Below the pieces are notes generated by a model. It saw only the letters and a list, made by a program, of their open reading frames with translations. It was not told where the DNA came from and searched no databases. From NCBI GenBank assembly GCA_022709795.1, contig JAKLID010000002.1, forward strand, positions 1 through 51,761: a stretch of 51,761 nucleotides of DNA, written 5' to 3'. This document shows positions 1 through 51,761 of this stretch, in pieces. The position numbers were made by a program, and so were the translations under genes. Numbering within the stretch: the stretch's first letter is position 1; the number at the start of each line of letters is the position of its first letter. Origin of the DNA: Patescibacteria group bacterium (GTDB taxonomy: Bacteria; Patescibacteriota; Patescibacteriia; UBA2196; GWA2-42-15).

Positions 1-8916: not shown

Positions 8917-10005
8917 ATGTCTACCCAAAGTAATATCATTCTCAACAAAATAATCACCAACGTTGTCAAGATTGGCGCCTCATATTTACACCTCGAAACT
9001 GGCAGCAAGCCCATTATCCGTATTGATCAAAAACTTTCCTCAATTGAAGACAGCCCAGTGGTCAGCCAGGAATTTTTGGAGGACATCACGCAGATTGTCC
9101 TCACCAAAACCGAAGCTGAAGAATTGTCCAAAAGTAAATCAATCGTCATAACTCACACTTTTGAGGGTGATATTCGTTTTAAAATCCATATTTTTTATCA
9201 GCGCCATACTCTTTCCATGATCTTTACCTATATCCCCAATATTATTACCGATCCCGAGTCTCTAGGTCTGTCCAAGGAGTTTATTGATTTGACCAAGCGC
9301 AAAAATGGTCTCTTGATCGTGGCCGGCTACCATGGTTCCGGGCGGACATCCACGGTTTTGTCTCTTTTGAGCTATATCAACAAAACTCAGTCAAAATACA
9401 TCTTGACCCTGGAACGTCCAATTGAATATATTCTCACTTCCGAGCACGGTATTATTGAGCAGCGGGAAATCGGCCGCGATACTGAGAGCTTTCTCTCCGC
9501 TCTGAAATTTTCTGAAGAAAGTGACGTTGATATCGTTTCTGTTTCCGAGGTTGAAGATATTGAGGTTTTACAGAGCATTTTCAATTTAATTGAAAGCGGC
9601 CGTTTGGTTATCATTATTACCGAAGCTGAATCTGTCTCTGACGCTATCGCCAAACTAGTCAAATTGGCGCCGGAAGAGGACAGCGGCAAGATAAGGGACA
9701 CCCTGGCGGATGTTTTACTGGGTGTTGTTTTGCAACAGCTTTTGCCGCGTCGGGGTGGTGGTGAAGTCACCGTGATGGAGATATTGATCTCCAATTCTGC
9801 TTCCAAGGCCCTGATCAAAGAAGGCCGCTATGCCCAGATCACCAGTATCGTTCAAACTTCGCGTGACGAGGGTATGCGCAGTCTGGACCAGGCCCTAATC
9901 GAGCTGGTCAAGACCGGCGAAGTGGAATACGATGACGCCCTGTCAGTCGCTATCAACAAAACTGATTTTCAGGTTTCTGCGCAAAAATTTCATATTTCTA
10001 AATAA
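8917..10005 (+). CDS. PilT-like hexameric ATPase paralog with degenerate catalytic motifs
   Basis: PilT-like length and architecture. Walker A reads GYHGSGRTS (Lys to Arg, codon cgg at 9343-9345). The Asp box reads LTLERPIEY. The Walker B region reads DIVSVSEVED. The His box is replaced by SGRLVIIITEAES. Confidence 0.75.
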   Translation: MSTQSNIILNKIITNVVKIGASYLHLETGSKPIIRIDQKLSSIEDSPVVSQEFLEDITQIVLTKTEAEELSKSKSIVITHTFEGDIRFKIHIFYQRHTLSMIFTYIPNIITDPESLGLSKEFIDLTKRKNGLLIVAGYHGSGRTSTVLSLLSYINKTQSKYILTLERPIEYILTSEHGIIEQREIGRDTESFLSALKFSEESDVDIVSVSEVEDIEVLQSIFNLIESGRLVIIITEAESVSDAIAKLVKLAPEEDSGKIRDTLADVLLGVVLQQLLPRRGGGEVTVMEILISNSASKALIKEGRYAQITSIVQTSRDEGMRSLDQALIELVKTGEVEYDDALSVAINKTDFQVSAQKFHISK

Positions 10006-10011
10006 TATTTT

Positions 10012-11217
10012 ATGATGTTTCAATACCGAGGCAAAAATAGAGAGGGCCAGGACGTCGAAGGCTTTATTGAGGGCTCTAATAAAAATGATGCTATTGCCAC
10101 CTTGAGTGATCAGGGTGTTGCCATTCTTTTTTTAGAAGCCCAGTCCAAGAAGAGCGCGCTCAATATTCATCTCCCGTTTTTAAATCGGATTAAAACCAAA
10201 GACTTGGTTTTATTTTCTCGTCAGCTGGCCGTCATGACTACCGCGACTTTGCCGATCGTCCAGGCGCTTCGGATCCTTGTTGATCAGACGGATAATGTTC
10301 AGTTTAAATCGGTTATTTCTGAGATTGCCGATGATGTTGAAGGCGGCGAGCGGCTTTCTAACGCCCTGGAAAGGCATAATAAAATTTTTGGTAATTTTTT
10401 CGTCGCCATGGTCAGATCCGGTGAAACCTCCGGCAGCATTGACAAGGTTTTGAATTATTTGGCTGATGAACAGGAAAAAGATTATGCCCTGGTCAGCAAG
10501 ATCAAGGGGGCTATGATTTATCCAGCTTTTATTTTGGCCGCTTTGGGCGGCGTGGGTTTGATCATGATGGTTTATGTCGTCCCCAAGATCACGGCTATTT
10601 TGGTAGAAACCGGCGGTGAACTCCCCGTGGCCACCAAAATTTTGATTGGCACCAGCGCTTTTCTGGTTCACTGGTGGTGGGCGATTATTATTTTTTTAAT
10701 TGCCATCTTCATCGGATTAAAATACCTTCTGCGTCAGCCAGAGCCTCGCAAAATCTGGGATCATCTCAAGCTCAAATTGCCAGTTTTTGGCAGCTTGTTT
10801 CAACGTATCTATATTGTCCGCTTTACCAGAAGTATGGGCACCCTGGTGGAAGGCGGAGTGCCGATTACCACCTCGCTCAATATTGTCAGCGATATTGTCG
10901 GTAATGCTTTCTACAAAGATATTATTGATCGAACGGCGCGCGATGTTCAGGACGGTAATCCGATTGCTAGTCTCTTTCTTCGGACCAAGGAAATTCCCCC
11001 GATGATCGCCCACATGCTTTCAGTCGGCGAGAAAACTGGTCGGATTGGCGATGTTCTCAATAAAATGACAGATTTTTATGCTCGGGAGATTGAAGGTCTG
11101 GTCGCCAATCTGGTTAGCTTAATCGAGCCTTTGATCATGGTTATTATGGGTGTGGGTGTCGGCATCATGGTAGCGGCGGTTATTACCCCAATGTACAATA
11201 TGTCCTCCGGATTCTAG
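10012..11217 (+). CDS. pilC: Type IV pilus platform protein PilC (GspF family)
   Basis: Two GspF repeats (FSRQLAVMTTATLPIVQAL... and FTRSMGTLVEGGVPITTSL...) and three TM segments. Confidence 0.9.
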   Translation: MMFQYRGKNREGQDVEGFIEGSNKNDAIATLSDQGVAILFLEAQSKKSALNIHLPFLNRIKTKDLVLFSRQLAVMTTATLPIVQALRILVDQTDNVQFKSVISEIADDVEGGERLSNALERHNKIFGNFFVAMVRSGETSGSIDKVLNYLADEQEKDYALVSKIKGAMIYPAFILAALGGVGLIMMVYVVPKITAILVETGGELPVATKILIGTSAFLVHWWWAIIIFLIAIFIGLKYLLRQPEPRKIWDHLKLKLPVFGSLFQRIYIVRFTRSMGTLVEGGVPITTSLNIVSDIVGNAFYKDIIDRTARDVQDGNPIASLFLRTKEIPPMIAHMLSVGEKTGRIGDVLNKMTDFYAREIEGLVANLVSLIEPLIMVIMGVGVGIMVAAVITPMYNMSSGF

Positions 11218-11220
11218 AAG

Positions 11221-11276
11221 CCAGAAACCAGAAACTAGATATTAGTAATCAGAAACAAGATATCAGAAATCAGGGG
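11221..11276. repeat. Left heptad-repeat arm of cassette 1
   Basis: Eight in-phase heptads: ccagaaa|ccagaaa|ctagata|ttagtaa|tcagaaa|caagata|tcagaaa|tcagggg. Confidence 0.8.
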
Positions 11277-11294
11277 GAAAATAAAATTTATTTC

Positions 11295-11669
11295 ATGTCA
11301 CCTCTGCCTTTAAACCAACTTAAAATATATCAATTGAATCGGGAATATAGTCGCGGCGGTTGGCAAATTTATGAGCGTTTGACCTGGGAAATTATTAAAA
11401 CTATGGGGGACCAAATGATTAGAAGTATTGATTCTGTTGGCGCCAATATTGCTGAGGGCTATGGTCGTTATCATTATTTAGACAAAATCAAATTTTATTA
11501 CAATGCTCGCGGTTCATTATTTGAGTCAAAATATTGGCTGGATCTGATGTATGAAAGAAAAATAATAGAATCTGGTTGCTACCTTGCATTAATGAATCTA
11601 TATCAAAACATAGTTAAAGGCCTAAACGGTCTTATCTCTTCCAACTATCGTACCAAGTTCTCTTCCTGA
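11295..11669 (+). CDS. Four-helix-bundle protein (23S rRNA intervening-sequence protein / Avd-like family)
   Basis: SVGANIAEGYGRYHYLDKIKFYYNARGSLFESKYWL is the hallmark central motif of the family. The gene is AT-rich and sits in the loop between complementary repeat arms. Confidence 0.85.
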   Translation: MSPLPLNQLKIYQLNREYSRGGWQIYERLTWEIIKTMGDQMIRSIDSVGANIAEGYGRYHYLDKIKFYYNARGSLFESKYWLDLMYERKIIESGCYLALMNLYQNIVKGLNGLISSNYRTKFSS

Positions 11670-11670
11670 T

Positions 11671-11754
11671 TCCTAGTTTCTAACCTCCGATCCCCCTCGC
11701 TTCTGTATTTTTGTTTGTTTTTCCTGGTTTCTGATATCTGATTTCTGGTTTCTT
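11671..11754. repeat. Right heptad-repeat arm of cassette 1 (complement of 11221-11276)
   Basis: Twelve in-phase heptads, ending ...tttcctg|gtttctg|atatctg|atttctg|gtttctt. ccccct and tttctga/tttctgg are reverse complements of the left-arm words. Confidence 0.8.
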
Positions 11755-11765
11755 TCTTAATTTCG

Positions 11766-11774
11766 TGCTATAAT
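11766..11774 (+). promoter_or_regulatory. Extended -10 (TGcTATAAT) upstream of pilin 1
   Basis: tgctataat lies 118 nt upstream of the ATG at 11892. The identical 9-mer precedes pilin 2. Confidence 0.45.
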
Positions 11775-11891
11775 ATCCTTGTGTGGATAAATAATCGGAA
11801 TTTATTTATTAGTCAACTAAGCTCAAAGGTCGAAATTTTTGTTTAAATAAATAAATCTAGCTAGGTTTATTAGTAAGTTTTTTAAAAAATT

Positions 11892-12386
11892 ATGAAGAAT
11901 AATAAAAAAGGTTTTACCTTGATTGAGTTATTGGTGGTTATCGCCATTATCGGCCTTTTGGCTACTCTTTCCGTGGTCGCCTTGAACAATGCCCGTCAGA
12001 AATCGCGTGATGCCAAGCGCGTCTCCGACATCAAACAAATGCAGACTGCTTTGGAGCTTTATTTTGTGGATCAAAATGCCTATCCTTATTCTGCCGCGGC
12101 CCTTACATTGGGCTCAGCAGATTCCAAGGTATTATGTGCTACAGGCACTGCCGGTGTTGGTTTCAGAGCTGACGCTACTGGCTGCACTACAACATATATG
12201 GGGCAAGTTCCCTCCTCGCCAGTTCCGCCAGCCACTGCTGTTTACACTTATACAAGTTTGACTGCCGGTCTTGGTGCAACATATACGATAACGTTTGGTC
12301 TTGAGGGCCCGACTGGTGGTTTGACATGTACTACTTATAGCACCACCTGTTGCTCCGCCACCCCAAACGGCATTACTTGTACATAA
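11892..12386 (+). CDS. Type IV (major-type) pilin, paralog 1
   Basis: Prepilin leader MKNNKKG|FTLIELLVVIAIIGLLA with Glu5. Six Cys, including a C-terminal LTCTTYSTTCCSATPNGITC. Confidence 0.85.
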   Translation: MKNNKKGFTLIELLVVIAIIGLLATLSVVALNNARQKSRDAKRVSDIKQMQTALELYFVDQNAYPYSAAALTLGSADSKVLCATGTAGVGFRADATGCTTTYMGQVPSSPVPPATAVYTYTSLTAGLGATYTITFGLEGPTGGLTCTTYSTTCCSATPNGITCT

Positions 12387-12410
12387 TCGTTGGTTTAATT
12401 TCTGATATTG

Positions 12411-12443
12411 AAAACCCCTTGCGAAGAGCAAGGGGTTTTGCTA
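12411..12443 (+). terminator. Intrinsic terminator after pilin 1
   Basis: aaaacccctt-gcgaagagc-aaggggtttt: 10-bp stem plus T-run. Confidence 0.7.
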
Positions 12444-12616
12444 ATCATTTTATTATCTTGTCTTAAGCGTAAATCTCTTATTTGTCTAAAAAATTCAGCT
12501 CATCCTTATAAACACTCTCCCGCCAATAAAAAAACTCCTTGTTTTTTTGGAGTATTTTCCCTATTTTTTGGGTGAACTTAATTAACATAGATATCTTTCT
12601 TGTTCTTAGTTTATTA

Positions 12617-12625
12617 TGCTATAAT
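12617..12625 (+). promoter_or_regulatory. Extended -10 (TGcTATAAT) upstream of pilin 2
   Basis: tgctataat lies 52 nt upstream of the ATG at 12677. Confidence 0.45.
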
Positions 12626-12676
12626 AATAACATAATGAGCGCTGGACACAAGCCAGTTTAATTATCAATCCAAGAT

Positions 12677-13171
12677 ATGTTATTTGCCCAAGCCAAGGTT
12701 CATCGCCCTGGTTTTACCCTGATTGAGCTTTTGTTAGTTATTGCCATCATCGGTCTTTTGGCGACATTGGCTACGTCTTCTTTGAGCAATGCCCGTCAAA
12801 AATCGCGGGATGCTAGACGAGTCGCTGATATCAGACAAATTCGCACCGCCTTGGACATGTATCTTGATGGCACCACCTCGGGTCTCTATCCGGTCGCCAC
12901 GGGTTTGACTTTGGGTAGCGCTACGGCCCAGTGTCTGGGCGCTAGTGGTTTTTCCGCGTCTGCCGGCTGTACAAACCCAATTTTCATGGCCAAGATAGAT
13001 GGTGATCCTGGAGGCGAGAGCGGTTATAGTTATTTATATACTAGCGCTGATGGCGCGACTTATACGATCACTTTTGGCCTAGCCGGGAGAACAGGGCAAT
13101 TAGTCTGCGCCGCTGGCTATGATGCTAGCTGTTGCCATGCCACTCCGACTGGTGTAGACTGTTCTTTTTGA
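12677..13171 (+). CDS. Type IV (major-type) pilin, paralog 2
   Basis: Leader MLFAQAKVHRPG|FTLIELLLVIAIIGLLA. Same length and Cys pattern as paralog 1 (TYTITFGLAGRTGQLVCAAGYDASCCHATPTGVDC). Confidence 0.85.
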   Translation: MLFAQAKVHRPGFTLIELLLVIAIIGLLATLATSSLSNARQKSRDARRVADIRQIRTALDMYLDGTTSGLYPVATGLTLGSATAQCLGASGFSASAGCTNPIFMAKIDGDPGGESGYSYLYTSADGATYTITFGLAGRTGQLVCAAGYDASCCHATPTGVDCSF

Positions 13172-13196
13172 TTATTTGCCTTCCACCCCGATCTTT

Positions 13197-13231
13197 CTCC
13201 GCCCAGTTTTATTCTCGGCGGAGTTTGTGTT
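13197..13231 (+). terminator. Probable terminator after pilin 2
   Basis: Stem ctccgcc / ggcggag followed by tttgtgtt. Confidence 0.5.
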
Positions 13232-13245
13232 ATAATATAAGTACT

Positions 13246-14073
13246 ATGTCACTATTCTTTTTTGGGTTTTCCTTTATGCTTGGTCTGTTGATTGGCAGTT
13301 TTATCAATTGCGTGGTTTACCGCCTTCACCAGGGGATTTCTTTTTTGGGCGGCCGGTCATTTTGTCCCCGCTGCAAGCAGCTCATCGTCTGGCATGATAA
13401 TATTCCTCTCGTCAGTTATCTCCTGCTTCGCGGCCGTTGTCGCGCTTGCCACAAGAAAATTTCCTCCACTTATCCATTGGTTGAGCTCGCTGGCGGAATT
13501 TTATTCCTCTTAGTCGCCTTGCATATTTATCCGGCATTATCAGGCCCAAGCGCTAATTTGGCTCTTTCCACCATTCTCGTCATTATCCGCGATTGGTTGT
13601 TCGCCGGCATTCTCCTGACTATTTTTCTCTACGATCTCAAGTATTACCTGATATCTGACCTTGTCGTTTTGCCGGCCTTCGCCCTGGCTCTCTTATCAAA
13701 TTTAATAATTGCCGCGCTGGAGAACAGCTCTCTTAGTTTCTTAATTTCTTCATTTCTCAATTTCTTTCTTTCTGCCTTGTTCGCTGGTGGTTTTTTTCTC
13801 CTCCTTTTTGTTATTTCCAAAGGTAAATGGATCGGTGGTGGTGACCTCCGTTTGGGGCTGCTCTTGGGCGCGCTCCTGGGTTGGCCGGGCGTATTGGTCG
13901 CTCTTTTCCTCGCTTATATTTCCGGCGCGCTGATCGGTCTGCTCCTGATTATTGCCAAAAAGAAAACTATGGCTTCCGCTGTTCCCTTTGGCACCTTTTT
14001 GTCCGCCAGTGCTTTCATCGCTTTACTCTGGGGACCGTTCCTAGTAGCACAGTATTTAAGTTTTACTTTTTAG
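13246..14073 (+). CDS. pilD: Prepilin peptidase / N-methyltransferase PilD (peptidase A24)
   Basis: CPRC...CRAC zinc motif in the N-terminal domain, GGGDLRLGLLLGALLGW catalytic Asp motif, polytopic membrane protein. ATG 13246 is chosen because the upstream part of the ORF overlaps pilin 2. Confidence 0.9.
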   Translation: MSLFFFGFSFMLGLLIGSFINCVVYRLHQGISFLGGRSFCPRCKQLIVWHDNIPLVSYLLLRGRCRACHKKISSTYPLVELAGGILFLLVALHIYPALSGPSANLALSTILVIIRDWLFAGILLTIFLYDLKYYLISDLVVLPAFALALLSNLIIAALENSSLSFLISSFLNFFLSALFAGGFFLLLFVISKGKWIGGGDLRLGLLLGALLGWPGVLVALFLAYISGALIGLLLIIAKKKTMASAVPFGTFLSASAFIALLWGPFLVAQYLSFTF

Positions 14074-14149
14074 AAAAAATTTATCCCAAATGACTTAATT
14101 AGTAGTGGTCTGGCTCAGATATTGAGGATAAACTTAATAAAAAATAATT

Positions 14150-14896
14150 ATGAAAAGTCGTCCTGGTTTTACTATTGCCGAACTCGTAGTCGCCGCTGGT
14201 ATTATTGCCATGATCTCCGCTCTGGTTCTGACCAATTTTCGCGGCTCCAGCCAAAAAGCCGCTCTTGATAATGAAGCGGAAAGATTGAGTTCCATCTTGC
14301 GTCAAGCCAATATCAATTCCCTGATTGGCCTGACAGTCAATGGTGCTCGCCCCAAGGGCGGCTATGGCGTGCATGTTGCCGCATGTCAGGCAGATTGCGC
14401 TTACCAAATTTTCCCCGACAATGATGGTAGTCATCTATATTCTGAGACAATAGATCTTCCTATCCAGAGATTTGGCATGTTGGATGACAACGTTTATGTC
14501 GTCGGGGTTGCCCTACCAGCCTCAGTTTGTGGATCAGGTGATGTCAATAATGATGGGACAGCTGACTCTACTGACGCCCTGATTGTTTCTACCTATGTTG
14601 GGAATAATGATTGTTGTGAGGGTTTGGATTTTAATTTCGACAATGCCGATGTCAATTGTGATGGACAAATAACCGAGGCTGATTTTCAGATTATTCTTAA
14701 TGGCGATGTTGGGGCCCCGATCCCCAGTGAGCCAACCAGTTTTTTGGATGTGGCTTTTATTCCGCCCCAGGGCACTATTTTTATTAATGGCAGTCAAGCC
14801 TATACCCAAGCGGAAATCACTCTTGGTTTCAAGAATACTAGTTATACCAAAAAAATTATCCTTGATCGCCGCACCGGCCAGATTAATATCCAATAA
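14150..14896 (+). CDS. Minor pilin / pseudopilin with an embedded dockerin-like module
   Basis: Prepilin motif MKSRPG|FTIAELVVAAGIIAMI. A duplicated EF-hand-like segment GDVNNDGTADSTDALIVSTYV ... ADVNCDGQITEADFQIILNG lies at nt ~14534-14707. Confidence 0.75.
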   Translation: MKSRPGFTIAELVVAAGIIAMISALVLTNFRGSSQKAALDNEAERLSSILRQANINSLIGLTVNGARPKGGYGVHVAACQADCAYQIFPDNDGSHLYSETIDLPIQRFGMLDDNVYVVGVALPASVCGSGDVNNDGTADSTDALIVSTYVGNNDCCEGLDFNFDNADVNCDGQITEADFQIILNGDVGAPIPSEPTSFLDVAFIPPQGTIFINGSQAYTQAEITLGFKNTSYTKKIILDRRTGQINIQ

Positions 14897-14901
14897 ACGC
14901 C

Positions 14902-15483
14902 ATGTTGACTATTATTAAAAATAAAAAAGGTCTGACACTTTTGGAAACTACCATTGCGCTTGGTATTTTGATGCTGGGCATTTTGGCCAGTCTCACGCTG
15001 ATGTTATCTTCTTTCAGCTATATCCAGACTACCGAGAACGAAATCGTCGTGGTCAATCTGGCCCGTGAAGGTCTAGAGATCGTGCGTTCCATCAGGAATA
15101 ATAATAGTTATAAACCAGATAGTGATAAGACAAAAATAGATATCTTTAGTGGTGCCTTTGATGGTAATGGCTATATTGTTGACACCGTAAACCACAACAA
15201 TCTCAGCACCCAAGCCATCAATGTCACCAATATCAATCAATGCAACAGTGGCGACAACACAATCTGCAATCTTTATTTGACCGATACTGGTCGTTATACC
15301 CACGACCCCTCTTCTGGTAGCCTTAGTAACACCAAAACCGCCTTTAGCCGGCTGGTCACCATTGAGGCCTCACCAGACAATTATTATGAAAAAATTATTA
15401 CCTCCACTGTCAGTTGGCAGGTCAAGGGTCGGACTAGGACCTTCAAAATTGAATCACGTCTCACCGACTGGCAAGCTAAATAG
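14902..15483 (+). CDS. Minor pilin (prepilin-type N-terminal cleavage domain)
   Basis: KNKKG|LTLLETTIALGILMLGIL with Glu5. Confidence 0.7.
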   Translation: MLTIIKNKKGLTLLETTIALGILMLGILASLTLMLSSFSYIQTTENEIVVVNLAREGLEIVRSIRNNNSYKPDSDKTKIDIFSGAFDGNGYIVDTVNHNNLSTQAINVTNINQCNSGDNTICNLYLTDTGRYTHDPSSGSLSNTKTAFSRLVTIEASPDNYYEKIITSTVSWQVKGRTRTFKIESRLTDWQAK

Positions 15484-15490
15484 CAGTTTT

Positions 15491-16093
15491 ATGTTTTTCC
15501 CAATCAATTACAATTTCCCCATCACCCGAGCGGTCCAGCGCGACCAGCGTGGTTTCACCTTGTTGGAAATGACCATTGCCCTCGGTATTTTTGTGATTCT
15601 TTTTACTCTCACCCTCGGTGTCTACTCCTATGCCCTCAAGGCTGAACAGCGCACTATCCAAATTTCCAAACTCCAAAGAGAAGCCCAGTTTATCATGGAA
15701 ATTATTGCCAAAAAAGTCAGGAGCGGCCGCATTGATTATGCCTATACCGACCCCATAAATTCCGATGGCACGAGTCCGCTCGCCCTTTTCGATTCTAGCG
15801 GCAGTCCCACTGTTTTCAAATTTGAAAATGAAGCGGGGAACAAGAGTTTCAAAGTCTGTATTGCTGATTGTGATTCCCCGGATAATTTTTTCTCTATCCC
15901 GCCGACTGATGTTATTGTTTCAGACTTAAAATTTTTTGTTGATCCCCTGACCAACCCCTTTATTAATATCAATGAACCACCAGCGAGTTTTCCCAAGGTG
16001 ACCGTAGTCTTGGATTTGTCCAATACTCGGGCTGGTGTCACTCGCCACCTCGTGGTTCAGCAGACAATGCCCCAGCGGCTGGCCGGTTTTTAA
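15491..16093 (+). CDS. Minor pilin (prepilin-type N-terminal cleavage domain)
   Basis: QRDQRG|FTLLEMTIALGIFVILF. ATG 15491 is chosen because the upstream part of the ORF overlaps the preceding gene. Confidence 0.7.
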   Translation: MFFPINYNFPITRAVQRDQRGFTLLEMTIALGIFVILFTLTLGVYSYALKAEQRTIQISKLQREAQFIMEIIAKKVRSGRIDYAYTDPINSDGTSPLALFDSSGSPTVFKFENEAGNKSFKVCIADCDSPDNFFSIPPTDVIVSDLKFFVDPLTNPFININEPPASFPKVTVVLDLSNTRAGVTRHLVVQQTMPQRLAGF

Positions 16094-16103
16094 TTCTTTA
16101 TCT

Positions 16104-16964
16104 ATGACTAAAAATTCAAAAATATCTTCCAACCATCATGGCATCGCTCTAGTCCTTTCAGTTTTGGTTTTGGCCAATCTGATGATGATCACCCTGATCG
16201 TGGCTGATGTTATCTTGATTATTGGTCGGACCAGTCAGGCGATTGGGGAGTCTGAAGCTGCCTATTACGCAGCCGAAAGCGCGGTTGAGAAAGCGGTTTA
16301 TGAAGTAGAGCAACCCCCGTATGATATTAGTGATTGGGGCACTAGTGCCGAGGATCCAGCCGCCGGTCAGCTAACTAACTCCCGTGTTACTTGGCAAAGT
16401 TATATTCAGCCGGTTTATATCATTCCTGTTATTTGTGTTGACGATAAGAATATCGTTACAACCTATAATTCTTTGACTGATGTTGAAAACCCCAACACCA
16501 AGAGTTGTGTTTATCCTGAGGTACTTGGACAAAATATTAGTAAGCAAAATCCCCTAAAAATAAAATTACGCCCTGAGAAATCTTTTGAACTAGACTTTAA
16601 CATTACGGTTCCAAACTCTGGGGGATTTATCTTTTACCCCAAAGGAATTGATTTTTCTTGGGATAAGGCAGCAAGCGGCTATCTAATTATTCTAGACTCT
16701 AATGGCCAGTCATTTGATAATACTGCTGATACGCCTAGGCACGTATCAAAATCTTTTGCCGACGACCAAGTATCATCGCCAAATATGCGCGCCCGTTTTT
16801 TTAATGGCTCCACTGAGGAAGAAGTGATTTATACTATTGCCCCCCACGATACTCCACCATCCGTCTTTTTGCCCGTCGGTATCGAGATTGTGGCCAAGGG
16901 TTATTATAATGGCCAGAAAGAGAGAATCATTGTCCTGAACAAAAAGCTCTGGAAAATATATTAA
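16104..16964 (+). CDS. Pilus-associated protein (PilX-like, tentative)
   Basis: N-terminal hydrophobic helix HHGIALVLSVLVLANLMMITLIV without Glu5. It is the last gene of the pilin block, before a strong terminator. Confidence 0.45.
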   Translation: MTKNSKISSNHHGIALVLSVLVLANLMMITLIVADVILIIGRTSQAIGESEAAYYAAESAVEKAVYEVEQPPYDISDWGTSAEDPAAGQLTNSRVTWQSYIQPVYIIPVICVDDKNIVTTYNSLTDVENPNTKSCVYPEVLGQNISKQNPLKIKLRPEKSFELDFNITVPNSGGFIFYPKGIDFSWDKAASGYLIILDSNGQSFDNTADTPRHVSKSFADDQVSSPNMRARFFNGSTEEEVIYTIAPHDTPPSVFLPVGIEIVAKGYYNGQKERIIVLNKKLWKIY

Positions 16965-16971
16965 TCATCAA

Positions 16972-17012
16972 AAAACCGTCCCGCTAGCATCAGCTCATCG
17001 GGACGGTTTTTG
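16972..17012. terminator. Bidirectional intrinsic terminator ending the pilus locus
   Basis: aaaaaccgtcccg-ctagcatcagctcat-cgggacggttttt. Confidence 0.75.
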
Positions 17013-17024
17013 TTTCCAAAAATA

Positions 17025-17525
17025 TTATTTTACATTGACCTCTACCCTCTTGGCTGTAAACTCTGTTTTGCCCCGGACATTCTCATAGTCTATCACCGTC
17101 ACCTCGTTACCCACCTTTAGATCACCAAAACCAATAGTCTTTGTTTTATAAAATTCACCGGAGGTACCTGGTTCTATTTGGTTGATATCTATATTCTTAT
17201 CTTGTTCCAGGAAAACTGTTTCCCCATTGGTCAAAACGACAATCGTCTCATCGTTCTTCAGATAATTATTGCTAGCCAGTGCCTCCACTTCAATCTTATT
17301 CCCCACCAAAGATTTAATCGTCCCTACGTATGAATAAAAAGTCGTGGGGAAGCCATCTTGGCTTACGTTGTTTTGCTCATTGGTCTCGGCTGGGCCATTT
17401 GTTTTTTGTTTGGCTATAAAATTGTAGGCCACAAGTCCCACCAGACCGACCATTACCACGACAATGACCACCATGGTAATTTTTTTACCTTTTTGGCTTT
17501 CTGCTGGCAGCATAGTGTTGTCCAT
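17025..17525 (-). CDS. Membrane-anchored hypothetical protein with a beta-rich C-terminal module (tentatively DUF5666-like)
   Basis: N-terminal TM (ITMVVIVVVMVGLVGLVAYNFI). The C-terminal pattern G.I......I.V......V.....T.......DLKVGNEVTV......G...A..V.V is shared with the 32158 and 37082 proteins. Confidence 0.5.
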   Translation of the reverse strand: MDNTMLPAESQKGKKITMVVIVVVMVGLVGLVAYNFIAKQKTNGPAETNEQNNVSQDGFPTTFYSYVGTIKSLVGNKIEVEALASNNYLKNDETIVVLTNGETVFLEQDKNIDINQIEPGTSGEFYKTKTIGFGDLKVGNEVTVIDYENVRGKTEFTAKRVEVNVK

Positions 17526-17660
17526 ATTTTTTTGATTAATTTAACAATATTTATATTATACCACATTTACAGGTAACCAGCAAAGTAATAATTATTCCTG
17601 TTTTTTGACTAAAGCCCCCAAATTCGCTAAACTGGAAATAAACATCGTTCTATCCAGTGT

Positions 17661-17751
17661 GGAGAGGTCGCTGTTGGTCTCCCGGTCATTCGACCGGGCA
17701 AGAGTGCGCACCCGCCAGATCGGATGATCTGGCGCTTGGAAAGCGTGTGCG
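17661..17751 (+). pseudogene. Truncated, hairpin-interrupted copy of the 5' half of tRNA-Ser(GGA)
   Basis: It shares the leader ttctatccag, the acceptor 5' strand ggagagRtcgc, the D-stem 3' strand gtgcgcac and the complete anticodon arm gcttggaaagcg with the intact gene 116 nt downstream. It has two inserted hairpins and no variable or T arm. Confidence 0.55.
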
Positions 17752-17776
17752 TTGAATTTAAAATTCTATCCAGGGC

Positions 17777-17861
17777 GGAGAGATCGCATAGCGGTCTAGT
17801 GCGCACGCTTGGAAAGCGTGTGTGCCGAAAGGCACCGAGGGTTCAAATCCCTCTCTCTCCG
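17777..17861 (+). tRNA. tRNA-Ser (anticodon GGA)
   Basis: Acceptor ggagaga/tctctcc, anticodon arm cacgc-ttGGAaa-gcgtg, long variable arm gtgcc-gaaa-ggcac, T arm gaggg-ttcaaat-ccctc. CCA is not encoded. Confidence 0.9.
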
Positions 17862-17995
17862 CTCTGAATAGAATCATATAAATAACCACTATTATCTTGG
17901 CTTCTGTTATGGTGAGAATCTTTACCCGGTCGGATGACCGGGCGCCCTGGGTAGAATTAACATTATTATCTCACTGGAACCACATCTTCGCTTGT

Positions 17996-18022
17996 TTGAC
18001 AAAAACCGATTTCATGGTATAA
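17996..18022 (+). promoter_or_regulatory. Sigma-70-type promoter upstream of typA
   Basis: TTGACA (17996-18001), a 15-nt spacer containing TGg, and TATAAT (18017-18022). Confidence 0.55.
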
Positions 18023-18073
18023 TCTCTAAAGAATTTAAAAATTCTGCTGACACTCAGCGGGATTTTTATTTAT

Positions 18074-18270
18074 AATACAAATTACGAATAGGTACAACTA
18101 TACAAATATAAGCCTTGAATTTACACCGCTAGCCGATAGAACAAAGTTTAATATTGTATTAATGTATTATTCGTATATTTGTAAAATATTTGTAATTTGT
18201 ATTACTTAATTTACTTATCTTGCTTACTGCTTATCTTGCTTATTGCTTAACTCGCTTACTGCTTAACTCT
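18074..18270. repeat. Heptad/16-mer repeat hairpin region forming the typA leader (empty stem)
   Basis: Left arm tacaaat|tacgaat..., right arm ...atttgta|atttgta, then ttatcttgcttactgc|ttatcttgcttattgc|ttaactcgcttactgc. Confidence 0.6.
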
Positions 18271-20088
18271 ATGAACATCCGTAATGTCGCCATTATCGCT
18301 CACGTTGACCACGGCAAAACCACGCTCGTGGATGCCTTGTTGCGTCAATCAAAAACCAGCTTGAGCAAAGAAGCTGACAGTCATGAGTTGATTATGGACA
18401 GTAACGAATTGGAGCGCGAACGTGGCATTACCATTTTTTCCAAAAATGCTTCCGTTGTCTGGAATGGGATAAAAATAAATATTATTGACACACCTGGCCA
18501 TGCTGACTTTGGGGGCGAAGTGGAACGTGTTTTGAATATGGCTGACGGCTGTCTCCTCTTGGTCGATGCCAAAGAAGGCCCGATGCCCCAGACGCGTTTT
18601 GTTCTCAAAAAAGCTCTAGAAATGGGACACCGGATTATTGTGGTGATCAATAAAATCGATCGTCCAGACGCTCGTCCTGATTATGCTTTGGACAAAACTT
18701 TTGATTTGTTTGTCGAGCTCGGCGCCGATGATCAGGCTCTAAATTTTCCCGTTGTTTACGCCGCCGCCAAACACGGCAAGGCTGGGTTAGAAGCCAATCT
18801 CTCCAAGATGCAAGATATCAATCCTATTTTCGAAGCTATTATCAATCACATCCCTTCGCCTATCAATAATACAGAAGAACCCCTACAAATGCTCGTTACG
18901 ACGATCACCGCTGATAATTTTCGCGGCCGGGTCGCCATTGGCCGAGTTTATAATGGTTGTATCAAAGCCGGACAAAATGTCGCCCACATCAATCGCCAAG
19001 GACAAGTCAATAAATATCGCTTGATTTCTCTGATGACCTTTGTTGGACTAGGACGTGTTGACGTGGCTGAAGCCTCCGCCGGCGACATTGTCGCTCTCGC
19101 CGGTATTCCTGACGTCAATATTGGCGAAACTATCGCTGATGTTGAAAATCCAACTGCTTTACCCCTCTTGAATATTGAAGAGCCGACTGTCCGTATGACT
19201 TTTATGATTAATGATTCTCCTTTCGCCGGACAGGAAGGTGAGTATTCCACCTCCCGCCAGATTCAGGAACGCCTAAATAAAGAACTGGAAACTGATATGG
19301 CCCTGCGCGTAGAAAATGATGCCGCCGGTACTTGGACTGTTTCTGGCCGCGGTGAATTGCATTTGGCGATTTTGATTGAACGCATGCGTCGTGAAGGTTA
19401 TGAATTCCAGGTTTCCCGCCCCCAAGTGATTGATAAAGAACAAGATGGTAAAACACTGACTCCGTTTGAACGGGTGTTTATCGAAGTGCCCGAGGATTAT
19501 TACGGTACCGTGATCCAAAAACTCGGCAGTCGCAAAGGCGAACTCAAAGAAATTCGCACCGTGGACGGCATAGCGTATTTGGAATTTATTATTCCCACTC
19601 GCGGACTTTTCGGCTACCGCAGCGAATTTTTGACGGACACCAGAGGATTGGGTATTATTAATACTTCCTTTTATCAATACGATCTTGACCCCAACAATTG
19701 GGGCGAAAAAGAGCAAGGTTCGCTGGTCGCCCACGAGACCGGCATTACTCGTCTGTACGGTTTGGTCAACGTGCAAAGCCGTGGTATTTTATTCGTTGAA
19801 CCGGGTGTCAATGTTTATGAAGGCCAAGTCGTCGGCCAAAACGCCCGCCCCGGTGATCTTCGGGTAAATGTTTGTAAAGAGAAACAACTTTCCAATATGC
19901 GCTCCAAAGGCGACGGTACTTCGGAACATTTCAATAAACCCCAGGCCATGGATCTGGAGGACGCCCTGGAATTTATCGGCGACGATGAGCTGGTGGAGGT
20001 CACACCCAAAAACATCCGCATCAGAAAAATGTGTCTCAATGAAGCGGCCGCCAGACGGAAAGCCAAAAACTTGCCAGAGGTCGTGTAA
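18271..20088 (+). CDS. typA: Translational GTPase TypA/BipA
   Basis: [21 protein letters not shown]1 motif, [13 protein letters not shown]. Full EF-G-like domain order with a BipA C-terminal domain. ATG 18271 is chosen. Confidence 0.95.
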
Positions 20089-20110
20089 TCAATTTAAGAT
20101 TTAAACTGTT

Positions 20111-20261
20111 CGGCCTCCCCTCAGACGAGGGGAGGTGGCGAGCCCCGCTTTGTATTTTGCGGGGAGAGCCAGAGGGGTGTTGAAATGGCTATCATTTGCC
20201 AGCACCTCCCCCTACCCGTTCAGTCTCCCCCGAAGACTTGAACTCAACTGAGGAGGGGAGC
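20111..20261. repeat. GC-rich palindromic intergenic element, diverged copy A
   Basis: Contains cctcccctc-agac-gaggggagg, ccccgc...gcgggg, and a terminal ctgaggaggggag. It starts 23 nt after the typA stop. Confidence 0.55.
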
Positions 20262-20340
20262 AAAAGCCCTAGAAACTTGCCGGGCTTTGCTTTTTTGCCT
20301 CTATTTGCGTTAAAATTAAAATATAGCAAACTTACCTTCT

Positions 20341-21438
20341 ATGAACTTCAATCTCGAAGAAAACGTCCCTCTTAAAAACCTAACCACTTTTCACCTCGGC
20401 GGCCCGGCGCGCTATTTTGTCGTCGCCGAAAACCTTGAAGATCTCAAAAGTTCCGTTAGCTGGGCCAAAGAGAAAGAGGTGCCGGTTTTTGTCTTGGGTG
20501 GCGGCAGCAATTTGGTCGTGAGCGACATTGGGTTTCCCGGCTTAGTTATTCAAGTCAAAATTGCTGGCCTAGAAATTCTACACGAAGATGAAGAGCAAGT
20601 TTTACTCAAAGTCGGTGCTGGGGTCAGATGGGACGAAGTTGTGGATCATGCCGTTGCCTGTGGCTGGTGGGGGATTGAAAACATGTCTTTGATTTATGGT
20701 ACGCTTGGCGGTATCATTGTCCAAAATGCCGGCGCTTACGGCACCGAGATTGCCTCGGTGGTTAACCACGTGGAAATCTACGACCGTGAAGTCGGCGAGG
20801 CCAAAGAATTTTTTGCTGATGATTGCCATTTCGGCTATCGCTCTAGTTTATTTCAAAACAATGAACGCTATTTGATCATCGCTGCGGTTTTAGAGCTCAA
20901 AAAAAATGGCACGCCCAATATCAAATATCCGGACGTGATCAAGTATTTTGCCGAAAAAAATATTACCGTTCCCAGTTTGTCTGATATTCGTACGGCTATT
21001 GTTTCTATCCGCCAAAACAAATTACCCGACCCCGAGGTCCTCGGTTCGGCCGGCTCCTTCTTCAAAAATTTGTTATTAACCCCCGAAGAATATCAAAATC
21101 TCAAAGAAAAAATTACCGCCAACTTCAATGCTGAAACCGTGGCCCAGCTGGAAGGAATAAAAAACAAATTTCCGGTTGTTGGGGCCATCAAAATTCCCAC
21201 CGCCTGGATTTTGGATGTTTGCGGCCTGAAAGGGGAGAGGGTTGGTGCTGCGGTGGTCTATGAAAAGCAGCCCATAATTCTTACCAATCAAGACAATGCC
21301 GCCACAGCCGACGATATTATGAATCTGGTCAAAAAAATCCGCCAAACCGTCTTTGCCAAAACCGGGGTTAAATTGGAAATGGAGCCGGAGTTAGTGGGGT
21401 TTGGCCAAAAGGAAATTGATGGATATTTCCGATTGTAA
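20341..21438 (+). CDS. murB: UDP-N-acetylenolpyruvoylglucosamine reductase MurB
   Basis: LKNLTTFHLGGPARYFV, VLGGGSNLVV, GSAGSFFKN. Confidence 0.9.
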   Translation: MNFNLEENVPLKNLTTFHLGGPARYFVVAENLEDLKSSVSWAKEKEVPVFVLGGGSNLVVSDIGFPGLVIQVKIAGLEILHEDEEQVLLKVGAGVRWDEVVDHAVACGWWGIENMSLIYGTLGGIIVQNAGAYGTEIASVVNHVEIYDREVGEAKEFFADDCHFGYRSSLFQNNERYLIIAAVLELKKNGTPNIKYPDVIKYFAEKNITVPSLSDIRTAIVSIRQNKLPDPEVLGSAGSFFKNLLLTPEEYQNLKEKITANFNAETVAQLEGIKNKFPVVGAIKIPTAWILDVCGLKGERVGAAVVYEKQPIILTNQDNAATADDIMNLVKKIRQTVFAKTGVKLEMEPELVGFGQKEIDGYFRL

Positions 21439-21470
21439 AATTAGATCAACAGAAGATCCTGGGGTAGTTC

Positions 21471-21625
21471 TTTCCCCTCCTCTCTGAGGAGGGGATTAAG
21501 GGGTGGTGGGAGATTTCCACTGCAACCTTCTAATTAATTCGCCGGTAGCAGCTGTCCCACCACCCCGGCTCCCCCGCAGGGCTCAATGCGGGGTTCGCCA
21601 CCCCTCCTCAGAGAGGAGGGGAAAT
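21471..21625. repeat. GC-rich palindromic intergenic element, copy B (complete)
   Basis: Terminal hairpins cccctcctc-tct-gaggagggg (21474-21494) and cccctcctc-aga-gaggagggg (21601-21621). Internal ggggtggtgggag / ctgtcccaccacccc pair around an AT core taattaatt. Confidence 0.7.
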
Positions 21626-21670
21626 CCACGCGCTGTGCTTTTAAAAAAATAAAAAATTATTAAAACATTT

Positions 21671-22255
21671 ATGTCTCGCCAAATAATTCTCGCCTCCAGA
21701 TCCCCTCGTCGCAAAAGACTCTTGGAACAAATTGGTCTTAAGTTTGAAATTCGCGAAAGTGAATATAAAGAAGATATGACTGCCAAAAATGATCCTTATG
21801 AACTGGCTAAATTTTTAGCGCTTGGCAAAGCCCAAGACGTGGCCCGCCATTACGACGACGCCATTGTGATCGGCGCTGACACCTTTACTATTTTTGAGGG
21901 TCAACATGTTGGCAAACCCAAAGATGCTGAAGATGCCAAACGGATTCTAAAAAACTTTTCCGGCCGTTCGCACGAAGTAGTCACTGGTTTCGCGGTAGTT
22001 GACACCAAATCCGGGGAAGTTATCAATGGCTATGGCAAAGCGGAAAGTTTTTTTCGGGAATTGACCGACGAAGAAATTGACGCCTATGTGGCTACTGGCG
22101 AGCCGCTTGGTATGGCTGGTGGTTATGGTTTTATGGATAAAGGTTCTGTTCTGATGAGTGAAGTCAAAGGAGACTTCTATTCTATTATTGGCTTGCCCAT
22201 TGGCCAAGTTTATTTGGCTTTGAAAAAAATGGGCGTCAAGTTTTGGGAAGAGTAA
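21671..22255 (+). CDS. maf: Maf-like nucleoside triphosphate pyrophosphatase
   Basis: IILASRSPRRKRLLEQIGLKFEI, IGADT, GKP, GGYGF motifs. Confidence 0.9.
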   Translation: MSRQIILASRSPRRKRLLEQIGLKFEIRESEYKEDMTAKNDPYELAKFLALGKAQDVARHYDDAIVIGADTFTIFEGQHVGKPKDAEDAKRILKNFSGRSHEVVTGFAVVDTKSGEVINGYGKAESFFRELTDEEIDAYVATGEPLGMAGGYGFMDKGSVLMSEVKGDFYSIIGLPIGQVYLALKKMGVKFWEE

Positions 22256-22311
22256 AATTAGTTTTTTGTTTTATTTGTATATTTGTAATTAATTCGTAAT
22301 TCGTAGATAAT

Positions 22312-22746
22312 ATGAAACTCACTATCGTCGGCAGTAGCGCTTTCAAAGAACAAATGCTTGACTACCAAAAAAAATTGGCCGAGCTCGGTCACGAGGGGAT
22401 TGTCCACCCAGATTATCAAGCCTTTATCAATGGCGAAAAGCAGGATATCTGGGATCTGGTCACCCATGGCGAACACGCCAAAGCCAAACGAGACAATAAT
22501 TACATTATGTGGTATCATAACGCGATCCAGAATAGTGATGGCATTCTGGTTTTGAATTTTGTAAAGAAAGGTATTAAAAATTATATTGGCGGCAACACCC
22601 TCATGGAAATTGCTTTTGCCTTTGTTGCTGGCAAGAAAATATTTTTAATCAATCCCATTCCAGAAGACGTTTCTTATGCTGATGAACTCAAAGCCATGGT
22701 GAATGAAGAGAATGTCCTCAACGGCGATTTGGGGAGAATTAAATAA
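22312..22746 (+). CDS. Hypothetical protein, possible nucleoside 2-deoxyribosyltransferase-like fold
   Basis: Small Rossmann-like pattern (MKLTIVGS..., late GGNTLMEIAFAF). The functional assignment is weak. The gene is flanked by heptad arms (cgtaatt|cgtagat upstream; aattacaaatta downstream). Confidence 0.5.
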   Translation: MKLTIVGSSAFKEQMLDYQKKLAELGHEGIVHPDYQAFINGEKQDIWDLVTHGEHAKAKRDNNYIMWYHNAIQNSDGILVLNFVKKGIKNYIGGNTLMEIAFAFVAGKKIFLINPIPEDVSYADELKAMVNEENVLNGDLGRIK

Positions 22747-22860
22747 TTACAAATTATCCATTCCCATCCGTTTGCCATCCGTTCAATCTGTTGTCGCAGT
22801 TGTTTTGAAATTTAAGCATTAGGTATTTTATTAGAAATTAGTAATTAGAAATTTTTTAAG

Positions 22861-24681
22861 ATGCTCTCCAATGTCGAAGAAATAAAATCCAAGCTGGATA
22901 TCGTGGACCTCATCCAGGAATATTTTCCCTTGAAACAAGCCGGAGTGAATTTCAAGGCTACTTGTCCTTTTCATCAGGAAAAGACCCCGTCTTTTATGGT
23001 CTCCCGTGAACGCCAGATGTGGCACTGTTTCGGCTGCAACGAGGGCGGCGACATGTTTGAATTTATCAAAAGAATAGAAAACATTGATTTTCCCGAGGCC
23101 CTGAAAATCTTGGCGACCAAAGCCGGCGTGCAACTCAAATATCAGGACCCCAAAACCACCAGTCTCAAAACCCGGATTTTGGATATGAATGAAAAAGCTA
23201 CCTCTTGGTTTATGAGTCAGTTGATCAATTCCGCCGCCGGAGCTCATGCCCTAAAATATTTAAAGGAAGCCAGAGAATTGGACGACCAAACGATTAAAGA
23301 CTGGCAGCTAGGTTATGCCCTGGATAGCTGGGATGCCCTTGGTGAATATTTACGCAGCCAAAAATTTACCAAAGAAGAAATAATCCAAGGCGGTCTGGTC
23401 GTGACCAAATCAGGCGGTTATGAATATTACGACCGTTTCCGCGACCGTATTATGTTTCCTATTCTTGATTATCACGGCAACATCGTCGGTTTTACCGGCC
23501 GCACCATGAAAGCTGACGAGCAAGCCAAGTATGTCAATACGCCCCAGACCATTGCTTACAACAAATCCGAAGTCATCTTTGGTTTATACCGGGCCAAACA
23601 ATATATCAAAGACGCCGATGCTGTCGTTATCGTCGAGGGCAATATGGATGTCATCGGCTCAGTCAAAGGCGGAGTGAAAAATGTTGTCGCTGTTTCCGGC
23701 ACTGCCCTGACTGAGGAACAGATAAAAATTTTACAACGTTACACCAACAATATTATTTTCTCTTTTGACGCTGATTCCGCCGGCCTGCGCGCTGCCGAAC
23801 GGGCCATTGAGCTCGCCTGGCGCGCCGAAGCCAATGTCAAAGTCGCGGTTATTCCGCACGACCTAGCCAAAGATCCGGATGAATTGGCCAGAAAAGATCC
23901 AGCCGCTTGGCAGCGCTTGGTCGCCGCAGCCGTGCTCGCTATGGACTATTTTTTTAGTCTCAATCTAGCCAGCTACCAGCCGGGCAATATTGAATCCAAA
24001 AAAACAGCTGCCAAAAATTTGCTCAATCTCATTCTCAAATTAGCCAGTCCGATTGAACAGGATTTTTATCTCAAAAAACTGGCGGAAAAATTGGATATCA
24101 ATGAAACCTCTCTGCGTGATGTTTTTTATAAAACCAAAAATAAAACGCTTTCCTCCAAAGCCCCCGCTTCCACTCCCCGCCAGATCCAACCGACCACGGT
24201 GATTGATAAAAAGTCAGCCGTGGCGACTCGTCTTTTGGCTTTCATGCTCTTGGATCGCGATTATGCTGTCTATGTCAGTGAAATATTTTCTCCCCATTAT
24301 TTACCAGCTGCTTGGCAGCCAGTTTACAAAGCCCTAGTCGTCTGTTATACCAGACAAATTTCCGAAGCCAATTTGTCGGCTGACCCCATTGAATACCTAA
24401 TAAAGAAGGATCCTGGTTTGACAAACCTCGCCAATAGCCTGATAATTAAGAAAGAAGAATTGCGCGATCTGTCTTACACCGAAGCGGTTCATGAAATAAA
24501 ACAACACGTCAGCTATTTTAAAAAGGCTTTTGTTCAAGAGAGACAGGCTACTATCAAAGAAGAAATAAAAGCGCTAGAACGCATCACTTCGCCGGGCGAC
24601 GAGGCGCAGACTGAAAAAATCGCCGCGCTCCTCCGGCAATTTAATGAATTATCCGCTGAATTAAATGACACGGATTTTTAA
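22861..24681 (+). CDS. dnaG: DNA primase DnaG
   Basis: Zinc ribbon CPFHQEKTPSFMVSRERQMWHCFGC and TOPRIM motifs EGNMDV and DADSAG. Confidence 0.95.
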   Translation: MLSNVEEIKSKLDIVDLIQEYFPLKQAGVNFKATCPFHQEKTPSFMVSRERQMWHCFGCNEGGDMFEFIKRIENIDFPEALKILATKAGVQLKYQDPKTTSLKTRILDMNEKATSWFMSQLINSAAGAHALKYLKEARELDDQTIKDWQLGYALDSWDALGEYLRSQKFTKEEIIQGGLVVTKSGGYEYYDRFRDRIMFPILDYHGNIVGFTGRTMKADEQAKYVNTPQTIAYNKSEVIFGLYRAKQYIKDADAVVIVEGNMDVIGSVKGGVKNVVAVSGTALTEEQIKILQRYTNNIIFSFDADSAGLRAAERAIELAWRAEANVKVAVIPHDLAKDPDELARKDPAAWQRLVAAAVLAMDYFFSLNLASYQPGNIESKKTAAKNLLNLILKLASPIEQDFYLKKLAEKLDINETSLRDVFYKTKNKTLSSKAPASTPRQIQPTTVIDKKSAVATRLLAFMLLDRDYAVYVSEIFSPHYLPAAWQPVYKALVVCYTRQISEANLSADPIEYLIKKDPGLTNLANSLIIKKEELRDLSYTEAVHEIKQHVSYFKKAFVQERQATIKEEIKALERITSPGDEAQTEKIAALLRQFNELSAELNDTDF

Positions 24682-24688
24682 TTAACCC

Positions 24689-26020
24689 ATGGCCAGCTTC
24701 AGACAAAAGAATAGGCCGCCCAAAAACAGGAAGAAAAACACTCCCCATTTTAAAGTTAAACTCAAAAAAAACTATAACCAACCCATGAAGAAAAAAAACA
24801 AATTTAAAAAAGCCAATAATCCGCGACCGAAAAAGAAATTTATTCCCCGCCCCAAGAAAAGGGCGATCGTTATCCATCCCAAGGCAAAAGTCAAAAAGGC
24901 TCCGCCAAAAATTCTAAAGCTCAAGGCGGAATTCCCCCAGGCGGCCGTTGAGAGCCTTATCCAAAAGGGCCGTTTGCGCGGCTTTGTGACCGAATCAGAA
25001 ATTCTCCATGCCTTCCCCGAGTTGGAAGAATATCTAGATGATGTGGAAGAAGTTCTCTACCGTCTGGATCGTTTGAGCATCAGCATTATCGAAAAAGAAA
25101 TCGGTTTTCTGTCCACGGAAAAAGCCTGCAAGGATATTTTGGATGAAATTGGCATCAAGTCAGAAAAGAAAAAAGTTGATCTGACTGATATTTCTTCTGA
25201 CTCCATTCAAATGTATTTGCGCGAGATCGGCAAAGCGCCGCTCTTGCATGTGGAAGATGAAGTTCAGCTGGCCAAAAGAAAGGAGAAAGGGGACAAGAGT
25301 GCTGCGCGCAAGCTCATTCAGTCCAATTTGCGTCTCGTCGTCTCTATCGCCAAAAAATTTGTCGGCCGTGGCGGTTTGACCCTACTTGATCTTATCCAGG
25401 AAGGTAATATTGGCTTGTTCCGTGCTGTGGAAAAATTTGACTATCGTCGTGGTTACAAATTTTCTACCTACGCTACCTGGTGGATCCGTCAGGCGATCAC
25501 CCGCGCCCTGGCCGACCAGTCGCGCACTATCCGTATCCCGGTTCACATGGTGGAAACCATCAATAAATTTCAGCAGGTCCAGCGCCGTTTGATTCAGGAT
25601 CTGGGTCGTGAACCCTTGGCCGAAGAAATCGCCTCGGAAATGGGAGAAGATATTGAAAAAATAAATCATATCATGCAAATTTCCCAGGATACCGTGTCTC
25701 TGGAAACTTCCGTGGGTGACGACGGTGATGATGATGCCAAGCTCTCTGATTTTATCGAAGATACCAAGACCCTGAGCCCTTCCAAAGCTGCCTCCTTGCG
25801 TCTTTTGGCCGAACATGTTAGAAATATTATTGAAGAATTGACTCCACGGGAAAGAAAAATTTTGGAAATGCGTTTTGGTCTGGTTGACGGCGTGGCCCAC
25901 ACCCTAGAAGAGGTCGGTCAGGAATTCGGCGTCACCCGCGAACGTATTCGTCAAATAGAAACCAAAGCCTTGGAAAAAATGCAACAGCATCTGGATATGA
26001 AAAAACTGAAAGATTATTAA
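24689..26020 (+). CDS. rpoD: Primary sigma factor RpoD with Lys-rich N-terminal extension
   Basis: Regions 1.2 to 4.2 are recognisable ([63 protein letters not shown]). The first ~80 aa are extremely basic. Confidence 0.95.
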
Positions 26021-26024
26021 TGGA

Positions 26025-26190
26025 AAAAGTAAAAAGGCAAATGGCAAAATTTAATAGTAACTCGTAACTAGTAATTAGTAAAAGGAAAATTTTAATTTTA
26101 TAATTTTTAATTTTTAAATAAGGTCTAAATCTAAAATTTTTAAAATTAGAATTTAAGGTTTATTTAAAAATTAAAAATTCAAAAATTGTG
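26025..26190. repeat. Heptad-phased AT-rich inverted-repeat spacer (empty stem)
   Basis: Fourteen consecutive in-phase heptads all start with A (26025-26122: aaaagta|aaaaggc|aaatggc|aaaattt|aatagta|actcgta|actagta|attagta|...). The complementary arm is ...taaaaat|taaaaat|tcaaaaa. Confidence 0.65.
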
Positions 26191-26191
26191 T

Positions 26192-26263
26192 TCGGGGATA
26201 GCTCAGCGGTAGAGCAATGCGCTGTTAACGCATGGGTCCAGGGTTCGAATCCCTGTCCCCGAG
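26192..26263 (+). tRNA. tRNA-Asn (anticodon GUU)
   Basis: Acceptor tcgggga/tccccga, D arm gctc-agcggta-gagc, anticodon arm atgcg-ctGTTaa-cgcat, T arm caggg-ttcgaat-ccctg. Confidence 0.95.
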
Positions 26264-26267
26264 AAAA

Positions 26268-26298
26268 TAAAAGCCAGCATCAGCTGGCTTTTATTTTT
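26268..26298 (+). terminator. Intrinsic terminator after tRNA-Asn
   Basis: aaagccagc-atca-gctggcttt plus T-run. Confidence 0.7.
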
Positions 26299-26455
26299 GA
26301 GTGGGAAGTCCCGCAACTGCTTGCGGGACGTCAGGGATTCGAACGCCGGAGCGATGTTTGGCGAGCTAAAGAGCGAGCCGAACCGCGAGGCGGTGGCCAG
26401 ACAAAATTTTCGGAAGAAAATTTTAGTCGAGGCCGAATTATCTTCCCTAGAGTAA
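26299..26455 (+). other. GC-rich structured intergenic segment, possible unassigned ncRNA
   Basis: It lies between two terminators and is much more GC-rich than other spacers. It contains closing helix gggaag...cttccc, hairpin tcccgcaa-ctgc-ttgcggga, and hairpin aaaatttt-cggaag-aaaatttt. No convincing coding signal. Confidence 0.25.
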
Positions 26456-26480
26456 AGAAAAATGCAAAAATTAGAAGTTA

Positions 26481-26512
26481 AAAACAACCCGTCATGTCAG
26501 ATGGGTTGTTTT
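26481..26512. terminator. Bidirectional intrinsic terminator
   Basis: aaaacaaccc / gggttgtttt: 10-bp stem with a 12-nt loop. Confidence 0.65.
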
Positions 26513-26531
26513 ATTACTCCTTAAAAATTAA

Positions 26532-27017
26532 TTACTTGTGCCCCTGTTCCTGACTGACTTTGGGTTGAATAAATTTAATATAGCCGAGGGTCAAGGCGAT
26601 CACTAGACCGATCGCTACGATTACAAATCTGAATTGGGTATTTTCGCTCATCAGGCCCCGGATAATGCTATAAGCGGTCGCGAAAACTCCGCCCAAAAGT
26701 ATCCCATCGGCAATCATTTTGATTTTAGTTAAGAGTGTTAAACTCAAGACCAAAATGACAATCGCCGCGATCAGGGAAATAATAGAAACATTGCGGTTAT
26801 AGGGTTTTGATAATTCTTGATATGTTTTTTGCGCCTGCGCAAAATTTTCTCTAGTGGCCGTGATTTCCGCACTTTCTTCACAGTCAGGTTTCGCTGCCTC
26901 TAATTCAAAGGGATAGTCAGGAACAGTAGGACCAGGATAAAAAGCCGAGATGCCTAGACCCACAAAGAGTGCCACCATCAGAGCCAGGAACAAAGTGTAA
27001 ATAAATTTTATCGCCAT
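26532..27017 (-). CDS. Hypothetical polytopic membrane protein
   Basis: Four hydrophobic helices. No recognised motif. Confidence 0.6.
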   Translation of the reverse strand: MAIKFIYTLFLALMVALFVGLGISAFYPGPTVPDYPFELEAAKPDCEESAEITATRENFAQAQKTYQELSKPYNRNVSIISLIAAIVILVLSLTLLTKIKMIADGILLGGVFATAYSIIRGLMSENTQFRFVIVAIGLVIALTLGYIKFIQPKVSQEQGHK

Positions 27018-27106
27018 AGATTTGAGTTAATTGGTATATTATAAGTTTAGCACAAAAAGAGGGGATTTAATATCGGCTTGAAAGCCATTGACGCAACGAG
27101 CTTCAT

Positions 27107-27135
27107 TTGTCAAAACAAGTATAACGTGGGAGAAT
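27107..27135 (+). promoter_or_regulatory. Putative promoter of the LRR gene (copy 1 of a duplicated 71-bp upstream module)
   Basis: TTGTCA, 17 nt (ending TGg), GAGAAT. The module 27102-27172 is near-identical to 27754-27824. Confidence 0.4.
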
Positions 27136-27163
27136 TAAGATATTATAAACTAATTTTTATCTT

Positions 27164-27715
27164 ATGAAAAAAATATTATTAATCCTGATCATTATCTTGG
27201 CTGCCGGCAGCATCTTTTTTATGACTCGCCAGGCTGATATTAGCCCCAGTCAAAATACCCCGCCAGCTACAAACTCTGTTAACGCGCCCGGCAATAAAAA
27301 TCAACCCCCGGCGTCAAATACGGGCAATGATGTTTCTGGCAAGACCTTGGATATCTCTGACAAAGGTCTGACCACTTTGACCGCAGAATTTTTTAATGAT
27401 AATCCCGGCACAGTGATTCTTGACGTTTCCGACAATAAATTGACCGGTGCCCTGCCGGCAGAGATCAGAAAAATGACTGGACTAAAAGCAGTTCGTGCCA
27501 GTCATAATCAATTGACCGGCATCCCCGCAGAAATCGGCCAGTTGAGCCAACTCCAGGAATTGGATTTTAGTTATAACCAGATCAATACCTATCCAAATGA
27601 AATAGCCAACCTGAAAAACAATCTCCAAGTTTTCAAGCTGACTGGCAATACTTTTACTGCCGGGCAGATTGCCGAGCTCCGGGCTCTTTTACCCGAGACG
27701 ACCATAGAATTTTAA
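27164..27715 (+). CDS. Membrane-anchored leucine-rich repeat (LRR) protein
   Basis: N-terminal TM/signal anchor, then 5-6 LRRs (LDVSDNKLTGALPAEI, ASHNQLTGIPAEIGQLSQLQELDFSYNQI). Confidence 0.8.
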   Translation: MKKILLILIIILAAGSIFFMTRQADISPSQNTPPATNSVNAPGNKNQPPASNTGNDVSGKTLDISDKGLTTLTAEFFNDNPGTVILDVSDNKLTGALPAEIRKMTGLKAVRASHNQLTGIPAEIGQLSQLQELDFSYNQINTYPNEIANLKNNLQVFKLTGNTFTAGQIAELRALLPETTIEF

Positions 27716-27729
27716 ATCACCGTATTTTT

Positions 27730-27756
27730 CGGCCGGGGCTCTCCTCGGCCGTTTTC
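27730..27756 (+). terminator. Intrinsic terminator after the LRR gene
   Basis: cggccg-gggctctcct-cggccg plus tttt. Confidence 0.55.
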
Positions 27757-27758
27757 AT

Positions 27759-27787
27759 TTGCCAAAACAAGTATAAAGTGAGAAAAT
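27759..27787 (+). promoter_or_regulatory. Putative promoter of the DUF333 gene (copy 2 of the duplicated module)
   Basis: TTGCCA, 17 nt (ending TGa), GAAAAT. Confidence 0.4.
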
Positions 27788-27815
27788 AAAGGTATTATAA
27801 AGTAATTTTTATCTT

Positions 27816-28436
27816 ATGAAAAAAACGACCCTTTATATTACTTTAGCCCTCGTTCTAATTATTTTAATTTTTGGGATTCTCCGTTTGGTCACGCCCGAAG
27901 ATGCCTGGCTCTGCGAAAATGGTGTTTGGGTCAAGCACGGCCAACCGGCCGCGCCTCAGCCCACGACCGGTTGCGGTGAACTCGTGGCTTGCACCGAGGA
28001 AGCCAAGATTTGTCCTGATGGTTCGGCTGTTGGCCGCACTGGGCCGAATTGTGAATTCGCTCCTTGTCCCGAGACAAATACCGGCTTGGCCAATCCGGCC
28101 AGTGCGAATTGCGAGGCCAAGGGTGGCACACTTGAGCTGCGCCAGAATAAAAATGGTGAGTACGGGGTTTGCCTTTTTGAAGATAATCGTCAATGTGAAG
28201 AATGGGCTTTATTGCGGGGCGAGTGTCCGGTTGGTGGCTTGAAAATTACTGGTTACGAAAATGAGGCCGAGGTTTATTGCGCCATTACCGGCGGTACAGT
28301 TGAAGGCGTGGGCACTGAAACTCCTATGTGTAAAAGAATTGATGGCACTTATTGTAATGCCGAAGCCAATTTGAATGGTGACTGTCCGGATCCGCACGAC
28401 CCCAATCCTAGCGCCGGTAATGTGGAAGCGCCATAA
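27816..28436 (+). CDS. DUF333 (putative hemolysin-like) domain protein, two Cys-rich repeats
   Basis: NPASANCEAKGGTLELRQNKNGEYGVCLFEDNRQCEEWALLRGEC matches the DUF333 pattern. A second degenerate copy follows. There is an N-terminal signal anchor. Confidence 0.75.
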   Translation: MKKTTLYITLALVLIILIFGILRLVTPEDAWLCENGVWVKHGQPAAPQPTTGCGELVACTEEAKICPDGSAVGRTGPNCEFAPCPETNTGLANPASANCEAKGGTLELRQNKNGEYGVCLFEDNRQCEEWALLRGECPVGGLKITGYENEAEVYCAITGGTVEGVGTETPMCKRIDGTYCNAEANLNGDCPDPHDPNPSAGNVEAP

Positions 28437-28510
28437 AAAATTGTTAAAAATTAAAAAGGTCAGGTGCTTATTATTAATCTAATCATTGAAATTAATTAAC
28501 ACCCAAAAAT

Positions 28511-29128
28511 ATGCAAAAAGTTAAAAACAACTCGTTACTTCTAATTTCTTTTGCCTTAGCCGTGGCTGTAGTTTTTTCTTTGGTCTCTATTAGCGCGGCC
28601 AAAAATACTTCGGCTCAAACCCAGGCGGGCAAACAGGTAAGACAGATGAATATCAACAATGATTCAGCTTCCACCTCAACTCCGGAACAGGCCAAAAATA
28701 AATCTGGACAGGCGAATGCCGAAGCGCATATAAGCACAGTAGCCAATTTTGTGCAGACACTGTTAAAGACAGCCAGCAGTACCGATGGTGGCCTTGGGGT
28801 ACAAGTCAGAGTAATTGCCAGAGAGCAAAATCATTCTGCCACTACTACTGTTGAAGCAATGGAGAGAGTTCAAACGAGAAGCAAAATAAAAACCTTTTTG
28901 TTTGGTTCGGATTATAAAAATCTGGGAGTATTAAGAAGTGAGATGGTTCAGACAAGAAACAGGTTAGAGCAGTTGAATCGATTAACCGAAAGAGCGACCA
29001 GCACAATGGAATTTCGGGATGAGATCACCTCTCTAGAACAGGAACAGAATAAAATAGAGACTTTTATTCAAGAGCAAGAAAGTAAATTCAGCTTGTTTGG
29101 TTGGCTGGTAAAATTATTCAGGAAATAA
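28511..29128 (+). CDS. Hypothetical secreted coiled-coil protein
   Basis: Signal peptide (LLLISFALAVAVVFSLVSISAA) and a helical, low-complexity remainder. Confidence 0.55.
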   Translation: MQKVKNNSLLLISFALAVAVVFSLVSISAAKNTSAQTQAGKQVRQMNINNDSASTSTPEQAKNKSGQANAEAHISTVANFVQTLLKTASSTDGGLGVQVRVIAREQNHSATTTVEAMERVQTRSKIKTFLFGSDYKNLGVLRSEMVQTRNRLEQLNRLTERATSTMEFRDEITSLEQEQNKIETFIQEQESKFSLFGWLVKLFRK

Positions 29129-29152
29129 TTAAGTAAAACAATTTAAAAACAT

Positions 29153-29638
29153 ATGGACACCTCAGCCATCAAACCCACCGGTTGCTGTGAGCCGTTTGAT
29201 CCTGCGCCGTGGACTGACAAGAAAATCACCTGGCAGGATAAAATTTTTGTCAAAGACCATATCACTAGTTTTCTGCACATCCCGCTCAATATGGGACAAA
29301 AAATTGTTAAGAATCTCAATTTAATTGAAAAAGCCGGTGCCAAAGCACCCCACCAGTTGATGCTCACCGACGAGAAATCTATCTGGGGTTCTGATATTTA
29401 TATTGATGTGGCCAAAGAAGTTCCTGGCGCCAAGATAGCCAAAATTTCCGGTACCTTTTTGACTAAAGTTTTCGAAGGCCCCTACAAAGACGCGGGCAAG
29501 TGGGCCAAGACAATGCAGGCTTATGTCACAAGCCAAGACCAAGAATTAAAGAAGTTATATTTCTCCTACACCACCTGTCCCAAATGTGCCAAGGCTTATG
29601 GCAAAAATTACGTTGTGCTGTTTGCGCAGATAAGTTAA
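29153..29638 (+). CDS. Conserved hypothetical protein (N-terminal CCEPFDP, C-terminal CPKC)
   Basis: Intact 161-aa ORF with paired Cys motifs (GCCEPFDPAPW ... YTTCPKCAKAYGKNYVV). The family is not confidently named. Confidence 0.55.
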   Translation: MDTSAIKPTGCCEPFDPAPWTDKKITWQDKIFVKDHITSFLHIPLNMGQKIVKNLNLIEKAGAKAPHQLMLTDEKSIWGSDIYIDVAKEVPGAKIAKISGTFLTKVFEGPYKDAGKWAKTMQAYVTSQDQELKKLYFSYTTCPKCAKAYGKNYVVLFAQIS

Positions 29639-29659
29639 ATAATAATAAATATATTTTTT

Positions 29660-29926
29660 ATGACAGCTAAAGAAACTTTTACCCCAGAAGAGGCCAAGAG
29701 CATTGGCGAACAATTGGGAATTGATTGGTCAAAATTTGACCTTGAGCAATTTCGTATGGGGCTAGACGTTGAATTAGAACATGGCCTCATTGATCCAGCG
29801 ACCAACGTCACCAATGATGATCCGCTAATGACCGGCAAAATTGCCCTGGCTCACCTGAACGAAATATCTGACTATTATACGCGGCTTGACAAAATGGAGA
29901 AAGAAGCCGAGGCAAATATAATTTAA
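29660..29926 (+). CDS. Small conserved hypothetical protein (ELEHG ... AHL..DYY motifs)
   Basis: 88-aa ORF containing MGLDVELEHG and KIALAHLNEISDYYTRL. Possibly DUF5661-like, but this is tentative. Confidence 0.5.
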   Translation: MTAKETFTPEEAKSIGEQLGIDWSKFDLEQFRMGLDVELEHGLIDPATNVTNDDPLMTGKIALAHLNEISDYYTRLDKMEKEAEANII

Positions 29927-29953
29927 TCAACCAATAATTAACTGACGAAAAAT

Positions 29954-30643
29954 ATGTCCAAAAACGTCAAAGGATTTTATATCCTCGTCCTCGCGCTCGC
30001 GATTTTGGTGCTTGGCGGTTGTCTTAAAAAAGCAGACAACCAATTGACCAAGAACGACAAAGATCAAGAGCAAAATCAAAACCAAAATAATAATCAGACC
30101 GAAGATACAGTCAACCCCACAGGCGAGTATACGATTAATGAATTACTCACCATGAATAAGCCCCTGAAGTGTACTTGGAAAGAGAGCGTCACCGGTGATA
30201 GCGACGTCACCAATCTTATTTATATTGATGGCAAAAAGTTTTATCAGGATGTCACTATGGGCGATCTGGGTCACGCCTATACCATCAGCGACGGCGAGTA
30301 TCTTTATATCTGGAATGATTTTACTGATGCGGCCTCCAAGATGAATCTCAAAGAGCTGGAGGAAAATTCTCAGCCCACTCAAAATCAGGCCCCAGCCCAA
30401 GGTTCAGCCAGTCTGGAACAAAAGCGTGATTTTGTCTGTGAAAAGTGGAACGTTGATGATTCCATTTTCACTCCGCCGGGAGACAAAAATTTCAAAGACG
30501 TGACTGAAGAAATGGGGCAGGCCGTACAGGATTTACAGGAAAATGCTGATCAATCAAAAAAACAAATTTGTGATATGTGTGCCAAAGCGCCCACCGAAGA
30601 ATTGCGAAGTACTTGTTTAGAAAACGCCCAGTGCGCTGAATAA
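29954..30643 (+). CDS. Putative lipoprotein
   Basis: Signal peptide with lipobox LVLGGC and a Gln/Asn-rich linker. Confidence 0.6.
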   Translation: MSKNVKGFYILVLALAILVLGGCLKKADNQLTKNDKDQEQNQNQNNNQTEDTVNPTGEYTINELLTMNKPLKCTWKESVTGDSDVTNLIYIDGKKFYQDVTMGDLGHAYTISDGEYLYIWNDFTDAASKMNLKELEENSQPTQNQAPAQGSASLEQKRDFVCEKWNVDDSIFTPPGDKNFKDVTEEMGQAVQDLQENADQSKKQICDMCAKAPTEELRSTCLENAQCAE

Positions 30644-30658
30644 AATTTCTGCCAACCA

Positions 30659-30688
30659 AAACAGTCCCTCAACTCGGGACTGTTTTTC
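30659..30688 (+). terminator. Intrinsic terminator
   Basis: acagtccc-tcaactc-gggactgt plus tttt. Confidence 0.7.
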
Positions 30689-30750
30689 ATTTTTATTTAC
30701 CCCCTGATGTCTTTTTTGGTTTAATATGCTAAGATAAACTCTAATTATTT

Positions 30751-31308
30751 ATGCCTGATAAAACAGATGAACAATTGGTAGGGGATTATCTGGCCGGTGA
30801 CAGTACCGCGCTGCGTTTTTTGGTCGAGCGCTATTTACCCAAAATTTATCACTTTATCTATCGCTATGTCGGTAATGCCACCGACGCCGAGGACCTCACC
30901 CAGGAGGTTTTTATCCGTGTCTGGAAAAATCTGAAAAAATTTGACCCCACAAAAAAATTTAAAACCTGGCTCTTTACTATTGCCAAAAATATCTCCTTCG
31001 ACTGGTTGAAAAAGAAAAAGAATCTTAATTTTTCCGATCTGATAAATTCCGAGGGTGACAACCCGCTTGTTGATAATATCCTTGATCCAGCTCCCTTGCC
31101 TGACGAGCTTCTGGCCCGGGCTGATATTGTTATTGAGCTCAATGCCGCTTTGTCACAATTGCCTGCCCGCTACAGCCAAGTATTGGAGCTTTATTATCAC
31201 GAAGAATTCAATCTGCGCGAAATTGCTGAAATTCTGGAAGTTCCCGTGGATACTATCAAAAGCCGCCACCGCCGGGCTCTGATTATGCTTCGGCCACTAT
31301 TAAAATAA
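30751..31308 (+). CDS. ECF-type sigma-70 family sigma factor
   Basis: Region 2 AEDLTQEVFIRVW and region 4 LREIAEILEVPVDTIKSRHRRA. Confidence 0.9.
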   Translation: MPDKTDEQLVGDYLAGDSTALRFLVERYLPKIYHFIYRYVGNATDAEDLTQEVFIRVWKNLKKFDPTKKFKTWLFTIAKNISFDWLKKKKNLNFSDLINSEGDNPLVDNILDPAPLPDELLARADIVIELNAALSQLPARYSQVLELYYHEEFNLREIAEILEVPVDTIKSRHRRALIMLRPLLK

Positions 31309-31373
31309 TATTTTTTACTTCTGTTGCTAGGAGATAAGACCATATTCCAATAAACAATAACTTGGCGCGTGAT

Positions 31374-31556
31374 TTTCCCCTCCTCTCTGAGGAGGGGTGC
31401 CCGCCGAATCGGCGGGCGGGGTGGTGGGCCCACTGCCACTCACGAGTGGCGGGGCAGGTGCAATACTTAGTTTGGTAATTAATCTGAAATTATGTGGCTA
31501 TCTCCCACCCCCAACCCCCTCCTTGCCAAGGAGGGGGAAAGGGGGAGGTTGCACCC
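31374..31556. repeat. GC-rich palindromic intergenic element, copy C
   Basis: Contains cccctcctc-tct-gaggagggg (31377-31397), gcccgcc-gaat-cggcgggc, ggggtggtggg ... ctcccaccccc around the AT core gtaattaat, and the terminal hairpin cccctcc-ttgccaa-ggagggg (31516-31536). Confidence 0.7.
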
Positions 31557-31703
31557 AAAATTCCCCATTAATCGTATTAATTAATACAGAACTTCAGGTC
31601 GAGTCTGTGGTTCCCGGTGTTACTGGGAATACAAAGGCCTAATGGTTCCAGGTGCCTGCCTTGCGCTATAGGGCAGGTTACCTGGGGCCGAACAAGCGCT
31701 CTT

Positions 31704-32120
31704 ATGGAACCAAGTTATCAAAAACTTTTTAAGCACTTGAAACCGGTCGAGCCATCCGCCGGTCTTTTATCCGTGGTTATGACTCGTCTGGAGGCTGAGG
31801 AACGCCGGGCCATTGCCCGTTCCCGCCGCCGCTTATTCTTTGCCTCGCTTTTCCTCTTGGCCTCACTTGGGGCGCTGATCCCGGTTTTTCGCGTCGCTTA
31901 TACTGATCTGGCTGCTTCTGGTTTTTTCCAGTATTTATCTTTACTGTTCTCTGATTTTTCCATTATCGCGAGTTCTTGGCAAAGTTACGCTTTTTCTCTT
32001 TTAGAAACCTTGCCGGTCTTGAGTCTGACTCTTTGTTTCGGGGTTATTTTTATTTTTTTGGCCGCTCTCCGTTTCTTGGCTCGAGACTTCCGTTCCATCA
32101 CTCGGCATTCAACCGCTTAA
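31704..32120 (+). CDS. Membrane protein, possible anti-sigma factor
   Basis: It is downstream of the ECF sigma gene. A short cytoplasmic N-terminus is followed by TM segments. There is no zf-HC2 motif, so the assignment rests on position only. ATG 31704 is chosen. Confidence 0.4.
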   Translation: MEPSYQKLFKHLKPVEPSAGLLSVVMTRLEAEERRAIARSRRRLFFASLFLLASLGALIPVFRVAYTDLAASGFFQYLSLLFSDFSIIASSWQSYAFSLLETLPVLSLTLCFGVIFIFLAALRFLARDFRSITRHSTA

Positions 32121-32157
32121 TTTAAAAATTCACAAGTATTAATTAACTATCATTTCT

Positions 32158-32673
32158 ATGGACTTCAACAAATTTTTTCAATCCAAGGCTTTCAAGGTAT
32201 CGCTCATCGCCCTGGGGCTTTTTATTATTATCCTCGTTTCTTTTCAGGCCGGACTCCTGGTTGGTTTTCGTAAGGCCGGCTTTTCCTATCGCTGGGAAGA
32301 AAATTATCACCGCAATTTTGCCGGTCCCAAGGGCGGTTTTATAGATGATCTCCGCGGCCGTGAATTTATTGAATCATCTGGCGTTTTCGGCCCGATTATC
32401 AAAATCGATGGGCAGAGCGTCGTTATCCGCGGCAAAGACAATGTAGAAAAAATAATTATGATCAAAAGTGACGCGGTTATCCGTCGTGGCAAAGAAAATC
32501 TCAAATTGTCAGATCTCAGGGTTGACGATCCGCTGGTAGTGATTGGCGAGCCCAATGATGCCGGCCAGATTGAAGCCAAGTTGATACGCGTGATGCCGCC
32601 TCTGCCAGCCGGTAGCTTCAACCCAGCCAGCACTTCTGCTGATGATTTTCTACCACCTCCTCCGCAATTTTAA
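32158..32673 (+). CDS. Membrane-anchored hypothetical protein with a beta-rich module (tentatively DUF5666-like)
   Basis: N-terminal TM. GQSVVIRGKDNVEKIIMIKSDAVIRRGKENLKLSDLRVDDPLVVIGEPNDAGQIEAKLIRV parallels the 17025 and 37082 proteins. Confidence 0.5.
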   Translation: MDFNKFFQSKAFKVSLIALGLFIIILVSFQAGLLVGFRKAGFSYRWEENYHRNFAGPKGGFIDDLRGREFIESSGVFGPIIKIDGQSVVIRGKDNVEKIIMIKSDAVIRRGKENLKLSDLRVDDPLVVIGEPNDAGQIEAKLIRVMPPLPAGSFNPASTSADDFLPPPPQF

Positions 32674-32704
32674 TTAACGCAAGCAAAATTAATCCCTTCA
32701 GAAT

Positions 32705-34510
32705 ATGTTGAAAACTTTTTTTCAAAAAATAGCCAGCCACAAATTTATCACCCTTATTCTCATCGCTGTTATCGCTGGGGCTGGTTATTATTACCAAAAA
32801 AACTCGGGTAGCACGGCCGTCACTCGCTATGTTCTAGCGCAGGTAGAAAAAGGCACGCTCATTACTTCCATTTCCGGTACCGGGCAGATTTCCGCCTCGA
32901 GTCAGGTAGAGATAAAGGCCCAAGCCTCGGGCGAAGTCATTTCTCTGCCAGTTAAAGCCGGTCAAGAAGTGAAATCCGGGGCGCTTTTGGCCCAACTAGA
33001 TTCTTCTGATGCTTACAAGAGTGTTCGTGATGCCAAGACCGCTTTGGAAACTGCCCAGTTAGAATTAGAAGAGGCCCTGGAGCCGGCAAGCGAATTGACT
33101 TTACTCCAAGCAGAAAGTTCATTACTTCAGGCCAAACAAACCAAAACCACGGCGGAAAAAAATTTAGTTAAATCTTATGAGGACGGCTTTAATACCGTCT
33201 CCAGTGCCTTTTTGGAATTACCCAGCATTATCTCCGGCTTGCGTGATATTCTATACAGCAACTCTTACACCCAAACGCAGAACAACATGGACTATTATGC
33301 TGATTCAGCCAAGTATTTTGATGACAAAATTTTGACTTACCGCGACGACGCCAAGGCTGCTTATGAAAAAGCCCGTCTCGCCTATGATGACAATTTTAGT
33401 GTTTATAAAACTACCAACCGGACGTCAGACGAGGCGACGGTTGAAAGCTTGATCAACCAAACATATGAAACTGTGCGCCTGATTTCCGAGTCGGTCAAAA
33501 GCACAAATAATCTGATTCAATTTTATCAGGATAAATTTACCAGCCGTGGTCTGACACCCCAAAGCTTGGCCGCTACTCAGTTATCCAGTTTGAGTTCTTA
33601 TTCCAGTAAAACCAATACGCACCTGTCCAGTCTGCTGACAGCCAAAAATAATATTCCCGACTACAAAGAAGATATTACCGATGCCGAACGCACCATCAAA
33701 GAAAAAGAACTTTCCTTGACAGAAGTGAAAGCCGATACTGACGAACTGACCATCCGCGCCAAAAAAATAGCTATCCAGCAAAAGCAAGACGCACTGGCCT
33801 CAGCCCAGGAAACACTGGCTGACTATTCTGTTCGTGCGCCTTTTAATGGCGTGATTGCCGACGTTAGCGCCAAAAAAGGTGACACCCTTTCTTCCGGCTC
33901 TACCGTTGCCATGATTATTACCAAAGACAGTATCGCCGAGATTACCTTAAACGAGGTTGATGTGGCCAAAGTAAAAGTTGGCCAGAAAGCGAACCTCACT
34001 TTTGACGCCCTTGAAGATTTGACTATCGCCGGTTCGGTCGCTGAAGTTGACACTATTGGTACTGCCTCATCCGGGGTGGTCAGCTATACAGTTCAAATTT
34101 CTTTTGATACTCAAGATGAACGAATCAAGCCCGGTATGAGCGTTACCGCCGTTATAATTTTGGAAGCCAAAACCGATGTTTTACTGGTGCCTTCCGCCGC
34201 GGTCAAGTCAGCCGGCGAAGATTCTTATGTTGAATTAGTGGCGAACGATGGTTCTTTTGATGTCACCGCCGCCGAAAGCACTGGCGTTACCCTAGTTACT
34301 GCGCCGACTAAACAAACGGTCACTGTTGGTTCTTCTGATGACACCAATACGGAAATAGTGAGTGGTGTGGTAGCAGGTGATCTGGTTATTACCCGTACTA
34401 TCAATGCCAGTACTACCCAAAAAACTACTGCCAATTCTACTACCAACGCGTCAGGTAATGCCGTACGCGTTCAAGGTTTTAGCGCTGGTGGCCCCCCGGG
34501 CGGTTTCTAA
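32705..34510 (+). CDS. HlyD/MacA-type periplasmic adaptor (membrane fusion) protein
   Basis: N-terminal TM, lipoyl-like halves (GEVISLPVKAGQEVKSGALLAQLD ... APFNGVIADVSAKKGDTL), a long coiled-coil hairpin, and a beta-barrel region. Confidence 0.8.
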   Translation: MLKTFFQKIASHKFITLILIAVIAGAGYYYQKNSGSTAVTRYVLAQVEKGTLITSISGTGQISASSQVEIKAQASGEVISLPVKAGQEVKSGALLAQLDSSDAYKSVRDAKTALETAQLELEEALEPASELTLLQAESSLLQAKQTKTTAEKNLVKSYEDGFNTVSSAFLELPSIISGLRDILYSNSYTQTQNNMDYYADSAKYFDDKILTYRDDAKAAYEKARLAYDDNFSVYKTTNRTSDEATVESLINQTYETVRLISESVKSTNNLIQFYQDKFTSRGLTPQSLAATQLSSLSSYSSKTNTHLSSLLTAKNNIPDYKEDITDAERTIKEKELSLTEVKADTDELTIRAKKIAIQQKQDALASAQETLADYSVRAPFNGVIADVSAKKGDTLSSGSTVAMIITKDSIAEITLNEVDVAKVKVGQKANLTFDALEDLTIAGSVAEVDTIGTASSGVVSYTVQISFDTQDERIKPGMSVTAVIILEAKTDVLLVPSAAVKSAGEDSYVELVANDGSFDVTAAESTGVTLVTAPTKQTVTVGSSDDTNTEIVSGVVAGDLVITRTINASTTQKTTANSTTNASGNAVRVQGFSAGGPPGGF

Positions 34511-34573
34511 AACAAGAACCAGTTATTCTCCAGCCTTCCTTGTTTTATTTTCTTGTATTTTTATTATTAATTT

Positions 34574-35263
34574 ATGATTGAATGTAAAAACGTCTCCAAA
34601 ATTTATAAAAGTTCGAGTGTGGAAACCACTGCTCTAAAAAATGTTTCTTTTCAGATTAAAGATGGCGAGTTTGTCGCCATTATGGGCCCGTCTGGTTCTG
34701 GTAAATCCACCCTGATGCATATCTTGGGCGCCTTGGATACGCCCACCGCCGGCGAATATTTTTTGGATGGCAAAAACGTTTCTGAGCTTTCCGATGATGA
34801 GCTGGCTGATATTCGTAAGAATAAAATTGGTTTTATTTTTCAGTCTTTTAATTTATTGCCGCGCGCGACCGTACTCCGTAATGTGATGTTGCCTTTGGTT
34901 TATGCCAATGTGGAAAAAAGTCAAAGGGAAGAGCAAGCCAGGGAGGCCTTGGCTGATGCCGGTCTAGATGCCACAAATTATAGCCATCTTTCTAATCAGC
35001 TTTCCGGCGGACAAATGCAGCGGGTGGCCGTTGCCCGCGCGCTGGTCAATAATCCCACACTTATTTTGGCCGATGAGCCGACCGGCAACCTAGATACCAA
35101 AACCGGTGATGTTGTTATGGGTACTTTCCGGGCCCTTAATGAAGAAAAAAAAAGAACCATTGTTATTATTACTCACGAGCGCGACGTGGCTGAATATACC
35201 AATAGGATTATTGAAATTAGGGATGGGGAAATTATTAGGGACAGAGAGATACACAGAGCATAG
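34574..35263 (+). CDS. ABC transporter ATP-binding protein (MacB/LolD-type)
   Basis: Walker [10 protein letters not shown], signature [15 protein letters not shown], Walker [12 protein letters not shown]. Confidence 0.95.
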
Positions 35264-35300
35264 AAGCACAAAAAACACAGAAAACACAAAAGCACAAAAC
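35245..35300. repeat. Left A/C-rich arm of cassette 2 (overlaps the ABC ATPase stop codon)
   Basis: ...aaaaacacagaaaacacaaaagcacaaaac. The reverse complement of the right arm matches cacagaaaaca. Confidence 0.6.
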
Positions 35301-35303
35301 AAT

Positions 35304-35699
35304 ATGTCAACTGAATTCCAAAATAGGCTCAAAACACTAATGGACGAATATATTTATTTTGTCTATTGTGTCACTCAAAAATTTCCGAAAGAAGAATTAT
35401 ATTCCAGTGTCTCTCAATGGCGGAGATCTACTTTATCTATAATATTAAACTATATTGAAGGCTATGCTAGGAAGAAATCACTGGTTCAATTAAATTTTTA
35501 TGAGATATCATATGGTTCGCTCAGAGAATCGAAATATCTTTTATACTTTTCCCATAAAATAAATTTCATTACTAACGAAGAATATAGAAAAGGCTTTGAA
35601 TTAAGTGAAGAAATTGGCAAAATGCTCTGGTCGGAAATAACCAAACTTCAGAATAGTATAGATTACACAAATAAAAATAAAACTCCAATAATTAAGTGA
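35304..35699 (+). CDS. Four-helix-bundle protein (23S rRNA IVS protein / Avd-like family)
   Basis: ILNYIEGYARKKSLVQLNFYEISYGSLRESKYLL matches the family core motif. ATG 35304 is chosen because the upstream part of the ORF overlaps the ABC gene. Confidence 0.8.
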   Translation: MSTEFQNRLKTLMDEYIYFVYCVTQKFPKEELYSSVSQWRRSTLSIILNYIEGYARKKSLVQLNFYEISYGSLRESKYLLYFSHKINFITNEEYRKGFELSEEIGKMLWSEITKLQNSIDYTNKNKTPIIK

Positions 35700-35720
35700 T
35701 TTTTTGTTTTCTGTGATTTT
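35697..35720. repeat. Right arm of cassette 2
   Basis: tgattttttgttttctgtgatttt lies directly before the permease ATG at 35721. Confidence 0.6.
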
Positions 35721-36935
35721 ATGAAATTTACTGATTTATTCCAAGAAACATTTTTCGCCATTTTAGCCAATAAGGTCCGTTCCGGCCTGACTATTTTGGG
35801 TATTGTCATCGGCATCGGCTCAGTCATTGCCATGGTTTCCATCGGCCAGGGTTCAGCCAAGTCCATTACCGACCGTGTTGAATCTCTGGGCACCAACTTA
35901 TTGACTGTTATGCCTGGATCGCAAAGAGGACAACTAGTTCGCGGCGGTATAGGCTCGGCTACTACTCTAGCCTTGGAAGATGCTGAAGCGATTAAAACTG
36001 TCAGCGGCGTTAAAACAGTTGCCCCAACAGTTAGCACTCGCAAACAGATTACTATCAAAGGTAGCAATACCAATAGTTCTATTTACGGCATTGACGCCAG
36101 TTATTTTTCTGTCAAATCAATCACCATGGAGCTCGGTAGCCCGTTTACCGAAATACAAATCAAATCAAAAAACAAAGTCGCTATTATCGGCCCGACCACT
36201 CGTGATACTTTGTACGGTGAAGGCTATGATCCGGTCGGTCAAAAAATTCGAATTGACGGCCAGGAATATACCGTGATTGGCGTTACTGAGAGTAAAGGTG
36301 GCACTGGCTTTGGCAGCTCTGACGATTTGGTTTACGTTCCTCTTGGTACTGCCCAGCAATATCTGATCGGCAACAGTAAACTTAGTAATATCAGCGTGGA
36401 AGTGATCAGCGCGGAATTGATGGATTCTACTGAAGAGGCGATTTCCGCTTTATTACTACAACGCCACAATATCAGCGACGCCGCCAATGCCGACTTTAGC
36501 ATTATGAATCAAGCCGATATGCTCTCCGCTATGACTGATATGACCAGTACTTTGACTTTACTCCTTGGCTCCATCGCCGGCATTTCCCTCATTGTTGGCG
36601 GTATTGGTATTATGAATATGATGTTAACTACTGTCACTGAGCGCACTCGTGAAATCGGTCTGCGCAAAGCCATTGGCGCCAAGCGTGGTGATATCAGTCT
36701 GCAGTTTTTGGCCGAAGCAGTCACCCTGACTTTTATCAGTGGTATTATTGGTATTTTACTCGGCTGGCTCTTGAGTTATCTTGTTGCCAGATTTGGCAGT
36801 ATCACCACGAGCATCTCGCCCCAGTCAGTTATCCTGGCTTTTGGTGTTTCCGGCGCCATCGGTATTATTTTTGGTTATTACCCAGCCCGCCGTGCTGCCA
36901 AGTTAAATCCGATTGAAGCCCTAAGATATGAATAA
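35721..36935 (+). CDS. ABC transporter permease (MacB/FtsX-type)
   Basis: TM1, a large periplasmic domain, and a C-terminal FtsX domain with TERTREIGLRKAIGA. Confidence 0.9.
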   Translation: MKFTDLFQETFFAILANKVRSGLTILGIVIGIGSVIAMVSIGQGSAKSITDRVESLGTNLLTVMPGSQRGQLVRGGIGSATTLALEDAEAIKTVSGVKTVAPTVSTRKQITIKGSNTNSSIYGIDASYFSVKSITMELGSPFTEIQIKSKNKVAIIGPTTRDTLYGEGYDPVGQKIRIDGQEYTVIGVTESKGGTGFGSSDDLVYVPLGTAQQYLIGNSKLSNISVEVISAELMDSTEEAISALLLQRHNISDAANADFSIMNQADMLSAMTDMTSTLTLLLGSIAGISLIVGGIGIMNMMLTTVTERTREIGLRKAIGAKRGDISLQFLAEAVTLTFISGIIGILLGWLLSYLVARFGSITTSISPQSVILAFGVSGAIGIIFGYYPARRAAKLNPIEALRYE

Positions 36936-37060
36936 CAATTTCCAAATCCCAATTTCCAATTTCCAAATAAATTCCAATAATCAATTTCCAATTAGCCAAA
37001 TTAATATTTTGAATTTGTAATTTGGGGTTTATTTGGAAATTGTTTCTTAGCGATTGGAGC
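36936..37060. repeat. Heptad-phased inverted-repeat spacer without ORF (empty stem)
   Basis: caatttc|caaatcc|caatttc|caatttc|caaataa|attccaa|taatcaa|tttccaa|ttagcca, then the complementary arm ...gaatttgtaatttggggtttatttggaaattg. Confidence 0.7.
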
Positions 37061-37081
37061 TTAAAAATTAATCATCGCAAT

Positions 37082-37525
37082 ATGAAAAAAAATCTACCCA
37101 TCGTAATTGCAATTGTAGCTCTCGTGGCCGCCGGTTCTTTCTATGGTGGTATGAAATATCAAGCCAGTAAAACCCCCTCTCGCGGCCAGTTCACCGGCGG
37201 TCCAGAAGGCATGTTTGGCCCAGGTGGCGCGAATCGCGCCGGCAATAGTAGTATGAGCTTTATTAACGGCGAGATAATCAGTAAAGACGATCAGAGTGTT
37301 ACTGTCAAATTAAACAATGGCGGTTCCAAAACAGTTTATTATTCCGCCTCTACCACTATCGGCAAAATGGCCACTGGCACTCCCGAGGATTTATCTGTTG
37401 GTGCTCCGGTTATGATCACCGGAAAATCCAATACTGACGGCAATGTTACCGCCGAAAGTATTCAAATCCGAAACGGCCAGGAACCTATCAGAGCAGGTGC
37501 GCCAGCGCCAACTCCCCAACAGTAA
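37082..37525 (+). CDS. Membrane-anchored hypothetical protein with a beta-rich module (tentatively DUF5666-like)
   Basis: N-terminal TM. GEIISKDDQSVTVKLNNGGSKTVYYSASTTIGK...DLSVGAPVMITGKSNTDGNVTAESIQI. Confidence 0.5.
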   Translation: MKKNLPIVIAIVALVAAGSFYGGMKYQASKTPSRGQFTGGPEGMFGPGGANRAGNSSMSFINGEIISKDDQSVTVKLNNGGSKTVYYSASTTIGKMATGTPEDLSVGAPVMITGKSNTDGNVTAESIQIRNGQEPIRAGAPAPTPQQ

Positions 37526-37546
37526 ATATTATTTATTTTCAACAAA

Positions 37547-37578
37547 ACCACCCTTTGGTGCACGAAGGGCGGTTTTTA
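37547..37578 (+). terminator. Probable intrinsic terminator
   Basis: accaccctt-tggtgcacg-aagggcggt plus ttttt. Confidence 0.5.
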
Positions 37579-37635
37579 TTTGGCTTGTTGGGTTACTTGC
37601 CAGAAATGTTGCCAGCAGGTAAAATTAACTTACTT

Positions 37636-38934
37636 ATGTTTGCCAAATCAAAAATTTTTGTCGGCCGGATAATCTTGGTGATTATTTGTATTACCCCTCT
37701 CGTTTTTTGGCTGCTACTTGAACCACTTGGCCGTCGCTTTTCTGATTTGAATTCCACCCTGACCAGTCTGGGCCAGATTTTCGCCCTGCTTGGTTTTTCA
37801 CTTTTTGCTATCGTGATTATGCTCGCCGCTCGGCTAAAATTTGTTGAAGACTATTTTCACGGCTTGAACCGCGTTTATATCAATCATCATTTTTTGGGCG
37901 GTGTCGCTTTTATTTTATTGCTCTTCCATCCGCTGTGGCTGACAGCCAAATATGCTGTTGCGTCGAGCTATAGTGCCGCGCTTTTTCTTTTGCCCGATTT
38001 GCATAATCCGGCCAAAACGCTCGGCGGCACGGCCTTGGGATTGATGCTTGTTTTATTGATCATTACTTTTTATTTGTCATTAAAATATCATGTTTGGAAA
38101 TTATCGCATAAATTTTTGGCCCTGGCTTTCACTATCGGCTTTACGCACATGCTGCTCATTCCGAGCGATGTCTCCCGCCACCCAGGCCTGAAAATTTATA
38201 TGGTTATTCTGGCGGCCGGCGCTTTTTTTTCAATTTTGTACCGGGTTCTATTTTCCCGTGGGCTAATCAAGAAATATCATTACTCAATCGTAGCTATCAA
38301 CAAATTAAATCGCGGCGTTATTGAAATAGTCATGAAACCGGCGGCGAATGAACGGCTGGAATTTCAGCCCGGCCAGTTTGCTTTCTTTAGTTTTATTGCT
38401 CCCGGCCTGAGCCGTGAATATCATCCTTTCTCCTTTACCTCTAGTCCCGCTGAGGAGTTATTGAAAATTATTGTCAAAGCTCTGGGTGACTTTACCGTCA
38501 CCCTCAGTGATAAATTGAAAGTCGGTTCGCCAGTTTTTATCGAAGGTCCTTTCGGCCGGTTTGTCTCTCATGGCCAAAAACAAATCTGGCTGGCTGGTGG
38601 TATCGGCGTTACGCCGTTTATTAGCATGGCCCAAAATATTCCCACTACTACAGAAGTTGATTTTTTTTATTCGGCCATTAGCGAGACTGATTTACTCTGG
38701 CGAGAAGAATTAATCTCACTCTCTTCCGCTCAAAAAAATTTTCATTTTTTCCCTCACTTTTCCAGCACGGCCGGGCATTTGACCGCGGAGATGATCAAAA
38801 GCAAGAGCCAAAATTTTATAGCCAAAGAAATTTTCATCTGCGGTCCTCCGCCCATGATGAGATCTTTAAAAAAACAATTTATTAATTTAGGTGTTTCTTC
38901 ACACAACATCCATACGGAGGAATTTAGCTTATGA
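37636..38934 (+). CDS. NOX/FRE-family flavocytochrome (ferric-reductase-like TM domain + FAD/NAD(P)H dehydrogenase domain)
   Basis: Bis-heme His pairs with NOX-type spacing (NHHFLGGVAFILLLFH, 13 residues between His; HKFLALAFTIGFTH, 12 residues between His). FAD motif HPFSFTS, NAD(P)H motif LAGGIGVTPF, and CGPPPM. Confidence 0.8.
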   Translation: MFAKSKIFVGRIILVIICITPLVFWLLLEPLGRRFSDLNSTLTSLGQIFALLGFSLFAIVIMLAARLKFVEDYFHGLNRVYINHHFLGGVAFILLLFHPLWLTAKYAVASSYSAALFLLPDLHNPAKTLGGTALGLMLVLLIITFYLSLKYHVWKLSHKFLALAFTIGFTHMLLIPSDVSRHPGLKIYMVILAAGAFFSILYRVLFSRGLIKKYHYSIVAINKLNRGVIEIVMKPAANERLEFQPGQFAFFSFIAPGLSREYHPFSFTSSPAEELLKIIVKALGDFTVTLSDKLKVGSPVFIEGPFGRFVSHGQKQIWLAGGIGVTPFISMAQNIPTTTEVDFFYSAISETDLLWREELISLSSAQKNFHFFPHFSSTAGHLTAEMIKSKSQNFIAKEIFICGPPPMMRSLKKQFINLGVSSHNIHTEEFSL

Positions 38935-39337
38935 TAAAAAAATTTGTTTCTGCCGGCTTATTTATTTTTTTCGCCGTAGTCGTGGCTGTATTAGTTGCTG
39001 GTTTGGTTTTTTATGATCGTCAGAACCAAACCGCCAAACCGCCAATCGTAAATCAGCCAATTTCTGACAGCGTGGACCCTGCTCTGACCGCCCAAGAGAT
39101 CGCCAAACACGCCAGTGTCACTGATTGCTGGGGATTATTGATGGGGCTGTTTATAATGTTACTCCTGCCATTGCCGGTCACTCTGGCGGAGCTGAAGCCA
39201 TTATTGCCGCTTGTGGCACAGACGCCACCCAGACTTTTAGCACCAAAGGAGATAAAAACATGCCGCACTCCAAAGGCGCCAAGGAAATAATGAAAAATTA
39301 TTATTTAGGCAACCTGGTGGTAGCGCCGGTTAAATAA
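38931..39337 (+). pseudogene. Membrane-anchored cytochrome b5-like heme-binding protein, interrupted by a 1-nt frameshift in a G run
   Basis: Frame A (38931...) gives TM + LTAQEIAKHASVTDCW. Frame B (from ~39131) gives GIIDGAVYNVTPAIAGHSGGAEAIIAACGTDATQTF...HSKGA. The switch is at tggggatt (39129-39136). One extra G would give DCWGIIDG. The ATGA start overlaps the upstream stop. Confidence 0.7.
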
Positions 39338-39362
39338 TTTATTTATTCGTTAAACAAAAACT

Positions 39363-39908
39363 ATGCATTCAAAATATGTCATCATCGCGCTTCTGGTCGT
39401 CATCGCGTTGATCGTCTTGGCCTATATTTTTGTCCCTAGCCCAGATGACAAAACGTCCCTGACCAATACTGCCGCCGAAAGTTCCGCCGTCGTGGATGAA
39501 AAGACCACGCCAGCCGATAGCGTCAATATGGACCCAAACAATGACGCCGCTTTGAGTTCTCCTGAACAATTAACTGATAATCCTATGGAATTAAAAATAG
39601 AAACTATTACCCCGGGTCAAGGCGAAGTGCCAATTGCCGCTGGCCAGACCGCTGTTGTGCATTACACTGGCTGGTTGACTGATGGCACTAAATTTGACTC
39701 CAGTGTTGACCGCGGCGAGCCATTTGAATTTATTGTCGGCGCGGGAGCTGTTATTGCCGGTTGGGATCAGGGAGTTCTCGGTATGAAAGTCGGGGAGAAG
39801 CGCAAGCTGACCATTCCCTCGGACTTGGCTTATGGCGACGCTGGCGTCGGTCCTATTCCTCCCAAAGCCACTCTTGTTTTCGAAGTCGAACTCTTGGGTA
39901 TTAAATAG
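39363..39908 (+). CDS. FKBP-type peptidyl-prolyl cis-trans isomerase, membrane-anchored
   Basis: [60 protein letters not shown] ... LVFEVELL. Confidence 0.9.
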
Positions 39909-39951
39909 TGTTATACTAAATACTTAATACTAAATACTTAATACCAAAAAT

Positions 39952-40425
39952 ATGGACACTCAACCCAAAAAATTATATCGTTCCACGACCAGTAAAGTCA
40001 TCTTCGGCGTCTGCGGCGGCTTGGGCGAATATTTTGATATTGACCCCATCATTGTCCGCGCGCTTTTTGTGATTTTCGCGCTCATGGGCGGGGGAGCGAT
40101 CATCCTCTATTTACTGCTCGCCCTGATCATCCCGAGCGACAACCCGGCTGTCAGCTCCAGCCAGGAAGTCAAAGATTTTGCTCACGACCTCGGCGCCAAA
40201 GCCCAGGAGATTGCCAGTGAATTCAAAAGAGAAAAACCAGCCGCTAGCAATTCCCGCAGCTACTTCGGGTTGATCATCGTTTTGATTGGTGTATTTTTCC
40301 TGCTGAAAGAACTCCTGCCCTGGCCCATGCATTATTATTTCCCCTGGTTTCGTTGGGATCTTTTCTGGCCGTTGCTCATTATTCTCGCCGGTATCTATAT
40401 CATGGTCAAAAAAACCAGAGTTTAA
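39952..40425 (+). CDS. PspC domain-containing membrane protein
   Basis: LYRSTTSKVIFGVCGGLGEYFDIDPIIVRALFVIF. Confidence 0.85.
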   Translation: MDTQPKKLYRSTTSKVIFGVCGGLGEYFDIDPIIVRALFVIFALMGGGAIILYLLLALIIPSDNPAVSSSQEVKDFAHDLGAKAQEIASEFKREKPAASNSRSYFGLIIVLIGVFFLLKELLPWPMHYYFPWFRWDLFWPLLIILAGIYIMVKKTRV

Positions 40426-40440
40426 TCAAAGACAAAACAA

Positions 40441-40504
40441 AGGCGACGCGCCTGCCCGCCACGCTATGCGCTAGCATTGCGGACAGGTCGACGTGTCGCC
40501 TTTT
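40441..40504. terminator. Long GC-rich hairpin between convergent genes (probable bidirectional terminator)
   Basis: Outer stem aggcgac...gtcgcc plus tttt, inner stem cctgcccgc...gcggacagg. Confidence 0.5.
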
Positions 40505-40514
40505 ATATTTGGTC

Positions 40515-41258
40515 TTATTCCCCAATCACCATTCCCATCGCCCAAATCAGTACTATCCCCGCCACAAACCACATCGTCTGTCTGGTGATTTTTTTACTAT
40601 CCGTTTCGTGATGAATTATGGGAATCAAATCCGCCATGGCCAGATAAATAAAATTACCCGCCGCAATAGCCAAAAGTATTGGCGTGATCTGCCACTCTCC
40701 GGCAAAAAAATAGGCGAGTGTGGCTCCGAGGATTGCTGTTATAGCAAAGAGAAAATTGTAAAAGTAAATTTTTTTTATTGATAATCCAGCAAAAGACAGG
40801 ACTCCAGCATCAGATAGCTCTTGGGGGATTTCATGCACCACGACCGCGACCGTGGTCAGAAATCCGAGCCTGACATCCACCATAAAAGCAGAAGCCAAAA
40901 CCACGCCGTCCACAAAATTGTGCAGCCCGTCGCCAAACAGATTGAACCAGGCCAGGTGATGGTGCTTTCCTTCCTGACAATTATCATGCTGGCAATGATG
41001 CCAGTGGAAAATCGTTTCCACCAAAAATAAAATCAAAATAGTCATTAAAACCGTCAGCCCGAGATTTTCCGGTGTCAGCCCTTCATTCAAAGCTTCCGGG
41101 ACAATATCCAGCCAGGTCACGGCCAAGAGTACTCCAGCTGCCAAGCTGATCAGCCCGCCGATTTTTTTATACATGCCAGTCTGGAAAAACAAAAAAATCG
41201 CCAAGACCGAAATTAGACTGACGACGAGCGTTGAGATGATGATTAAAAATAGTATCAT
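40515..41258 (-). CDS. ZIP family metal (zinc) transporter
   Basis: HNFVDGVVLASAF and VVVHEIPQELSDAGVL motifs, polytopic. ATG at 41258 is chosen because the upstream extension runs through a palindromic non-coding element. Confidence 0.85.
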   Translation of the reverse strand: MILFLIIISTLVVSLISVLAIFLFFQTGMYKKIGGLISLAAGVLLAVTWLDIVPEALNEGLTPENLGLTVLMTILILFLVETIFHWHHCQHDNCQEGKHHHLAWFNLFGDGLHNFVDGVVLASAFMVDVRLGFLTTVAVVVHEIPQELSDAGVLSFAGLSIKKIYFYNFLFAITAILGATLAYFFAGEWQITPILLAIAAGNFIYLAMADLIPIIHHETDSKKITRQTMWFVAGIVLIWAMGMVIGE

Positions 41259-41402
41259 AGAATTATGTTGTAGGGGCGTATGGCCATACGCCCGGATAAT
41301 TTGTAGGGGCAGTAGAACCGCCCAGTTGAAACCGTCTAACCTTGAAATTATAGCATAATTCAAAGCAGTCGGCGAGATAAGTGAATTAAGTAAAATAAGT
41401 TC

Positions 41403-41442
41403 AAAAAAATATGGCTCTACTAGAAAATCGCAAAGCCATATT
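41403..41442 (-). terminator. Intrinsic terminator of the 41458-42339 gene
   Basis: aatatggct / agccatatt stem, followed on the minus strand by a T7 run. Confidence 0.6.
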
Positions 41443-41457
41443 CTTCAAAAAATTACT

Positions 41458-42339
41458 TTATTTTTCCCCAGTTAGAACATCTCTTAAATGTTCATAAATT
41501 TTTTTGGCCATCTCTTGGTTGTTTCGCAAGCCGACATCAAAAATTGGATAATTATCAATAAAGACTAAATCGCGTTGTGCTATAACATGAATCTTGCCAA
41601 TATTGCAGTCAATGGTAGGCATATCTCCGTCGTCCTTTTCCTCAATATTAGATGTTTGTAAATTACTCATTTCTTTAACTGATTTAATACCTAATATGGT
41701 TTTTATCTTTTCATCAATTTTAAACTCCTTAAATAACTCCGCACGTTTTTTATCCAAGGTCATATCCTCTCTCAATATACATATCTTTCTTAGGCGCTCA
41801 TGAATTTTTGTGGCTATTTCTGGATTGCCAACCGCCTCATCGTCAATCAAGACTGCATAAACGCCGTTCGTATTTTTTGTTTTAACATGAATCTTGCCAA
41901 TATAACAGTCAATAGTGGGCATATCTCCGCCGTCCTTTTCCTCAATATTAGATGTTTGCAAATTGCTTATTTCATTATCTGATTTGATGCCCAGTACTGC
42001 ATCTATTTTTTGATCAATCCCTTCAAGTAATTCTGCTTTATTTTTTTGTCCTTCGCTATCAATTCCATTTCTTAACACTGCTTCTTCTTGGGCGTCAGTT
42101 TTCATTAGACCCAATTTTATTTCACTAAAAGTAATTTTATTATTCGGATCCTCCGCCTTTATTCTACTCAATTCTTCTGCCGCTCTCGAGACTAATTCCA
42201 GGCCATATTGTACTCTTTTACCATCGACTATTTCGTCAATTTCGTTTAGACTTCTGCCAATTTCCCCCGGTGATTTTCTGGGCATATTTTTTCCTTTTAA
42301 TTCCAATGATATTTCCTCGGTTGGAATTTTAATTACCAT
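41458..42339 (-). CDS. Hypothetical protein with an internal 100-aa tandem duplication
   Basis: AT-rich ORF with no signal peptide. ILGIKS..E.SNLQTSNIEEKD.GDMPTIDC.IGKIHV occurs twice, exactly 300 nt apart. Confidence 0.6.
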   Translation of the reverse strand: MVIKIPTEEISLELKGKNMPRKSPGEIGRSLNEIDEIVDGKRVQYGLELVSRAAEELSRIKAEDPNNKITFSEIKLGLMKTDAQEEAVLRNGIDSEGQKNKAELLEGIDQKIDAVLGIKSDNEISNLQTSNIEEKDGGDMPTIDCYIGKIHVKTKNTNGVYAVLIDDEAVGNPEIATKIHERLRKICILREDMTLDKKRAELFKEFKIDEKIKTILGIKSVKEMSNLQTSNIEEKDDGDMPTIDCNIGKIHVIAQRDLVFIDNYPIFDVGLRNNQEMAKKIYEHLRDVLTGEK

Positions 42340-42471
42340 ATCTTAATATTACCCCAATCACCATTACTGTCAAATACCAAAGGGAATAAACAAAACCGCT
42401 CCTCAGGGCGGCTTTATTCATAAATCATAAATCCTAAATCCTATTTTTTGCCTTTTTCCTTTTTCCTTTAT

Positions 42472-43914
42472 TTAAATCCCCATCGCATTCCGATACTGTT
42501 CCGTCTTCTGCCAGCTCTCCCAAGGAATTGTCGGGTGTACAGTCACTCCGCCCAGCTGGATCGCTTTCGTTATCGCTTCCACCGGATAATGCCCATAAAT
42601 ATAGGCTCGGATCAAAGTCTGCCAATTTTTGTCGCTGATTTTGACCACGCCCATTTTCTGGCGGATCAAATTTTTCAATTCATTACCTTTGGCTGTTTCC
42701 TGGCTGGTCGTCAGCTTCGGTCGGTAGTAGAGTGCCGCTTGCAATTTGGCACTGCCGGCGATGAGCGGGTCATAACCGTATTTCAATTCCACGTCATCAT
42801 TATAACCGTCACCATCAGTATCTTTTTTATTCGGATTAGTATAAATTTCTTTTTCATAGCCGTCAGATAAAGTATCGCCATCAGTATCTTTCAATTCAGC
42901 CGCGATTGTCACTGACGCGTTTTGAGTGTCGGTTGCTTTGGCCGTTGCTTTGGCTGCTTCATTCGGACTGAAAGTCCGGAAAGTATATTCGGTTGTTTCT
43001 TTTCTTTTGTCATAAAAACTCTCATAACATTCCAGCTTGTAATAATAAACCGTGGCCGGTTCCAGTCCGGTCAAAGAAATCGAATGTTCTACCACTCGTT
43101 CTTTGTTATTAGCCTCCAGCTCTTTGTTATAATCACCGGACTTCAGGCCGTAGCGGATTTTGCATTTGGCGATCATGTTCGTGCGCCAACTCAAGTTCAC
43201 TCCAGTGGTAAATACCCTGGTCGGGTCAGCGTCTATTGGCCGGATATTATCGATCACCAGCTCGGTTTTGTTGGACAAAGATGTCCCTGTTCGGAATTGG
43301 ATGGTCGTGTCGGTTTTATTCTGATCGCGGTCTTCGGCAATAATTTTAAAATAATATTTTTGGTCAGTATCCAGATCGCCGATTATTTTTTCGTGTCTGA
43401 TTCTAAAATCTCCGTCGCCTGAGCCGCGGTTCAGATTATTCGGGTCAGTGCCGAATTTTATCTCCGCTTTGGTTTCCTCATTGGTTTCCCACTCCAGGGC
43501 AATGGCGTCTTTGGTGGATTGCAAGACTGTGGCTGAGACAAATTGCGGCGCTAGGGTATCAGGCATGTCCTTGGTAGAAAAAGTTTGTAGAAATAATTCT
43601 TTACTCTCATTTGCCCTATTGACCGCCGTTATCTTGTAATAATAAGTCACGTCTCTTTCCAATCCACTCAAGGTTGTTTCATGATTATAATCATAGACGC
43701 CATATTCCAGACTTTTATCCAGTTTGTCAGCGCTTTTGCCATAATAAATATAAGCCTTGGTCGGCTCCTCAAAAGTGTCCCAACTGATTTTGGCCGTGCC
43801 ATTTCTGATCGCGTAAACATAAACATTACTAAAACTGATTTCCGCTTGAGTTGGTGATGCGCCAGTGAGTGCAATTGATATAAGAATTGTTAGATAAATA
43901 GCTTTTTTTCTCAT
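42472..43914 (-). CDS. Secreted surface protein: 3 FN3-like domains + TSP3-type Ca-binding repeats + conserved C-terminal module
   Basis: Signal peptide MRKKAIYLTILISIALTGASPTQA. Three ~95-aa beta-sandwich repeats end in YYYK/YYFK/YYYK. DTDGDTLSDGYEKEIYTNPNKKDTDGDGYNDDVELKYGYDP follows. The C-terminus reads WQTLIRAYIYGHYPVEAITKAIQLGGVTVHPTIPW. Confidence 0.7.
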   Translation of the reverse strand: MRKKAIYLTILISIALTGASPTQAEISFSNVYVYAIRNGTAKISWDTFEEPTKAYIYYGKSADKLDKSLEYGVYDYNHETTLSGLERDVTYYYKITAVNRANESKELFLQTFSTKDMPDTLAPQFVSATVLQSTKDAIALEWETNEETKAEIKFGTDPNNLNRGSGDGDFRIRHEKIIGDLDTDQKYYFKIIAEDRDQNKTDTTIQFRTGTSLSNKTELVIDNIRPIDADPTRVFTTGVNLSWRTNMIAKCKIRYGLKSGDYNKELEANNKERVVEHSISLTGLEPATVYYYKLECYESFYDKRKETTEYTFRTFSPNEAAKATAKATDTQNASVTIAAELKDTDGDTLSDGYEKEIYTNPNKKDTDGDGYNDDVELKYGYDPLIAGSAKLQAALYYRPKLTTSQETAKGNELKNLIRQKMGVVKISDKNWQTLIRAYIYGHYPVEAITKAIQLGGVTVHPTIPWESWQKTEQYRNAMGI

Positions 43915-44099
43915 AAAATTGAGGTTATAAATTACTGCTTTTATTATTGCATATTTTAGCCATTTTGTCAACCATTGTTAATTACACTTGACTGTAAAAC
44001 AAACCACCTCACTATGTATTAATATTCCATATCATCCAACCAAAATTATGAGCCGCCGCGCCTAAATTTTTCCCCAAGGTTTGTTGATTATCATTTTTG

Positions 44100-44108
44100 T
44101 GGTATAAT
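44100..44108 (+). promoter_or_regulatory. Extended -10 (TGgTATAAT) upstream of the orphan pilin
   Basis: tggtataat lies 43 nt upstream of the ATG at 44151. Confidence 0.4.
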
Positions 44109-44150
44109 AATTTTAAAGAAGTTATCAACATCCTTTCTTTTTTATAAAAT

Positions 44151-44630
44151 ATGAAAAAGAATCAAAGAGGTTTCACTTTAATTGAACTCTTGGTGGTCAT
44201 CGCCATCTTCGCCCTCATGGCCAATATCACCATGATCTCTCTTAATAATGCCAAGCGTGAATCGCGCGACACCAAGAGAATGTCTGATATCAATCAGCTC
44301 CGTTCCGCTCTCCAGCTTTATAGTATGGAAAAAATGACTTATCCTGATGGTGATGTCATCGCCCTGGGTGTGCCAGAGCGCGCCACTCTAGATAGTCGCG
44401 GCTGGGCTCCTAGTCCGCCCACTGCTCCTGTCTATATGCCGATCGTACCCCGCGACCCCAAGCAAGTGAATTTACCTGATAACCCCTGCAAGGACAATGC
44501 TGACAGTCCTTGCGATTACAGCTATACCTTTTTTTCCGCTGATAGCTATGTCATTTATTTCTATCTGGAAGACGACCTGAATAATATGGCCGCCGGCCTG
44601 CACCGCGCCACCAAAGACAATATTTATTAG
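44151..44630 (+). CDS. Orphan type IV pilin-like protein
   Basis: MKKNQRG|FTLIELLVVIAIFALMA prepilin motif with Glu5. Confidence 0.8.
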   Translation: MKKNQRGFTLIELLVVIAIFALMANITMISLNNAKRESRDTKRMSDINQLRSALQLYSMEKMTYPDGDVIALGVPERATLDSRGWAPSPPTAPVYMPIVPRDPKQVNLPDNPCKDNADSPCDYSYTFFSADSYVIYFYLEDDLNNMAAGLHRATKDNIY

Positions 44631-44645
44631 CCGATTATTATCTTC

Positions 44646-44673
44646 ACCCCTCTTACCAAAAGAGGGGTTTTTG
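44646..44673 (+). terminator. Intrinsic terminator after the orphan pilin
   Basis: cccctct-taccaaa-agagggg plus ttttt. Confidence 0.7.
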
Positions 44674-44680
44674 GTATAAT
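44672..44680 (+). promoter_or_regulatory. Extended -10 (TGgTATAAT) upstream of cassette 3 / ligA
   Basis: tggtataat overlaps the terminator T-run. Confidence 0.4.
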
Positions 44681-44701
44681 AAAGACAAGAAAATCAAGCT
44701 C

Positions 44702-44750
44702 CAAGATACAAGATACAATTTTCAAATAATATCCAATATTAAAATTACCA
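44702..44750. repeat. Left heptad arm of cassette 3
   Basis: caagata|caagata|caatttt|caaataa|tatccaa|tattaaa|attacca. Confidence 0.75.
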
Positions 44751-44760
44751 ATAGTTTGCT

Positions 44761-45123
44761 ATGGATTGCTTGCCTCCCCATTATGATCTGGAAGAAAGAA
44801 CTACTCATTTTGCCAAAAGGGTTGTTGGATTGTGTGTGGCTCTGCCCAAGAATGAAATTAATCGCCCGTTAATCAGCCAGGTAATTAGATCAGCTGGTTC
44901 AATAGGGGCTAACTACAGAGAGGCCAATGATGCGCTAGGAGACAAAGATTTTATTCATAGAATAAAAATTGCGCGTAAAGAGTGCAAAGAAACACTGCAT
45001 TGGCTGGAAATTGTAGAAGAGGCCAATCCAGTGCTTGTCATGAGGATGCAGAATTTAAAACAGGAAGCGGTAGAATTGAAAAATATTTTATCATCAATTA
45101 TTATCAAAAAGGGAAAGAAGTAG
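44761..45123 (+). CDS. Four-helix-bundle protein (23S rRNA IVS protein / Avd-like family)
   Basis: RSAGSIGANYREANDALGDKDFIHRIKIARKECKETLHWLEI is the family core motif. Confidence 0.85.
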   Translation: MDCLPPHYDLEERTTHFAKRVVGLCVALPKNEINRPLISQVIRSAGSIGANYREANDALGDKDFIHRIKIARKECKETLHWLEIVEEANPVLVMRMQNLKQEAVELKNILSSIIIKKGKK

Positions 45124-45156
45124 TGATTTAAAGTTGAAATTTACAATTTATCCTAG

Positions 45157-47244
<2,088 letters not shown>

Positions 47245-47304
47245 GGGTCACAGACCCCATAGAAATATTCCCAGCCGTCTTTGACGGCGTATCAAAAAAG
47301 AAAA

Positions 47305-47338
47305 AGCCCTTGTTCAATTTCCGAACAGGGCTTTTTTT
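47305..47338. terminator. Bidirectional intrinsic terminator (ligA / minus-strand tRNA cluster)
   Basis: agcccttgttc-aatttcc-gaacagggct with a flanking A-run and T-run. Confidence 0.7.
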
Positions 47339-47339
47339 G

Positions 47340-47409
47340 TGAAGACGGCAGGGATCGAACCTGCGACCTCCGGCTGGGGCCGGTGCTCTACCAACTGAGC
47401 TACGTCCGC
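47340..47409 (-). tRNA. tRNA-like gene with a shortened anticodon arm (Trp-like body, possible pseudogene)
   Basis: Good D arm (gctc-agttggta-gagc) and T arm (gcagg-ttcgatc-cctgc). The anticodon region ccgg-ccccag-ccgg is only 14 nt, not 17. The acceptor has a C-U mismatch and a G-U pair. Total length is 70 nt. Confidence 0.45.
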
Positions 47410-47555
47410 CATGGGGGTTTGGCGCCAGGTCACCCCCACTTTGCCATCTCCTAGTCCTAGAAGATGGTTTTAAATTTAGGTGCGATACTCCCTCCAGACC
47501 AGCCAGTCTCGGCTGTTAAATACCTCCGTGGAAATAGGAGTATCACACCGTTTTG

Positions 47556-47629
47556 AGCGGGCGACATGATTCGAACCTGCGACTGGGGACTTGGCAAGTC
47601 CCCATTCTAACCGCTGAATTTACGCCCGC
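47556..47629 (-). tRNA. tRNA-Gly (anticodon GCC)
   Basis: Acceptor gcgggcg/cgcccgc, discriminator U, anticodon arm gggac-ttGCCaa-gtccc. The T stem gcagg/catgt has one mismatch and one G-U. The D stem is irregular. Confidence 0.75.
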
Positions 47630-47650
47630 TTTTTTGTGTTAATTTTATAG

Positions 47651-47720
47651 TGAGGGCGACGGGACTCGAACCCGTGATAGACAACGTGTAAGATTGCCTA
47701 TTTATAACCTTTACGCCCTC
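47651..47720 (-). tRNA. tRNA-Val (anticodon UAC) with a reduced D arm
   Basis: Acceptor gagggcg/cgccctc, anticodon arm gcaat-ctTACac-gttgt, T arm acggg-ttcgagt-cccgt. Only 16 nt lie between the acceptor and the anticodon stem, with no obvious D stem. Total length is 70 nt. Confidence 0.65.
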
Positions 47721-47772
47721 GGTTTATTTTTGCTTCTCCTATCTTATAAATTTTGCTAACTTTTGTCAATCT

Positions 47773-47800
47773 TTGCCAAATCACCAAAAAATGCTAAAAT
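47773..47800 (+). promoter_or_regulatory. Sigma-70-type promoter upstream of gatC
   Basis: TTGCCA, a 16-nt spacer ending TGc, TAAAAT. Confidence 0.5.
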
Positions 47801-47848
47801 CATATTATCTTTATTCTTGTATTTTTATATTCTTGTTTTTTTATTTTT

Positions 47849-48139
47849 ATGTCCCTCGATATCCAACAAATTGACCATCTCGCTCATCTTGCCCGCCTGG
47901 ATCTGACCGCAGGGGAAAAAGAGTTGTATGCCAGCCAGCTGGCGGCTGTTTTTGATTATTTCCAAAAACTTCAAGCAGTTGACACTACCGGCCTGGAACC
48001 CATGAGCCAGGTGATTGAACTTCAAAATATTTTTTACGCTGATGACATTACTAGCCACCCGGAAGTCAGCCAGCAGAAAATCATTGACAACGCGCCAGCT
48101 CAATCTGGCCGTCATCTCAAAGTCAAAAAAATATTATGA
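47849..48139 (+). CDS. gatC: Asp/Glu-tRNA amidotransferase subunit C
   Basis: IDHLAHLARLDLT..E......L..V..Y...L..VDT. The stop overlaps the gatA start (ATGA). Confidence 0.9.
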   Translation: MSLDIQQIDHLAHLARLDLTAGEKELYASQLAAVFDYFQKLQAVDTTGLEPMSQVIELQNIFYADDITSHPEVSQQKIIDNAPAQSGRHLKVKKIL

Positions 48140-49575
48140 GTGATTTAAATAAATTAACCATCACCCAAGCGGCCGCTGGTTTGCGCGCCAAAGAGTTTAG
48201 CTCCGCTGAATTGACCCGCGCTTGCTTGGATCAGATTGAAGCCTCTGAACATCGTCTTCACGCTTTTATCAATGTTTTTCCCGAGGTTGCCTTGTCTGCC
48301 GCCGAGAAAATTGATGCCGCCCTCGCCAAAGGTGATGAATTATCACCACTCGCCGGTATTCCCTACGCGGCCAAAGACAATTTTTGTACGGAAAATTTAC
48401 TCACCACTGCCGGCTCCAGGATTTTGAAAGATTATCTCCCGCCTTATGAATCCACCACCACAGCCAGATTAAAGAGTGTTGGTGCAATTCTCGTCGGCAA
48501 GACCAATCTGGATGAATTTGCCATGGGCGGCTCCACTGAAAATTCTGCTTTTTATCCCACCAAAAATCCGCGCGACGAATCTCGCGTGCCTGGCGGCTCA
48601 TCTGGCGGTTCAGCCGCGGCAGTTGCTTCTGACGAAGTTATCTACGCGCTCGGTACTGATACTGGCGGCTCGGTTCGTCAGCCAGCTTCATTTTGCGGCG
48701 TGGTTGGTTTGAAACCCACCTATGGCCGCACCTCGCGCTATGGCGTGATGGCCATGGCCTCATCATTAGACACCATTAGTCATCTGACCAAAACAGTGGC
48801 CGATTCCGCCATTGTTCTCCAGACTATCGCCGGCCGCGACGACCATGATTCTACTACTGGCAATATTGCCCTGGACAATTATGCAGAGGAAATAAAAAAA
48901 CCAGTCACCGGTTTGCGCCTTGGCATGCCTCCGGAATATTTTGAAGCCGAGGGCATGGACCCCCAGGTGAAGGCAGTGATTCTCTCGGCGGTAAAAAAAG
49001 TTGAAGCCTTGACTGGCACCGCGGTTACCCCAGTCAAATTATCCGCGCCTGATTATGCCCTGGCTTGTTACTATCTGATTATGCCTTCAGAGGTTTCTTC
49101 CAATCTCTCGCGTTACGACGGGGTCAAATACGGTTTGTCCGTGCCCGGTTCGGATTTATTTGACACGTATCTCAAGAGTCGCGGCCAAGGGCTGGGCGCG
49201 GAAGTTAAAAGGCGGATAATTCTCGGCACATACGCTTTGTCACACGGCTATTATGATGCTTATTACAAAAAAGCCTGCGCCGTACGCTCCTTGATCAAAC
49301 GTGATTTTGAGCAAGCCTTTGAGCAAGTTGACCTTATTCTTTCCCCGGTTTCTCCGACCGTTGCTTTCAAAATAGGGGAGAAGTCCAATGACCCTTTGCA
49401 AATGTATCTTGCTGATATCTTTACTATTCCCATGAGTCTCGCTGGCGTGCCGGCTATTTCCGTGCCTTGTGGTGTTGTTGCTGGTCTGCCGGTTGGCTTG
49501 CAAATCATCGGCCGCTGGTTTGATGAAAAAACCGTCTTGCGCCTCGCCCATCATTTTGAGCAAAGTAAAAATTAA
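48136..49575 (+). CDS. gatA: Asp/Glu-tRNA amidotransferase subunit A
   Basis: Amidase signature GGSSGGSAAAVAS, GTDTGGSVRQPASFCG. Confidence 0.95.
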   Translation: MSDLNKLTITQAAAGLRAKEFSSAELTRACLDQIEASEHRLHAFINVFPEVALSAAEKIDAALAKGDELSPLAGIPYAAKDNFCTENLLTTAGSRILKDYLPPYESTTTARLKSVGAILVGKTNLDEFAMGGSTENSAFYPTKNPRDESRVPGGSSGGSAAAVASDEVIYALGTDTGGSVRQPASFCGVVGLKPTYGRTSRYGVMAMASSLDTISHLTKTVADSAIVLQTIAGRDDHDSTTGNIALDNYAEEIKKPVTGLRLGMPPEYFEAEGMDPQVKAVILSAVKKVEALTGTAVTPVKLSAPDYALACYYLIMPSEVSSNLSRYDGVKYGLSVPGSDLFDTYLKSRGQGLGAEVKRRIILGTYALSHGYYDAYYKKACAVRSLIKRDFEQAFEQVDLILSPVSPTVAFKIGEKSNDPLQMYLADIFTIPMSLAGVPAISVPCGVVAGLPVGLQIIGRWFDEKTVLRLAHHFEQSKN

Positions 49576-49596
49576 GCGATAAAATAAATTTGTGTT

Positions 49597-49704
49597 TTTA
49601 TCTGTTCTAATCCGTTCTGAATCTGCTATCATCTGTTGTTAATATCCAAAATTATTTAACAACAGATTTAAACAGACAGGAAACGGATGGCAACAGATAG
49701 CAAA
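49597..49704. repeat. Heptad-phased inverted-repeat spacer after gatA (empty stem)
   Basis: Left arm atctgtt|ctaatcc|gttctga|atctgct|atcatct|gttgtta. Right arm ttaacaacagatttaaacagacaggaaacggatggcaacagatagcaaa. Confidence 0.65.
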
Positions 49705-49753
49705 ATTTATTTTGGGTTTGAAAATTTAAAATTAAAAATTAAAAATTATTTTT

Positions 49754-50002
49754 ATGACCATCAAAATATACTCCACTCCGATCTGTCCTTATTGCCATAT
49801 GCTCAAAGATTATCTCAAGGGCAAAAATATTCCTTTTGAGGATATTAATGTCGCCACTGACGAGGCGGCTGCTGATGAAATGGTTGTCAAAAGCGGCCAG
49901 ATGGGCGTGCCAGTCACCATCATCACCACTGATGCTGGCGAGGAAAAGGTCATTGTTGGTTTTGATAAAAGCCAAATCAACCAGCTCTTAGGAATTAACT
50001 AA
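49754..50002 (+). CDS. Glutaredoxin-like protein (NrdH/YruB-type)
   Basis: IKIYSTPICPYCHMLKDYL, and a later GVPV motif. Confidence 0.85.
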   Translation: MTIKIYSTPICPYCHMLKDYLKGKNIPFEDINVATDEAAADEMVVKSGQMGVPVTIITTDAGEEKVIVGFDKSQINQLLGIN

Positions 50003-50008
50003 AAAATT

Positions 50009-50695
50009 ATGGACAACCTTACTCCCGTTGCCGCACCCCCCAAAAAAAATACTCACCAGACACTCTTTATATTTTTGTTTGGCCTAGTTTTGGGCATCGC
50101 TATTTTTTCCAGCTACCATTATTATCAGTTGGCCCATCGCATGGACAATCAAAATTATGAGTCCACAGAGCCCACTCCGGTTTTTTTTAATATCAGTGAG
50201 GAGGATCATATCTGGGGCGCCAAAGACGCCAAAGTCACTCTGGTAGTTTTCAGCGATCTGGCCTGCCCTTATTCCCGCGAATATTTTGCCAATCTACAGG
50301 AACTTATGAATACCCGCGCTGATCAGATGCGCATTGTCTGGCGTCATTTGCCAGTCAGCTTGAATAATGTCGCTTCTGTCTCTGCCGCCATCGCCGCCGA
50401 GTGCGCTGGTGAGCAGGGCAAATTTTTTGAATATATTGCCGAACTTTATCCCCATCAAGATCAATATGGCCCAGAGTTTTATGCCGCTAGCGCTAGCGAG
50501 CTGGGTTTGAATGTTGATAATTTTTCCGCCTGCGTTTCTAGCGGTAAATATGATACCAAGATCGAAGCTGATTATAATGAAGGTCTGGCCAAAAATATCG
50601 CTGGCACCCCAGCTAGCTTTTTGGACGGCCGTTATCTCCCCGGCGCTCTGCCCTTGAGCCAGCTGGAAGCCCTGATTGATCCGCTCATCAAATAA
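50009..50695 (+). CDS. DsbA-family thioredoxin-fold protein with CPYS (monothiol) active-site motif
   Basis: N-terminal TM. VVFSDLACPYSREYF stands where DsbA has CxxC (tgc cct tat tcc at 50264-50275). AAECAGEQGKFFEY is typical of the family. Confidence 0.8.
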   Translation: MDNLTPVAAPPKKNTHQTLFIFLFGLVLGIAIFSSYHYYQLAHRMDNQNYESTEPTPVFFNISEEDHIWGAKDAKVTLVVFSDLACPYSREYFANLQELMNTRADQMRIVWRHLPVSLNNVASVSAAIAAECAGEQGKFFEYIAELYPHQDQYGPEFYAASASELGLNVDNFSACVSSGKYDTKIEADYNEGLAKNIAGTPASFLDGRYLPGALPLSQLEALIDPLIK

Positions 50696-50711
50696 CTACG
50701 AATTTTTAGTT

Positions 50712-50800
50712 TTATAATTTTTAAATAAATTCTAATTTTTAATGTTTAAAAATTTAGATTTAAGTTTTATTTATAAAATTAAAAATTAAAAATTATTTTT
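50712..50800. repeat. Heptad-phased AT-rich inverted-repeat spacer (empty stem)
   Basis: ...tttaatg|tttaaaa|atttaga|tttaagt|tttattt|ataaaat|taaaaat|taaaaat|tattttt. The 26-mer aaaattaaaaattaaaaattattttt (50775-50800) is identical to 49728-49753. Confidence 0.6.
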
Positions 50801-50807
50801 GATTAAA

Positions 50808-51641
50808 ATGTCCTCTCCTATTTTATATGACTTTGGCCCGATTTCTATCCACTGGTACGGCTTTTTAATCTCACTTTCCATTATTATCGGTTATCTGCTC
50901 GGCCAAAAATTATTCCGTCGCTACCAGCTGCCAGGCCAATTGTTTTTTGACCTGGTTTTTTATCTGGTTATTTTTGGTTTGCTTGGCGGTCGCCTGTGGC
51001 ATGTTTTATCCGAGCTGTCCTACTATCAAAAATTTCCCCTAGCAATTTTCCAAATCTGGCAAGGCGGCCTGGCTATTCATGGCACCATTATCGCCGGCAT
51101 TGCGGTTTTGTATTTTTATTACCGTCGCCACCATCAGGCCCTGCATAATATTTCTTGGCAAATCCTCCTTGACATCTTCTCACCCCTGATCGTTCTCGGC
51201 CAGGCGATCGGCCGCTTTGGCAATTATTTCAATCAAGAGCTTTACGGCCAACCGACCAATTTACCCTGGGCTATTCCCATTGATGCCGCCCACCGCTTGC
51301 CCGGCTGGGAAAATTTTTCTTTTTTCCACCCGATATTTTTGTATGAAAGTTTGTGGTGCTTTTTGATTTTTATATTACTAATATTTCTGCACCGTCGCAG
51401 ATTATCCAATTCATACGAACCTACAACCCTACAACCCTACCAATCTGGTTTAATTTTTTTTCTTTATTTAATCTCATATTCCCTCGGCCGTTTCCTGATC
51501 GGTTTTCTGCGTATTGATCCCCAGGCCAGCTGGTTATCGTTAAGATTAGATCAGTGGGTGAGTGCCGTACTTATTTTAGCCAGCGCTGCTTATTGTATTT
51601 ACTTTTTCTACTGTCGCCAGCGTCTTGTAAAAAGTAATTAA
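50808..51641 (+). CDS. lgt: Prolipoprotein diacylglyceryl transferase
   Basis: IHWYGFLISLSII, GGRLWHV, GGLAIHG, GRFGNYFNQELYG. ATG 50808 is preferred to TTG 50799. Confidence 0.9.
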   Translation: MSSPILYDFGPISIHWYGFLISLSIIIGYLLGQKLFRRYQLPGQLFFDLVFYLVIFGLLGGRLWHVLSELSYYQKFPLAIFQIWQGGLAIHGTIIAGIAVLYFYYRRHHQALHNISWQILLDIFSPLIVLGQAIGRFGNYFNQELYGQPTNLPWAIPIDAAHRLPGWENFSFFHPIFLYESLWCFLIFILLIFLHRRRLSNSYEPTTLQPYQSGLIFFLYLISYSLGRFLIGFLRIDPQASWLSLRLDQWVSAVLILASAAYCIYFFYCRQRLVKSN

Positions 51642-51651
51642 ACATCTTTCC

Positions 51652-51700
51652 TTTCCCCTCCTCTTTGAGGAGGGGGTAGGGGGTGGTGGGAGACTTCCTC
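51652..51700. repeat. GC-rich palindromic element, copy D (left half seen, the rest diverged or cut by the window end)
   Basis: cccctcctc-ttt-gaggagggg (51655-51675) followed by ggggtggtgggagac. It starts 11 nt after the lgt stop. Confidence 0.6.
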
Positions 51701-51761
51701 TATGCGTTTAACTCACAATCTAAACAAGTTTAAACCACTTAGGAAAAAATTAAGGAACGAA

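What the first reader, a model, noticed from the sequence alone, without database searches (positions are those of the whole stretch)
11217..11757. IVS-like cassette 1: four-helix-bundle gene in the loop of a heptad stem, inserted between pilC and the major pilin
The 124-aa gene (11295-11669) belongs to the family first found inside 23S rRNA intervening sequences, which also includes the DGR accessory protein Avd. In rRNA IVSs the flanking inverted repeats form a stem that RNase III excises. Here the same architecture sits inside a protein-coding operon, directly after the pilC stop. The arms are 56 nt (left) and 84 nt (right). Outer words pair with outer words (ccagaaaccagaaa with tttctggtttct) and inner words with inner words (cagaaatcaggggg with ccccctcgcttctg). 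This suggests an mRNA-level intervening element whose excision could uncouple pilC from pilin expression, or a mobile cassette that targets or creates such stems.
Basis: partly seen in the sequence, partly recalled or inferred. Interest (0 to 1): 0.8.

Follow-up and report, generated by a model that had tools for sequence, protein, structure and literature searches.

The report
IVS-like four-helix-bundle gene cassette
A small conserved gene, enclosed by two mutually complementary arms of short tandem repeats, has been inserted between the pilC and pilin genes of a Patescibacteria (Kuenenbacteria-like) genome; it belongs to a large class of such cassettes, built like the ORF-bearing intervening sequences of 23S rRNA but sitting between protein-coding genes, for which I found no published description.

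Summary
The ORF at 11295-11669 is a genuine PF05635/TIGR02436 four-helix-bundle protein. It lies in the loop of a predicted 56-bp stem whose arms are heptad arrays. This is the strongest flank pairing of 56 genes in the window.

The unit is an insertion. Three related Kuenenbacteria have only 10-25 nt between the pilC stop and the pilin promoter. Closer relatives carry the cassette, a truncated cassette or a scar.

The layout is shared by the family. About 60 homologous loci, both other copies in the window, and a second subfamily found at five different genomic contexts all have locus-specific complementary tandem-repeat arms filling the spacer. A second presence/absence site lies between an ABC ATPase and its permease. 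There the cassette appears to have been exchanged together with about 150 nt of flank.

The ORFs are under purifying selection (dN/dS 0.05-0.14 in nine of eleven pairs).

RNase III excision, inferred from the rRNA elements, is plausible but untested. Two tests for a strand-specific RNA signature were not significant. The pilin gene has its own conserved promoter downstream, so "uncoupling pilC from pilin" is not needed as an explanation.

Verdict: a real element, a new variant of a known kind.

The parts
10012..11217 (+). pilC (T2SSF) gene. Its stop codon TAG (11215-11217) abuts the left arm.
   Evidence: Pfam T2SSF E 7.1e-59. Orthologues in Kuenenbacteria genomes are 67-86% identical.
11218..11278 (+). 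Left (5') arm: about 8 A/G-rich heptads (CCAGAAA, CCAGAAA, CTAGATA, TTAGTAA, TCAGAAA, CAAGATA, TCAGAAA, TCAGGGG) with a 21-nt super-period.
   Evidence: TRF period 7 x 8.3 and period 21 x 2.5. Inverted repeat I1/I2. Pairs with 11691-11758 in the minimum-free-energy fold. Absent from the empty sites in L006, L008 and L009.
11295..11669 (+). Four-helix-bundle protein gene (124 aa), the cargo in the loop.
   Evidence: PF05635 E 1.7e-22 and TIGR02436 E 5.5e-23. AlphaFold2 model pLDDT 92.9 with four helices. Foldseek hit to 2GSC, TM 0.86/0.93. dN/dS 0.11 against the L021 orthologue.
11691..11758 (+). Right (3') arm: T/C-rich complement of the left arm (CCCCCTCGCTTCTG ... CCTGGTTTCTGATATCTGATTTCTGGTTTCT).
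   Evidence: TRF 11724-11753, period 7 x 4.3. Pairs with the left arm. Arm duplex -61.9 kcal/mol.
11766..11774 (+). Extended -10 promoter (TGCTATAAT) of the pilin gene, just outside the cassette.
   Evidence: Read from the sequence. TGnTATAAT is conserved in the same position in L003, L004, L008, L009 and L021, and L006 has TATGTTATAAT; this holds whether or not the cassette is present. The generic scan missed it because there is no -35 match.
11775..11891 (+). Conserved pilin leader (GTGGATAAAT ... AAAGGTCGAAAT ... AAATCTAGCTAGGTTTATTAG).
   Evidence: The blocks are conserved in L003-L009 and L021. No Rfam family matches.
11892..12386 (+). Major pilin gene (N-terminal methylation motif).
   Evidence: Pfam N_methyl E 5.6e-10.
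35242..35733 (+). Sister cassette 2. Left arm 35242-35299 (CACAGAR/CACAAAA repeats), four-helix-bundle ORF 35304-35699, right arm 35700-35720. It sits between the ABC ATPase gene and the MacB-type permease gene (ATG 35721). The last ATPase codons and its stop codon lie in the arm.
   Evidence: PF05635 E 1.9e-23. Fold. Empty sites in L101 and L104-L108, and an occupied orthologous site in L102/L103.
44670..45252 (+). Sister cassette 3. Left arm about 44684-44734 (CAAGATA repeats), four-helix-bundle ORF 44761-45123, right arm 45192-45243. It follows a pilin-like gene with its terminator and ends at the probable ligA start (ATG 45244).
   Evidence: PF05635 E 1.6e-18. 51-bp closing stem, z -4.3. 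The same arm type occurs at four other genomic contexts.
36930..37045 (+). Hairpin without an ORF whose two arms are homologous to the arms of cassette 3's subfamily. Either a mini derivative or a scar.
   Evidence: 21-bp stem, z -3.97. Alignments with W3-type arms.

Best explanation
**What it is.** Positions 11218-11758 form one discrete inserted unit. It is a conserved, functional four-helix-bundle gene bracketed by a 5' arm of A/G-rich short tandem repeats and a 3' arm that is their reverse complement. It belongs to a large class of such cassettes in Patescibacteria that occupy the short spacers between co-directional genes.

**Shown**
- The family membership of the ORF.
- The complementary arms, here and family-wide.
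- That the arms come and go together with the ORF.
- That the ORF is under purifying selection.
- That each subfamily carries its own arm type at many different sites.
- That at a second site the cassette appears to have been exchanged between close relatives together with about 150 nt of flanking gene.

**Inferred mechanism**
1. The cassette has no recognisable promoter of its own here, so it is transcribed by read-through from pilC.
2. In the transcript the arms pair into a duplex of about 56 bp that closes off the ORF.
3. As in the homologous ORF-bearing intervening sequences of 23S rRNA (Coxiella, Leptospira), this duplex is cut by RNase III.
4. Cutting releases the four-helix-bundle mRNA as a panhandle and leaves the neighbouring host transcripts intact. 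This is what makes insertion between genes tolerable.
5. The stem also brings the upstream stop codon and the downstream start codon to its base.

**Inferred spread.** The cassette moves mainly by homologous recombination through the conserved flanking genes and only rarely colonises a new spacer. What the protein itself does is unknown. By its Avd-like pentameric RNA-binding fold it most plausibly binds structured RNA.
For: **ORF identity**
- HMM matches above the curated cutoffs.
- Sequence matches to solved structures 2RLD and 2GSC.
- Predicted four-helix bundle whose best structural match is 2GSC, TM 0.86/0.93.

**Stem in the window**
-. It is the strongest flank duplex of 56 genes.

**Family-wide arms**
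- In 76 homologous loci the flank duplex has a median of -38.0 kcal/mol, against -26.7 for mismatched partners.
- In DNA alignments, 29 of 64 loci exceed the 95th percentile of the null.
- The repeat unit differs from locus to locus, yet the two arms of a locus match each other.
- The 5' arm is purine-rich in 56 of 57 loci.
- The arms fill the spacer. The median distance is 65 nt from the upstream stop to the ORF's ATG and 48 nt from its stop to the next start. Both neighbours are co-oriented with the ORF in 44 of 50 loci.

**Insertion at this site**
- Empty in L006, L008 and L009.
- Occupied in the window, L001/L002, L005 and L021.
- Truncated cassette in L003 and a scar without an ORF in L004.

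**Second polymorphic site, with flank co-transfer**
-. L102 (occupied) and L107 (empty) are 91-100% identical in nearly all windows of the 2.2 kb upstream (two dip to 77-79%).
- Identity falls to 66-84% in the last ~150 nt, where L102 resembles the window's occupied allele.

**A unit with its own termini**
- The W3 subfamily has the same arm type at the junctions pilin-ligA, DUF3467-dnaJ, GT4-GT4, ileS-recO and after the MacB permease.

**Selection**
- dN/dS is 0.05-0.14 in nine of eleven pairs (0.28 in the two closest), against 0.07 for pilC.

**Precedent for processing**
- The Coxiella IVS has a 28-bp terminal stem and tandem heptamers just upstream of the homologous ORF, and RNase III cuts it within the stem (PMC4990558).
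- rRNA insertions in candidate phyla radiation (CPR) bacteria carry 23S_rRNA_IVP ORFs.

**Stop/start juxtaposition**
-.

**Avd as an RNA stem-loop binder**
- 10.1101/2023.10.23.563531.
Against: - There is no direct evidence of transcription or cleavage.
- There is no excess of G:U over A:C mismatches in the arms (85 vs 101, p 0.27).
- The sense arm duplex is only slightly more stable than the antisense one, and not significantly (35 vs 29 loci, p 0.15). Complementarity could therefore be maintained at the DNA level.
- Co-orientation with the neighbours (88%) is not far above the roughly 75% I estimate from the strand runs in the gene map.
- Cassette 3 and several relatives sit behind a terminator, so they need a promoter of their own.
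- No identical cassettes were found at different sites among 80 loci, so recent mobility is not shown.
- A cyanobacterial plasmid member of the protein family has no arms.
- Cassette 2's whole-region fold is weak (z -1.5).
Confidence: 0.5

Rival explanations
1. **DNA-level element.** The arms act as DNA: hairpin or cruciform ends used for insertion or recombination, or simply a quasi-palindrome. Their complementarity is kept up by mutational processes, namely replication slippage plus template switching or gene conversion between the arms, and not by selection on an RNA stem. The RNA stem would then be a by-product.
For: - There is no wobble (G:U) excess and no significant sense-over-antisense stability.
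- The arms evolve by gain and loss of whole repeat units in both arms together: 8, 5 and 4 heptads in the orthologous W1, L005 and L021 arms.
- Whole-arm duplications occur (L028, L040).
- Collapsed hairpin scars are left where the ORF is gone (L004; window 36930-37045).
Against: - The arms have a strict polarity relative to the ORF, with a purine/A-rich 5' arm in 56 of 57 loci. The same polarity appears in the unrelated GxxExxY cassettes. This points to a strand-specific, transcript-level constraint, although inheritance from a common ancestor could also explain it.
- No recombinase or transposase is associated with the cassettes, there are no target-site duplications, and the termini are not shared between subfamilies.
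- The homologous rRNA elements are demonstrably processed as RNA (PMC4990558).
Confidence: 0.25
2. **Cis-regulatory repeats for the cargo gene.** The tandem repeats are binding sites for the (probably pentameric) four-helix-bundle protein itself, giving autoregulation or RNP assembly. Alternatively the long-range stem limits translation of the ORF on read-through transcripts, as fold-back inhibition does in insertion sequences.
For: - Avd, the closest characterised structural relative, is a pentamer that binds RNA stem-loops and long-range duplexes next to its own gene.
- Each paralogue in the window has its own repeat unit: CAGAAAY, CACARAA and CAAGATA.
- Arm type is subfamily-specific and conserved across sites in the W3 subfamily.
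- The inner end of the arm lies a median of 14 nt from the ATG.
Against: - An unrelated small protein family (GxxExxY, PD-(D/E)XK) sits in the same kind of arms. The arms are therefore not specific to four-helix-bundle proteins.
- Co-inheritance alone would produce the protein-arm correlation.
- There are no binding data.
Confidence: 0.15
3. **Chance.** The repeats are ordinary low-complexity filler of AT-rich intergenic DNA, and the pairing is accidental.
For: - The window contains other short tandem arrays not tied to four-helix-bundle genes, for example 39913-39948 and 49721-49748.
- The mismatched-partner null is itself fairly negative (-26.7 kcal/mol).
Against: - W1 is the strongest flank duplex of 56 genes and lies beyond the 1st percentile of the null.
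- The arms are absent from the empty sites.
- The arms are locus-specific yet complementary in about 60 loci.
- The polarity is 56 of 57.
Confidence: 0.03
4. **Avd of a diversity-generating retroelement.** The gene is the accessory protein of a nearby DGR.
For: - The fold resembles Avd (4DWL TM 0.77/0.88; DGR RNP 8UB7).
- Cassette 2's protein gives weak bAvd and DivGenRetAVD hits.
Against: - Those hits are below the curated cutoffs: 34.8 against 40 bits and 26.8 against 80 bits. W1 has none.
- The neighbours are pilC/pilin, ABC ATPase/permease and pilin-like/ligA. No reverse transcriptase gene is adjacent.
Confidence: 0.02

Closest known systems
ORF-bearing intervening sequences (IVS) of 23S rRNA (Leptospira, Coxiella burnetii 'S23p' IVS, and IVS-type insertions in the rRNA of candidate phyla radiation (CPR) bacteria)
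   Same: - Same protein family in the loop (PF05635/TIGR02436).
- Same size class, about 430-540 nt.
- Terminal inverted repeats that form a long stem around the ORF.
- Tandem heptamers immediately 5' of the ORF: GACAGAT x3 in Coxiella, CCAGAAA-type here.
- No re-ligation is needed because the host RNA works in pieces.
   Different: - It sits between protein-coding genes, not in an rRNA helix.
- Both arms are built from tandem repeats, with periods of 7 to 11 nt across the family.
- The ORF is under strong purifying selection, whereas the Coxiella ORF is reported as decaying and probably untranslated (PMC4990558).
- RNase III cleavage is shown for the rRNA elements and is only inferred here.
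Avd, the accessory protein of diversity-generating retroelements (PDB 4DWL, 8UB7)
   Same: - Same four-helix-bundle fold (TM 0.77-0.88).
- Avd is a pentamer that binds RNA stem-loops, and a long-range duplex forms between the 3' end of avd and sequence downstream of the template repeat.
   Different: - No reverse transcriptase and no template/variable repeats nearby.
- Sequence scores are below the Avd-specific cutoffs.
- About 10% identity.
Free-standing homing-endonuclease genes and intron-less homing (e.g. the seg/mob genes of T4-like phages)
   Same: - Small ORF cassettes wedged into spacers between conserved genes.
- Presence/absence polymorphism at the same site in close relatives.
- Co-conversion of adjacent flank, seen at the ABC site.
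   Different: - The four-helix-bundle protein has no recognisable nuclease domain.
- The arms have no counterpart in those systems.
- A sibling cassette class in the same genome does encode a PD-(D/E)XK-family protein (GxxExxY).
REP/REPIN-RAYT systems and MITEs
   Same: - Intergenic location, inverted repeats that form hairpins, and hairpin derivatives without an ORF beside copies that carry a protein gene.
   Different: - No transposase-like protein and no target-site duplication.
- The arms are tandem-repeat arrays that differ between subfamilies.
- No swarm of near-identical copies was seen.
STRR heptanucleotide tandem repeats of heterocystous cyanobacteria (from my own knowledge, not tested here)
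   Same: Short (7-nt) tandem repeats in intergenic regions, sometimes in both orientations.
   Different: I know of no reported obligatory pairing around a specific ORF family. The one cyanobacterial four-helix-bundle gene inspected here (Pseudanabaena plasmid) had no arms.

Membership tests
Four-helix-bundle / 23S_rRNA_IVP protein family (PF05635, TIGR02436) | Scores above the curated cutoffs of the family HMMs | tested here: met
   PF05635: 80 bits against a cutoff of 33.8. TIGR02436: 81.3 bits against 24. W2 and W3 also pass.
Four-helix-bundle / 23S_rRNA_IVP protein family (PF05635, TIGR02436) | Up-down four-helix bundle like Xcc0516 (2GSC) and BT_0352 (2RLD) | tested here: met
   AlphaFold2 model with pLDDT 92.9 and four helices. 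Foldseek: 2GSC TM 0.86/0.93 and 2RLD TM 0.74/0.85. Profile against PDB sequences: 2RLD 4e-16 and 2GSC 1e-8.
Four-helix-bundle / 23S_rRNA_IVP protein family (PF05635, TIGR02436) | Conserved motif (G)xxRxxxSxxxNxxE reported for the family (PMC3936711) | tested here: met
   W1 has R43-x3-S47-x3-N51-x2-E54. S47, N51 and E54 are invariant in alignment A1. The first position is Q40, not G.
Four-helix-bundle / 23S_rRNA_IVP protein family (PF05635, TIGR02436) | Homopentameric ring | not tested
   Only a monomer was modelled.
rRNA intervening sequence (IVS) | Inserted in a helix of a 23S (or 16S) rRNA gene | tested here: not met
   Rfam finds only tRNAs in the window. The flanks are pilC and a pilin gene.
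rRNA intervening sequence (IVS) | Terminal inverted repeats that form a stem enclosing the ORF | tested here: met
   56-bp closing stem.
rRNA intervening sequence (IVS) | Excised from the precursor by RNase III cutting within the stem | not testable with these tools
   Needs transcript end mapping or an in vitro cleavage assay. Sequence proxies were not significant.
DGR accessory protein Avd | Scores above the Avd-specific model cutoffs (NF033474 DivGenRetAVD, PF22296 bAvd) | tested here: not met
   W1 has no hit. W2 scores 26.8 against 80 bits and 34.8 against 40 bits.
DGR accessory protein Avd | Encoded next to a DGR reverse transcriptase with a template/variable repeat pair | tested here: not met
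   The neighbours of all three cassettes were identified and none is a reverse transcriptase.
Transposon / MITE | Terminal repeats conserved among copies, target-site duplication, and near-identical copies at several sites | tested here: not met
   The arms differ between the three cassettes of the window. There is no duplication at either polymorphic site. No identical cassettes at different sites were found in 80 loci. Arm type is, however, conserved within the W3 subfamily across five contexts.
Homing-endonuclease gene cassette | Encodes a site-specific nuclease | tested here: not met
   Only the four-helix-bundle domain was found. PADLOC gave nothing.
Homing-endonuclease gene cassette | Presence/absence at one site in close relatives, with co-conversion of the flanks | tested here: met
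   ABC ATPase-permease site, L102 against L107. pilC-pilin site.

The most novel reading that the evidence does not exclude
rRNA intervening sequences would be only the best-known special case of a broader class of bacterial 'intercistronic intervening elements', not described in the literature I could search. These are selfish small-ORF cassettes whose cargo is a four-helix-bundle protein or a GxxExxY PD-(D/E)XK protein. Their inverted tandem-repeat arms would make them harmless wherever the host RNA can function in pieces.

The long-range stem would do two things. It would be excised by RNase III, and it would place the upstream stop codon next to the downstream start codon so that operon expression and translational coupling survive a ~0.5-kb insertion. 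The elements would spread by homing-like recombination, with the PD-(D/E)XK cargo as a candidate mobilising nuclease.
Probability: 0.25. Interest if true: 0.85.

Novelty: new variant of a known kind. Interest (0 to 1): 0.68.

Why it matters
- **Origin of rRNA intervening sequences.** ORF-bearing intervening sequences in 23S rRNA have been known for about 30 years, without an explanation of their origin, their mobility or the role of their ORF. Here the same ORF family, in the same stem-loop layout, is abundant between ordinary protein-coding genes in Patescibacteria. There are three copies in 52 kb, and a capped metagenome scan confirmed 555 relatives.
- **The element is a unit.** It has subfamily-specific termini, empty sites, scars and derivatives without an ORF, and its protein is under selection. 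The rRNA cases then look like one target among many, and the protein looks functional and not like a relic.
- **Concrete test systems.** The pilC-pilin and ATPase-permease junctions are available with and without the cassette. They can be used to test RNase III processing, effects on operon expression, and binding of the protein to its own arms.
- **Annotation.**
  - The arms can supply stop codons and false N-terminal extensions to neighbouring genes.
  - Four-helix-bundle genes found inside cas or other operons may be insertions and not functional partners.

Tried and rejected
1. **Strand-specific RNA signature.** In unbiased DNA alignments of the arms from 64 loci, G:U-type mismatches numbered 85 and A:C-type 101 (p 0.27). 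The sense arm duplex was more stable than the antisense one in 35 loci against 29 (mean -1.8 kcal/mol, p 0.15). Neither result supports selection on the sense RNA. I therefore keep RNase III processing as an inference only.
2. **Recent transposition.** An all-against-all comparison of 80 loci found no near-identical cassettes with unrelated flanks. Pairs with high identity are the same locus in related strains.
3. **Own promoter or terminator.** The consensus scan found none in the arms of cassette 1. The pilin promoter was recognised by conservation instead.
4. **Known RNA family.** Rfam gave only tRNAs.
5. **Defence-system membership.** PADLOC gave no hits.
6. **Phage origin.** There are no relatives of this subfamily in IMG/VR viral contigs.
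7. **Universality of the arms in PF05635.** The only plasmid-borne relative (Pseudanabaena) has no arms. The arms therefore characterise the Patescibacteria subfamilies (and, per the literature, the rRNA elements), not the whole Pfam family.
8. **DGR/Avd reading.** Rejected because the scores fall below the cutoffs and no reverse transcriptase is adjacent.
9. **Strict 'heptad' rule.** Rejected. Periods of 7/14, 8, 10 and 11 occur, around a recurring AGAAA/GAAAT/GATAT core.
10. **Literature.** Eight full-text searches found no description of non-rRNA four-helix-bundle cassettes with repeat arms. The library lacks most subscription journals, so an earlier description cannot be excluded.
11. **A 144-aa ORF flanked by arrays (22312-22746).** I examined it as a possible further cassette. 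The fold was not significant (z -0.59) and no protein family matched.


Full report
**1. The observation**

The 124-aa ORF at 11295-11669 is real. It scores well above the curated cutoffs of PF05635 (23S_rRNA_IVP; E 1.7e-22) and TIGR02436 (four helix bundle protein; E 5.5e-23). A profile of the subfamily hits the solved structures 2RLD and 2GSC. An AlphaFold2 model (pLDDT 92.9) is a four-helix bundle whose best structural matches are 2GSC (TM 0.86/0.93) and 2RLD, followed by the DGR protein Avd.

The gene follows pilC (T2SSF, 10012-11217) and precedes a pilin gene (11892-12386).

The flanks are inverted repeats: 11218-11273 against 11703-11758, 56 nt at 71%, with a 31-nt core at 84%. Both are period-7 tandem arrays. 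The RNA fold of 11205-11775 closes with a 56-bp stem (z -3.0).

The flank-to-flank duplex energy is -63.7 kcal/mol. That is the strongest of 56 genes in the window, where the others average -27.6 with sd 7.7. It also lies beyond the 1st percentile of a null that pairs arms from different homologous loci.

**2. Organism and empty sites**

PilC relatives identify the organism as a relative of Candidatus Kuenenbacteria, in the Patescibacteria. The state of the pilC-pilin junction in related genomes is as follows.

| Locus | PilC identity to the window | State of the junction |
|---|---|---|
| L006 | 72% | Empty: only 10-25 nt between the pilC stop and the TGnTATAAT promoter |
| L008, L009 | 67% | Empty, as L006 |
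| L001/L002 | same or nearly the same sequence | Occupied, orthologous cassette |
| L005 | 86% | Occupied, orthologous cassette |
| L021 | 84% | Occupied; four-helix-bundle protein 80% identical |
| L003 | 84% | Truncated four-helix-bundle remnant inside arms of a different type (GATATT), downstream of a leftover CAGAAA-type array |
| L004 | 85% | Scar without an ORF that folds into a 9-bp hairpin made of arm remnants |

The arms are absent from the empty sites, so they belong to the insert.

The pilin promoter (TGCTATAAT, 11766-11774) and a conserved leader lie downstream of the right arm in all of these genomes. The cassette therefore sits at the 3' end of the pilB-pilT-pilC transcription unit. 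It does not lie between two cistrons that share a promoter.

**3. A family-wide architecture**

The window holds two more, very divergent, four-helix-bundle genes: 35304-35699 and 44761-45123, which are 31% and 24% identical to the first. Each is enclosed by its own complementary repeat arms.

A metagenome scan with a subfamily alignment returned 80 loci. They show the following.

- **Complementary flanks.** The ORF flanks are far more complementary than mismatched partners. The median duplex energy is -38.0 against -26.7 kcal/mol, and 36% of loci lie beyond the 5th percentile of the null. In DNA alignments, 29 of 64 loci exceed the 95th percentile of the null.
- **Tandem repeats.** Nearly every locus shows short tandem repeats upstream and their reverse complement downstream. 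The unit differs from locus to locus (AGAAATT, AGTAATT, GATATTA, TAGAAATACGA and others), yet the two arms of one locus match each other.
- **Period.** The period is 7/14, 8, 10 or 11, around a recurring AGAAA/GAAAT/GATAT core.
- **Polarity.** The 5' arm is purine-rich in 56 of 57 loci (A 48%, C 6.5%).
- **Position.** The arms fill the spacer. The median distance is 65 nt from the upstream stop to the ATG and 48 nt from the stop to the next start. Both neighbours are co-oriented in 44 of 50 loci, although I estimate the baseline at already about 75% from the strand runs in the gene map.

**4. The ORF is functional**

Orthologous pairs give dN/dS of 0.05-0.14 in nine of eleven pairs, and 0.28 in the two closest. 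pilC between the same genomes gives 0.07. The subfamily alignment has invariant Q40, S47, N51 and E54. This contrasts with the Coxiella IVS ORF, which is reported as decaying and probably untranslated (PMC4990558).

**5. A second polymorphic site, and how the cassette moves**

At the junction between the ABC ATPase and the MacB permease, the two kinds of allele differ as follows.

| Allele | Loci | Spacer or insert | ATPase |
|---|---|---|---|
| Empty | L101, L104-L108 | 6-12 nt spacer | 236 aa, with a conserved C-terminal tail |
| Occupied | window, L102/L103 | Orthologous four-helix-bundle cassette | 228-229 aa; last codons and stop codon are supplied by the left arm |

The empty state is therefore ancestral. 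The insertion replaced about 40 nt of target, and there is no target-site duplication.

L102 (occupied) and L107 (empty) are 91-100% identical in nearly all windows of the 2.2 kb upstream; two windows dip to 77-79%. Identity falls to only 66-84% in the last ~150 nt before the cassette, where L102 shares derived states with the window's occupied allele. This is what is expected if the cassette is exchanged between relatives by homologous recombination together with a piece of flank. It resembles co-conversion in homing.

No near-identical cassettes at different sites were found among the 80 loci. Within the third cassette's subfamily, however, the same arm type (CAAGATACAA / CAATTTCCAAAT ... 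TTTATTTGGAAATTGTATCTTG) occurs at pilin-ligA, DUF3467-dnaJ, GT4-GT4 and ileS-recO junctions in different lineages. It also occurs in a hairpin without an ORF just after the window's MacB gene (36930-37045). ORF plus arms is thus a discrete unit with its own termini that has colonised many spacers over evolutionary time.

**6. Mechanism**

The homologous ORF-bearing IVS of Coxiella has a 28-bp terminal stem and tandem heptamers directly upstream of the ORF, and RNase III cuts it inside the stem (PMC4990558). rRNA insertions in candidate phyla radiation (CPR) bacteria also carry 23S_rRNA_IVP ORFs.

The most economical reading has three steps.

1. Cassette 1 is transcribed by read-through from pilC. 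No promoter was detected in the left arm.
2. Its arms pair.
3. RNase III excises the four-helix-bundle mRNA and leaves the host transcripts usable.

At the ABC site the stem base also places the ATPase stop within a few nucleotides of the permease ATG. This could preserve coupling, but that is inference only.

Against a purely RNA-level view:

- Mismatches show no G:U excess (85 vs 101).
- The sense duplex is not significantly more stable than the antisense one (p 0.15).
- The arms change by whole repeat units in both arms together: 8, 5 and 4 heptads in three orthologues.
- Some cassettes sit behind terminators.

DNA-level maintenance of the palindrome therefore remains a serious rival. The strict polarity of the arms argues for a strand-specific constraint, but inheritance from a common ancestor could also produce it.

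The protein's role is unknown. Its Avd-like fold, and Avd's binding of RNA stem-loops, suggest that it binds RNA.

**7. Comparison with known systems**

| System | Resemblance | Why it is not a member |
|---|---|---|
| ORF-bearing rRNA IVS | Protein family, architecture and heptamers | It is not in rRNA |
| DGR Avd | Fold | Scores below cutoffs; no reverse transcriptase nearby |
| Transposon or MITE | Inverted repeats, hairpin derivatives | No transposase, no target-site duplication, no identical copies |
| Homing-endonuclease cassette | Population behaviour at polymorphic sites | No nuclease domain |

Eight full-text searches found no description of such cassettes outside rRNA. One paper lists four-helix-bundle genes wedged inside cas operons, for example between cmr3 and cmr2, and treats them as associated functions (PMC3936711). 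In the light of this analysis they may be insertions.

**8. Verdict**

The cassette/IVS-like reading holds. The 'uncoupling of pilC and pilin' is unnecessary, and RNase III excision is untested.

I file it as a new variant of a known kind, with interest 0.68.

Noticed in passing
window 2654-3150 (- strand; ORF 2709-3098): A 129-aa GxxExxY / PD-(D/E)XK_3 gene (TIGR04256 E 1.5e-26; PF13366 E 9.9e-27) is wedged between the LemA and M48 peptidase genes. It has GCCGAAC-type repeats upstream and GTTCCGC repeats downstream, the same inverted tandem-repeat layout with an unrelated cargo. The flank duplex is -43.2 kcal/mol, the 4th strongest of 56, but the whole-region fold has z -0.12. Two more GxxExxY genes in other Patescibacteria loci (L065 1041-1439, L076 1744-2130) also have such arms.
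   Followed up: partly
window 35242-35733: Second four-helix-bundle cassette, between the ABC ATPase and MacB permease genes. The ATPase's last codons and its stop codon are encoded by the left arm, and the ATPase is 7-8 residues shorter than in genomes with the empty site. The permease ATG lies at the base of the stem.
   Followed up: yes
window 44670-45252: Third four-helix-bundle cassette. It lies behind the terminator of a pilin-like gene and a GGTATAAT motif. The longest ligA ORF starts at 45160, inside the right arm. The conserved LigA N-terminus begins at ATG 45244, so the first 28 codons of that ORF are probably an artefact created by the arm.
   Followed up: partly
window 36930-37045: Hairpin without an ORF (21-bp stem, z -3.97) directly after the MacB permease stop. 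Both of its arms are homologous to the arms of the third cassette's subfamily. It is a mini derivative or the scar of a lost cassette.
   Followed up: yes
window 11766-11891; also L003-L009, L021: The pilin gene has a conserved extended -10 promoter and a leader with conserved blocks (GTGGATAAAT, AAAGGTCGAAAT, AAATCTAGCTAGGTTTATTAG) across Kuenenbacteria. No Rfam family matches. It may be an undescribed regulatory leader.
   Followed up: no
L003 2405-2745; L004 4201-4345: The same pilC-pilin site in two relatives. L003 has a truncated four-helix-bundle remnant (36 codons) inside GATATT-type arms (a stem of about 22 bp), preceded by a leftover CAGAAA-type array; this suggests successive or nested occupancy. 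L004 has only a 9-bp hairpin made of arm remnants.
   Followed up: partly
window 22256-22862; 39913-39948; 49721-49748 and 50775-50795: Further short tandem arrays not tied to four-helix-bundle genes. A 144-aa ORF with no family match (22312-22746), lying before dnaG, is flanked by TAATTCG-type and ATTAGAA arrays (fold z -0.59). ATACTAA x5 lies before pspC. AAAATTA arrays flank a glutaredoxin-DsbA gene pair.
   Followed up: partly
L087, L089, L092, L097: These loci share a 100% identical cassette ORF and upstream flank, but the sequence downstream of the cassette is only 81-94% identical. The cause could be a recombination breakpoint at the cassette border or a chimeric metagenome assembly at the repeats.
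   Followed up: no
L109 2486-2866 (Pseudanabaena sp. PCC 7367 plasmid): This four-helix-bundle gene (37% identical) lies between a ParA-operon gene and a dcm methylase gene and has no tandem-repeat arms. The arms are therefore not universal in PF05635.
   Followed up: yes
L028, L040, L046, L070, L091, L055, L038/L039: Variants of the arm architecture: tandem duplication of a whole ~55-nt left arm (L028, L040), very long arrays on both sides (L046, L070, L091), and small GC-rich hairpins nested between repeat units (L055, L038/L039, L085/L086).
   Followed up: no

What the first reader, a model, noticed from the sequence alone, without database searches (positions are those of the whole stretch)
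35245..35720. IVS-like cassette 2 splits a MacB-type ABC ATPase gene from its permease gene
A second four-helix-bundle gene (35304-35699) sits between the ATPase (stop at 35261-35263) and the permease (ATG 35721). Its left arm (…aaaaacacagaaaacacaaaagcac…) begins inside the last codons of the ATPase gene. Its right arm (ttttttgttttctgtgatttt) ends exactly at the permease start. ATPase and permease genes of this type are normally adjacent or translationally coupled, so this looks like an insertion that the operon tolerates. It also implies the arm sequence contributes the ATPase C-terminal residues (…EIHRA).
Basis: partly seen in the sequence, partly recalled or inferred. Interest (0 to 1): 0.7.

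Follow-up and report, generated by a model that had tools for sequence, protein, structure and literature searches.

The report
Mobile hairpin-flanked gene splits transporter operon
A small gene of the kind found inside ribosomal-RNA "intervening sequences", bracketed by two complementary repeat arms, has been inserted exactly between the stop and start codons of two normally overlapping transporter genes in a Patescibacteria (CPR) genome. Relatives of it have been copied into many other gene junctions, which suggests that this long-enigmatic element type also lives in ordinary operons.

Summary
ORF 35304-35699 is a PF05635/TIGR02436 four-helix-bundle protein. It lies between a MacB-type ABC ATPase (stop 35261-35263) and its permease (ATG 35721). 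It is flanked by a 25-nt inverted repeat (35271-35295 / 35696-35720, 88% complementary), which is significant against shuffles. One detail is wrong: the complementary left arm starts 8 nt after the ATPase stop, not inside the gene.

It is an insertion. In 76 orthologous operons without it, 67 junctions overlap or are at most 25 nt. Cassette-bearing operons fall in three separate clades. Homologous cassettes (53-76% aa identity) sit flush between co-oriented genes in dozens of unrelated housekeeping contexts. Their arms are built from about 8-nt tandem repeats, as in the Coxiella 23S IVS. One pair (L089/L090) has DNA-identical ORFs in two unrelated contexts, with homology ending inside the arms, so the unit was copied recently.

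The gene (dN/dS 0.04) and the arms are under purifying selection.

Best reading: a promoterless, mobile IVS-type stem-loop cassette. Its RNA stem probably makes the insertion harmless, through RNase III-type excision or by bringing stop and start together. Both that role and the mobility mechanism are inferred, not shown. This is a new variant of a known kind.

The parts
32705..34510 (+). HlyD-type membrane-fusion protein gene, first gene of the transporter operon
   Evidence: PF13437 HlyD_3 and PF16576. The same gene order occurs in L081, L086 and L169.
34574..35263 (+). MacB-type ABC ATPase gene. The stop TAG is at 35261-35263. The conserved core ends at ...[11 protein letters not shown] and is followed by the 6-residue tail REIHRA.
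   Evidence: PF00005 E=8e-36. C-termini of 80 orthologues were compared.
35264..35303 (+). Left spacer, which is the A-rich 5' arm. It is a tandem array with period 8 and consensus AAAAACAC (TRF 35271-35299). The complementary arm proper is 35271-35295. The FHB start codon follows 8 nt later.
   Evidence: It is 85% identical to L081 (34 of 40), against 52-57% identity at third codon positions in the neighbouring genes.
35304..35699 (+). Four-helix-bundle (S23p / 23S_rRNA_IVP) gene, promoterless, lying in the loop of the stem. Its stop codon TGA (35697-35699) lies inside the right arm.
   Evidence: PF05635 and TIGR02436. AF2 model and Foldseek matches to 2GSC, 2RLD and 4DWL. dN/dS 0.037 against L081.
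35696..35720 (+). Right, T-rich 3' arm, complementary to 35271-35295. It ends on the base before the permease ATG.
35721..36935 (+). MacB-type permease gene
   Evidence: PF12704 MacB_PCD and PF02687 FtsX. Its N-terminus aligns with orthologues from residue 1.
36957..37042 (+). ORF-less hairpin whose arms are built from 7-nt tandem repeats (CAATTTC). It sits directly after the permease stop. It has the same architecture as the cassette arms but carries no gene.
   Evidence: RNA fold -28.2 kcal/mol, z = -5.2.
11218..11758 (+). Sister cassette 1. PF05635 ORF 11295-11669, arms 11218-11273 / 11703-11758 (repeat unit AGAAACC). The left arm starts on the base after the PilC stop codon.
   Evidence: fold z = -3.0; 0 of 2000 shuffles.
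44695..45230 (+). Sister cassette 3. PF05635 ORF 44761-45123, arms 44695-44729 / 45196-45230 (repeat unit CAAGATA). It lies in the leader of the ligA-like gene, whose likely start is at 45246.
   Evidence: 0 of 2000 shuffles.

Best explanation
This is a mobile, promoterless stem-loop cassette of the type known from 23S rRNA intervening sequences (IVS). It consists of a four-helix-bundle (S23p/PF05635, Avd-like) gene carried in the loop of a long hairpin. The two arms of the hairpin are complementary arrays of about 8-nt tandem repeats, A-rich on the 5' side and U-rich on the 3' side.

Shown:
- The cassette is inserted flush into an intercistronic junction that is normally overlapping or very short.
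- It is always co-oriented with the host genes, so it rides on operon transcription.
- The whole unit (arms plus ORF) has been copied between unrelated loci.
- Both the gene and the arms are conserved by selection.

Inferred:
- In the operon transcript the arms pair. This places the ATPase stop 8 nt from the 5' base of the stem and the permease AUG directly at its 3' base.
- As in rRNA IVSs, the 20-50 bp duplex is most likely cut by RNase III. Cutting would excise the FHB mRNA and release separate ATPase and permease mRNAs, the latter with a very short leader. That is workable in a genome that has essentially no Shine-Dalgarno sites.
- An alternative or additional role is that the stem preserves stop-start proximity for reinitiation.
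- Either way the stem is what makes the insertion harmless. This would explain why such elements occur only where RNA continuity is dispensable: rRNA helix tips, cistron junctions and tRNA leaders.

The mobility mechanism is unknown. There is no transposase, no target duplication, and the arms are not conserved between cassettes.
For: Insertion:
- 76 orthologous junctions lack the gene, and 67 of them overlap or are at most 25 nt.
- No FHB gene was found in 637 kb around those operons, against 3 in this 52-kb window.
- Occupied junctions fall in three separate clades of an ATPase+permease tree: window+L081, L089, and L096=L169.

Mobility:
- L089 (ATPase|permease junction) and L090 (upstream of tRNA-Ser genes) have ORFs with zero DNA differences.
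- Their homology starts inside the left-arm repeats and ends inside the right-arm repeats. Beyond that the flanks are unrelated.
- Each of the two contexts is internally consistent, so this is not an assembly chimera.
- Eighty metagenomic homologues have neighbours that fall into 75 clusters and 108 Pfam families, nearly all housekeeping.

Architecture across the family:
- Cognate arms score a median of 15, against 8 for non-cognate pairs.
- Period 8 dominates: 40 of 67 left arms and 39 of 67 right arms.
- The repeat unit AAAACAC / GTGTTTT tracks FHB similarity.
- The right arm ends a median of 6 nt from the downstream ATG. The upstream stop lies a median of 2.5 nt before the start of the left arm.
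- 49 of 59 loci with two called neighbours read + + +. No genuine case is antisense to both neighbours.

Selection:
- FHB dN/dS is 0.037 with saturated dS.
- The left arm is 85% conserved, against 52-57% at third codon positions.
- The stem is retained in L081.

Link to IVS:
- The protein belongs to PF05635/TIGR02436.
- The fold matches the S23p structures 2GSC and 2RLD.
- The Coxiella 23S IVS has a 28-bp terminal stem cut by RNase III, an S23p ORF, and tandem heptamer repeats upstream of that ORF (PMC4990558).
- 23S_rRNA_IVP ORFs occur in CPR rRNA insertions (PMC11270868).
- ORF-less hairpins of the same build occupy the same junction in L010, L040 and L060, and other spacers in this window. 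This parallels the short ORF-less rRNA IVSs.

Translation context:
- The genome lacks Shine-Dalgarno motifs (4 of 52 genes).
Against: - There is no direct evidence that the stem acts at the RNA level. Among arm mismatches, sense-strand G.U (46) is not enriched over A.C (41).
- The whole-cassette fold z-score is only -1.2.
- The duplex is A-U rich with three mismatches.
- RNase III cleavage, FHB expression and operon processing are all untested. No rnc gene lies in the window (uninformative).
- None of 20 related loci scanned sits in an rRNA gene, so the link to true IVSs rests on protein family, architecture and literature.
- Only one recent-copy pair was found. Gene conversion between two pre-existing cassettes could mimic it.
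- The tree is neighbour-joining without support values.
- Occupancy at this junction is old (dS is saturated between the window and L081). The cassette could therefore by now be domesticated rather than merely tolerated.
Confidence: 0.6

Rival explanations
1. The four-helix-bundle gene is an ancestral or functional member of the HlyD-ATPase-permease operon, for example an accessory subunit or regulator of the transporter. Other lineages would then have lost it.
For: - It is retained at the same junction, under strong purifying selection, between two lineages whose synonymous sites are saturated (window against L081).
- It also occurs at this junction in L089 and in L096/L169.
- In L092 it sits at the HlyD|ATPase junction of the same operon type.
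Against: - It is absent from all 76 evaluable orthologous operons in GTDB genomes, including the closest one (L001).
- Operons that carry it are polyphyletic.
- FHBs at this junction are no more alike than FHBs in unrelated contexts, and L089's is DNA-identical to a copy upstream of tRNA genes.
- Two further cassettes in the same window sit next to pilus genes and ligA.
Confidence: 0.07
2. The cassette is an IVS-type insertion, but the arms do not act through RNase III excision. Instead the stem juxtaposes the upstream stop and the downstream start. Alternatively, translation simply relays ATPase -> FHB -> permease by termination-reinitiation, so that coupling survives the 457-nt insertion.
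For: - The stem base puts the ATPase stop 8 nt and the permease AUG 0 nt from the helix.
- Across the family, arms run from the upstream stop to the downstream start.
- Spacers are short: 40 nt from the ATPase stop to the FHB ATG, and 21 nt from the FHB stop to the permease ATG.
- Ancestral junctions are ATGA overlaps, which indicates coupling.
- The genome has no Shine-Dalgarno sites.
Against: - This is purely structural inference, and no bacterial precedent was tested here.
- A ribosome terminating at 35263 would already unwind part of the stem.
- Cassettes also sit upstream of tRNA genes and in 5' leaders, where no upstream cistron exists.
Confidence: 0.2
3. It is a classical DNA transposon derivative, a MITE-like element with terminal inverted repeats mobilised by a transposase encoded elsewhere. 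In that case the RNA stem is irrelevant.
For: - Terminal inverted repeats flank the unit, and it has been copied between loci.
- The mismatch spectrum shows no RNA-strand bias.
Against: - The arms of the three cassettes in this one window are unrelated in sequence: AGAAACC, AAAACAC and CAAGATA units. A single transposase could not recognise them all.
- The arms are tandem repeat arrays of variable copy number, not defined termini.
- No target-site duplication is seen at 35264-35270 / 35721 onwards, or in L089/L090.
- No transposase occurs among 87 neighbouring genes. The two Phage_integrase hits are Xer-like.
- Strict co-orientation with host transcription is not expected for DNA-level insertion.
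Confidence: 0.06
4. The gene is the Avd accessory protein of a diversity-generating retroelement (DGR), and the repeats belong to that system.
For: - There are weak matches to bAvd (PF22296, 34.8 bits) and to DivGenRetAVD (NF033474, 26.8 bits).
- The predicted structure matches Avd 4DWL and 8UB7 with TM about 0.73.
- From general knowledge, CPR genomes are rich in DGRs.
Against: - Both matches are below the curated cut-offs (40 and 80 bits).
- No reverse transcriptase or template/variable repeat pair lies in the operon or among the larger genes of the window.
- The S23p structures match better than Avd does.
Confidence: 0.03
5. The inverted repeat is a chance product of low-complexity A-rich and T-rich spacers around a small gene that carries no further meaning.
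For: - The arms are low-complexity.
- The whole-region fold z-score is -1.2.
- The window's arm score (15-16) is below the 95th percentile of non-cognate family pairs, which is 17.
Against: - Composition-preserving shuffles reach the score in 6 of 2000 and 1 of 2000 trials, and 0 of 526 window controls do.
- Non-cognate pairs score high only because family members share the same repeat unit.
- The same architecture recurs in about 50 independent cassettes and in both sister cassettes of the window.
- The arms are conserved above the neutral rate.
Confidence: 0.02

Closest known systems
ORF-containing intervening sequences (IVS) of 23S rRNA genes (Coxiella burnetii helix-45 IVS with S23p; Leptospira IVS; also 23S_rRNA_IVP ORFs in CPR rRNA insertions)
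   Same: - Same protein family (PF05635/TIGR02436).
- Same size class, about 430-540 nt.
- The ORF sits in the loop of a terminal stem of about 25-55 bp.
- The 5' arm is built of short tandem repeats next to the start codon. Coxiella has GACAGAT heptamers.
- ORF-less hairpin versions coexist.
- Distribution is sporadic and suggests horizontal spread.
   Different: - Here the host is not rRNA. The cassette sits between protein-coding cistrons, and in relatives upstream of tRNA genes or in 5' leaders.
- It replaces a translationally coupled junction, and in some lineages its arm is read as the C-terminus of the upstream protein.
- The ORF is under strong purifying selection, whereas the Coxiella ORF is reported to be decaying.
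- RNase III processing has been demonstrated for rRNA IVSs and is only inferred here.
Avd, the accessory variability determinant of diversity-generating retroelements (PDB 4DWL, 8UB7)
   Same: Homologous four-helix-bundle fold (TM about 0.73). Avd is a nucleic-acid/RT-binding pentamer, which hints at an RNA-binding role.
   Different: No reverse transcriptase and no template/variable repeats are present. The sequence scores are below the family cut-offs.
Intercistronic palindromic repeats (REP/BIME, REPINs) of proteobacterial operons
   Same: They are hairpin-forming repeats placed between co-transcribed genes. They are copied around the genome and can alter the stability of flanking mRNA segments. 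This resembles the ORF-less hairpins seen here.
   Different: REP elements share a conserved sequence that is recognised by RAYT transposases, and they carry no gene. Here the arm sequence differs from copy to copy, is a tandem array, and encloses an ORF.
Free-standing homing-endonuclease gene cassettes between conserved phage genes, and integron gene cassettes
   Same: They are small promoterless selfish genes inserted precisely between conserved, co-oriented genes, with presence/absence polymorphism among relatives.
   Different: - The FHB protein has no recognisable nuclease or recombinase domain.
- There is no attC/IntI system.
- The inverted repeat is split across the ORF rather than forming one attC site.

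Membership tests
PF05635 / TIGR02436 four-helix-bundle (S23p, 23S rRNA IVS protein) family | Sequence match above the curated thresholds | tested here: met
   PF05635 scores 83.1 bits against a cut-off of 33.8. TIGR02436 scores 83.5 bits against 24.
PF05635 / TIGR02436 four-helix-bundle (S23p, 23S rRNA IVS protein) family | Up-down four-helix-bundle fold like 2GSC and 2RLD | tested here: met
   AF2 model with pLDDT 94.8 and helices 4-24, 29-54, 59-85, 91-126. Foldseek match to 2GSC with TM 0.78-0.91 and rmsd 0.8. The pentameric assembly was not tested.
23S rRNA intervening sequence (IVS) | Located inside a 23S rRNA gene (helix 25 or helix 45) | tested here: not met
   There is no rRNA in the window (Rfam). 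The element lies between an ABC ATPase gene and a permease gene. No rRNA was found in 20 related loci.
23S rRNA intervening sequence (IVS) | Bordered by complementary sequences that form a terminal stem enclosing the element | tested here: met
   Arms of 25 nt, 88% complementary, closing the MFE and centroid folds. Significant against shuffles. The feature is family-wide.
23S rRNA intervening sequence (IVS) | Excised from the precursor RNA by RNase III without religation | not testable with these tools
   This needs transcript end mapping or in vitro cleavage. Only the length of the duplex (about 24 bp) is compatible.
23S rRNA intervening sequence (IVS) | Sporadic, horizontally spread distribution with empty sites in relatives | tested here: met
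   76 empty orthologous junctions, occupied junctions in three clades, and the identical L089/L090 copies.
DGR accessory protein Avd | Match to the Avd models above threshold, and a neighbouring reverse transcriptase with TR/VR repeats | tested here: not met
   NF033474 scores 26.8 bits against 80. PF22296 scores 34.8 bits against 40. No RT was found among the operon genes or the larger ORFs of the window.
TIR transposon / MITE | Terminal inverted repeats conserved between copies, target-site duplication, and a cognate transposase | tested here: not met
   The arms of the three cassettes in the window are unrelated. No direct repeat is seen at the borders. No transposase family occurs among 87 neighbours.
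Integron gene cassette | A single attC site 3' of a promoterless ORF, arrayed next to an intI gene | tested here: not met
   The inverted repeat is split on both sides of the ORF. The cassettes are solitary, sit inside housekeeping operons, and have no integrase adjacent.

The most novel reading that the evidence does not exclude
IVS elements may not be rRNA-specific. They may be a general class of mobile 'RNA-neutral' stem-loop cassettes, and the rRNA IVSs would be one special case.

On this reading such elements colonise any transcribed spacer where RNA continuity is dispensable: cistron junctions, tRNA leaders and rRNA helix tips. Their repeat-built stem acts as a ligation-free, self-excising device.

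Their Avd-like four-helix-bundle protein would be the element's own mobility or maintenance factor. It might act as a cofactor for an RNA-templated copying step, as Avd does for the DGR reverse transcriptase.
Probability: 0.15. Interest if true: 0.85.

Novelty: new variant of a known kind. Interest (0 to 1): 0.62.

Why it matters
rRNA intervening sequences and their S23p/four-helix-bundle ORFs have been known for about 30 years. No function has been assigned to the protein and no mechanism of spread has been established.

Several results here turn a curiosity of ribosomal genes into a tractable class of elements:
- The same architecture (repeat-built stem plus PF05635 ORF) is inserted seamlessly into operon junctions and tRNA leaders of Patescibacteria.
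- Empty, filled and ORF-less states all occur at one orthologous junction.
- At least one copy event was caught in the act.
- Both the arms and the gene show purifying selection.

This gives concrete predictions:
- RNase III-dependent ends should map within the arms.
- Permease expression should depend on arm complementarity.
- FHB should bind its own arms.

It also explains unexpected 400-500 nt gaps and odd C-terminal tails (KHENTENT, PQNTKTQKH) in CPR gene calls. It may further account for part of the abundant 7-8 nt tandem repeats in CPR intergenic regions.

Tried and rejected
1. Sense-strand G.U against A.C mismatches in 50 stems, used to separate RNA-level from DNA-level selection. The result was 46 against 41, which is inconclusive.
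2. An Rfam scan of 20 related loci for an rRNA context. Only tRNAs were found.
3. A promoter and terminator scan of 32-38 kb. Nothing exceeded shuffled expectation, and there is no intrinsic terminator in the cassette.
4. A search for other FHB genes in the 80 orthologous GTDB loci, using tblastn and an HMM. None was found.
5. A search for further identical-ORF/different-context pairs among 80 metagenomic loci. Only L089/L090 turned up.
6. Lookups of P0120 and P0057 for the same protein in several contexts. Each occurs in one context only.
7. A test of whether the window's tRNA-Ser locus is the empty counterpart of the L090 site. It is not homologous.
8. A tblastn search for RNase III in the window. 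Nothing was found, which is uninformative.
9. Seven literature searches on IVS, S23p, PF05635, TIGR02436 and four-helix-bundle proteins with CPR. No description of such cassettes between protein genes was found. The library does not cover most subscription journals.
10. The hypotheses of DGR, integron, MITE and HEPN-like RNase. HEPN was rejected because Pfam at E<=10 returns only PF05635 and bAvd.
Full report
**1. What is in the sequence**

The window comes from a Patescibacteria (CPR) chromosome. The nearest genomes are Candidatus Magasanikbacteria, whose permease is up to 72% identical.

At 32705-36935 lies a HlyD / ABC-ATPase / MacB-permease operon. A 457-nt interval separates the ATPase stop (TAG 35261-35263) from the permease start (ATG 35721). 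That interval holds one ORF, 35304-35699 (131 aa).

- The ORF matches PF05635 '23S rRNA-intervening sequence protein' (83 bits, cut-off 33.8) and TIGR02436 'four helix bundle protein' (83.5 bits, cut-off 24).
- An AlphaFold2 model (pLDDT 94.8) is a four-helix bundle. Its best solved matches are the S23p-family proteins 2GSC and 2RLD, followed by the DGR protein Avd.
- The ORF is bracketed by a 25-nt inverted repeat, 35271-35295 / 35696-35720, 88% complementary.
- The left arm is a period-8 tandem array with consensus AAAAACAC.
- The right arm contains the FHB stop codon and ends on the base before the permease ATG.
- The repeat is not a composition artefact. Shuffles of just the two spacers reach its score in 6 of 2000 trials, shuffles of 60-nt flanks in 1 of 2000, and 526 control placements across the window never do.
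- The arms close both the minimum-free-energy and the centroid folds.
- GC falls from 0.45-0.50 to about 0.29 across the insert.

One detail of the finding is wrong. The complementary arm begins 8 nt after the ATPase stop, not within the gene.

**2. It is an insertion**

I fetched 80 orthologous operons from GTDB genomes. None has an FHB gene anywhere in its roughly 9 kb, by tblastn or by an HMM. Of the 76 junctions that could be evaluated:

- 32 overlap, and 25 of those are ATGA;
- 35 are 0-25 nt apart;
- 9 are longer, from 42 to 1925 nt.

The cassette does occur at the same junction elsewhere:

- in a sister lineage, L081-L085 (permease 90%, ATPase 84%, FHB 80-83% identical);
- in L089;
- in L096/L098, which are the same as L169-L178.

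In a neighbour-joining tree of ATPase+permease these three groups fall in three different clades, interleaved with empty operons (no support values). In L092 the cassette sits one junction upstream, between HlyD and the ATPase.

**3. It belongs to a mobile family with a fixed architecture**

Eighty metagenomic loci encode FHBs 53-76% identical to this one.

- Their neighbours fall into 75 clusters. Eighty-seven non-redundant neighbours hit 108 Pfam families. These include pilins, PilC, ArgRS, KsgA, ClpB, RuvC, Pth and glycosyltransferases. No transposases are among them.
- Of 59 loci with two called neighbours, 49 are co-oriented on both sides. The apparent exceptions are ends of transcription units or spurious small ORFs. 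L090, for example, is followed by tRNA genes on the same strand.
- Flanking arms are the rule. Cognate arms score a median of 15 against 8 for non-cognate combinations, even though family members share repeat units.
- The arms are tandem arrays with period 8 (40 of 67 left, 39 of 67 right) or period 7.
- The unit differs between cassettes (AAAACACG, CAAGAAAG, CATTAAAA, TTGAAGC and others), yet each right arm is the complement of its own left arm.
- Units of the AAAACAC / GTGTTTT type track FHB similarity, so arms and ORF are inherited together.
- The arms fill the spacers exactly. The right arm ends a median of 6 nt before the downstream ATG, and the upstream stop lies a median of 2.5 nt before the start of the left arm. 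In 11 of 26 cases the stop lies inside or beyond the start of the arm.

The decisive case is L089 against L090, two contigs from one metagenome. L089 carries the cassette at the ATPase|permease junction. L090 carries it between a 170-aa gene and tRNA-Ser(GCU)/tRNA-Ser(UGA).

- The two ORFs have no DNA difference over 360 nt.
- Homology begins inside the left-arm repeats, including a nested GC-rich mini-hairpin, and ends inside the right-arm GTGTTTT repeats.
- Everything outside is unrelated.
- Both contexts are internally consistent. L089 has ATPase on one side and permease on the other. L090 matches the conserved context of L091, L107 and L133. An assembly chimera is therefore unlikely.
- This is a recent copy of the whole unit. 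At the least it is gene conversion between cassette sites.

The window itself carries two more cassettes with unrelated arms:

- cassette 1 at 11218-11758, after pilC;
- cassette 3 at 44695-45230, in the ligA leader.

**4. Selection**

- Between the window and L081, synonymous sites are saturated. FHB has dN/dS 0.037, as low as the ATPase (0.065) and the permease (0.059).
- The left arm is 85% identical (34 of 40), while third codon positions of the flanking genes are 52-57% identical. Both sequences still fold with the closing stem.
- The protein and the arms are therefore both functional for something. This is not a decaying scar.

**5. The ATPase tail**

- In L096 the ATPase ends ...RDTKTLKHENTENTRPLA*.
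- In L089 it ends ...ADNKNTKTLGF...PQNTKTQKH*.
- Both tails are translations of the AAAACAC repeats, which begin directly after the conserved ...DG.I..D core.
- In this window and in L081 the ATPase keeps a short ordinary tail (REIHRA*, QLISR*) and stops 8 or 3 nt before the arm.
- The pattern fits insertion immediately 5' of the permease ATG of an overlapping junction. In that case the upstream frame runs into the arm, and the downstream ATG sits flush with the right arm.

**6. Relation to known elements**

The Coxiella 23S IVS is 428 nt long. It has a 28-bp terminal stem cut by RNase III and an S23p ORF. It also has tandem heptamer repeats (GACAGAT) between the stem and the start codon. Ideas that IVSs are mobile have never been resolved (PMC4990558). 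23S_rRNA_IVP ORFs also occur in CPR 16S and 23S insertions (PMC11270868).

The element here shares the protein family, the size, the terminal stem and the repeat-built arm. It fails the defining location, because it is not in rRNA.

ORF-less hairpins with repeat-built arms complete the parallel with short, ORF-less rRNA IVSs:

- they occupy the same ATPase|permease junction in L010, L040 and L060 (z = -4.1 to -4.7);
- they occupy other spacers in this window, at 36957-37042 (directly after the permease), 26087-26187 (before tRNA-Asn) and 50690-50798.

Other classes were considered and rejected:

- It is not a DGR. The Avd scores are sub-threshold and there is no RT.
- It is not a MITE or TIR element. 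The arms are unrelated between copies, and there is no target duplication and no transposase.
- It is not an integron cassette.

Seven full-text searches found no description of such cassettes between protein genes. That library is incomplete.

**7. How it most likely works**

Shown:
- The cassette is promoterless and sense-oriented, and it is inserted flush between cistrons.
- Arms and ORF are copied as a unit.
- Both are under selection.

Inferred (about 0.6 that the stem acts in RNA, about 0.4-0.5 that RNase III is the agent):
- The arms pair in the operon transcript.
- The duplex is cleaved as in rRNA IVSs. This would release the FHB mRNA and separate ATPase and permease mRNAs.
- Because the genome has essentially no Shine-Dalgarno sites (4 of 52), a permease mRNA with a very short leader should still be translatable.

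A rival, which could also act alongside, is that the stem keeps the stop (8 nt from the helix) and the start (0 nt) adjacent. Alternatively ribosomes could relay ATPase -> FHB -> permease across 40-nt and 21-nt spacers. The G.U against A.C test did not discriminate between RNA-level and DNA-level selection (46 against 41).

The mobility mechanism remains open. Candidates are recombination within similar repeat arrays acting as hairpin 'landing pads', or an RNA-templated route with the Avd-like protein as cofactor.

**8. Verdict**

- The element is best described as an IVS-type mobile stem-loop cassette living in an operon junction, which makes it a new variant of a known kind.
- Interest is moderate to high. 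It widens the habitat of IVS elements and offers a natural set of empty, hairpin-only and filled states at one junction for testing what IVSs and S23p proteins do.

Noticed in passing
window 44695-45230: A third PF05635 cassette: ORF 44761-45123, arms 44695-44729 / 45196-45230, 86% complementary. It lies in the leader of the ligA-like gene (likely start 45246). It is preceded by a terminator-like hairpin at 44647-44672 and contains small nested hairpins at 45160-45195.
   Followed up: partly
window 36957-37042; 26087-26187; 50690-50798: ORF-less long hairpins whose arms are 7-8 nt tandem repeats (fold z = -5.2, -4.7 and -3.7). One sits directly after the permease stop and one lies 4 nt before tRNA-Asn. 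Many other 7-8 nt tandem arrays lie in intergenic spacers (13731, 18075-18265, 22272-22305, 39913-39948, 42418-42469, 47812-47850).
   Followed up: partly
window 21471-21494 / 21601-21624: A perfect 24-nt inverted repeat, 106 nt apart, between the murB-like gene and the next gene. Each arm is itself palindromic (CCCCTCCTC...GAGGAGGGG). It is GC-rich, unlike the cassette arms.
   Followed up: no
L089 2925-2975, L090 2935-2985, L096 2968-2985, L097 arms: GC-rich mini-hairpins (for example CGGCTTCGCCCCGC...GCGGGGCTTCGCC) are nested inside the AT-rich cassette arms. In some cases they are in one arm only, and in L097 they are mirrored in both. They may be a second, smaller inserted element.
   Followed up: no
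L090, L091, L107, L133, L134 (FHB about 3000-3370, tRNA genes 60-100 nt downstream): Homologous cassettes sit upstream of tRNA-Ser(GCU)-tRNA-Ser(UGA), next to a conserved divergent 170-aa gene, in several lineages. Transcribed tRNA leaders are therefore also hosts.
   Followed up: partly
L012 2076-4000; L025 about 3694-3970: Other material can occupy the same ATPase|permease junction. L012 has two extra genes, a 373-aa AAA-ATPase-like gene and a 167-aa gene. L025 has two palindromes built on CCCGTTAGAAA (277 nt).
   Followed up: partly
whole window: Shine-Dalgarno-like motifs are nearly absent upstream of genes (4 of 52 crude gene calls). Leaders are AT-rich.
   Followed up: partly
window 47339-47720: ARAGORN reports a tRNA with an undetermined 2-nt anticodon at 47339-47409, and it misses the third tRNA that Rfam calls at 47651-47720.
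   Followed up: no
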